DNA of 40,702 nucleotides, from the IMG/VR virus record IMGVR_UViG_3300017644_000058, positions 1-40,702 of that record; one strand, written 5' to 3'. Positions 1 through 40,702 of the stretch are shown piece by piece. Each line of letters begins with the position of its first letter. The first letter of the stretch is position 1. The notes under the pieces were generated by a model that was not told the origin of the DNA, did not search any database, and saw nothing but the letters and a program-made list of their open reading frames with translations. The position numbers and the translations under genes are program-made. This stretch comes from a virus (Duplodnaviria; Caudoviricetes).

Positions 1-588
1 CGGCGTCGGGATCTCGTCGATGACATTCCATCGCATCGTCGCGCCGAGTGCCGAGGCCTCGCGGGCGAAGGCCCTAGCCAACTGGCGCTTCGGCGCAAGA
101 AAGGCGCCCATGAACTCGTCGGCGCGCCATTCCCGCCAGTCGATCGGCGCGTCCTTGGCAGGCGCTTTCAAACCACTCCGAAAGGCGCGTGCGCTTCCCG
201 CCGTCAGGGCCGCCGGCATGTCGAACACCGCATGTCCGAGCTCATGGACGGCGGTCGAACGCAACAGCTCCGGCTGATCCTGCAAGACCTCGCCATTCAG
301 GCTGATCATGATCGTGCTAGGTTCGGCGGGATCGTGCTCGCAAACGCCGAGTACGGCCTCGCCGCCGTCATCGTGCACCGGGTGGTCGATGTCCCAGGCG
401 ACGTTGAGCACCCGCCCGTTGACCCGCAGCTGCTTTGTCCGGCGCATCAGGGCGTCAACATCGAGCGGTCGGGCGACCACACCGGCAAGCCGCTGCCGTA
501 GTGCCGCCGCCACCGCGCCCACGGTCTTCGCCGCCAAGCGCCTCGGTTCGCCCGAGGCAAAGCAGGGATATTCAACCTGAACCACCAT
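1..588 (-). CDS. ImmA/IrrE-family Zn metallopeptidase (probable anti-repressor), 3' end runs off the window
   Basis: Not in the ORF track; translated by hand from ATG at 588 (GGAGG upstream): MVVQVEYPCFASGEPRRL...STAVHELGHAVFDMP...WREWRADEFMGAFLAP. Contains HExxH (HELGH) and the downstream E-x-x-A-D-x-F-x-x-x-x-L-x-P motif typical of ImmA/IrrE; open to position 1. Confidence 0.85.
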   Translation of the reverse strand, partial: MVVQVEYPCFASGEPRRLAAKTVGAVAAALRQRLAGVVARPLDVDALMRRTKQLRVNGRVLNVAWDIDHPVHDDGGEAVLGVCEHDPAEPSTIMISLNGEVLQDQPELLRSTAVHELGHAVFDMPAALTAGSARAFRSGLKAPAKDAPIDWREWRADEFMGAFLAPKRQLARAFAREASALGATMRWNVIDEIPTP

Positions 589-626
589 TCCTCGGGCCTC
601 CCGTTGACCATTCGCTTAACAGCAAT

Positions 627-641
627 GTTCTTCATATGTTC
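627..641. promoter_or_regulatory. Alphaproteobacterial LexA (SOS) box GTTC-N7-GTTC
   Basis: GTTC ttcatat GTTC, exact consensus with an AT-rich spacer, 39-53 bp upstream of the ImmA-like start codon. Confidence 0.75.
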
Positions 642-765
642 TTGCGCCCTGGGAGTCGAGTCCTTTTTGCCGGTTTCCGCCGGATTTGAACCCGATGCGA
701 AAGTCAGCAGCGCTGCGGCCGTTCTATCCTGCTGATTCTGCTTGAAATTCGACCAACGCCCGGCG

Positions 766-819
766 TTTCCGCCGGTTTCGGCCCCTTTCCGCCTCCGGAC
801 TCGGGTGCCTTCCGTGATG
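766..819 (+). promoter_or_regulatory. Three phased TTTC(C/G)GCC direct repeats + 19 nt + CGTGATG; candidate regulated promoter of the early operon
   Basis: Repeats at 766, 776 and 786 (10-bp period), CGTGATG at 813-819; the same architecture recurs at 31559-31612. Confidence 0.6.
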
Positions 820-862
820 CCATTCGTCTGCATCGGTCATCGCATGACGAAGGCAAGATTTC

Positions 863-1120
863 ATGGAAGGTCAACGTCAAGACCCCTCAACCGAACCGGC
901 CGGCCTTCTCGAAGGCTGGCTCACCCGAGCTGAAGTCGCCGCGCAAATCGGGGTCTCGTCCGACACGCTCGCTCGCTGGGAAACCCGGCGCATCGGTCCG
1001 CCCTGCGTGCGGATCGGCCGGAAGGTCCTCTACCGCGCCGAGGCGTTTCGTGACTGGCTAACCTCGCGCGAACACGGCCCGATCGGCGGCAGGGCGTCTC
1101 ATGCGGGAGGCGCACGATGA
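863..1120 (+). CDS. AlpA/excisionase-like helix-turn-helix DNA-binding protein
   Basis: WLTRAEVAAQIGVSSDTLARWETRRIGPPCVRIGRKVLYRAEAFRDWL is the typical HTH_17/AlpA pattern; first gene of the rightward operon. Confidence 0.85.
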   Translation: MEGQRQDPSTEPAGLLEGWLTRAEVAAQIGVSSDTLARWETRRIGPPCVRIGRKVLYRAEAFRDWLTSREHGPIGGRASHAGGAR

Positions 1121-1383
1121 CTGCGCTGCCCGTCACCGGTGGCCGCGAGGCGCGCGCGCTCGCGGCCAACGCGGTGTTGCTCTCCTATTTCGAGCGCTTC
1201 GGCAAATTCCCTTCCGACCAGGACCGTCTCTGGCAGCTCGATCCGTTCGATCGGCTCGATCTGATCGGCGACATCGAACTGAAGCTCGGCGCGGCGTTTC
1301 GCGACGCCGACATTGAATTCCTCGAGGACGCCGACGATCTGGTTCACCGCGCCGCGCTGGTGCTGATGAGGGCGCGCCGATGA
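1117..1383 (+). CDS. Small acyl-carrier-protein-like protein lacking the phosphopantetheinylated Ser
   Basis: ATGA overlaps on both sides; LDPFDRLDLIGDIELKLGAAFRDADIEFLEDADDLV aligns without gaps to ACP helix II-III ([36 protein letters not shown]). Confidence 0.6.
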   Translation: MTALPVTGGREARALAANAVLLSYFERFGKFPSDQDRLWQLDPFDRLDLIGDIELKLGAAFRDADIEFLEDADDLVHRAALVLMRARR

Positions 1384-2159
1384 CCAATTCTTTTGAACGT
1401 CACGGCATCGAGCATCTCTCGGCATCATCGCTCAACCTCTGGGCCGCGCAGCCGGCCTTGTGGATCATGGAGCGGCTTCTCGGCCGGCGAACGCCGCCCG
1501 GCATCCCCGCCGCGCGCGGCAAGGCCGTCGAGCACGGTGTTCACCTCGGGCTCACCAATCCGCGCCTCTCGATCGAGGAATGCATTGAAGGCGCCGAGCG
1601 CGAGTTCATCCGGCAGACGGCGCTCAGCACCGATCCGCGCCGCGAAGACGAGCGCAAGAAGCTCGCGGGCTGGGTCCGCGGCGCGCTTTCCGAACTGAAG
1701 CAATACGGCACGCCGGACGGCTATCAGGAGAAGATCGAAGTCCGCCTCGACGACGTGGCCGTTCCGCTGATCGGCTACATCGATTGGCGCTTTTCCGATC
1801 ATGGTCTGATCGTCGATCTCAAGACGACGGAGCGATTCCCGTCACAGATCGGCGACGCGCATGGGCGGCAAGGCGCCGTCTATGCATCCGCGCACGGCAA
1901 TTTCGGGATGCGCTTCGCCTACGCGAAGCCCGCGCCGGGCAAGACCGACAAGCGCCAGGTCACGGTCTACGAGATGTCCGGCGATGACATCGGCCGCCAT
2001 CTGTCGGCGCTGCGCACCATCGCGCTCTCGCTCGGCCGCTTTCTCGCAATCTCGGATGACTCACGCGAACTCGCGGGCCTGATCGTCCCCGACTTCGATG
2101 CTTTCTGGTGGTCCGACCCGTCCGCGCGCGCCGCGGGCCGGGAGGTCTTCGGCTTCTGA
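1380..2159 (+). CDS. PD-(D/E)XK exonuclease (RecB/Cas4-like phage nuclease)
   Basis: HLSASSLN, RGKAVEHG, GYID...IVDLKT and Q-x-x-x-Y motifs. Confidence 0.8.
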   Translation: MTNSFERHGIEHLSASSLNLWAAQPALWIMERLLGRRTPPGIPAARGKAVEHGVHLGLTNPRLSIEECIEGAEREFIRQTALSTDPRREDERKKLAGWVRGALSELKQYGTPDGYQEKIEVRLDDVAVPLIGYIDWRFSDHGLIVDLKTTERFPSQIGDAHGRQGAVYASAHGNFGMRFAYAKPAPGKTDKRQVTVYEMSGDDIGRHLSALRTIALSLGRFLAISDDSRELAGLIVPDFDAFWWSDPSARAAGREVFGF

Positions 2160-2190
2160 ATCAAACCTTCAACGCGAAAGGAGAAACCCA

Positions 2191-2817
2191 ATGGGTCTCA
2201 ACATCGGTGGTTCCGGCACGATCAAGCCTTATGTCAAATACAATGCCAAGGCGGACAAGTGGTTCGTTCGCTCGCCGGAAGGCGGCGATCAGGAAATCAC
2301 CCGCCCGACCTTCCTGCTCGACCTCAAGAACATCCGAACCGGATGGCTTCGCTTCCGCGAAGGGCAAGCACCTGAGCGCGTGATCGATCCGTCGCTCGAT
2401 CGTGCGGCGCCAAGTCCCGGTGAGGATTTCAAGCGCGGCTTCGTGGTTGCCGCCTACAGCCCGAAATTCTTCGGCGGCGCGGTCGAGTTCTCCTCGGCAT
2501 CGATCCATCTGTCGAATGCAATCCGCGAGCTCTATGCCGCATTCGAGGAACAGGGCGCGAAGCCCGAGAACCGCGGCAAGGTACCGGTCGTGTCGTGCTC
2601 CGGCTCCGAGCCGATGAAGGACAAGTACGGCACCAACTATCGGCCCAAGCTCGACATCGTGAACTGGGTCGATCGCCCCGACGATCTGCCGGACGAAAGT
2701 CCGGTTGAGGAAGCCGATGTTTGGAAGGGCGCTGCGCCGGCGGCGAAGCCCGCCCAGCACGTGCCGCCTCCCGCCGCAAAGGCCGCGGCCGAGCCGCTCG
2801 CCGAACCGCTGTTCTGA
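2191..2817 (+). CDS. Phage replication protein, probable ssDNA-binding/annealing protein
   Basis: AGGAGA SD before ATG 2191; lies between the exonuclease and primase; aromatic-rich body and a low-complexity Pro/Ala tail ending EPLF. Function inferred from position. Confidence 0.55.
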   Translation: MGLNIGGSGTIKPYVKYNAKADKWFVRSPEGGDQEITRPTFLLDLKNIRTGWLRFREGQAPERVIDPSLDRAAPSPGEDFKRGFVVAAYSPKFFGGAVEFSSASIHLSNAIRELYAAFEEQGAKPENRGKVPVVSCSGSEPMKDKYGTNYRPKLDIVNWVDRPDDLPDESPVEEADVWKGAAPAAKPAQHVPPPAAKAAAEPLAEPLF

Positions 2818-5051
2818 TGGAACGCGCCGGCGAGCTTCGGCTCGCCGGCCGGTCCGCGAGCGCTCCAATGGAAGCTTCGAACGTCCAGCCCATGATCGAG
2901 CCCGATGCCGAGCAGATGCGCCGTCATGTGGCCCATCTGTTCGAAGGCTTTCTCGATGGCTGCCACGAAGGACGGATAGAGCTTGCCTGGACGGACGGCC
3001 GCGACGGGCGGCTACGCCACGCGGCGATCTTCGGCACCGACCAGCTCGATGAATTGGTCGAACGTGCGCTCGCGGAGAATCGTAGGCCGGGGCAGAACGT
3101 CTATATCGGCCAGGCGCTTCGCAAGCCTGACATCCCACCGTTCGGGCGCTGCAAGGACGAAGACTTCCTCGCCCTCACCACCTTTTATGTCGATATCGAC
3201 GACGATACGACCGCAACTGCGGTGACGAGCTATCGCCACCGCGGTTGCCCGCCCACGGGCGTCGTGGTCACCGGTCGCCAGCCGCATATGCGCGCCCAGA
3301 TGCTGTGGCGGCTCAATCGCCCCGAGCGCGACCCGCACGCCTGCCGCATTCAAAACCTCGCGCTCGCGGACGCGCTCGGCGGCGACACAACCGTGGTCAA
3401 TCCGAGTCGTGTCATGCGACTCGGCGGCTCGATCGCTTGGCCGGTGAAGGAAGGGCGCGTCATCGAGCGTACGGATTTCCTGACGTTCGACGACGGTCGC
3501 CCGAAAGCGTATCTGCCCGAGCAGATCGCCAAGGCATTTCCGCCGGCTCAAGCGCCGCTTCGTCCCGCGCCCGAGCGCGCAGCGGCGGTTGATGTGAGCG
3601 CGGAAGCCGCCGAAGCGCCTCGCCCCTCACATGCATCGCTGCAGATCGGTTCGAGCCAGGTTTCCGTCGAAACCTGCCTTGCGCGGGTGCGTGCCGGCGA
3701 TCACTGGCACGACAACCTCGTCCGCCTCACGGGGCACTGGATCGCCCGCGGCTGGTCCGACGCGGAAATCCTATCGGCGGCGGAAACGCTGACGCTTCCC
3801 GGCTACACGATCGCGCAGACCCGTCGCGAGATTGGCTCGATGATCGCCGGCGGGCGCCGGAAGTGGGGCATCGAGAACCCTGAACATGCCGTCGATGACA
3901 AGCCCGCACCCGGCATCGATCTCCTGCAATGGACAGCAGACCGCTACGCCGGCGAAGCACGTCCGATAAGCTGGCTTTGCCGCGGCACAATCCCGCTCGG
4001 CATCGCGGCGCTGATCGCCGCCATGGGCGGCCTCGGCAAAAGCTATCTTGCCCTCGATCTCGCGCTTCAAATCGCCGCCGGCGTCGCGGGGCTCGAACAG
4101 CCGCGCAAGATTCTCGGGGGCCGGATCGCGATCGAAGGCACCGCGGTGGTGATCACGGCCGAGGACAGCTTCGATGCCGTGCACCGGCGGCTTAACCGCA
4201 TTGATCCCGACGCGCGCCGGTTGCGCCGTCCGAAGCGGTTGATCGTATTGCCGCTGCCGGACGCTGGCGGGCCGCGCCCTTTGATTGCCAACAACGGCAA
4301 GGCCCTCGCGCGGACGCCCTTCTTCGATGACCTCAAACGCCAGCTCATGCAATTGCCAGAGCTGCGGCTCGTCGTCGTCGACCCGTTGCAAGCTTTCGTC
4401 CTGGCGGACGTGAACGCCGATCCCGCCGCGGCGCAGTTCCTGTGGTCCGCTATGGCCGAGCTCGCCACCGCGACCGGCGCCACGATCCTGCTCACGCATC
4501 ACATGCGCAAGGACGGCATGCTCCGCATCGCCGACGGCGATGATGCGCGCGAGGCGATCCGCGGCACCACGGCGCTGGTTGACGGCGCGCGGCTCGCCTA
4601 CGCGCTTTGGAGGCTCGACGACGAGGCTGCGCGACCGATCTGCAACACGCTCCAGATCCCGTTTGAGCGCGGGCGCATCGTCCGTGGCGCAGTCGTCAAG
4701 GCAAACGATGAAGCCGACCACAACGCCCACACATACAAGCGCGAGGAAAGCGGACTGCTGGTCCAGCTCGAGGCAGAGCCAGGCGCCGGCGCCGAGCCAG
4801 AGTTCACGATGGCACAGGCGCGTGAGGTGCAGAAGGAGATCCAGCGGCGCTTCGATGAAGGTGATCCGTTCTCGCACTCACCCCGAGGTGCCGGGCGCTA
4901 CCTTGGTCACTACCTCGTCCAGCACGCCAGGATGACCCGAAAAGCTGCGGACGATCTCATCAAAGCCTGGATGAGCAATCGCGTCGTCACGGTCGACGTG
5001 AGCGATCGCAAGGCGAAGCTGAACGGGCTGAGGGTCGCGCAATGGCTCTGA
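2817..5051 (+). CDS. Primase-helicase fusion (RepB-like primase + RepA/AAA_25 SF4 helicase)
   Basis: N-terminal NVYIG, FYVDID, NPSRVMRLGGS; C-terminal Walker A AMGGLGKS, Walker B VVVDPL, THHMRK, IRGTTALVD. Start may be 2817 or 2868. Confidence 0.85.
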   Translation: MERAGELRLAGRSASAPMEASNVQPMIEPDAEQMRRHVAHLFEGFLDGCHEGRIELAWTDGRDGRLRHAAIFGTDQLDELVERALAENRRPGQNVYIGQALRKPDIPPFGRCKDEDFLALTTFYVDIDDDTTATAVTSYRHRGCPPTGVVVTGRQPHMRAQMLWRLNRPERDPHACRIQNLALADALGGDTTVVNPSRVMRLGGSIAWPVKEGRVIERTDFLTFDDGRPKAYLPEQIAKAFPPAQAPLRPAPERAAAVDVSAEAAEAPRPSHASLQIGSSQVSVETCLARVRAGDHWHDNLVRLTGHWIARGWSDAEILSAAETLTLPGYTIAQTRREIGSMIAGGRRKWGIENPEHAVDDKPAPGIDLLQWTADRYAGEARPISWLCRGTIPLGIAALIAAMGGLGKSYLALDLALQIAAGVAGLEQPRKILGGRIAIEGTAVVITAEDSFDAVHRRLNRIDPDARRLRRPKRLIVLPLPDAGGPRPLIANNGKALARTPFFDDLKRQLMQLPELRLVVVDPLQAFVLADVNADPAAAQFLWSAMAELATATGATILLTHHMRKDGMLRIADGDDAREAIRGTTALVDGARLAYALWRLDDEAARPICNTLQIPFERGRIVRGAVVKANDEADHNAHTYKREESGLLVQLEAEPGAGAEPEFTMAQAREVQKEIQRRFDEGDPFSHSPRGAGRYLGHYLVQHARMTRKAADDLIKAWMSNRVVTVDVSDRKAKLNGLRVAQWL

Positions 5052-5053
5052 AA

Positions 5054-5175
5054 ACGGCGGCGAAGACGGCGGCGACACCCTTCCTAAATCACTGATTTTG
5101 CTTGGCGGAGAAGAGGGCGGAGACGCGGAGACACCATGCATAACTCACTGAAAACAAAGCGGCGACGGGCGGGGA
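5054..5175. repeat. Short G-rich repeats and a palindrome after the primase; candidate replication origin
   Basis: ACGGCGGCGA x2 (5054, 5066), AAATCA-C-TGATTT (5086-5098), GCGGAGA x3 (5105, 5117, 5125). Confidence 0.35.
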
Positions 5176-5233
5176 GAAATATCCCCCGTACCCCCTGCGC
5201 GCGTCGCCGCCGGTGCGCGGCAGCTAGCGCGCC

Positions 5234-5806
5234 ATGGCTCAGGCTGGCGCCATGAGGCGCGCGACGCGAGCCTTGAGTCCGATCGCCGGCGCGATGGCGC
5301 CCTCGGCCTATCGCATCCAGGCGATGGTCGATGGACTCGACCAAGTGGCGCTTGCGATGGAGCGCAAGTGGGGCGTCGGTCGTCTTCGGCTGCTCGTTTC
5401 GGACTTCCTTCGAGCGAAATTCGACGAACAGAAGGATCGTCTCGACGCAGCGCTGCGCTCGGGCGAGGAGCGCTTCGTCGCCGCGCAAGTAGAAGGCACG
5501 CGGCGCGCCTGGGATGCGCTTGACCGCGCCGCTCACGAGGCCGGGGCGAAGCCGCTCGCGCCTCAGGTCTGGGAATGCGTCCTGCCTTCGACCGGCGAAA
5601 TCATCTCGCTCGTTCGCAGCGAGGACGAAGCGCACCACGTTGCGCGCGAAGGCCGCGTATTCACCACGGCCGAGATCGCGATCCTGATCGAGGCGCTCGG
5701 CGAGGACGTTCTCGCCGTGAAGCAGAAATTCCCCGGCGCGGCCGTCACCGGCATTCGCCGAAAAGCGCCGATCGACTGGTCGCGCGGAGATGAAATCCCG
5801 TTCTGA
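5234..5806 (+). CDS. Hypothetical phage protein ending in an SSB-like tail (GDEIPF)
   Basis: Coherent ORF in the operon (MERKWGVGRLRLLV...); start codon uncertain. Confidence 0.7.
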   Translation: MAQAGAMRRATRALSPIAGAMAPSAYRIQAMVDGLDQVALAMERKWGVGRLRLLVSDFLRAKFDEQKDRLDAALRSGEERFVAAQVEGTRRAWDALDRAAHEAGAKPLAPQVWECVLPSTGEIISLVRSEDEAHHVAREGRVFTTAEIAILIEALGEDVLAVKQKFPGAAVTGIRRKAPIDWSRGDEIPF

Positions 5807-5820
5807 AGTTTGGAGGACCC

Positions 5821-6351
5821 ATGCTCGCCGTAGCCTTTTCCGAACCAATTCAAACGCGACCGGCGGCGCGTGTCGCCACGCTTCCGCCGCGTGCGATCCT
5901 CGCGCTCGATCTCGGCTCGCGCTGCGGCTGGGCGGTGCTGCCCCGCTCGGGTCGCATCGCTTCTGGCGTGAACGAGTTTAAGCCGGGGCGTTTCGAAGGC
6001 GCCGGCATGGCGTTTCTCCGCTTCGAGCGCTTCCTGGCCGACGCGACTAATGCGTCCGGTCCATTCGGCGTCGTGGTGTTCGAAGAGGTCCGCGCGCACG
6101 CCGGCACCCTCGCGGCACAGGTTTATGGCGGCTTCCTCGCCCATCTCACCGCGTGGTGCGAGCGGCACGCCGTGCCCTATCTCGGCGTGCCGGTCGCGAC
6201 CATCAAGCGACATGCCACCGGCAAGGGAAACGCGTCGAAGGACGACGTGATCAAGGCCGTCCGAGCCCGCGGCCATGCGCCGAAGGACGACAACGAGGCC
6301 GATGCGCTCGCCGTCCTCGATTGGGCGATCTCCAACGGAATCGGAACATGA
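5821..6351 (+). CDS. RuvC-like Holliday junction resolvase
   Basis: ILALDLG, VVFEEV, TIKRHATGKGNASK, DDNEADALA; GGAGG SD. Confidence 0.88.
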   Translation: MLAVAFSEPIQTRPAARVATLPPRAILALDLGSRCGWAVLPRSGRIASGVNEFKPGRFEGAGMAFLRFERFLADATNASGPFGVVVFEEVRAHAGTLAAQVYGGFLAHLTAWCERHAVPYLGVPVATIKRHATGKGNASKDDVIKAVRARGHAPKDDNEADALAVLDWAISNGIGT

Positions 6352-6626
6352 GCATGGCCAGAGCAGAATTCTTCGACGAGCTCGCAGGCGTCCTCACCGA
6401 TCGCGAGGACCAATATGGCGCTCCCGCCAAGCTGTTCGACGAGATCGCGCGCATTTGGACCTTGATCTTGAGCTTCGAGGTCGAACCCGAGCAGGTCGCC
6501 TTGTGCATGATCGGCGTGAAGGTCGCGCGCCTCAGCCACAACTGGTCGCACGCCGACAGCATCAAGGATGTCGCCGGCTACGCCGCCATTCTCTCCCAAC
6601 TGGTCAGCGAGGCTCGCGCGAAATGA
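6348..6626 (+). CDS. DUF6378-like small phage protein
   Basis: DREDQYG...IARIW...VALCMIGVKVARL...HADSIKDVAGYAA; ATGA overlaps on both sides. Confidence 0.75.
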   Translation: MSMARAEFFDELAGVLTDREDQYGAPAKLFDEIARIWTLILSFEVEPEQVALCMIGVKVARLSHNWSHADSIKDVAGYAAILSQLVSEARAK

Positions 6627-7075
6627 AATACACGCCCAAGGACATCGAGGAACGATTCGAAGAAGCAGCTTCAACGCTCCGCCGCCTGCCCGACGCGCGT
6701 GTGCCAGGCTACTTCAGCACCTGGCCACCGATGATCCGAGCCGCCGCCGAAGCCTACGGCTACGATCCTGCGCGGATGCCGCGGATCGCACCGACGCCGC
6801 AGGCGATCAGCCGCATGGAAGAGACGTTCACGTGGCTGACTTGGCTTGAACCGGACGACGCGCGCATCGTGTGGCTGCGTGCCGAGGGCGTTCGCTGGAA
6901 GCCGATCTGCTGGCGTGTTGGCCTATCGCGCGCCGTCGCGTGGCGGCGGTGGGTTGCTTCGCTGATCACCATCGCAAACCGGCTCAATTCCAAGTACTTC
7001 GTGGGCATCAAGAAGGGCCGCAGGAAAGGCGTGGCCGCAACCATCGACGAAGCACGCCGCGAAGGCCTGCTTTAG
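6623..7075 (+). CDS. DUF6362-like protein with C-terminal HTH; possible late-gene regulator
   Basis: EERFEEAASTLRRLP...GYFSTWP...RMEETFTWL...IVWLRAEGVRWKPICWRVG; last early gene before the cos candidate. Confidence 0.7.
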   Translation: MKYTPKDIEERFEEAASTLRRLPDARVPGYFSTWPPMIRAAAEAYGYDPARMPRIAPTPQAISRMEETFTWLTWLEPDDARIVWLRAEGVRWKPICWRVGLSRAVAWRRWVASLITIANRLNSKYFVGIKKGRRKGVAATIDEARREGLL

Positions 7076-7188
7076 TCGTCGCATAAACCGCAACGCACGT
7101 CGAACTTTTGGCTTCAACAATGAAACGCTTTTCGGCATGTTTGCTGGCATGATCGCGGGACGCGCGCCCGCCCATCCCCGCCGGCCAT

Positions 7189-7231
7189 AGGTTCTTTTCG
7201 CCGCCGAGCGTATGCGGGCGGCAAAGGCGCG
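7189..7231 (+). other. Lambda-like cos candidate (cosQ-like + cosN-like)
   Basis: AGGTTCT (7189-7195; lambda cosQ is GGGTCCT), then GGGCGGCAAAGG-CGCG (7216-7231; lambda has GGGCGGCGACCT-CGCG); consistent with the GpA-type terminase. Confidence 0.6.
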
Positions 7232-7260
7232 ATCGAAATCTAGCGACAGCATGCAAATCC

Positions 7261-7304
7261 GGTTGCGCACCCTGGGTGCGCACCTTCGGGTGCGCGGGTG
7301 CGCA
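7261..7304. repeat. Four GG(G/T)TGCGC repeats; candidate cosB-like terminase-binding sites
   Basis: Copies at 7261, 7274, 7288 and 7296; the second contains the palindrome GGTGCGCACC. Confidence 0.5.
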
Positions 7305-7332
7305 TTGCCGCATCGAATCTTGGAGACATCGC

Positions 7333-8073
7333 TTGCAGATCGAGACCCGGCCGATCGAGCGGCTGATCCCCTACGTTCGCAATGCGCGGACGCATTCGGA
7401 GGATCAGATCGCGCAGATCGCCGCCTCGATCGCCGAGTTCGGCTTTGTCAATCCGGTGTTGATCGGCGCCGACGACATGATCGTCGCCGGCCACGGCCGC
7501 GTGCTCGCCGCAAAGCTTCTCGGCCTCGCCGAGGTGCCGGTGATCGTACTCGATCATCTGAGCGAAGCGCAGCGACGGGCGCTTGTGATCGCCGACAACC
7601 GGATCGCCGAGAACGCCGGCTGGGACGAGGCAATGCTTCGCGCCGAGCTCGCCGCGCTTCGCGACGATGAATTCGATCTCGACGTGCTCGGCTTCAGCGA
7701 CGACGATCTCTTGCACATCCTCGATTCCATCGACGGCGCCTCGCTCGGGGGCAAGGACGCCGATGCCTCCGGCACTCCTCGCGCCGGATCGTCGGCGTCC
7801 GAGCCGTCTGCCACATTGGCCGAACGGTTCGGGATTCCGCCCTTCAGCGTGCTCGATGCCCGCAAGGGCTGGTGGCAGGACCGCAAGCGCGCCTGGATCG
7901 ACCTCGGTATCCGCTCCGAGCTCGGGCGCGGCGCGGCTCCTGGCGGCAGCCCACGCCCGCTTGATCGCGAGCGGATCGCAAAGGCGGTGGCGCCAGGCGG
8001 TTCACCCTTGCCGGCGGCCGATTATTCCAAATCAAAGGCTCGCGGCGACGGGCGTGGCCGGCAATTGCCATGA
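7333..8073 (+). CDS. ParB/Srx N-terminal domain protein with a methyltransferase-associated C-terminal segment
   Basis: TTG start after GGAGA; LIPYVRNARTHS...EFGFVNPVLI...IVAGHGRVLAA...IADNRIAENAGWD; C-terminal LAERFGIPPFSVLDARKGWWQDRKRAW. Confidence 0.85.
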   Translation: MQIETRPIERLIPYVRNARTHSEDQIAQIAASIAEFGFVNPVLIGADDMIVAGHGRVLAAKLLGLAEVPVIVLDHLSEAQRRALVIADNRIAENAGWDEAMLRAELAALRDDEFDLDVLGFSDDDLLHILDSIDGASLGGKDADASGTPRAGSSASEPSATLAERFGIPPFSVLDARKGWWQDRKRAWIDLGIRSELGRGAAPGGSPRPLDRERIAKAVAPGGSPLPAADYSKSKARGDGRGRQLP

Positions 8074-8870
8074 CGAATCTCACTTTCGCCAAGGGTGTTC
8101 GCGACGCCGACGATCTTGATCCGGTTTCACAAGCGATCCTTGAGGTCGGATCAGGCACATCGATCTTCGATCCGGTGATTTGCGAGATCGCTTATCGCTG
8201 GTTCTGTCCACCGAATGGCACGGTGCTCGATCCGTTCGCCGGCGGCTCGGTCCGCGGCGTTATCGCCTCCCGGCTCGGGCGCCGCTATGTCGGCATTGAG
8301 CTCCGCCCCGAGCAGGTGGCCGCCAATGTCGCGCAGCTTAATCTTGCGGGCGATCCGACGCCCGAATGGCAGCAGGGCGATGCGCGCCAGATAGGGCGGC
8401 TCGCAGCCGACATCGAAGCCGATCTGATCTTCTCGTGTCCGCCTTATTGGAATCTGGAACGCTATTCAGACGATGCGGCCGATCTCTCGAATATGGGCCG
8501 CGAGGATTTCTTCGCAGCCTATGGCGCAATCATCCGCGATGCGGTCGCGCGGCTTCGCAACGATCGCTTTGCGGTGTGGGTGATCGGCGATGTCCGCGAC
8601 GACGATGGCTGCTACGTGAACCTTCCGGGCCGCACGGCCGAAGCGTTCGAGGCAGCCGGCGCGCGCTTCTACAACGACGCGATCCTTGTGACCGCCGTCG
8701 GCTCTCTCCCGGTGCGCGTTGGGCGACAGTTCGAAGTCTCGCGCAAGCTCGGGCGCACGCATCAGAACGTGATGGTTTTCGTGAAAGGCGATCCGCGAAA
8801 GGCGACCGAGGCCTGCGGCCCGGTCGAGTTCGGCGAGATCGCGCAAGGAGAGGAATTTGACGCAGGGTAG
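8070..8870 (+). CDS. Amino (N4-C/N6-A type) DNA methyltransferase-fold enzyme
   Basis: Motif I VLDPFAGGS, GIEL, then motif IV FSCPPY; ATGA overlap with the ParB gene. Confidence 0.85.
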   Translation: MTNLTFAKGVRDADDLDPVSQAILEVGSGTSIFDPVICEIAYRWFCPPNGTVLDPFAGGSVRGVIASRLGRRYVGIELRPEQVAANVAQLNLAGDPTPEWQQGDARQIGRLAADIEADLIFSCPPYWNLERYSDDAADLSNMGREDFFAAYGAIIRDAVARLRNDRFAVWVIGDVRDDDGCYVNLPGRTAEAFEAAGARFYNDAILVTAVGSLPVRVGRQFEVSRKLGRTHQNVMVFVKGDPRKATEACGPVEFGEIAQGEEFDAG

Positions 8871-9633
8871 CGCATTGGCAGCGCGCGCGGCTCATGCCCG
8901 CGAGGAAGCCGGTTCGATTCCGGCCCCTGCAACCAGTCCTGCCGCCGCCGAGCATGGCGGCGTACTCGTCGTTCGGGACGATCTCTATCCCGGCGGAACG
9001 AAGGCGCGCTTCATCGGTGCATTCTTCCGCGATGCCGACGAAGCGGTCTATGCGAGTCCGGCGGAAGGCGGTGCGCAGACGGCGCTTGCGACCGTTGCCC
9101 GCCAGCTCGGCAAACGGGCGACCATCTTCGTCGCCCAGCGCATCCGGCCGCACCCGCGGACGCTCGAAGCGGCGCGGCTCGGCGCAAAGATCGTGAGCGT
9201 GCAGCCGGGATATCTTTCGGTCGTTCAGGCGCGCGCTCGCGAGTACTGCTCGCGAACCGGCGCAGCGCTCGTCCCGTTCGGCGTCGATGTGGAATTCGCA
9301 GTCGAGGCGATTGCCTGTGCTGCGGCCTCGCTTCGCATCGAGCCGGATGAAGTCTGGTGCGCCGCGGGTTCGGGCGTTCTTGCCCGCGGTCTTGCTCGGG
9401 CTTGGCCGAACGCACGCCGGCATGTGGTGCAGGTGGGGCGTGCCTTGAACGCCGCGGACGTTGCGTGCGCGACGATCCACGACTATCCGCTTCCGTTCGG
9501 CCGAGAGGCGCGCGTCAGACCGCCGTTTCCGTCCGACCCGCACTATGACGCGAAAGCCTGGGAGCGATGCGCGGCCCGGAAGGGTCCGGGCCGCATCGTC
9601 TTCTGGAATGTTGCCGGGCCGGCGCGGCCCTAA
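8857..9633 (+). CDS. Fold-type II PLP-dependent enzyme (ACC deaminase/cysteine synthase-like)
   Basis: VRDDL..GGTKAR (PLP Lys), AAGSG phosphate loop, DPHYDAKAW, VFWNVAG; TTG start behind AAGGAGAGGA. Confidence 0.75.
   Translation: MTQGSALAARAAHAREEAGSIPAPATSPAAAEHGGVLVVRDDLYPGGTKARFIGAFFRDADEAVYASPAEGGAQTALATVARQLGKRATIFVAQRIRPHPRTLEAARLGAKIVSVQPGYLSVVQARAREYCSRTGAALVPFGVDVEFAVEAIACAAASLRIEPDEVWCAAGSGVLARGLARAWPNARRHVVQVGRALNAADVACATIHDYPLPFGREARVRPPFPSDPHYDAKAWERCAARKGPGRIVFWNVAGPARP
8861..8935 (+). tRNA. Initiator tRNA-Met(CAT)-like cloverleaf embedded in coding sequence
   Basis: Acceptor CGCAGGG/CCCTGCA with C1:A72 mismatch; D stem GCGC/GCGC; anticodon stem CGCGG/CCGCG with loop CT-CAT-GC; T arm GCCGG-TTCGATT-CCGGC; discriminator A and encoded CCA. 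Confidence 0.85.
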
Positions 9634-10344
9634 TCAGGCGGCTTGTCGGCGCGCCTCAAGTGCGATGATGCAAAGATCGCGGTAGCGCGCGATGGCTTTC
9701 GGGCTTGAACTGACCGGGTTGATCTCGAAGGCGCGCAACCCCTTGATGTCGCCGGACTTGGCGAGTTCGACTACGCTCGCGAGCTTGTTGCGGAAACGCT
9801 TGTGCGTCTCGGCACTGAAGTCCGGCGGCTCCGGAAGCTTGCCCTCGCGCGCCGCAGCCTCGATCGCGGCGCGCTTGCCCGGCGGGCGCTGCTTGCCGGC
9901 CGGCTGCGGCTCTCGCGATGCATCGGGAGTAAGTTTCGCATCGCGCGGGTCGGCGTGCTTCGGCTGCTGCTTAAGGCGCCACGTGAAGCCTTCCTTCGCC
10001 TTCACGATTTCGATTTTGTCGAGATCGTGGCCGGCGGCCTTGGCGGCACGCTGAGCATTAAACTTCTTGGCATAGGTTTTCATCGAACCCTCCTTGCTCT
10101 CGGTTGGAATGTTGTCGGTGACGAGCGCCGAGCGGCCCTCGGCGTCGATGGCGTAAATCAGGGCGCGGCGCCCATAGGGGTGTTCGGCTTCAAGGCTCGG
10201 CGCGGCATCGTTCCGCGCTTCGCTCAAGGTTCTCGCGGAAGCGTGTGCGTATTTGCCTCGGCCGATGAAGAGCGCGATGTCGAACCGGATCGCATTGGCG
10301 ATAGTCGCGGCATCGCGCTCGGTTGGCGGATGAACTTTCGGCAT
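9634..10344 (-). CDS. Hypothetical protein on the opposite strand, with a second in-frame start at 10083
   Basis: GGAGGG SD before ATG 10344; AAGGAGGG SD before in-frame ATG 10083. Confidence 0.7.
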   Translation of the reverse strand: MPKVHPPTERDAATIANAIRFDIALFIGRGKYAHASARTLSEARNDAAPSLEAEHPYGRRALIYAIDAEGRSALVTDNIPTESKEGSMKTYAKKFNAQRAAKAAGHDLDKIEIVKAKEGFTWRLKQQPKHADPRDAKLTPDASREPQPAGKQRPPGKRAAIEAAAREGKLPEPPDFSAETHKRFRNKLASVVELAKSGDIKGLRAFEINPVSSSPKAIARYRDLCIIALEARRQAA

Positions 10345-10445
10345 TGATTGCCCTCCGTTTCGCGCGAGCACTCAGGCTCGACCGGCAAACGAGAGCAACT
10401 GCTAAGTTACTGGTTTTCTGAGCATATCGGGAGCACTGGAGCAGC

Positions 10446-11018
10446 ATGGGTCTGTCCCGCAGGGCTTATGCGCGCCACCGCGGCGTAGCCGAGAACGCCG
10501 TCCGGAAAGCGATCACCTCGGGCCGGATCACGCTCGAACCGGACGGCACCATCGATCCCGAAAAGGCGGACCGCGATTGGGCCTCCCGCACCGATCCTTC
10601 GCAGCAACGCGGCGTGCACGCGCAGCGGACCGACAATGCCGCTGCCGATTCCGGCAAAGCGGTCCCGCGCGCCGCGATCGATGTCGTTCAGAAGGCGCTG
10701 CGCGATTCCGGCACGAAGCCGGAAGGCGATGTGACCTTCCTTCGCGCACGCACCGCGAACGAAGTCATCAAGGCGCAGGAACGCAGCGTGCGCCTCGCAA
10801 AGATCAAGGGCGAGCTGGTCGATCGGGCGCGCGCGGTCGCGACCGTGTTCGGCCTCGCGCGCCGTGAGCGCGACGCTTGGGTGCAGTGGCCGGCGCGTGT
10901 CGCAGCGCTGATGGCCAACGAGCTGCGCGTCGATCCGCACGCCATGGAAACGGTGCTTGATAAGCATGTTCGCAGGCACCTCGCCGAACTCTCCGAAATC
11001 CGGGTCGAACTCCGGTGA
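10446..11018 (+). CDS. Terminase small subunit (Nu1-like)
   Basis: N-terminal HTH MGLSRRAYARHRGVAENAVRKAI, helical region with KGELVDRARA; directly upstream of the large subunit. Confidence 0.8.
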   Translation: MGLSRRAYARHRGVAENAVRKAITSGRITLEPDGTIDPEKADRDWASRTDPSQQRGVHAQRTDNAAADSGKAVPRAAIDVVQKALRDSGTKPEGDVTFLRARTANEVIKAQERSVRLAKIKGELVDRARAVATVFGLARRERDAWVQWPARVAALMANELRVDPHAMETVLDKHVRRHLAELSEIRVELR

Positions 11019-12963
11019 AGCGTTTGAGGGCGAAGCCGACATCATTCGAGCCTGGGCGCGCGGGCTTGCGCCCGATCCGTCGCTGACGGTCTCGGAATGG
11101 GCGGACCGGTATCGGATTCTTTCGTCCCGCGCTTCCTCGGAAGCGGGCCGCTACAGGACCGATCGCACGCCCTACATGCGCGCCATCATGGATGCGCTGT
11201 CGCCGTCGCATCCGGCACGGCGGATCGTGTTCATGTCCGGCGCACAGCTCGGCAAGACCGAAGCCGGCAACAATTGGATCGGCTACTGCATCCATCAGGC
11301 GCCCGGACCGTTTCTTGCGGTCCAACCGACAACGGAATTGGCAAAGCGGCTTTCGCAGCAGCGGATCGAGCCGCTCATCGAGGAAAGCCCCGAACTGCGC
11401 GAGATCGTGATGCCGGCGCGTGCGCGCGATTCCGGCAACACGGTCCTCGCCAAGCGATTTGCCGGCGGGCAACTGGTGCTTACGGGCGCGAACAGCGCGG
11501 TCGGCCTTCGCTCGATGCCGGCGCGCTGGCTCTTCCTCGACGAAGTGGACGCCTATCCGGGCGATGTCGAAGGCGAAGGCGATCCCGTCGCCCTGGCCGA
11601 AGCGCGGACGCGGACGTTCGGACACCGCCGGAAGGTCTTCATGGTCTCGACGCCGACGATCAAGGGATTGTCGCGGATCGAGCGCGAGTTCGAAGCGACG
11701 GACCAGAGACGCTATTTCGTTCCGTGCCCGTATTGCAGCCACATGCAATGGCTTCGCTTCGAGCGCCTGCGCTGGGAAAAAGGCCAACCTGAAACGGCCG
11801 AATACATTTGCGAGAACTGCGAGCGAGGCATTGCCGAACATCACAAGACCGCGATGCTCGCTTCAGGCGAGTGGCGCGCGACCGCGGAATGCGCCGACCC
11901 GCATGTGATCGGCTTTCATATTTCCGGCCTGTATTCGCCCGTGGGCTGGCTCTCCTGGGAGCAGATCGCCCGTGAATGGGAAGCCGCGCAGGGCAACGAC
12001 GCCGCGCTGAAAGCCGCCAAAAACACGCTCCTTGGCGAGTCATGGCAGGAGCGCGGCGAAGCGCCAGACTGGAAACGGCTTTATGAGCGCGAGAAGGATC
12101 ACGCGCTGCGGACTGTGCCGTTCGGTGCCCTCGTGCTCACGGCCGGCGCCGACATCCAGCATGATCGAATCGAGATCGATGTGTGGGCGTGGGGCCGCGG
12201 CCTCGAAAGCTGGCTCGTCGATCACATCGTTATCGACGGCGATACGTCGCGCGCGACGGTCTGGGATGACCTGACACGACTGCTGGCTTCCGAATGGAAG
12301 CACGAAGGCGGCGCACCGATGCGGATCGCGCGGCTCGCGATCGATTCCGGCGACGGCCGTTCGACATCGCAGGTCTATGCCTGGGTGCGGAAATTCGGCG
12401 CGGGCGTCGCCGCCGCTATCAAGGGCGTTGACGGCTTCGATCGATCCTCGCCGATAGACGGCCCGACTTTCGTCGATGCGACGGAGGACGGACGCAAAAT
12501 TCGGCGCGGTGTCCGGCTATGGAAGGTTTCTGTCGCGGTATTCAAATCCGAAACCTACCGCTTTCTGCGGCTTGAGCGGCCGACGGCCGAGGAGCTCGCG
12601 GAAGGCATCGCCTTCCCCGACGGCTTCATTCATTTGCCCGCGGGGATCTCGGCCGAATGGGTGAAGCAGCTCACCGCCGAGCAACTGGTCACGGTTCGTG
12701 ACCGGCGCGGCTTCACGAAACTTGAATGGCGGCAGATGCGGGAGCGCAACGAGGCCCTCGATTGCCGGGTCTATGCGCGCGCCGCCGCCTGGATGCTCGG
12801 CGTCGATCGCTGGACCGATGCGAAGTGGAAGTCGCTTGAGCAGCAAGTGGCGGCCGATCGCGCGCCCGAACAAATGGCCGGCGAGGTGCGGCTTCGAGCA
12901 GCGCCAACCGAGAAGCGCAAATCGAACTGGCTCGGTGGCCGCGCAGGCGGATGGTTCCGATGA
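10966..12963 (+). CDS. Terminase large subunit, lambda GpA family
   Basis: TVSEWAD, SGAQLGKTE (Walker A), FLDEVD (Walker B), STPT, CPYC/CENC Zn motifs, RNEALDC. Start uncertain (10957/10966). Confidence 0.95.
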   Translation: MFAGTSPNSPKSGSNSGEAFEGEADIIRAWARGLAPDPSLTVSEWADRYRILSSRASSEAGRYRTDRTPYMRAIMDALSPSHPARRIVFMSGAQLGKTEAGNNWIGYCIHQAPGPFLAVQPTTELAKRLSQQRIEPLIEESPELREIVMPARARDSGNTVLAKRFAGGQLVLTGANSAVGLRSMPARWLFLDEVDAYPGDVEGEGDPVALAEARTRTFGHRRKVFMVSTPTIKGLSRIEREFEATDQRRYFVPCPYCSHMQWLRFERLRWEKGQPETAEYICENCERGIAEHHKTAMLASGEWRATAECADPHVIGFHISGLYSPVGWLSWEQIAREWEAAQGNDAALKAAKNTLLGESWQERGEAPDWKRLYEREKDHALRTVPFGALVLTAGADIQHDRIEIDVWAWGRGLESWLVDHIVIDGDTSRATVWDDLTRLLASEWKHEGGAPMRIARLAIDSGDGRSTSQVYAWVRKFGAGVAAAIKGVDGFDRSSPIDGPTFVDATEDGRKIRRGVRLWKVSVAVFKSETYRFLRLERPTAEELAEGIAFPDGFIHLPAGISAEWVKQLTAEQLVTVRDRRGFTKLEWRQMRERNEALDCRVYARAAAWMLGVDRWTDAKWKSLEQQVAADRAPEQMAGEVRLRAAPTEKRKSNWLGGRAGGWFR

Positions 12964-13169
12964 CATGGACGCAAGCCGAACTCGATGCGCTGAAAGCCGC
13001 TTATGCGAGCGGGACCACGCGCGTGACCTATGAGGGGAAGACGGTCGAATACGATTCCGAGGCCGCGCTCCTGCGGCGCATCCAGATCATCGAGGGCGCC
13101 ATCAATGCAGCGGCCGGGACGGCGCGGCCGGTTGCGGGCTTTGCCTCCTTCGGCCGCGGCGACAAATGA
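12960..13169 (+). CDS. gpW-like head completion protein
   Basis: WTQAELDALKAAYASGTTRVTYEGKTVEY between terminase and portal; ATGA overlaps. Confidence 0.85.
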   Translation: MTWTQAELDALKAAYASGTTRVTYEGKTVEYDSEAALLRRIQIIEGAINAAAGTARPVAGFASFGRGDK

Positions 13170-14671
13170 GCGCGCAGATTTTCGCGACACGGCTTGACCG
13201 GGCGATTGCTGCCCTCGCCCCGCGCCTTGCGATCAAGCGGCTCGTTGCGCGCCAGGCGTTCGAGAACATGGCGCGGCGCGCCTATGACGGTGCGGCCGGC
13301 GGGCGACGAACGGACGGCTGGCGCGCGACGGGATCGTCGGCCGACGCCGAGATTGCCTCGGCTGGCGCCATCCTGCGCAACCGTATGCGCGATCTTGTCC
13401 GCAACAATCCGCATGCCGCCAAAGCGGTCAGCGCGTGGGTCAGCAACATCGTCGGCGACGGGATCACTCCGCGCGCGAAGACCGGCAACCCGACCCTCGA
13501 CCGCAGGATCAACGAGCTCTTCGCCGAATGGTCCAAGGTTTGCGACGCGGATGGGCGCTCTGACTTCAACGGCCTGACCACGCTTGTGGTGCGCGAGATG
13601 GTCGAAGCGGGCGATGTGTTCGCGCGGCGGCGCATGCGCCGCGTCGAGGATGGCTTGCCCGTTCCGCTGCAAATCCAGTTGAACGAGGCCGATCATCTGG
13701 ACGAATCGAAGATTGACGGACGGCCGGACGGAAGCCGTACCGTGCGCGGCATCGAATACGATGCGATCGGCAACCGCCGGGCTTATTGGCTCTTCCCGGA
13801 TCATCCGGGCGACATCGCAATTCCGCTCTCGCGCTACGCCACGTCGGTGCGCGTGCCGGCCGACGGCGTGATCCACCTTTTTACCCGCGACCGCGTGCAG
13901 CAGCGCGGCGTGCCTTGGGGCGCGCCGGTCATGCGCGCGCTTCGCGACCTCGACGACTGGACGAATTCCGAACTTGTCCGCAAGAAGACCGAAGCGTGCC
14001 TCGTCGGAATCGTCACCGCGGCCGACGACGCCGAGCAGGGCGTAGCACCTTCGGTCGTCGATTCCGATGGCCGCGTGATCGAGCAGTTCGAACCGGGCCT
14101 GATCGCCTACGCGCGCGGCGGCAAGGACATCAAGTTCAACCAGCCCGCGGCGACGGCCGGCATCAGCGAGTGGCTGCGGGCGCAGCTGCATATCATCGCG
14201 GCCGGGTTTCGGCTGCCTTACGAGCTGCTGACCGGCGATCTAAGCCAAGTCAATTATTCGTCGATCCGCGCCGGCATCGTCGAATTCCGCCGGCTTGTGT
14301 CGGCGGTCCAATGGCAGATCGTGATTCCGATCTTCTGCCAGCCGGTGTGGGACTGGTTCATCGCGGCAGCCTACACCGCTGGGTTGATCCCGGTCGCGAC
14401 CGCAGGAGTCGAATGGGAGCCGCCGAAATTCGAGTATCTCAATCCGCTCGATGACGCGCGCGCCGACCTGATGATGGTGCGCATGGGCGCGACCTCGTTG
14501 CGCCGTGTCGTCGCGCGCCAGGGCGAAAATCTCGACGATATCCTCGCGGAAACGAAGGCGACCAACGATGCGGTCGATACGCTGGGCATCGTGCTCGACA
14601 GCGATCCGCGCAAGGTGACGCAGCAAGGGCTTTATCAGCCCGAGACCGCGGCGCAGCCCGCAAAGGCCTGA
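13166..14671 (+). CDS. Portal protein, lambda family
   Basis: YDGA..GRR, LRNRMRDLVRNN, QQRGVPW, LTGDLSQVNYSSIR motifs. Confidence 0.95.
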   Translation: MSAQIFATRLDRAIAALAPRLAIKRLVARQAFENMARRAYDGAAGGRRTDGWRATGSSADAEIASAGAILRNRMRDLVRNNPHAAKAVSAWVSNIVGDGITPRAKTGNPTLDRRINELFAEWSKVCDADGRSDFNGLTTLVVREMVEAGDVFARRRMRRVEDGLPVPLQIQLNEADHLDESKIDGRPDGSRTVRGIEYDAIGNRRAYWLFPDHPGDIAIPLSRYATSVRVPADGVIHLFTRDRVQQRGVPWGAPVMRALRDLDDWTNSELVRKKTEACLVGIVTAADDAEQGVAPSVVDSDGRVIEQFEPGLIAYARGGKDIKFNQPAATAGISEWLRAQLHIIAAGFRLPYELLTGDLSQVNYSSIRAGIVEFRRLVSAVQWQIVIPIFCQPVWDWFIAAAYTAGLIPVATAGVEWEPPKFEYLNPLDDARADLMMVRMGATSLRRVVARQGENLDDILAETKATNDAVDTLGIVLDSDPRKVTQQGLYQPETAAQPAKA

Positions 14672-14676
14672 ATCAC

Positions 14677-16695
14677 ATGAAAAGCGAACTCAATCTGCCG
14701 CTGCTTACGCGGGCGGCGGAGCTCTTGCCTGCGTCCTTCAATGAAGCGGCGCGAACGGTCGAGGTCATCTGGTCCACCGGCGCGCGCGTGCGGCGCTACG
14801 GTTTTTTCGACACTTACGACGAGGAGCTGTCGCTTGATCCTGGCGCGGTGCGCTTGGAGCGGCTGAATGCCGGCGGCCCCTTCCTTGCCGATCATAAGAC
14901 TTCTGTCGGTTCGGTCCTCGGCTCAATCGTTCCGGGCAGCGTTGCGATCGAGAACGGCCGCGCGGTCGCCGCGATCCGTTTGACTGAGCGCGAGGATGCC
15001 GCCGGCATCGTTAGTGATATCCGCGCGGGCCATATCAAAGCGGTCTCGGTCGGTTATCGCGTCCATAAATACGAGATCACCGAAAGCGACAGCGGGCCTG
15101 ACCTCTATCGGGCGGTCGATTGGGAGCCCCTCGAAATTTCTGCGGTCCCGCTCGGGGCCGATCCCGGCGCCGGCTTCCGCTCCTCGGAAGCGGTCAACCC
15201 TTGCATCGTGATCCGGGCCGATGCGCCGAAGGCCGCCGCGACGGCCGCAACAAAGGAGGCCGACATGGCCGACGAAAACGCGCGCGCCGCCGAGACGACC
15301 GAAGGCGCAGAAGTCCAGAATGCCAATCAGAACACGGGCGCGCCCGATACGCGCCGCGACAGTACTAACGTCGTCGATTCCGCGACTGCCGATCAAGTCC
15401 GCGCGCAGGAGCAGGAGCGTATCACCACGATTACTGCGCTGTTTGACCGCTTTAAGCTGGACCGCTCCTTGGCGGACGATCTGATCAAGCGCAACGTATC
15501 GGTTGCAGAGGCGCGCGCAGTCATTCTCGACAAGCTCGCCGAACGCGATGCTCGCGGCGTCGGCCATTCGCAGGTGTCTATGCCTGCCGGCGGTCTCGAT
15601 GCCACGGTCACGCGGCGCGAGGCGCTCGCCGAGGCGATCCTGCATCGCGCGCAACCGCAAGCCTTCCAAATGACCGACCGCGCCCGCGAATACCGCGGCA
15701 TGCGGCTGATCGACGTGGCGCGGGATTGCCTCGAAACGGCAGGCCAGCGCACGCGCGGCATGACCCCGAACGAGATCGCCTATACGGCAACGCGCAGCTC
15801 GGGCCTGCAATCGACCTCCGACTTCCCGCTGATCCTTGCGGCCGTCGCGGGCAAGCGGCTGCGCCAAGCCTATGCCGGCACGCCGCGCACCTTCACGATG
15901 TGGGCGCGCGGCGTGACCGCGACCGACTTCAAGCCGATGTATCCCACGCAGGTCGGCAATTTCCCGGCGCTCAAGCCGGTCATGGAAGGCGCCGAGTTCA
16001 GCTACGGGTCCATCGCGGAAGGCCGCGAGTCCTATCAGCTCGCGACCTACGGCCGGATCGTCGCGCTCACCCGGCAGGCAATCATCAACGACGACCTGCG
16101 CGCTTTCGACCGGGCGCTTGGCACCGCTGGCCAGCGCGCAGCCGATCTGGAATCGGCGATCGTCTACAACGTGCTGCTGGCCAATGCGAACCTCGCCGAT
16201 GGAACGGCGCTGTTCCATGCCAATCATGGGAACGTCGGCACCGCGGGCGTGATCAGCGAAACGTCTTGGTCGGAAGCCTGGGAGAAGATGACCCAGCAGA
16301 AGGACTTGGGCGACGCGACCGGCGCAGACAAGGAATACATCGACGCCCGCCCGCGCTTCGCGCTTGTCCCGCCCGGCCAGCGGGCCATCGAAGCGCGCAA
16401 GATGATTGCCGCGACCACGCCCGCCAAAAGCGCCGACGTGAACCCGTTCACCGGCGCCCTGCAAGTCATCGAGGAGCCGCGGCTGTTCAAGACCGGTGGA
16501 CCGCAGCCTTGGTATCTCGCGGCTGATCCGAACCTCGTCGACACCGTCGAGTTCGCACACCTTGAGGGCCAGGCCGAGCCGTTCCTCGACCAGCGCGCGG
16601 GCTTCGAGGTCGATGGTGTGGAGATCAAAATCCGGCACGACTTCGCGGCCAAGGCGCTCGACTTCCGCGGGCTCTTCTACAACGCCGGGGTCTAA
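14677..16695 (+). CDS. Prohead protease-scaffold-major capsid fusion protein
   Basis: Protease motifs FLADH, VSVGY, WEPLEISAVPLGADPGA; low-complexity linker; capsid region STSDFP...TYGRIVALTRQAIINDD...DFRGLFYNAG. Confidence 0.9.
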   Translation: MKSELNLPLLTRAAELLPASFNEAARTVEVIWSTGARVRRYGFFDTYDEELSLDPGAVRLERLNAGGPFLADHKTSVGSVLGSIVPGSVAIENGRAVAAIRLTEREDAAGIVSDIRAGHIKAVSVGYRVHKYEITESDSGPDLYRAVDWEPLEISAVPLGADPGAGFRSSEAVNPCIVIRADAPKAAATAATKEADMADENARAAETTEGAEVQNANQNTGAPDTRRDSTNVVDSATADQVRAQEQERITTITALFDRFKLDRSLADDLIKRNVSVAEARAVILDKLAERDARGVGHSQVSMPAGGLDATVTRREALAEAILHRAQPQAFQMTDRAREYRGMRLIDVARDCLETAGQRTRGMTPNEIAYTATRSSGLQSTSDFPLILAAVAGKRLRQAYAGTPRTFTMWARGVTATDFKPMYPTQVGNFPALKPVMEGAEFSYGSIAEGRESYQLATYGRIVALTRQAIINDDLRAFDRALGTAGQRAADLESAIVYNVLLANANLADGTALFHANHGNVGTAGVISETSWSEAWEKMTQQKDLGDATGADKEYIDARPRFALVPPGQRAIEARKMIAATTPAKSADVNPFTGALQVIEEPRLFKTGGPQPWYLAADPNLVDTVEFAHLEGQAEPFLDQRAGFEVDGVEIKIRHDFAAKALDFRGLFYNAGV

Positions 16696-16721
16696 GGCCG
16701 GCGCGATCCGTGTAGCCATTC

Positions 16722-16746
16722 GGGCCGCTTCGGCGGCCCTCTTCTT
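16722..16746 (+). terminator. Probable intrinsic terminator after the capsid gene
   Basis: GGGCCGC-TTCG-GCGGCCC followed by TCTTCTT. Confidence 0.6.
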
Positions 16747-16762
16747 ATGAGGAGACAAGGCA

Positions 16763-17113
16763 ATGAAGAATTTTGTTCAGGCCGGCGACACCATCACCGT
16801 TCCCGCGCCTTACGATCGAAGCTCCGGCCAGGGCGCCAAGGTCGGCCAGATCTTCGGCGTGTGCACCGGCGATGCGCTAAGCGGCGCCGACGTGGCGCTC
16901 AAGACGAGCGGCGTGTTCGATTTGACTAAGACCGGCTCGCAGGCATGGACTGTCGGCGCGCTCGTCTATTGGGACGATACGAACAAGCGATGCACCACGG
17001 TCGCCACCGGCAATCTGCTGATCGGCGCCGCGGTTGCCGCTGTCGATAATGCCGCCGGTTCGACGACGGGCCGCGTTCGGCTCAACGGCGTCGCACGCGC
17101 GAACGAGGCGTAA
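16763..17113 (+). CDS. DUF2190-like capsid decoration/cement protein
   Basis: MKNFVQAGDTITVPAP...GVFDLTK...VYWD...RVRLNG. Confidence 0.85.
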   Translation: MKNFVQAGDTITVPAPYDRSSGQGAKVGQIFGVCTGDALSGADVALKTSGVFDLTKTGSQAWTVGALVYWDDTNKRCTTVATGNLLIGAAVAAVDNAAGSTTGRVRLNGVARANEA

Positions 17114-17115
17114 TC

Positions 17116-17436
17116 GTGCAGGCGGCCTTTGCCGCAGCGGTCGATGCGATTTTTCGCGACGGCAACATCGCGGAGGACGCACTCTGGCGCGCGGGCGGTC
17201 TGGGCAGCGGTCAAGCCGTCCGGATCATCCGCAAGTCGCCCGACGAGGTAGTCGGGTTCGGCGCAAGCCGCGCCGTGATGGCAACCGTGCTGATCGATGT
17301 GCGTGTTTTCGAGATCGCCGCGCCCGAGGCAGGCGATACGGCCGAGATCGACGGCGAGCTGTTCGACATCGTCGGCACGCCGGTGCGCGACAGCCTCGGT
17401 CTCGTCTGGACCTGCGAATCATCGGCGCGTGCTTGA
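17116..17436 (+). CDS. Head-tail joining protein
   Basis: Position; FAAAVDAIF...IDVRV..P..GD...PVRD..LVW pattern. Confidence 0.7.
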   Translation: MQAAFAAAVDAIFRDGNIAEDALWRAGGLGSGQAVRIIRKSPDEVVGFGASRAVMATVLIDVRVFEIAAPEAGDTAEIDGELFDIVGTPVRDSLGLVWTCESSARA

Positions 17437-17438
17437 CC

Positions 17439-18083
17439 ATGCGGTTCAGCTTCAAGGCGGACGATCCTCGTGGCGTGCTCAAACGCGCTTACGACGATAC
17501 CGAGCAGGCCGTCACAGCCGCGATGACCGATGTGCAAACCGGTCTCAAGGACGAGTTGCGCGAGCAGGTAGTCTCGGCCGGCATGGGCGCGCGCCTAGCC
17601 AAAACATGGCGCGGAAAGCGGTTTCCCGAAAGCCAGCCGAGCATCAATGCAGCGGCCTATGTCTGGTCGCGCGCGCCCGACATTGTTGACGCGTTCGAGC
17701 GCGGCGTCCCGATTATCGCGCGCAACAGACGGTTTCTCGCGGTGCCCACGAAGGATGCCGGCGTCAGCCACACGACCGTCAAGAACAAGCGGCTCACGCC
17801 GGCGATCTGGGAGACGGAAACGGGCGTCAAACTCCATTTCGTGCAGCGCGGCAGTCACGCGCTGCTCGTGACCGATGCGTCTTACGTCCGTCAACCGGCG
17901 CGCTGGCGCCGGCGAAAATCCTTCAAGCCGATCCGGACGCCTATGAGCGGCGGCAAGCGGTTTCTCGTGATTTTCATACTCGTGCCGATGATCCGGCCGG
18001 GCAAACGGTTCGATGTCGAAGGCGCAGGCAATCGCTGGGCGGATCGCGTCTCCGCGCTCATCGCGCAGCATTGGAGAGATTGA
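17439..18083 (+). CDS. DUF6441-like neck/tail completion protein
   Basis: LKDELREQVVSAGMGARLAKTWR...SINAAAYVWSRAP; the real start is ATG 17439, not 17034. Confidence 0.7.
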   Translation: MRFSFKADDPRGVLKRAYDDTEQAVTAAMTDVQTGLKDELREQVVSAGMGARLAKTWRGKRFPESQPSINAAAYVWSRAPDIVDAFERGVPIIARNRRFLAVPTKDAGVSHTTVKNKRLTPAIWETETGVKLHFVQRGSHALLVTDASYVRQPARWRRRKSFKPIRTPMSGGKRFLVIFILVPMIRPGKRFDVEGAGNRWADRVSALIAQHWRD

Positions 18084-18518
18084 ATGGCAAGCCGGCGCGA
18101 AGAGGTGCTCGACGCGATTAAGACCTTGATCGCCGGCGCGCTGCCCAACGCAGAAGTCAAGCGCAATCTCGACAAGCCCGAACGCATTCCGCCGGGCGGG
18201 CTGGTGATCATCCGCGATGGCGATCCGGGCGAGCCCGAGGTTCTGCTTTCGCCGCTGACTTACGTCTATGAGCATCGCGTTCCGATCGAACTCGCGGCCT
18301 TCACGTCGGCCTCGCTGACGCGCGAGCAGACGATCGATCAGATGCTGTCCGCGATCGGCACGGCCGCGATGGCCGACCGGACGCTCGGCGGCTTATGCGA
18401 CTTCATCGAAACGGAAGCGCCCACGTCCGACGACCTCGAGACGGCGGGCGCGATCTCGGGCCGATGGGCCGACGCGGCGATCATCGCCAGCTACGCCACC
18501 GCCAACCCGCTTACCTGA
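18084..18518 (+). CDS. Tail terminator-like protein
   Basis: Position before the tail tube; SRREEVL...PERIPPGGLVIIRDGDPGEPEVLLSPL...DRTLGGLCD. Confidence 0.7.
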   Translation: MASRREEVLDAIKTLIAGALPNAEVKRNLDKPERIPPGGLVIIRDGDPGEPEVLLSPLTYVYEHRVPIELAAFTSASLTREQTIDQMLSAIGTAAMADRTLGGLCDFIETEAPTSDDLETAGAISGRWADAAIIASYATANPLT

Positions 18519-18539
18519 ACAACAATCAAGGAGGCTCTC

Positions 18540-19826
18540 ATGGCCCGCGCTCGCGGCGCCAACGCCGTCATGGCGTTGGCGTTCGAATCTGCTTATGGCA
18601 CGCCGCCCGGCTCGGGCTTCAAACGTGTCCCCTTCGTCTCGGCCGCGCTCGGCGAGCAGCAGAACCTGATCGAAAGCGATCTGCTCGGCTACGGCCGCGA
18701 TCCGCAGCAGCCCGCGCGCGACGTGATCAATAACGATGGCGACGTGGTGGTCCCGCTCGATCTGCGGAATTTCGGCTATTGGCTCAAATTGCTGTTCGGC
18801 GCGCCGGCAACAACGCAAGGCACCGCTGCCAGCGGCAGCTTCACCTTCGACGCCCAGCCGGCGAACAACAGCACGATTTCCATCGGCGGCGCGGATTGGA
18901 CGTTCGTGTCGAGCGCTCCGTCCGGCGACGAAAGCCTGATCGGGGCGACGCTCCTCGAAACGCTGACGAATGCGGTGATCGGCCTGAACAAGAGCGCCAC
19001 CGCCGCGCTCGCTGCACAGACATATTCGCTCAACCTGGCCGGCAACGCGATCATCGTCACGTCCGATACGATTGGGATCGGCGGCAATTCGGTGACTCTG
19101 GATGCATCGACCGCGCCGGACTCGAACGCCACCGCTTCCGGCGCGACGCTTGCCGGCGGCTCCGCATCCGGACCGTACAACCACGTCTTCACGTCCGGCG
19201 CCTTGTCGCTTCCATCCGCGGCCATCGAGATCGGAATGCCCGATGTGCCCTCGTATGGCATGAATTTCGGAGCGATGGCCGACAAGCTGACGATCCAATT
19301 GCAACGCTCGGGCCTTCTCAACGGCACGATCAGCGTGATCGCGCAGGGCGAGACGCGCAACGGCGCTTCCGGCGCCGGCTCGCCCACAGAGCAGGCGATC
19401 GAGCGCTTCACGCAGTTCACTGGCCAAATCCGCCGCGACGGCGTGCCGCTCGGCAATGTGGTGTCGGGACAATTCAGCTACGCGAACGGCCTCGACAAGG
19501 TAGAGGTGATCCGGCCCGACGGCCGCATCGCCGGCGCCGATCCCGCCATGCTCGCGGTCACTGGCCAAGTAGGCGTGCGCTTCGCCGACACCTCGCTCCT
19601 CGACTTGGCGGTCGCCGGCACGCCGATCGAGCTCGTATTCGAATGGTCGATTGCCGCCGGCAAGCTGCTGCGGTTCACCGTGCATAACGTGAACCTGCCG
19701 AAGCCGAAGCTGCCGATTACCGGTCCCGCTGGCGTGCAGGCGACGTTCGACTGGCAAGCGTCGGAGCACCCGGTTCTGGCAAAGACCTGCACGGCGACGC
19801 TGGTCAACGACCTGTCCGGCTACTGA
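18540..19826 (+). CDS. Major tail tube protein with an inserted domain
   Basis: MARARGA...FESAYGTPP...LLGYGRDP...PKLPITGPAGVQATFDWQA; GGAGG SD. Confidence 0.85.
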   Translation: MARARGANAVMALAFESAYGTPPGSGFKRVPFVSAALGEQQNLIESDLLGYGRDPQQPARDVINNDGDVVVPLDLRNFGYWLKLLFGAPATTQGTAASGSFTFDAQPANNSTISIGGADWTFVSSAPSGDESLIGATLLETLTNAVIGLNKSATAALAAQTYSLNLAGNAIIVTSDTIGIGGNSVTLDASTAPDSNATASGATLAGGSASGPYNHVFTSGALSLPSAAIEIGMPDVPSYGMNFGAMADKLTIQLQRSGLLNGTISVIAQGETRNGASGAGSPTEQAIERFTQFTGQIRRDGVPLGNVVSGQFSYANGLDKVEVIRPDGRIAGADPAMLAVTGQVGVRFADTSLLDLAVAGTPIELVFEWSIAAGKLLRFTVHNVNLPKPKLPITGPAGVQATFDWQASEHPVLAKTCTATLVNDLSGY

Positions 19827-19873
19827 TTCGTCCGCTCGCCTCGCGAGCCGTTTCCAACCAACCGAGGACAACG

Positions 19874-20314
19874 ATGCTGAAACTCGCCGCGCGCGAGCGC
19901 GACCCCTATTGGATTGATCTCCTTCCCGGCGTCCGGCTCAAGGTTCGTCCTATCACCGTCGCCGCAATCATAGCTGCACGGCAGGCTGCGGCCGAAGCAA
20001 TGAAGATGCCGGCCGATGACAGCATCTTTATCGGCAGCGCCGCTTTCACGCGCTCGATCGCGCGCTGGGGCATCCTCGAATGGGAGGGCGTCGGCGACGC
20101 CGCCGGATCGCCGGTCGAGCCCACGCCTGAAAACGTCGATGCGCTGCTTGAGCACTGGCAAGCTTTCGATGCGGCTGACCGGCTCTATGTCGCCCCGGCG
20201 CTGATCGGGATCGACGAAAAAAACGCATCCTCGCTCTCGCCGAATGGCACTTCGGCGGGGGCGAAGCCTATTGCGCGGCGTGCCCGGAAAGCTGCGCGGA
20301 GTGTCCGTACCTAA
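19874..20314 (+). CDS. Tail assembly chaperone (gpG-like)
   Basis: Lies between tail tube and tape measure; contains slippery A AAA AAC at 20218-20224. Confidence 0.8.
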   Translation: MLKLAARERDPYWIDLLPGVRLKVRPITVAAIIAARQAAAEAMKMPADDSIFIGSAAFTRSIARWGILEWEGVGDAAGSPVEPTPENVDALLEHWQAFDAADRLYVAPALIGIDEKNASSLSPNGTSAGAKPIARRARKAARSVRT

Positions 20315-20535
20315 AGCACGCGCCGCGAACGGACGACGGTAAGGCGGCGTGGGAAGTCTTCCGCCGCTCCGCAGGACAGGTCCGCGCCGTGATGGGCGGC
20401 GTCTACGGCCTCGACTTCGGCGCCGTGCTTCTCCTCGCCGACGCCATGGGCGCGCTCTCCCCCGTCCTTGTCGATGCGCTCGCCGAAATCGAGCCGCTGA
20501 TCGTGCGTGCCTACGCGAAGGATTCTAGCTCGTGA
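20218..20535 (+). CDS. -1 frameshift extension of the tail chaperone (gpGT-like)
   Basis: The -1 frame is open from the slippery site to TGA 20533-20535: KKRILALAEWHFGGGEAYCAACPESCAECPY...YGLDFGAVL...IEPLIVRAYAKDSSS. A 14-bp hairpin occupies 20231-20264. Missing from the ORF track. Confidence 0.8.
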   Translation, partial: KKRILALAEWHFGGGEAYCAACPESCAECPYLKHAPRTDDGKAAWEVFRRSAGQVRAVMGGVYGLDFGAVLLLADAMGALSPVLVDALAEIEPLIVRAYAKDSSS

Positions 20536-23500
20536 CCGATCGCAACGTCTCGATCCGCATTGGCGTCACGGGCCGGGATGAGGTCAAGCGCGCGTTCGAC
20601 GATATCGGCAAGGCCGGCCAGGACGCGTTCAACAAAACCGCGTCCGCAATGGATGCGGCAGGCGCGGCCACCGACCGCGAGACCCAGCGCTTGCAGCGCC
20701 TTGCGCAAGCCGCGCGCCAGGCGGCGAGCGCCGACGAAGCGCAGCGCAAATTCAATGCCATCCTGGGCGTCGGCGCGCCGAGTGCCGGTTCGGCCCGCGA
20801 CTCCGCTCGCGTGTTCGAGGAAGCGGCAAAGGCCGCCGAGGACCTCGAAGCGCGCACCAAGGCGTTGCGCGCGCAAATCGATCCGCTCGGCGCCGCGCAG
20901 GCGAAACTCAATGTCGAGATCGCCGAGGCGAATGCGCTGTTCAAGGCCGGCGCGATCTCCGCGCAGGAGCAGGCCGCGGCGCATGCGCTCGCTCAGCGCC
21001 GATTTGACGCAACCGCAACTGCCCTGAAAGGCGTCGGCGACGGCTCGCGGCTTGCGAGCTATCAAATCGTCAATCTCGGCTATCAGCTCAATGACGTGGT
21101 GGTCGGCCTTGCGAGCGGGCAACGGCCGCTGACCGTGCTCGCCCAACAGGGCACGCAGATCGCGCAAATCTTCGCGGGCTCCGGCATGGGCGTCGGCGGC
21201 GTGCTCAAAGAACTCGGCCGCGTGGTTATCGGGCTGGTGTCGCCAACGACGCTGCTTGTTGCCGGCCTAGCCGCAGTCGGCGGCACCGCGCTTTACGCCT
21301 ACAACAGCTACATCACCGCGCAGAAGGAGCTTCAGGTCGCGACCGCGGGCGTCGGACGGGCCGCCGGGGCGACCGTCGATCAGCTCAACCGGATCGCGGA
21401 TACCGCAGCGAGCGCCGGTCGCATTTCGGTTGCGGCGGCGCGCGACATGGAAGTCGCGTTCCTGCGCACCGGCCGGATCGGCATCGATCAATTCGGCGAC
21501 CTGATCGCGGTCGCCAAGGATTACGCGGCCACTACCGGCCAGGACATCGAAGCCGCCAAAAAGGAGCTTGCCGAAGCTTTTGCCGATCCGGCGAAGGGCG
21601 TCGGTCTCCTGAATTCGAAGGTCGGCGGATATGACGACCGCACCCGTCAGCTCATCAAAACGCTTACCGCGCAGAACGAGCTCACCGCGGCGCAGCGGCT
21701 CCTGCTCGAAAACCTCAAACCGTCCCTCATAAGTGCCGAAAGCGCGACAACAGCGCTTGGCCGGGCCTGGGATTACGTCGGCCGCAAGGCATCCGGGGCG
21801 ATGGATTCCATCGGCCGCGCCATCGACCGCGCCACCGACCCCACGCTTGGGCAGCGTCTCGAAGACCTTCAGAAGGAGCGCACCAACGCCACCACGCTCG
21901 GCGGCGAATATGTTCCGGGCTATATGGGCATGCCGGCCTTCGTGCCGTCGCGCCCGCTGTCCGCCATCGACGCCGACATCGCGAATGTCAATCGGCAGAT
22001 CGCAGAGCTCGAACGGAAGGCGGCGGACGCGAAAGCCGACGCGCTGGCGGCGCGCACTTCGACAATTGCGGGCGAGCTTGGCCGCAGTCTCACGCCGGGT
22101 TTCAACGACCTCCAGACGCTGAAGAACCAGCAGGCCCAGCTTGCTTCGGCGCTGAACGATCCACTCGCCCGCCAGAAGGTTGCCGACCTCAAGCAGGTCG
22201 AGGGAGCCTATGACGCCGTTTCCCGTGCCGTGAAGACGTGGCTCGATCCGGCCGAGAAGGCGCGCCGCCTGGACGAGCTGGAAATCCAGGCGCTCAACGC
22301 CAAGAGTCCAGCCCAGAAGGCAGCTATTGCCGAAGAGCGCCGCCGGCTCGAACTCGCCGGCCAGGCGATCACGACCGGCACGGCGGAAGCCGAGATCACA
22401 CGCGCCGGGACAAGAGCGCGCGCCGAGGCGGCGCATGCGATTGCGGAGCAATCGCTGGCACTCACCACCAACGCACGCGCCTCGCTCGATGTGGCGAACG
22501 CCTATCTGCAAGGCGCTGCCGCTGCGCAGCAGGCCGAAGCCAAGCGCAAGGCGCTGACCGAAGCGATCCGCAACGGCGTCGATGTCGAAATGCGGATGCG
22601 GCAGATTCTCGCCGACGAAATCGCACAAACCGCCGCGCAATCCGCGAAGTCGGTCGCGGACACCGCCGCGCAGGCCGATGCGCAGAAACGACTCAATGAC
22701 GCCATCGCCGCGGGTTCGCTCACCATCGAGCAGGCACGCCGGCAAATGCAGGTCGAGCAGGCGCTCCGGCCCTTGCTTGTGGCGCAGTCACTCGCGGAAG
22801 GCGAAGCGAAGGCGACGCTGACGCGCATCATCGATGCGCTGCGCGGCGCCTACGGACGGCTCAATGCCGAAGAGGCGCGCAACAATGCACTCCGGCAGAT
22901 CGAGACCCAGAAGGACCAGATCGCGCTCTTGCAGCGCCAGATCGAGCTGGCCGGCACGAACGAATCCCAGGCCGCAATCGAAATCGCACAGCTTCAGGCC
23001 AAGCAGCAGCTTGTCCAGCAAGGCATCGATCTCGGCTCGAAGGAGGCGCAGGTCGTCATTGCCAATGCGGGCGCGATCGAGCGGCTCAATCAACAGCTTC
23101 AGCTCGCGAAGGCCTCGCAGCAGGAGCTCATCAGTCTCACCGACACGACCTTCAACCACTTCGCCGACCTGATCGCGCAAGGCAAGACCGACTGGAAATC
23201 GTGGGCGGATGCAGGCCGCGCGGCCATTCTCGACATCAACCGCGAGCTCCTGAAGCTTGCGCTGCTGAATCCGCTCAAGAACCTGCTGTTCGGGACGAAC
23301 CTGCCGACGATTTCGTCAGTCGGCGGGATCATCGGTTCGATCCTCAAGGGTTTGAAATTCCACGAAGGCGGAGTCGTCGGCGCTGGCGGACAGCCGATCC
23401 TGCTGCCGGCCGCGCTCCTTCATCGGGCGCCGCGCTTGCACGACGGGGCGTTTCTCTCGCCCGACGAAATCCCGGCAATCCTCCAGCGCGGCGAGCGCGT

Positions 23501-23666
23501 TCTCAATCGTCAGGAGGCGCAAAGCTACAACGCGCGGGCTTCGGCGGCATCGCCGATCGTCAACGTTACCATCCAAACGCCGAACCCGTCCGCCTTCGCC
23601 GCGAGCCGCACGCAGCTCGCGGCCGATCTGTCGCGCGCGGTCCAACTCGGAATGCGGGGACGCTGA
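20532..23666 (+). CDS. Tail tape measure protein
   Basis: 1044 aa, Ala/Gln-rich helical; lambda-type NLGYQLNDVVVGLASGQRPLTVLAQQGTQI; C-terminal FHEGG...EIPAILQRGERVL. Confidence 0.92.
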   Translation: MTDRNVSIRIGVTGRDEVKRAFDDIGKAGQDAFNKTASAMDAAGAATDRETQRLQRLAQAARQAASADEAQRKFNAILGVGAPSAGSARDSARVFEEAAKAAEDLEARTKALRAQIDPLGAAQAKLNVEIAEANALFKAGAISAQEQAAAHALAQRRFDATATALKGVGDGSRLASYQIVNLGYQLNDVVVGLASGQRPLTVLAQQGTQIAQIFAGSGMGVGGVLKELGRVVIGLVSPTTLLVAGLAAVGGTALYAYNSYITAQKELQVATAGVGRAAGATVDQLNRIADTAASAGRISVAAARDMEVAFLRTGRIGIDQFGDLIAVAKDYAATTGQDIEAAKKELAEAFADPAKGVGLLNSKVGGYDDRTRQLIKTLTAQNELTAAQRLLLENLKPSLISAESATTALGRAWDYVGRKASGAMDSIGRAIDRATDPTLGQRLEDLQKERTNATTLGGEYVPGYMGMPAFVPSRPLSAIDADIANVNRQIAELERKAADAKADALAARTSTIAGELGRSLTPGFNDLQTLKNQQAQLASALNDPLARQKVADLKQVEGAYDAVSRAVKTWLDPAEKARRLDELEIQALNAKSPAQKAAIAEERRRLELAGQAITTGTAEAEITRAGTRARAEAAHAIAEQSLALTTNARASLDVANAYLQGAAAAQQAEAKRKALTEAIRNGVDVEMRMRQILADEIAQTAAQSAKSVADTAAQADAQKRLNDAIAAGSLTIEQARRQMQVEQALRPLLVAQSLAEGEAKATLTRIIDALRGAYGRLNAEEARNNALRQIETQKDQIALLQRQIELAGTNESQAAIEIAQLQAKQQLVQQGIDLGSKEAQVVIANAGAIERLNQQLQLAKASQQELISLTDTTFNHFADLIAQGKTDWKSWADAGRAAILDINRELLKLALLNPLKNLLFGTNLPTISSVGGIIGSILKGLKFHEGGVVGAGGQPILLPAALLHRAPRLHDGAFLSPDEIPAILQRGERVLNRQEAQSYNARASAASPIVNVTIQTPNPSAFAASRTQLAADLSRAVQLGMRGR

Positions 23667-23669
23667 GCC

Positions 23670-24260
23670 ATGCCGCAGCCCTTCCTCGATATTTCGTTTC
23701 CGGACGCGGTGGCGCGCGGGGCAACCGGAGGACCGGGCTTCTCGACCAACGTCGTGACGCTCGGCTCGGGCGCCGAGCGCCGCAACATCCAATGGGCGGA
23801 CGCGCGCGGCGAATGGAATATCTCGACCGGCATCCGCACGCGCGCCGAAATGCAGGCCGTCATCGCGCATTTCTACATCGTGAAGGGGCGCGGCTATTCG
23901 TTCCGTTTCAAGGATTGGACCGATTATCAGGCCACCGATCAGGCGATGACCGAGGTCACGCCGACGGTGTGGCAGCTCGTGAAACGCTACAACATCGGCG
24001 GCTACGAGCACGAGCGGACGATCACCAAGCCGGTGCTTGGAACGGTCGCGATCAAGATCGGCGGTTCGCCCGTGGTGCCGTCGGAGATCGATTATCTCAC
24101 TGGTCTCGTCACGTTCGGCTCGGCGCCGGGATCGGCGCCGACCGCGTCGTTCGAGTTCGACGTGCCGGTCCGCTTCGACACGGACAAGTTGCCGGTTCAG
24201 GCGAACGCCTGGGACCAGCAGATCGTCTCCCAGATCAATCTTATCGAGGTCAAGGAATGA
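23670..24260 (+). CDS. GTA-like distal tail protein (DUF2460)
   Basis: FP..VARGATGGPGFST...SGAERRN..W...FRFKDWTD...FEFDVPVRFDTD. Confidence 0.88.
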   Translation: MPQPFLDISFPDAVARGATGGPGFSTNVVTLGSGAERRNIQWADARGEWNISTGIRTRAEMQAVIAHFYIVKGRGYSFRFKDWTDYQATDQAMTEVTPTVWQLVKRYNIGGYEHERTITKPVLGTVAIKIGGSPVVPSEIDYLTGLVTFGSAPGSAPTASFEFDVPVRFDTDKLPVQANAWDQQIVSQINLIEVKE

Positions 24261-25159
24261 AAACGCTTGATCCGGGCCTTGCCGCGCATCTCGGCGGCGG
24301 CGTCACGACGCTTTGCCATTGCTGGCGCGTGGCCCGCAAGGACAGCACGGTTCTCGGCTTCACCGATCATGACCGGGATCTCCTGATCGATGGCGTGACC
24401 TACAAAGCGGCCACCGGATTCACCGCAACGGCGATCGAGGATCAGCTCGGGCTTGCGGTCTCGAATCTCGATGTGGACGGCGCGCTCTCGTCGGCCGCGA
24501 TCACCGAGGACGATCTCAATGCCGGGCTCTATGACGACGCAGCCGTCACCATCATGCGCGTCAACTGGCAGGACGTGTCGCAGCGCGTCGTCCTCCGCTC
24601 CGGCTTCCTCGGCCAGGTTACGCGGGGCGAGACGAGCTTTTCCGCCGAGTTGCGCGGGCTGGCCGCCAAGCTTGACCAAAGCGCCGGGCGCATTTTCCAG
24701 CGCACCTGCGCCTGGGAGCTTGGTGATGCCCGCTGCCGGATCGATCTCGGCGCGCCCGCACATCACGGCAGCGGCACGATTGCGAGCGTCATCAGCAATT
24801 TCGATTTCACAGCGAGCGGGATCGGTTCGTTTGCATCCGGCGTATTCAGCCGCGGTAAGATCACGTGGAGCAGCGGCGACAATGCGGGCCTCGAAATCGA
24901 AGTGAAATCGCACTCGCAAGGCAGTCCCAATTCGCGACTTTCGCTCTTCCTGCCGATGCCGCGCCCGATGCAGGTGGGCGATGCGTTCACGATCACCGCC
25001 GGCTGCGACAAGACGCCGGCGACCTGCCGCGACCGTTTCGCGAACGTCGTCAATTTCGGCGGCTTTCCCCACATGCCGGGGAACGACTTCGCGCTCTCCT
25101 TCGCCAAGCAGGGCGACAACAACGACGGCACGTCTCTCGGAGGCGGTTTCCGTGGTTAG
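24257..25159 (+). CDS. GTA-like baseplate hub protein (DUF2163/BR0599)
   Basis: TTLCHCWRVARKD..VLGFTDHDRDL...CAWELGDARC...AGCDK...CRDRFANVVNFGGFPHMPG; ATGA overlap. Confidence 0.9.
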   Translation: MKTLDPGLAAHLGGGVTTLCHCWRVARKDSTVLGFTDHDRDLLIDGVTYKAATGFTATAIEDQLGLAVSNLDVDGALSSAAITEDDLNAGLYDDAAVTIMRVNWQDVSQRVVLRSGFLGQVTRGETSFSAELRGLAAKLDQSAGRIFQRTCAWELGDARCRIDLGAPAHHGSGTIASVISNFDFTASGIGSFASGVFSRGKITWSSGDNAGLEIEVKSHSQGSPNSRLSLFLPMPRPMQVGDAFTITAGCDKTPATCRDRFANVVNFGGFPHMPGNDFALSFAKQGDNNDGTSLGGGFRG

Positions 25160-25592
25160 CCGGGCCGACATCATCGCCGAGGCGCGCTCGTGGATCGGCA
25201 CACCCTACGCCCATCAGGCCTCCGTGAAAGGCATCGGCTGCGACTGCCTAGGGCTGGTGCGCGGCGTCTGGCGCGCCGTCTATGGCGAGGAGCCCGAGCC
25301 GCCGCCGCCCTATAGCCGCGATTGGGCGGAAGCGCACGGCCGTGAGACGCTGGCCGAAGCGGCCGGCAGGCACATGATCGCGGTGGCGACGGACAAAATC
25401 CGGCCTGCCGACGTGCTGCTCTTCGCCATGAAGGAGAATTCGCCGGCGAAACACTGCGCGATCCTGACTGCGCCCGGTCGAATGCTGCATTCGATCGAGG
25501 CGCACCCGGTTGCCGAGGTATCCCTTTGGACCGGAAGCGAATCGCGGCAGCGCCTGCGCTTTGCCTTCTCGTTTCCTTTCCTCGCGGACTGA
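25152..25592 (+). CDS. NlpC/P60 cell-wall peptidase (GTA tail type)
   Basis: ARSWIGTPYAHQAS..GIGCDCLGLVRGVW...AKHCAI. Confidence 0.88.
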   Translation: MVSRADIIAEARSWIGTPYAHQASVKGIGCDCLGLVRGVWRAVYGEEPEPPPPYSRDWAEAHGRETLAEAAGRHMIAVATDKIRPADVLLFAMKENSPAKHCAILTAPGRMLHSIEAHPVAEVSLWTGSESRQRLRFAFSFPFLAD

Positions 25593-25597
25593 ACCCG

Positions 25598-28500
25598 ATG
25601 GCAGCTCTTATTCTCACCGTCGGGGCGGCGGCCCTGACAGAAGGCGCAGCCGCTTGGGTCGTAACCGCCGCGACGGCCGCGGCGGCGGTCGCCGGAAGCT
25701 ACATCGATGCGCAGCTTTTCGGTCCCGGTCCGCAGAAGCAGGAAGGCCCGCGCCTCGACAATCTGCAAGTCCAGGCTTCGACCGAAGGCGCGCCGATTCC
25801 GGAGATCGCCGGCCGCGTGCGTATCGCCGGACAGATCATCTGGGCGACCAAGTTCAAGGAGGTGGCCAAGACCGAAACGAGCGGCGGTGGCGGTGGAAAG
25901 GGTTTCGGCGGCGGCGGAGGAACGGTCCAGACGACCACTTACACCTATTATGCGAATTTTGCGGTGGGGCTTTGCGAAGGTGTGATCGATCGCGTCGGCC
26001 GCATCTGGGCGGACGGCAAGCCTCTCGATATGAGCGGCGTCACCATGCGCTTGCATCGGGGCACCGCCGATCAAGCGCCGGACTCGCTCATTGAAGGCAT
26101 CGAGGGAAGCGCCAACGCGCCAGCTTATCGTGGCACGGCTTACGTGGTCTTCGACAACCTTCAGATCACCCAATTTGGCAATCGGCTGCCGCAGCTGACG
26201 TTCGAGGTGTTCCGGCGCGTGTCGCGGTCCGACGGCTCGGGGCTTGAGGACATCGTTCAGGCGATCACGCTCATTCCGGGCGCCGGCGAGCGGGTCTATG
26301 ACACGGTGGTGTCCACCCGCGATCTCAGCGGCGGCGCCACCACGCCGGAGAACAAGTTTGCGGGCCAGGCGACGGCGGATTGGACCGTTGCGCTCGACGA
26401 TCTCGAAGCCTCGCTTCCGAATGCCGGGACGGTTCTCCTGGTCGTGGGCTGGTTCGGCGACGATCTTCGGGCCGGCCAATGCACGGTCCGCCCGAAAGTC
26501 GAAGTTGCGGACAAAAGCACGACGCCGAATGCCTGGCAGGTTCATACGCTCAGCCGCGCCGCTGCTGCGGTGGTGAGCACCGTCAATGGACGGCCCGCCT
26601 ATGGCGGCACACCCTCCGACGATTCCGTTGTGCGCGCCGTCCGCGACCTCAAGGCGCGCGGCTTCTCGGTCGTCTTCTATCCCTTCGTGTTCATGGACAT
26701 CGCGCAGGGCAACAGCCTGCCCGATCCTTGGACCGGAAGCACTGGCCAGCCGGTCTATCCCTGGCGCGGGCGCATCACCTGCGATCCCGCGCCGGGACGG
26801 CCCGGCACGGCGGACAAGACCGCGGCTGCCGGCACTCAGGTTGCCGCGTTCTTCGGTTCGGCAGCGCCGGGCGACATCTCCGTTTCGGTGAACGGCAGCA
26901 CGGGCGCGGTGTTCACCGGCTATTCCGGTCCGAACGAATGGAGCTTCCGGCGTTTCATTCTGCACTACGCCAAGCTCTGTGCGGCGATCAACGCCGTCGA
27001 TCCCGGCGCGGTGGACGGATTCTTGATCGGTTCGGAGTTGAGAGCGCTCACGACCGTCCGCGACAGCGCCACGACTTTCCCGGCGGTTGCGAAAATGAAA
27101 ACGCTGGCCGCGGATGTGAAGGGCATTCTGGGCGCCGGCGTGAAGGTCGGCTACGCGGCCGATTGGTCCGAATACAACAATTACAATCCGGGCGACGGCA
27201 CCGGCGACCTCTTCTTTCACCTCGACCCGCTCTGGGCCGACGGCAATATCGATTTCGTCGGCGTCGATCTTTATGTGCCGCTCTCGGACTGGCGTGACGG
27301 CAATGCGCATCTCGATGCGCTCGCGGGCGCCGCCTCGATCTACGATCTCGATTATCTGCGCAGTAAGGTCGAAGGCGGCGAGGATTACGATTGGTTCTAC
27401 GCCGACGCCGATGCACGCGACGTACAGGACCGATCCGCGATCACCGATGGCGCCTACGGCAAGCCCTGGGTCTATCGCGCCAAGGATTTTCGCGGCTGGT
27501 GGCTTAATCAACACTTCGATCGGCCGGGCGGCATCGAGAGCGGCACGCCGACCGCGTGGACGCCGCAAGGCAAGCCGATCTGGTTCACGGAGTTCGGCAT
27601 CCCCTCGGTGGACAAAGGCACGAACCAGCCGAATGTCTTTTACGATCCGAAGTCCTCAGAGAGCGAACTGCCTTACTATTCGCGAGGCACGCGAGACGAT
27701 CTGATCCAGCGCCGCGGCATCGAGGCGATGCTCTCCTATTGGGGCGCGAACAACCCGGTGTCGTCGGTCTATGGCGGCCCGATGGTCGGATTGCTTGCCG
27801 TATGGACTTGGGACGCGCGCCCTTATCCGGCCTGGCCATCGCGGACCGATGCCTGGGGCGACGGCGATCTTTGGCCGCTGGGGCATTGGCTGAACGGCAA
27901 GATCGGTCTCGCCGATCTCGCCGCGCTCGTTGCCGAACGCTGCGAGCGCGTCGCCTTCACGCAATATGACGTGACCGCGCTCGCCGGAATCGTCGTCGGC
28001 TATGTGCGCGATCGGCCGATGTCGCCGCGCGCTGAGATCGAACTGCTGATGAACGCCTACGCGTTCGATGCAGTAGAAAGCGAAGGCGCGATCCGCTTCC
28101 TGCCGCGCGGCCGTGCGGCAGTGGCCAGTATCGGGCCTGACGATTGCGTCATGTCCGAGCAGGGCGACATCGTGAAGCTCACGCGGGCGCAAGAAACCGA
28201 CCTGCCCGATGTTGTGTCGGTGACCTTCATCGATGGAGCAAAGGATTATCAATCGGGAACGGTCGCCGCGAGCCGGATCGCCGGGTTCTCCGAGCGCAAG
28301 ACCGATGTGACCGTCCCGCTCGTCATGGATGAGATTCAGGCGCAGGCCATCGCCGACCGCGCGCTTGCCGAGGCCTGGATCGGGCGGGAAAGCGCAAAGC
28401 ATGCACTGCCGCCCGATCGGATCGCGCTCGACGCCGGCGATGTAGTCAACCTCGTGATTGATGGCAGCGCACGCGAGTTTCGCCTCACCCGCATCAATGA

Positions 28501-29536
28501 TGCCTGGTCGCGCTCGATCGAGGCGCAGCGATGCGAGGGCGCGGTCTATGCGCCGCCGCTTCCGGGATTGAAGCCGCCCGTTTTCGAACCGCCGCCGGTC
28601 TATGGTCGCGCGATCCTCGAGTTCCTCGACCTGCCGATGCTGCGCGATGCCGATCTCGGTTACGCGCCCTATGTCGGCGCGTCTGCGACGCCGTTCGCCG
28701 GCGTCACGCTGATGGACAGCGCCACGGGCACGAACTACGCGATCGACACGCTTCTGCCGATCCGCGCGACCATCGGCGAGACAGTCTTCGATTTCTGGTC
28801 CGGGCCGACAGCGTATTTCGATATCGTCAACACGCTGCGCGTGAGGCTCTATTCGGGCGAACTCGCGAGCCTCGACGACGCAACGATCCTCTCGGGAGGC
28901 GCCAATGCCCTCGCGATCCGCAACGCCGAGGGCGATTGGGAAATTCTGCAATTTGCCACTGCGACGCTCGTCGATGCCGGCGTCTACGACCTCACGAACC
29001 TGTTGCGAGGCCGGCTTGGGACCGAACACGCCATGCGCTCGCCGATCGCGGCCGGCGCGCGCGTCGTGATCTTGGACGGCTCTATTGCGCAGATCGACGC
29101 AGCGCTGTCGGAGCGGGGCGTTCAACGCTTCTACAAGTGGGGGCCATCGAGCCTCGATCCGTCCGATATTGCCTGGCAGCAGGGAACGTTTACGGCCCGC
29201 TGCGTCGGGCTGATGCCATGGTCGCCCGTGCACGTCACCGGGATTCGCAACGGCGCAGGCGACCTCTCGATCACATGGGTTCGGCGCACGCGCTTCGGCG
29301 GCGCATGGGCGGATGGCGCCGACGTGCCGCTCCATGAAGAAAGCGAGCGCTACGAGCTCGATATCCTCAACGGCGCGAACGTCGTCCGCACCATGACGGC
29401 GACTTCGCCGACGGTGACGTATACCGCTGCGGAGCAGACCGCCGACTTCGGATCGCCCCAGCCCGCAGTTGCCGTGAAGGTCTATCAGATCTCCGCCACG
29501 GTCGGCCGCGGCTGGCCGAGCGCAGCCACGCTCTGA
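25598..29536 (+). CDS. GTA-like multidomain baseplate/host-specificity protein (megatron type, TIM-barrel domain)
   Basis: EGPRL..LQVQASTEGAPIP, APAYRGTAYVVF, FGNRLPQLTFEV, YAADWSEY, KPIWFTEFG..VDKGTNQPNVF, WTWDARPYP, LLRGRLGTE. Confidence 0.92.
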   Translation: MAALILTVGAAALTEGAAAWVVTAATAAAAVAGSYIDAQLFGPGPQKQEGPRLDNLQVQASTEGAPIPEIAGRVRIAGQIIWATKFKEVAKTETSGGGGGKGFGGGGGTVQTTTYTYYANFAVGLCEGVIDRVGRIWADGKPLDMSGVTMRLHRGTADQAPDSLIEGIEGSANAPAYRGTAYVVFDNLQITQFGNRLPQLTFEVFRRVSRSDGSGLEDIVQAITLIPGAGERVYDTVVSTRDLSGGATTPENKFAGQATADWTVALDDLEASLPNAGTVLLVVGWFGDDLRAGQCTVRPKVEVADKSTTPNAWQVHTLSRAAAAVVSTVNGRPAYGGTPSDDSVVRAVRDLKARGFSVVFYPFVFMDIAQGNSLPDPWTGSTGQPVYPWRGRITCDPAPGRPGTADKTAAAGTQVAAFFGSAAPGDISVSVNGSTGAVFTGYSGPNEWSFRRFILHYAKLCAAINAVDPGAVDGFLIGSELRALTTVRDSATTFPAVAKMKTLAADVKGILGAGVKVGYAADWSEYNNYNPGDGTGDLFFHLDPLWADGNIDFVGVDLYVPLSDWRDGNAHLDALAGAASIYDLDYLRSKVEGGEDYDWFYADADARDVQDRSAITDGAYGKPWVYRAKDFRGWWLNQHFDRPGGIESGTPTAWTPQGKPIWFTEFGIPSVDKGTNQPNVFYDPKSSESELPYYSRGTRDDLIQRRGIEAMLSYWGANNPVSSVYGGPMVGLLAVWTWDARPYPAWPSRTDAWGDGDLWPLGHWLNGKIGLADLAALVAERCERVAFTQYDVTALAGIVVGYVRDRPMSPRAEIELLMNAYAFDAVESEGAIRFLPRGRAAVASIGPDDCVMSEQGDIVKLTRAQETDLPDVVSVTFIDGAKDYQSGTVAASRIAGFSERKTDVTVPLVMDEIQAQAIADRALAEAWIGRESAKHALPPDRIALDAGDVVNLVIDGSAREFRLTRINDAWSRSIEAQRCEGAVYAPPLPGLKPPVFEPPPVYGRAILEFLDLPMLRDADLGYAPYVGASATPFAGVTLMDSATGTNYAIDTLLPIRATIGETVFDFWSGPTAYFDIVNTLRVRLYSGELASLDDATILSGGANALAIRNAEGDWEILQFATATLVDAGVYDLTNLLRGRLGTEHAMRSPIAAGARVVILDGSIAQIDAALSERGVQRFYKWGPSSLDPSDIAWQQGTFTARCVGLMPWSPVHVTGIRNGAGDLSITWVRRTRFGGAWADGADVPLHEESERYELDILNGANVVRTMTATSPTVTYTAAEQTADFGSPQPAVAVKVYQISATVGRGWPSAATL

Positions 29537-29567
29537 ATCGTCCCATTCAATCAAGGAAAGGAACGCG

Positions 29568-30635
29568 ATGCCGACACCGCGGCTCGCGCTGCCCTACATC
29601 GTGCAGGGGCAGGCGCAGAAGGAGGTCACGCACAACGACGCGCTCGTTCGCCTCGACGCGCTGGTCGATCTCTACATCCTCGATCGCGATCTCGCCGCGC
29701 CTCCCGGCTCGCCCTCCGATGGCGACGCCTACGTCGTGGCGGCAAGCCCGACCGGGGCATGGACCGGTCAAGCCGGCAACATCGCCTACTGCATCGACGG
29801 CGCCTGGCGCTTCTATGTGCCGGTGAAGGGCCTAATTGCCTACATCGCCGACGAGCAAAAGATGCTCGTCTTCACGGCAAGCGGCTGGGTCGATCTGGTT
29901 TCGGTTCTCGCCTTCCAGAATCTTTCGAAGCTCGGCATCCTTACGTCCGCCGACAATACAAACCGTCTCGCGGTCAAGTCCGACGCGGTTCTGCTCAGTC
30001 ATGACGACGTGACGCCGGGATCGGGCGATCTGCGGGTCACGCTGAACAAAAGCGCCGCCGCGAAGGACGCGGGCTTCGTCTTCCAGGACGGCTTCAGCAC
30101 CCGCGCACTGTTCGGGCTGCTTGGCGACGACAATTTCACCGTCAAGGTGACTCCGGACGGATCGACCTTCTACACCGGCCTGTCGATCGACAAAGCCACG
30201 GGCAAGGTCTCCTTCCCGGCCATGGCGAAGCTCTCCGCTTACATCAATTACGATCACTACGCGGCAACGACCTACGTCAACACGGACATCAATAACGAGG
30301 ATCTGGACACCGCGAACGCCTTTGCTTCCAACGTGTTCACGGCGCCCAGCACCGGACTTTACAAGGTGGGATATTCGCTCGGCTGGACCCAGAACGGCGC
30401 GAACGCGCCGACCTCCATGCACGGCCGGTTGCTCAAGAATGGCGCAACCGAGGTTCTGCCCGCCGCATCGCGAGCGTCCAACAATGCGGCCGATACCGGC
30501 AAGATCATCATCTGCACGCAAGGCATCATCTCGCTGACGGCCGGCGACACCCTTCGCTTGCAGCACAAGTTCTCGTCGCTGGACGGCTACGCCTCGGCGA
30601 ACATCACCCGCTTCTGGGTAGAGCAGATCACCTGA
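29568..30635 (+). CDS. DUF2793-type tail fibre/receptor-binding protein with a C1q-like C-terminal domain
   Basis: TPRLALPYI..QAQKEVTHNDAL..LD; C-terminal VFTAPSTGLY...LLKNG...ISLTAGDTLRL. Confidence 0.8.
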   Translation: MPTPRLALPYIVQGQAQKEVTHNDALVRLDALVDLYILDRDLAAPPGSPSDGDAYVVAASPTGAWTGQAGNIAYCIDGAWRFYVPVKGLIAYIADEQKMLVFTASGWVDLVSVLAFQNLSKLGILTSADNTNRLAVKSDAVLLSHDDVTPGSGDLRVTLNKSAAAKDAGFVFQDGFSTRALFGLLGDDNFTVKVTPDGSTFYTGLSIDKATGKVSFPAMAKLSAYINYDHYAATTYVNTDINNEDLDTANAFASNVFTAPSTGLYKVGYSLGWTQNGANAPTSMHGRLLKNGATEVLPAASRASNNAADTGKIIICTQGIISLTAGDTLRLQHKFSSLDGYASANITRFWVEQIT

Positions 30636-30687
30636 TCGCGGCCGGGTCGCGGCGGCACAAATTCAGCACACGCGAAAGGAGGCAGGC

Positions 30688-30951
30688 ATGGACCTGCAAT
30701 GGTGGATCACGGTCATCGGCGTTCCGCTGGTCGGCGCACTGTTCTGGCTGCGCTTTCATGATCGTGACGACGTGGACACAGCGCTGCGCGGCCTCAAGGA
30801 CGAGCTCGCAAACTACAAGCTTCTGGTCGCGACCAGCTTCGTCTCGGTCTCGTATCTCAAGGACGTGGAGGGCCGCATCATGGCCCACCTCGAGAAGATC
30901 GAGAAGAAGATCGACCGCGTGATCGAGCAGCGGCATCCGCCGGCCGATTAG
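30688..30951 (+). CDS. Small single-TM membrane protein (holin/antiholin-like)
   Basis: GGAGG SD; N-terminal TM WWITVIGVPLVGALFWL plus coiled coil; precedes the endolysin. Confidence 0.6.
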   Translation: MDLQWWITVIGVPLVGALFWLRFHDRDDVDTALRGLKDELANYKLLVATSFVSVSYLKDVEGRIMAHLEKIEKKIDRVIEQRHPPAD

Positions 30952-30980
30952 CGCGGCTCCCAAGTCCCGCCTTCCCACGA

Positions 30981-31011
30981 AAGCCCGCCATCCCGGCGGG
31001 CTTCGTCGTTT
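30981..31011 (+). terminator. Terminator-like hairpin before the endolysin
   Basis: AAGCCCGCC-ATCCC-GGCGGGCTT with a weak U tract. Confidence 0.4.
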
Positions 31012-31024
31012 CAGGAGATATCAC

Positions 31025-31555
31025 ATGCTGCCATCCCGGTATGGCTGGCTCGCGCGCGAGCCCGGCCCGAAGATGATCGTCGAGGCGCTTAAGCTCTACG
31101 GAACGCTGGAAACGCCGGGATCGGCGAACAACCCGACCATTATCGCCTGGGCGAAGGAGGTGGGCGGCGAAGTCGCGGATGCCTACAAGGCCGACACCAT
31201 TCCCTGGTGCGGCCTGTTCATGGCGGTGATCGCCAGGCGCGCCGGCAAGGAAATCCCGAAGCATCCGCTATGGGCGCTGTCGTGGTCGGCCTTCGGCGCG
31301 AAGGCACCGGCCGCATCGCTCGGCGATGTGCTGGTGTTCGTGCGCAATGGCGGCGGGCATGTTGGCCTCTATGTCGGCGAGGATGCCTCCGTCTTCCATG
31401 TGCTCGGCGGCAACCAGGCCGATCGCGTCTGCATCACGCGCGTGTCGAGGGGCCGCCTCTATGCCGCGCGCCGGCCGCTCTATCGCGTCCAGCCCTCCAA
31501 CGTTCGGCCCATCCACTTGGAATCGACCGGCGCGCTGTCGCTGAACGAGGCTTGA
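31025..31555 (+). CDS. Endolysin, TIGR02594-like (NlpC/P60/CHAP-type)
   Basis: G..ETPGSANNPTI, IPWCGLF (catalytic Cys), GGGHVGLY (His), VLGGNQ. Confidence 0.85.
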   Translation: MLPSRYGWLAREPGPKMIVEALKLYGTLETPGSANNPTIIAWAKEVGGEVADAYKADTIPWCGLFMAVIARRAGKEIPKHPLWALSWSAFGAKAPAASLGDVLVFVRNGGGHVGLYVGEDASVFHVLGGNQADRVCITRVSRGRLYAARRPLYRVQPSNVRPIHLESTGALSLNEA

Positions 31556-31558
31556 GCC

Positions 31559-31612
31559 TTTCCGCCCGTTTCCGCCGCTTTCCGCCTCGGTACCGAGGGC
31601 CGGCGCGTGATG
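31559..31612 (+). promoter_or_regulatory. Second copy of the phased TTTCCGCC x3 + 19 nt + CGTGATG element
   Basis: Repeats at 31559, 31569 and 31579; CGTGATG at 31606-31612. Confidence 0.6.
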
Positions 31613-31687
31613 TGCTCCGGCAACCGGTGACGCGGTGATCCCGTGCTCGGCCGGGTCTGTCGAGCAATCCGGACATCGAGGTGAACC

Positions 31688-31858
31688 ATGAACTGGGACA
31701 GCATTCAGCAACTCGTGCGCATCGTCGCATATGCCATCGGCGGCTATCTGCTTGGGGATGCGGTGGCCAATAGCGAGCAATTCCAGGCCGCCGTCGGCGG
31801 TCTGGTGAGCGTTGGGGCATTCGCCTGGTGGTTCTACTGGGAGCGGAAGCGCGCCTAA
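31688..31858 (+). CDS. Putative holin (56 aa, two hydrophobic segments)
   Basis: Below the ORF-track cutoff: MNWDSIQQLVRIVAYAIGGYLLGDAVANSEQFQAAVGGLVSVGAFAWWFYWERKRA; GAGGT SD; basic C-terminus. Confidence 0.7.
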   Translation: MNWDSIQQLVRIVAYAIGGYLLGDAVANSEQFQAAVGGLVSVGAFAWWFYWERKRA

Positions 31859-31875
31859 TTTGACGGAAGCAGAAA

Positions 31876-32103
31876 ATGAAATGGCTCGCGGCCCTGGCGG
31901 CGCTCGCTCAGATCGTTCTCGCCATCATTGAAATGGCGCGCGAACGGCAGGCGAAGGGCGCCGGCAGGGCCGAAGCCATTGCGGAGTCCGCCACCCATGC
32001 TCTCGATCTCATTCGTGCGGCGCGCGATGCGCGTCGCGCTGCTGCCGATGCCGCTGCTGATCCTTCCCGGCTGCGCGACGACGACGGCTTCCGTCGGGAC
32101 TAA
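31876..32103 (+). CDS. i-spanin (Rz-like)
   Basis: N-terminal TM, Ala-rich helix, C-terminal LRDDDGFRRD. Confidence 0.7.
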   Translation: MKWLAALAALAQIVLAIIEMARERQAKGAGRAEAIAESATHALDLIRAARDARRAAADAAADPSRLRDDDGFRRD

Positions 32104-32227
32104 TGCGGTCGCCTGCTCGGCCTTCGAGCCTGTCCGATGGTCGAAAAAGGACACCGACGTCACGATCCGGCAAGCCAAGGCGCACAACGCTGCGTGGGCT
32201 GCGCTGTGCGATCCGAGAAAGCGATGA
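31997..32227 (+). CDS. o-spanin (Rz1-like lipoprotein), overlapping the i-spanin in the +1 frame
   Basis: Signal peptide with lipobox LILPG-C; extra Cys residues (VAC...ALC); start 31997 or 32027. Confidence 0.75.
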   Translation: MLSISFVRRAMRVALLPMPLLILPGCATTTASVGTNAVACSAFEPVRWSKKDTDVTIRQAKAHNAAWAALCDPRKR

Positions 32228-32470
32228 CAGGTGAGGCAGCGGTTAGTCCGCATGGTCGCCGGCCTAAAGTCCTGCGAACCACCTATCTCAGTGACGACGG
32301 CTGGCCGGCTCTTTAGGACAATCGGGGCGCTGCATCGCAGCATCCGGATGCGGGCTCACGTTCCTTCCTTCCGACTGTCACCAAGTGTTGCCCCGACGCA
32401 GGGCTTCGGGCAAAAAGGGGAGTCTGGGATGCAGATGGGTTGCGGCAAACCAGCGGGGGGAGCTCGATTC

Positions 32471-34489
32471 TTGACCTCAATGAGGGGAGATATTGTCAAC
32501 CGCGTATCGCGGTTGCCGAAACCGACCCAAGCGGCTGAAGCTCTGCAGCCGCTCTTCGAGGCTGTGAGCAACTCGCTTCATGCGGTGGAAGACGCGTTCG
32601 GCGAAGCCAATCGCGATAAGGGTGCCATTTACGTGACGGTCGCGAGACCCGGAAATCCCTCCGAGGTCGAAATCATCGTGGCCGACAACGGTATTGGCCT
32701 TGAGCCGAAGCGCTTCGACGCGTTTTGCACAACAGACACTGACTACAAGATCGGCCGAGGGGGCAAGGGCGTCGGTCGGCTTCTCTGGCTCGACGCATTC
32801 TCCTCGATAAAGGTCGTCAGCAACTATCAAGAGGATGGGAAGTGTTTCAGACGCTCGTTTTCCTTCCGCCTGGAATCTACGGATCAGATCACTGATGAGT
32901 TAGTGAGCGAACAATCGCCGGACGGGTTCCGCCCCGGCACAACAGTGACGTTCACCGGACTGCGTGGCACCGCCTACCGGGCGAAATTTCCAAGCCAGCC
33001 TAAGACGATCGTTAAGCACTTCGGTTCACACTTCTTCGCCGATTTCATTCTCGGGCGATCGCCGAGAATTGTTGTTGATATTGATGGAGAGGCAACGAAT
33101 TTTCCCGAAGAAATTCAAAACTTGCGGATTGAGGACAGGGGGACAGCGGATTTCGAATCACCTGAGTTCGGCGCGCTGAGACTCGCGAGCTTCGTTTGCC
33201 ACAAGAGCGCCAGCGCAAACCTGGATGGCCTTCACCAAATGCACCTGGTCGCGAACGGCCGCACCGTGACCAGCCGAAAAATCGATGGTCTCCTGGGCAT
33301 CGGCCGCTTCGGCTCCGATGATGACCAAGTTTACCACGGATGCGTGACCGGTCAGTTCTTAGACGAACGAGTCAATCAAGAGAGGACGCAATTCAATTTC
33401 GACGAAAGCATTGTTGAGCAAATCGTCAGGGAATGTGCCGAACATGCGCGCACGAATGCGATTCACGAGGAAGTGGAGGAGTTCGACTCCCAGCGGCTCG
33501 GTACGATGCAGGATTTCATCAAGGAGTATCCATCCTTTGCATTTGAGGATGCCGAGCAACTCCTGAATCGGACGCCAAAGAATGCTGTGAAGGCTGAGCA
33601 ATTCGCCCAGGCGCTCATACCCATCCGTATACGAAGGGACAAAGAGCGGAACGAGACTGTCCAGCAGATTGTATCAAAACTTGAAACCGGTGAAGACGTC
33701 CCCGCCGACTTTGCCGATAGAGTTCGCAAGGCTGCTGACGAAATCCGAGCCGAGGAGCAGCGTCAGCTCACAGAATACGTTCTTCGCCGGAAAATCGTAC
33801 TCGATGTGATGGAAGTCCTGATCCGACGGATCAGGGAACGGACCGACGGCACGCAAGACCATCATCTTGAGAGCACGCTTCATCAGTTCATTTGCCCGAT
33901 GCGGGTCCGCGGAGATGATCCTTCCAAGGTCGAGCGCTCCGATCACGACCTCTGGATCATCGACGAGCGACTGACGTTCACAAAATATTTTGCTTCGGAC
34001 ATTCAGTTTTCCCAGTTCGTCTCCGGTGACGAGAGCACAAAGCGGTCAGACCTCTTCATCTTCGATCGCCTTCACGGTTTAGGATTTGAAGGCGACGAGC
34101 CTCTGAAGCGGGTCATGCTCGTCGAGTTCAAGCAGCCCGGTCGGCGCGACTATCCCGAGCGTTACTCGCCGATGAACCAGGTCAGTGAATACATTACCCG
34201 CCTCAAGAATGGGGAAATCGAAGACTTCCGCAACGCCCGTGTCCGCATCGCTGAAGATTGCGTCTTCTATTGCTACGTGGTGGCAGATATCGTCGGAAAG
34301 CTTGATGTGCACACGAGCGCCTGGCGGACAACCTCAAACGGACGCGGGCGCATCACGGAGTTGCAAGGTAAGTTTCGCGGCATCATTGAAGTAATTGAGT
34401 GGGCGGATTTGATCTCCGACGCTCGGCTGCGAAATCACGCGTTCGTCCATGCCGCCGGCTTACGATATGAGCGGCACATCCATGGCTAA
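32471..34489 (+). CDS. GHKL (MORC/MutL-like) ATPase fused to a PD-(D/E)XK-like nuclease; candidate defence gene
   Basis: FEAVSNSLHA, DNGIG, GGKGVGR, GTTVT; C-terminal DLWIIDERL, RSDLFIF...LVEFKQPG. Start TTG 32471 (GGGGGAG SD) or ATG 32480. Confidence 0.75.
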   Translation: MTSMRGDIVNRVSRLPKPTQAAEALQPLFEAVSNSLHAVEDAFGEANRDKGAIYVTVARPGNPSEVEIIVADNGIGLEPKRFDAFCTTDTDYKIGRGGKGVGRLLWLDAFSSIKVVSNYQEDGKCFRRSFSFRLESTDQITDELVSEQSPDGFRPGTTVTFTGLRGTAYRAKFPSQPKTIVKHFGSHFFADFILGRSPRIVVDIDGEATNFPEEIQNLRIEDRGTADFESPEFGALRLASFVCHKSASANLDGLHQMHLVANGRTVTSRKIDGLLGIGRFGSDDDQVYHGCVTGQFLDERVNQERTQFNFDESIVEQIVRECAEHARTNAIHEEVEEFDSQRLGTMQDFIKEYPSFAFEDAEQLLNRTPKNAVKAEQFAQALIPIRIRRDKERNETVQQIVSKLETGEDVPADFADRVRKAADEIRAEEQRQLTEYVLRRKIVLDVMEVLIRRIRERTDGTQDHHLESTLHQFICPMRVRGDDPSKVERSDHDLWIIDERLTFTKYFASDIQFSQFVSGDESTKRSDLFIFDRLHGLGFEGDEPLKRVMLVEFKQPGRRDYPERYSPMNQVSEYITRLKNGEIEDFRNARVRIAEDCVFYCYVVADIVGKLDVHTSAWRTTSNGRGRITELQGKFRGIIEVIEWADLISDARLRNHAFVHAAGLRYERHIHG

Positions 34490-37400
34490 TCGGCAGACAG
34501 CTCAAAGCTGCCATCGTCTAGTCGTGAACTTGTGAATGCGTTCAACATCATGCCAAGTCGTCCGGGATCAGTGACGAGCAGGTAATGCCAGACTCCGAAC
34601 TGACCGAGTCGCGTCACCGCGGCAGCCCATCGTTCCGCCGCCTTCGCCTTTACGTCTGCACTGTCAGACACCTGGCCCTTGACCTCTATAATGAGGTTTT
34701 GGTCGCTGTCGGTGACAGCGATGAAATCGGGAACGTATTTGGCCGGCAATCCGCGGCTACGATACGGGATGAAGAATCCGAGCCGGTCGTTTTTGACCCA
34801 TCGTTTCACGCCGGGGTGCGTGTCGAGAAGAAAGGCCGCGCTCTGCTCCCATTTCTGCGTGTCGGCCACCATCGCGTTCAGGTGGCAATGATTTACAGGA
34901 TAGATCGGCTTGGTCGTGTGGAAATCGACATAAAGAGTACTGCCGCGCCCGGCCGCGCCCTGCGGGATGATGGCCACCTCGGCGTCGGTTGTTGAGGCGC
35001 CCTTCTTGATGGCGTCCAGCAGCGCGCCTACGGACGCCTGCATGTATTCGCCGACCAGCAGCACGTCGCAAGGTTGGCTGTCTCCCTTCCTTTCCAGTTT
35101 CTCGGCAAGGAATCGTTTCGCGGCGAAGGCGACGCGCGGAAACAATTGCTGAACCGGCACGGCTGCCGCGCCGTTGTCGGCCTGCCAACGCACACAAATT
35201 TCCCGCGCAAGCCGGAACGCGACTTGCTGATCACGGAACAGGGCGCGCCAGTCTTTAAGAGACAGGACTGGCTTCTCCCCAGGCCCATAGGCTGCAAGCG
35301 TCCCATCAGGCGTCGTCAGCGGGGTCAATTCGACCAGCTGCGGAATGCGCATGGGGTCGATGGTGACTTTCGCCACTTGATCCCAATCGACCGATACTTC
35401 GAGGCTGCCGGCCTGATAGTAGCCAGTCACGATGGGGAAGGTTATTTCGTAGTGCGCCTTCTCCGGTACCGAATAAATATGGTTCGGGTCCGGCTGCGGT
35501 GGCTGTGGGCCTGCGGGCGCAACCTTGAACGGGATCAACTCGAACGGCACGCCGAAGACCTTGGCGGTCTCCTCGGCGAACATCTGCGTCTCCTCATTGA
35601 GAGCGTAGCTCTTCCGGCGCAGCGCTCGGCCAACGACCTGCTCGCACAGCAATTGCGAGCCAAACGGTCGTAGGCCAACAATGTGCGTTACGGTGTTGGC
35701 GTCCCAGCCTTCAGCCAGCATGGCGACGGATACGATGCAGCGCACGTCCCGGCCGGGCGGAACGCGCTCGTCGATCCACTTTAGCGAGCCATCATTGTCG
35801 TCGCTCGCCGCCTTCTCGTTGTGCTTGCGCACGAGCTCAACCCATTCCTCCGGCACTTTTCCGCCGGGCCATTCCGCCTTTCCGACAGTATCGAGGATAA
35901 AGCGCAGGCGCCGCGTTTCATCCTTGGTGCCACCTGCCTCGATATCCTCGATGACCTTGGAGTCGATGCGCACAGTCACTTCCTGGCCAGGCGTATTTCG
36001 GAACCACGGTGGCGAGACGCCATAGCTGTCATTGCCGTTGGCGAGCCAGGAATGCACCTCCCGCGCGACCGCCGTATCGCGACAGACGACGATGAAGACC
36101 GGCGGAACGGGGTGGCGCTGCTGTTGCCTGGAATACTGCTCCCACTCTACGAACCGCTGGTGCCATTCGGCCGCAAGAAGGTTGATGGGCGCGCTCGCGT
36201 AGTTCATCACGATCTCGGGCGTGATGTTGGTCCCGTAACCGTCTTCCTTCGCTTTTGCCTGCACCCACCGCCAGATATTGAAATAGGCCGCTTCCTCCGC
36301 GCCGGTTACGTCGCGGGCAGGTAGCTGCGGAATCTTCACGAGGCCGGATTCGATGGCGTCTAGCAGACCGAAGTCAGACACAATCCACGGAAACGGCTTG
36401 CCGACTTCGTTGCCGGAACCCTGAATGTAGAAAGGCGTCGCCGAGAGATCGACGCACAGGTGGATGCCGCGTCGCCGACTGCCCCCAGCAAGCTTGTTGA
36501 TACGGTCAAGCCCTTCGATCCAGATCGTCGCTTCGCGATCGTTCTTGCTTGCGAGGTCTTTGTCCTCGTCGAGCGATTGTTCGTCTGTCGCAACGTCGCC
36601 GCGGCGATAGGCGTGGTGCGCCTCATCGTTGAAGATCAGCCAGTGTGGGCTGCGACCTTTGCCGCTGCCAAGTTCGCGACGGATGCGCTTGAACCATGCG
36701 GCGTCGGACTCGAAATATTTCGTCTCGACGGTCTCGTTGGCCTTGCCGGCGTTCTTCACGACTTCAACCGGCTCGCCGGTCTTCACGACCTTGGCGGTGT
36801 CGCCGTTGACGCTATTGGTCTCCTTCTTGGCGAGGCGATGCCAATTGGCGATCATCACCTCGCCGCGCCGCAAGTCCTCCATCCGGTGGACAGGGACCAA
36901 CTGCCGGGTTCTGTATAGCGAGAGATCCCCGAGGGCGGGGTCCAGTTCCTGCAAGCGCTCCCGAATTGTGACGTTCGGGCAGACGATCAGGACCGTATCA
37001 GAAAAGCGGTCGTCGCGCGGCGACGCCACGCTGTTGAGGATGGACCAGCCGGCGAGCATTCCCATGACGGTGGTCTTGCCGGAGCCGGTCGCCATCTTGC
37101 AGGCGTAGCGAACGAAAGCACGGATGCCGGCCGCCTTCGATTCCAGGCCGGGTTCATCTTTCGGAATCTCGGGCAGACCCTTGCGGTAAATGTCCGCGGC
37201 TTCTGTGAGGAAGATGATCGTTTCGGCCGCTTCTATCTGCGCGAAAAAAAGCCGCTGCATGCGGTCGCTGCTGCGCCAGAGTTCCAGAAGCTCCTTTGTG
37301 ATCGGCGACGCGCCGTCATAGGCGACGCTGCCGGAACGGGTCCCGTCGCGCCATTCCCTCACGCGCTCGCGGATGAGGTTGACGATCTCAAGTTCGACTT

Positions 37401-37641
37401 CCTCGCCCTTGGCGTCGTCAAACAGCTCGGCCTGCTGCTTCTTTTTTCGGCCGCGCCCGGCGTGTTCAGGCACGCGATAGAAATAGCTGGCGCGGCGTCG
37501 ACCCTCGGCCTTGACGGGCGGCTTTCCGCGCTCGATGACCCAATGATAGGCCGGCTCGCGGAACGGGGAATTGATGATCGGCGAGTCAACCTCGGCGACC
37601 GTGACCGGCGGCTCCTGCGGCTTGGAGGCGGCGGGCATCAC
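34486..37641 (-). CDS. Type III-like restriction subunit (Res; SF2 helicase + nuclease)
   Basis: KMATGSGKT, FNDEAHH, LSATP, MLAEGWD; C-terminal YVPDF...IIEVKG. Confidence 0.9.
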   Translation of the reverse strand: MMPAASKPQEPPVTVAEVDSPIINSPFREPAYHWVIERGKPPVKAEGRRRASYFYRVPEHAGRGRKKKQQAELFDDAKGEEVELEIVNLIRERVREWRDGTRSGSVAYDGASPITKELLELWRSSDRMQRLFFAQIEAAETIIFLTEAADIYRKGLPEIPKDEPGLESKAAGIRAFVRYACKMATGSGKTTVMGMLAGWSILNSVASPRDDRFSDTVLIVCPNVTIRERLQELDPALGDLSLYRTRQLVPVHRMEDLRRGEVMIANWHRLAKKETNSVNGDTAKVVKTGEPVEVVKNAGKANETVETKYFESDAAWFKRIRRELGSGKGRSPHWLIFNDEAHHAYRRGDVATDEQSLDEDKDLASKNDREATIWIEGLDRINKLAGGSRRRGIHLCVDLSATPFYIQGSGNEVGKPFPWIVSDFGLLDAIESGLVKIPQLPARDVTGAEEAAYFNIWRWVQAKAKEDGYGTNITPEIVMNYASAPINLLAAEWHQRFVEWEQYSRQQQRHPVPPVFIVVCRDTAVAREVHSWLANGNDSYGVSPPWFRNTPGQEVTVRIDSKVIEDIEAGGTKDETRRLRFILDTVGKAEWPGGKVPEEWVELVRKHNEKAASDDNDGSLKWIDERVPPGRDVRCIVSVAMLAEGWDANTVTHIVGLRPFGSQLLCEQVVGRALRRKSYALNEETQMFAEETAKVFGVPFELIPFKVAPAGPQPPQPDPNHIYSVPEKAHYEITFPIVTGYYQAGSLEVSVDWDQVAKVTIDPMRIPQLVELTPLTTPDGTLAAYGPGEKPVLSLKDWRALFRDQQVAFRLAREICVRWQADNGAAAVPVQQLFPRVAFAAKRFLAEKLERKGDSQPCDVLLVGEYMQASVGALLDAIKKGASTTDAEVAIIPQGAAGRGSTLYVDFHTTKPIYPVNHCHLNAMVADTQKWEQSAAFLLDTHPGVKRWVKNDRLGFFIPYRSRGLPAKYVPDFIAVTDSDQNLIIEVKGQVSDSADVKAKAAERWAAAVTRLGQFGVWHYLLVTDPGRLGMMLNAFTSSRLDDGSFELSAD

Positions 37642-40340
37642 CGGCCTCCTTCCACGCTCTTGACGACCATCAACTCATTGCCGCGCTCGTCTATAGCCTT
37701 CACGGCTATGCGCTTCTTATCGCCAAGCACGAAGGGTTCACTGACCGTGCCAGCCAGGTGCTCCCAAACGCTGTCGCTGAATCGGCCTTTCAGGGATTTT
37801 TGAAGGTTGTCCCACGCGCTGGTCTTGGGAAAGAACACTTGCGTCGCCATGAACACCATGCCGTTATAATTGCTGTCGAGCATCCAGCACGGCAGGTTCT
37901 CGGCGGCGACTTCCTCCGTCTCCATCGTGTCGGGCCGGAAAATGTCAAGGCCCTTAACGACGACGCGATGGAGCGGCGTTCCATCTTTTGCCTTCCCCGC
38001 CGGTTCAATTGCTACATCGGGCAGGCCGGTGATTGAGAAGATCTCGCTAGTTCTGGCGGTCTTCAGTAGATCGGACATAACGACGTCCGGCGTGACCGAA
38101 ACGTAGGTCATCGGCACCTTGAGACGGCCGAGCATTTCGCGTGCTTTTGGGTCGATCGCGAAGCCGAATATAAAAAGCTGTTGGAAGCCCTGCTGCAGCG
38201 CTTCTGTATGGGCGTCGTAGACGTACTGCGACCCAATGGCACCGCCCTCAGGACCGAACACGAAGGCGATGCGCTTATCGGCCCCATTCTTTGCCACGCC
38301 TTCGGCGTGAAGATATTCGCGGTCCGCGAGCGGCGCGATAGTTTCCAGTTGCAGCGTCACGTTGCCGGGCAACTGCAATGTCTTGCTCTGCCGCAGCACC
38401 TCGATCATGCGATCGAGATGAGCCCGGGGACTATTCGCCGCCGCTTGTGGCGTTTGCTGGCCGGAGCTTTCCTGTAGACTCAGCGCGGCCTGGATGGTCG
38501 CCTCAACCGTGAACCGCCCGCACACCCTTAGAACATTTCTGTTCAACTCAGGACGGTCCACCACGGTAACAACCTCTGGCTCTTCGTTGTTAGCTATGGA
38601 TTTAAGTGTGATCTTAGGGATAAGGCCTCCGATTTCTTCTCCCTTCTTATTTCGCTTGCGCTCATAGATGAAACCGCCCGCTGGCCCTTTCGAAGGCTCT
38701 TTCAGACGATACCAAGGGAACGTGCTTGTCAGGAGTCGCTGACGTGCAAGTGCGATAGGAACCCGAGAAGTGTCGCACGTTATCCAGCGGCGCCCCCATT
38801 GCTCGGCAACAACGGCAGTTGTGCCGGAGCCGCACGTAATGTCCATGACCAAATCTCCAGGGATTGTAGTCATGAGAATGCAGCGTTGGATGACCTTTGG
38901 GTTCGTTTGCACGACGTACAACTTGTCGGATGCAAACCCCGCAATACCCGTATCCATCCAACTGTTCGTGACGGGGACGAGCGGATTGTCATCGAGATAT
39001 CGAACATAGCCGATGTTGCGGCCGGCCTTCTCCACACGGCGGGCTTTTACAAGCCGCTCCATGCCAACCGGATAGTTAGCTTTCCAATGATTATTGGGGT
39101 TCGGTCGGAAGGTCTCGCCGTTGAAAACAAACGGCGTATCCTCGCGGGCGGCCCCTGAGCTTTGAAGGTCACCCAAACGGTAGATACGGGCACCGGGCGG
39201 TATGGGATCACTCCCATCGCGCTCTCCGCTGGTCATGGCCCTCCGTGTACCGTCACTTAGTTCAAGGTACTTGTAGGCGTCATCGCCTGTTTCCTTGTTC
39301 GCCTTGTCGAGAAAAAGCGGATTGTACGTTAGCGTGCCCTTATCCTTCGCGTACCAGAGAAGATAGTCGCCGACCCGGCTGATTGAGCCGGTCGCAAAAC
39401 CGCTGGTCGTGGCGAAATAGATCTGGGAGACGAAATTCTCTGAGCTGAAGACCTCGTCAAGAACCTCGCGAACGTGGTGAACGTTGTCCTCGGAAATCTG
39501 GACAAAAATCGATCCGGATGGGGTCAGAAGTTCTTTCGCGAAGGAGAGCCGATCGCGCAGATAAGTCAGATAGGAGTGAAGGCCCAGTTCCCACGTATCA
39601 CGATACGCCTTTACCATCTCCGGCTCGCGGATCATGGCGTCGTCTTTGCCGTGCGACACGTCGCGCTTGCGGACGAAGGGCTGGAAGTTCGATCCGAATT
39701 TCACGCCATAAGGCGGATCGAAATAGACCATCTGCACCTGGCCGCCCATCCCTTCGTATTCGAGCAGGGAGTTCATAACCTGCAACGAGTCGCCGAGGAT
39801 CAGGCGGTTGGTCCACGGCCCCTTGTGCTCGTAGGCGTCGAGCTTGTCGGCCACATCAAGGTTGGTGTCGCCGAACAGATCGAGATTGGTGCCAAGGGCT
39901 TTGTGGGATTTCAGGGTTTCGAGGATGGCCTCGGTGGAATGGCGTTCGTGGATGAACAGTGGCAGCGTCGGCACCGCGATCTGCTGGCGCTCGGCCTTGC
40001 CGGCCCAGGTGAGGAAAGGCTTGGTAAGGCTGCGTAGCCGGGCGACGCATTGCGAGAGCGAGGCAAAACTCTCGCCATTGCCTTTCCACACCTGCGGGAC
40101 GGCGAAGACCTTGGCTTCGCCCTTCTCGGCTGCGTCGGCGACAAGCGCCAACAACCACTCAGCGAAAGCCCGATCGGCACCCTCATCCCACGACAGCTCG
40201 GGCGCGAGGCTAGAATCGTAACGGTAGGTTTTGGGCGCCTTCTTCGTGCTGAACTGCGCTTCGATACCTGCATCAGGGCGCTGCACCATCTCCTGTTCGT
40301 GCTTGTAAACCGATGTTCCCAGCCCAGTGTCTTGCGCCAT
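37638..40340 (-). CDS. Type III-like N6-adenine DNA methyltransferase (Mod)
   Basis: NRLILGDSL, FDPPYG (motif IV) before MDITCGSGTT (motif I), i.e. beta order; GTGA overlap with Res. Confidence 0.9.
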   Translation of the reverse strand: MAQDTGLGTSVYKHEQEMVQRPDAGIEAQFSTKKAPKTYRYDSSLAPELSWDEGADRAFAEWLLALVADAAEKGEAKVFAVPQVWKGNGESFASLSQCVARLRSLTKPFLTWAGKAERQQIAVPTLPLFIHERHSTEAILETLKSHKALGTNLDLFGDTNLDVADKLDAYEHKGPWTNRLILGDSLQVMNSLLEYEGMGGQVQMVYFDPPYGVKFGSNFQPFVRKRDVSHGKDDAMIREPEMVKAYRDTWELGLHSYLTYLRDRLSFAKELLTPSGSIFVQISEDNVHHVREVLDEVFSSENFVSQIYFATTSGFATGSISRVGDYLLWYAKDKGTLTYNPLFLDKANKETGDDAYKYLELSDGTRRAMTSGERDGSDPIPPGARIYRLGDLQSSGAAREDTPFVFNGETFRPNPNNHWKANYPVGMERLVKARRVEKAGRNIGYVRYLDDNPLVPVTNSWMDTGIAGFASDKLYVVQTNPKVIQRCILMTTIPGDLVMDITCGSGTTAVVAEQWGRRWITCDTSRVPIALARQRLLTSTFPWYRLKEPSKGPAGGFIYERKRNKKGEEIGGLIPKITLKSIANNEEPEVVTVVDRPELNRNVLRVCGRFTVEATIQAALSLQESSGQQTPQAAANSPRAHLDRMIEVLRQSKTLQLPGNVTLQLETIAPLADREYLHAEGVAKNGADKRIAFVFGPEGGAIGSQYVYDAHTEALQQGFQQLFIFGFAIDPKAREMLGRLKVPMTYVSVTPDVVMSDLLKTARTSEIFSITGLPDVAIEPAGKAKDGTPLHRVVVKGLDIFRPDTMETEEVAAENLPCWMLDSNYNGMVFMATQVFFPKTSAWDNLQKSLKGRFSDSVWEHLAGTVSEPFVLGDKKRIAVKAIDERGNELMVVKSVEGGR

Positions 40341-40488
40341 CTGATTTGCCTTGCCTACTGCTCTTGGGTTCCGGCGCCGCGGCCCCGCGGACCATGCGCG
40401 CTGCTGCGGAATCGCTGCTCAATTTAGCAGCGGCGACAGGAATCGCAGTTCCGAAATCCCAGATTGGGGAGGTATTGGCGAGTTGACA

Positions 40489-40524
40489 AACAAACGCCCC
40501 GGACTTGCATCCGGGGCGTTTGTT
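40489..40524 (-). terminator. Intrinsic terminator downstream of tRNA-fMet
   Basis: Perfect 15-bp stem AACAAACGCCCCGGA/TCCGGGGCGTTTGTT with a 6-nt loop and U-rich 3' side on the minus strand; a second hairpin CCCCTTGA-GGGA-TCAAGGGG lies at 40528-40547. Confidence 0.7.
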
Positions 40525-40551
40525 CAACCCCTTGAGGGATCAAGGGGAATT

Positions 40552-40628
<77 letters not shown>

Positions 40629-40702
40629 GAAATCCGGGCCTCGGGCTTGGCCGCCCGCGGCGGGGCTTATGTAACAAGCGATCTCCGGATTGGAAAGAGC
40701 AC

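Follow-up and report, generated by a model that had tools for sequence, protein, structure and literature searches.

An initiator-like tRNA nested in the second codon of a phage PLP-enzyme gene

How can a single stretch of phage DNA encode a complete tRNA and the first codons of an enzyme on the same strand, and is either of the two maintained at the expense of the other? This question is raised by a locus in the 40,702-nt virus record IMGVR_UViG_3300017644_000058, the whole of which was analysed and is called the window here. The window is one virus record and represents a lambdoid temperate phage region with genes for an excisionase, a primase-like AAA protein, a RuvC-like protein, ParB, a methyltransferase (MTase), a PLP-dependent enzyme, terminase, portal, capsid and a GTA-like tail; the tail genes are followed by a type III-like restriction-modification pair and then by a host-type tRNA (Table 1). 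As one related locus (L122) sits in a Pseudorhodoplanes MAG, the host of the phage is likely an alphaproteobacterium. The position of the terminase genes puts the ParB-MTase-PLP trio at the head of the packaging/late region. The DUF6362 gene ahead of it might be a late activator, the true start of the ParB-N gene is probably somewhat downstream of 7276, and a promoter/terminator scan of positions 6600–10500 found neither.

Table 1: Features of the nested tRNA locus and its surroundings (positions in the window).
Feature	Position	Strand	Remarks
DUF6362 gene	6623..7075	+	ahead of the trio; context
ParB-N domain gene	7276..8073	+	first of the ParB-MTase-PLP trio
N6/N4-methyltransferase-fold gene	8070..8870	+	stop TAG = tRNA positions 8–10
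SD-like AAGGAG (8845–8850), TTG start (8857–8859), A(−1)	8845..8860	+	ancestral NTGA stop/start coupling site, tRNA insertion point
PLP-dependent enzyme (PALP, fold type II; PHROG 7093), 258 aa	8857..9633	+	tRNA in codons 2–27
Initiator-type tRNA-Met(CAU)	8861..8935	+	72-nt body 8861–8932, then CCA; ARAGORN, Rfam, comparison
Terminase small and large subunits	10446..12963	+	
Host-type tRNA-fMet	40552..40628	−	A37A38, A29:U41; contig end; ARAGORN, Rfam; comparison standard

The original prediction of a complete tRNA-Met(CAU) with a C1:A72 mismatch, A73 and an encoded CCA was confirmed by ARAGORN, which called a tRNA-Met(CAT) at exactly this place, and by the Rfam model RF00005 with 58.1 bits (E 3.8e-10; gathering score 29), compared to 64.5 bits for the host-type tRNA. 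The folding energy of the region is unremarkable (MFE z −1.0) and thus uninformative, so that the call rests on the covariance score and on comparison. U8, A14, G18G19 and the T loop known from the tRNA family are all present, the mismatch C1xA72 is followed by G2:C71 and C3:G70, and the other pairs of interest are C11:G24, C29:G41, G30:C40 and G31:C39. U15 and A48 were found as well, as had been expected from the predicted swap of the Levitt pair, and the anticodon loop reads CUCAUGC with G37 and C38.

In order to see how the tRNA came to lie in the gene, we kept the best 80 of 170 viral relatives of the PLP core. ARAGORN detected the tRNA in 14 of these 80 loci, the closest ones with 80–100% identity, and in none of the remaining 66, so the cloverleaf does recur in homologous loci but only in a part of them. 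An NTGA start/stop overlap is located 5–10 codons before EHG in 61 of the 66 tRNA-free loci, usually at −7, and the start codon has moved from there to −31 in the window. The difference amounts to 72 nt, and it is the 72-nt body of the tRNA (positions 1–73) that is inserted between the A and the CC of codon 2; the insert size in the 14 tRNA-bearing loci is 72 or 69 nt. As the tRNA-free ancestral junction has been kept in most relatives, the insertion can be placed to the base. Searches with DNA patterns raised the set to 26 distinct junctions, of which 14 were found by T-arm patterns and are biased to intact T arms; most of the 26 belong to one branch and are not independent.

All 26 junctions have a start codon at −4 or −1 (18 TTG, 7 ATG and 1 CTG at −4) and none shows a stop codon in the frame through the tRNA, which is the result the proposed check for frame preservation had called for. 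From the two start codons originally suggested, TTG 8857 was retained, with the AAGGAG motif ending 6 nt ahead of it, whereas a start at the position equivalent to TTG 8875 is missing in 5 of the 26 junctions. It also proved correct that no start codon follows the tRNA: between its end and VRDD, locus L001, which is identical to the window, has no in-frame ATG, GTG, TTG, CTG, ATT or ATC. Codon positions 1–2 of the PLP core differ by 8–10% compared to 42–44% at fourfold sites, showing that the enzyme is under purifying selection. In the AF2 model pLDDT is below 50 for residues 1–23 and reaches 78–97 per block in the core, and the tRNA-coded peptide is accordingly predicted to be disordered. The purifying selection on the core, the lack of a downstream start and the disordered N-terminus together make it most likely that the enzyme is translated through the tRNA from TTG 8857.

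Downstream of the start the length has changed by −3 (7 junctions), +12 (L130) and −6 (L012 and L127), with tRNA bodies of 72, 69 and 84 nt and the change of −6 located in the spacer. All three indel events are multiples of three, for which a naive chance of about 0.04 can be calculated. A 1-nt shift upstream of the start, lengthening the MTase only, is present in 6 of the 26 junctions including the window, and it is this shift that moved the MTase stop onto tRNA positions 8–10. The stop codon inside the tRNA had therefore been described correctly for the window, but the same arrangement is found in these 6 junctions only, and the other 20 have a TGA at −3 to −1 overlapping the PLP start. Among 89 bodies of tRNAs with C38 (see below; one of them a nested copy) 36 are already a multiple of three in length and open in the same frame, so that no special selection has to be invoked for the first insertion in frame, and the evidence lies in the maintenance of the open frame.

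For the history of the insertion we reconstructed a tree of 84 rows, from which 24 distant tRNA-free rows had been thinned out and two ambiguous proteins left out, and in which the labels of database proteins were taken from the N-terminal peptide only. The tRNA label changes 4 times on this tree compared to a shuffled mean of 26.9, and 36 of the 41 tRNA rows form one branch (SH-aLRT 94), which does not prove a single origin. The tRNA-free locus L042 is placed among tRNA-bearing rows, showing that loss or recombination occurs. A PLP search in 401 genomes of the order to which genome G039 belongs gave 5 matches, and of three junctions compared only the one of G039 carried the tRNA.

The 26 junctions contain 19 distinct tRNAs, which we compared for initiator features. 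Position 1:72 is unpaired in 18 of the 19 by means of five different mismatches, with all four bases occurring at position 1, and 2:71 and 3:70 are strictly kept in all 19; a 1x72 mismatch together with G2:C71 and C3:G70 is described as the formyltransferase signature (PMC6393288). The essential G30:C40 is likewise invariant (19/19). The three G:C pairs at 29–31:39–41 are incomplete in the window and in most relatives (C29:G41 in 15/19, the full set in 4/19), and a cg/GC/GC anticodon stem, the '1st CG' mutant, has been reported to sustain E. coli (PMC5389676). R11:Y24, reported as a formylation element of initiator tRNA (PMC9976931; PMC11231383), is replaced by C11:G24 in the window. The loop also departs from the A37A38 of the host copies. 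It is atypical in the window as predicted, but G37 is no family trait as it occurs in 3 of the 26 junctions, the norm being A37C38 with a loop that mostly reads CUCAUAC; a 100-aa ORF starting at ATG 8894 needs this G37 and was rejected as incidental. We read both G37 and the location of the MTase stop within the tRNA as quirks of individual lineages. CCA is encoded in 22 of the 26 junctions, a compact D arm with A8 and C33 (the 69-nt group) is found in 7 of the 26, C33 occurs in 5 of the 19 distinct tRNAs, and stem pairs are broken in three of them (L128, L129 and L130). From its sequence the nested tRNA is thus initiator-like, yet it fails some features of the initiator family.

Selection on the tRNA structure had been postulated from the window and was clearly supported by the relatives. 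In the 10 protein-found loci with 72-nt bodies, fourfold divergence is 3.3% inside the tRNA compared to 42% in the PLP core, and since the 40 flanking codons on each side of the same loci are 36% and 49% diverged, a recent sweep was rejected as the cause. Invariant fourfold columns make up 11 of 13 in the tRNA versus 16 of 94 (Fisher p 2e-6). Among the 19 distinct tRNAs 300 of 304 stem cells are paired, 28:42 and 29:41 are swapped in the 69-nt group, and as Levitt pair L010 and L127 have G15:C48 where most 72-nt members have U15:A48. CAU is present in 26 of 26 junctions, although CAC would encode the same His. The comparison shows a constraint on the RNA beyond protein coding.

The host-type tRNA-fMet is probably the integration site of the phage. 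Compared to this copy, the nested tRNA shows six double changes in the acceptor, anticodon and T stems plus C11:G24 instead of A11:U24, confirming that its stems differ and yet stay paired. No match of at least 12 nt to the host tRNA was found anywhere else in the window, and with seven stem pairs differing we rejected the idea of an att-site relic left by prophage integration. A direct capture from the att-site tRNA is also not favoured, both for the missing 12-nt match and because the nested tRNA is nearer to other phage tRNAs with C38 (score 61) than to the host copy (46.5). A host-type fMet gene, or the 3' half of one, is present in several relatives and mostly located where the record ends, and it is therefore possible that the divergence from the host tRNA alternatively serves to avoid recombination with the att-site tRNA.

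To place the tRNA among those of other phages, we scanned 30 of 64 parts of the viral data for the A37C38 fMet-type pattern and 3 of 64 parts for the A38 pattern, from which about 260 and 2600 viral stretches, respectively, can be estimated, the latter including att-site host copies. The C38 matches comprise 120 loci with 95 distinct parsed tRNAs and 13 unparsed loci. A38 is found in about 90% of the viral fMet-pattern matches, a count that again includes host att-site copies. Among 301 alphaproteobacterial genomes (the class of G039), 184 have the A38 pattern and two have R37C38, these being the same prophage family and a 3'-half remnant, and a complete chromosomal C38 gene was found in none of the 301. 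One unpublished genome (G480) is among the 184, and the claim does not depend on it. The enrichment of C38 was measured against Alphaproteobacteria only, and the viral set spans many host phyla. Most viral C38 tRNAs have no evident host ORF, and others lie in the C-terminal tails of a Cro-like protein and of a ClpP head protease. By its sequence the nested tRNA belongs to this wider phage pool of C38 initiator-type tRNAs. A VapC toxin reportedly cuts between 38 and 39, as Winther and Gerdes are said to have found in 2011. More generally, VapCs are described as cleaving tRNAs within the anticodon or directly on its 3' side (PMC7180214; PMC4705866), a VapC from the alphaproteobacterium Bosea has been reported to act against fMet (PMC8522696), and altered loops of phage tRNAs have been suggested to evade nucleases (PMC10264068), a view that was doubted for phage Sf14 (PMC12482277). 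We infer, with less confidence than for the processing and charging discussed below, that C38 together with the altered stems would weaken the attack by anticodon nucleases of the host, for example an fMet-specific VapC, and the nuclease-resistant substitute for tRNA-fMet suggested originally appears plausible from the sequence.

A second enzyme family has reached the same design independently. We analyzed 80 loci of the TAGT glycosyltransferase (PF20691), whose gene follows a ParB-N-like gene that scores below the Pfam cut-off. In nine of the 80 the N-terminal linker contains an intact 72-nt CAU/C38 tRNA in frame, four carry a tRNA with the T loop broken by an 18-nt insert that keeps the frame, and 67 have no tRNA. 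The start is an ATG about 17–24 codons upstream of the tRNA and the upstream stop is located on tRNA positions 8–10 or immediately ahead of the tRNA. At fourfold sites the divergence amounts to 14% in the tRNA compared to 47% (7 loci). As the T loop is disrupted in 4 of the 13 inserts, a nested tRNA can evidently decay.

The comparison of sequences thus shows that the tRNA was inserted exactly in frame into a junction that was coupled in the ancestor, that the frame has stayed open, that the RNA is constrained and that initiator hallmarks are present. The reading that we consider moderately probable is that this initiator-type tRNA in codon 2 of the PLP gene is packed cargo which host tRNA-processing nucleases would cut from a share of the late transcripts, releasing a working starter tRNA by passive partitioning. 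From established tRNA biology, RNase P would cut at +1, the 3' end would be trimmed to CCA, and the tRNA would be charged by MetRS and then formylated. It could then top up or replace the host tRNA-fMet and help late phage protein synthesis. Excision at +1 and CCA would leave a PLP message without SD and start, so that one mRNA molecule would give either tRNA or enzyme; the mutual exclusion put forward in the original prediction is supported in its logic, and the partition need not be regulated. The MTase message left after cutting would end exactly at its stop in 20 of the 26 junctions and would be non-stop in the window. The nesting itself is best read as packing, because the coupled genes of the ParB-MTase-PLP operon leave no space between them and a flexible extension at its N-terminus is tolerated by the enzyme. 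Eleven RNA-labelled runs were available as assembled contigs only, without ends or strand and possibly derived from DNA (best share 0.23). Contigs of relatives that span MTase, tRNA and PLP gene (X4 record 22, X9 record 25) may be DNA as well, and two X1 contigs beginning at 8907 do so at a variable site, which is no evidence of processing. Splicing out tRNA positions 1–73 would restore the ancestral spacing, but no such joint was found in the contigs of the four runs compared with the locus and the open frame makes splicing unnecessary, so that the idea was rejected.

Could the partition be regulated? In such a switch or feedback sensor a failed initiation at the weak TTG, for example when host fMet is depleted, would leave the tRNA uncovered to fold and be excised, destroying the PLP message and restoring starter tRNA. 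In a variant MetRS would bind the anticodon in cis, in the way that ThrRS binds the thrS operator. Counted from the first base of the start codon, the tRNA starts 4 nt further on and hence inside the ribosome footprint, and TTG is the start in 18 of 26 tRNA junctions compared to 3 of 65 tRNA-free loci, an excess that largely comes from one lineage. In the TAGT family a tRNA has independently come to lie in the same place, at the head of a gene for a DNA-modification enzyme that follows ParB, but the distant ATG start of this family speaks against such a sensor. An either/or model was also proposed for selB (Mukai 2021, PMC8124441), but here it may reflect simple partitioning forced by a coupled operon without intergenic room, and 66 of the 80 PLP loci manage without any control of this kind. 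We regard the regulated switch as possible but rather unlikely. The same doubt applies to its wider form, by which ParB-linked phage DNA-modification operons would have recruited a nuclease-evading C38 initiator tRNA at least twice as a self-correcting sensor: once tRNA-fMet is depleted by host defence, initiation on this gene would fall, the tRNA would lose its shield and be excised, and modification enzyme would be traded for a resistant starter tRNA.

The remaining explanations assign the tRNA another role or none at all. That the released or embedded cloverleaf is a decoy which titrates host tRNA-targeting toxins and is not used in translation would agree with the missing R11:Y24, the loss of U8 and U33 in some members and the fMet-specific VapC of Bosea (PMC8522696), but a decoy should mimic the loop of its target, yet none of the 19 distinct tRNAs agrees with the host at 37/38, and 1x72, 2:71, 3:70 and G30 as elements of formylation are strictly conserved, making it quite improbable. 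Only a shade more doubtful is that the tRNA is a passenger, neutral or in decay, which was cargo long ago, became trapped in the frame and is kept only because its deletion must be a multiple of three. Broken stems in 3 of 19 tRNAs, the T-loop insertions of the TAGT family, likely tRNA remnants in proteins P0019 and P0035 (known from their N-termini only) and the tRNA-free L042 speak for decay of this type, but with a synonymous divergence more than 10-fold below both flanks, compensatory changes and an invariant CAU it is largely refuted for the main branch. The original prediction had also offered a tRNA dedicated to the neighbouring enzymes as aminoacyl donor or substrate. For the MTase/PLP pair such a role, comparable to that of Gly-tRNA for phage Mu Mom, is very improbable. 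tRNA-dependent DNA hypermodification has been described (PMC13219725) and the tRNA is found with a likely DNA-modification module in two families; however, it is absent from 66 of 80 PLP and 67 of 80 TAGT loci, and 27 of 32 tRNA-free records, being partial and searched in a way that missed the 69-nt form in L014, gave no RF00005 match. Mom-type modification needs a GNAT enzyme using aminoacyl-tRNA, which is absent from the trio of ParB, MTase fold and PALP, the glycosyltransferase with the same kind of insert has a chemistry unrelated to that of PLP enzymes, and the known phage PLP enzymes are reported to have as substrates amino acids that were installed from the free form (PMC8989533). Least probable of all is that the tRNA is no initiator but an elongator Met or a lysidine-modified Ile2 tRNA: C11:G24 and C29:G41 are elongator-like, but the acceptor stem resembles that of fMet and 18 of 19 leave 1:72 unpaired. 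For Ile2, t6A37 is needed by bacterial IleRS, and t6A37 requires A37A38, which is absent here. We thus return to the unregulated release of a packed starter tRNA as our preferred reading.

For annotation the locus implies that pipelines forbidding an overlap of tRNA and CDS will truncate the enzyme or drop the tRNA. The near relatives, having the same junction minus exactly the tRNA, represent a natural control by which the question of processing versus translation becomes directly testable, and the phage-enriched C38 initiator class offers a concrete test of anticodon-nuclease evasion by phage tRNAs. As to the enzymes, Foldseek placed the PLP enzyme nearest to D-cysteine desulfhydrase and 1j0a (TM 0.72, about 19% identity), the latter being reported as the template for ViI gp226 (PMC8989533). 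From the model its fold is consistent with DNA-modifying PLP enzymes, the function being a predicted one, and ParB, MTase and PLP enzyme likely form a DNA-modification module. The thymidine-hypermodification PLP decarboxylases M6 gp52 and ViI gp226 (PMC8989533) are phage PLP enzymes too, but the partners here are ParB and an MTase fold and the activity is predicted; a tblastn search of GenBank phages with the PLP enzyme gave three records, none of them M6 or ViI.

In literature searched mainly as open-access text without supplements, we found nothing on the nested element, the ParB-MTase-PLP trio or the C38 class of phage fMet tRNAs. The phage tRNAs of van den Berg 2023 (PMC10264068) likewise have loop changes 3' of the anticodon, where VapCs cut (PMC7180214), but they come from mycobacteriophages and enteric phages, with Shigella phages generally avoiding fMet, and the cited passages mention neither nesting nor a C38 fMet class. 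The phiLM21-like prophages (PMC12429752) are temperate alphaproteobacterial phages that also have one or two CAU tRNAs, and for their tRNA-Met/fMet cargo genes an overlap with coding regions is not mentioned in the cited part of that work. In contrast to an operator of the thrS type, the present case is a full tRNA in the coding region of a non-synthetase gene and not an anticodon-like leader domain by which a synthetase, on binding, controls its own gene. The closest precedent is selC (tRNA-Sec) nested in selB of Alphaproteobacteria (PMC8124441); in 2021 the nesting of full tRNA genes in ORFs of bacteria was called unprecedented. According to the text cited, both share a whole sense-strand tRNA in an open and selected ORF, a length that is a multiple of three, stop/start coupling, remnants in some lineages and a model of either processing or translation, and both are bioinformatic only; the either/or model itself is thus already known from Mukai 2021 (PMC8124441). 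Unlike selC in selB, our tRNA is of the initiator type, lies N-terminally in codon 2 of a phage gene, is no functional partner of its host protein, as 66 of 80 loci lack it, and has a tRNA-free ancestral junction that survives in most relatives. New here are the base-exact placement against this tRNA-free ancestor, the C38 class with its host control and the convergent TAGT case.

The N-terminal linker of the TAGT glycosyltransferase also holds an in-frame nested initiator-type tRNA with C at anticodon-loop position 38 (C38), making this enzyme a second family with such a nested element. The tRNA was found in 13 of the 80 fetched TAGT loci, four of these 13 carrying an 18-nt in-frame insert in its T loop, and the tRNA-bearing gene sits behind a ParB-like gene. 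The C-terminal tails of several other phage genes contain in-frame C38 tRNAs as well, and there CAU is read as a His codon. More generally, fMet-type tRNAs with A37C38 form a widespread phage class (loci L180-L299) in which U32 is frequent (50/89), and no complete chromosomal C38 fMet-type copy was found among 301 alphaproteobacterial genomes.

Judged from protein sequence only, the N-termini of five PLP proteins from databases (P0019, P0035, P0064, P0009 and P0018) resemble a deleted, decayed or anticodon-changed insert. The genome of one tRNA-free PLP relative (G023, locus L173) has a stand-alone fMet-like tRNA with A38 elsewhere. An array of 11 tRNA-like repeats, 10 of them called as tRNA-Met(CAT), was observed in a Myxococcales MAG (L118:1107-2418).

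Locations of the features discussed (L numbers, fetched loci)
Feature	Location	Strand	Remark
ParB-MTase-PLP trio	window 7276-9633		ahead of terminase
Small minus-strand genes	window 9634-10371	-	between PLP gene and terminase
HATPase gene and type III-like mod/res pair	window 32231-40340		BPTD_3080 family endonuclease
Nested C38 tRNA, TAGT gene	L423:1891-1965		
Nested C38 tRNA, further TAGT loci	L424-L433, L438, L440		
C38 tRNA, C-terminal tail	L196, L234, L255		Cro/YdaS-like gene
C38 tRNA, C-terminal tail	L226		ClpP gene
C38 tRNA, C-terminal tail	L086/L094/L230		hypothetical gene after terminase-like ORF
C38 tRNA, C-terminal tail	L091		in frame
Stand-alone A38 fMet-like tRNA	L173:1501-1574 (G023)		~6.5 kb upstream of G023 PLP match

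In the window, the HATPase gene and the mod/res pair are flanked by the tail/lysis genes on one side and by the host-type tRNA-fMet on the other; at this end of the prophage they probably represent defence cargo. The late region is broken by small minus-strand genes. The ParB-MTase-PLP trio is a candidate DNA hypermodification module, and PLP matches place it in two phages of Erythrobacter and in the Microcystis phage Mae-JY30 as well.
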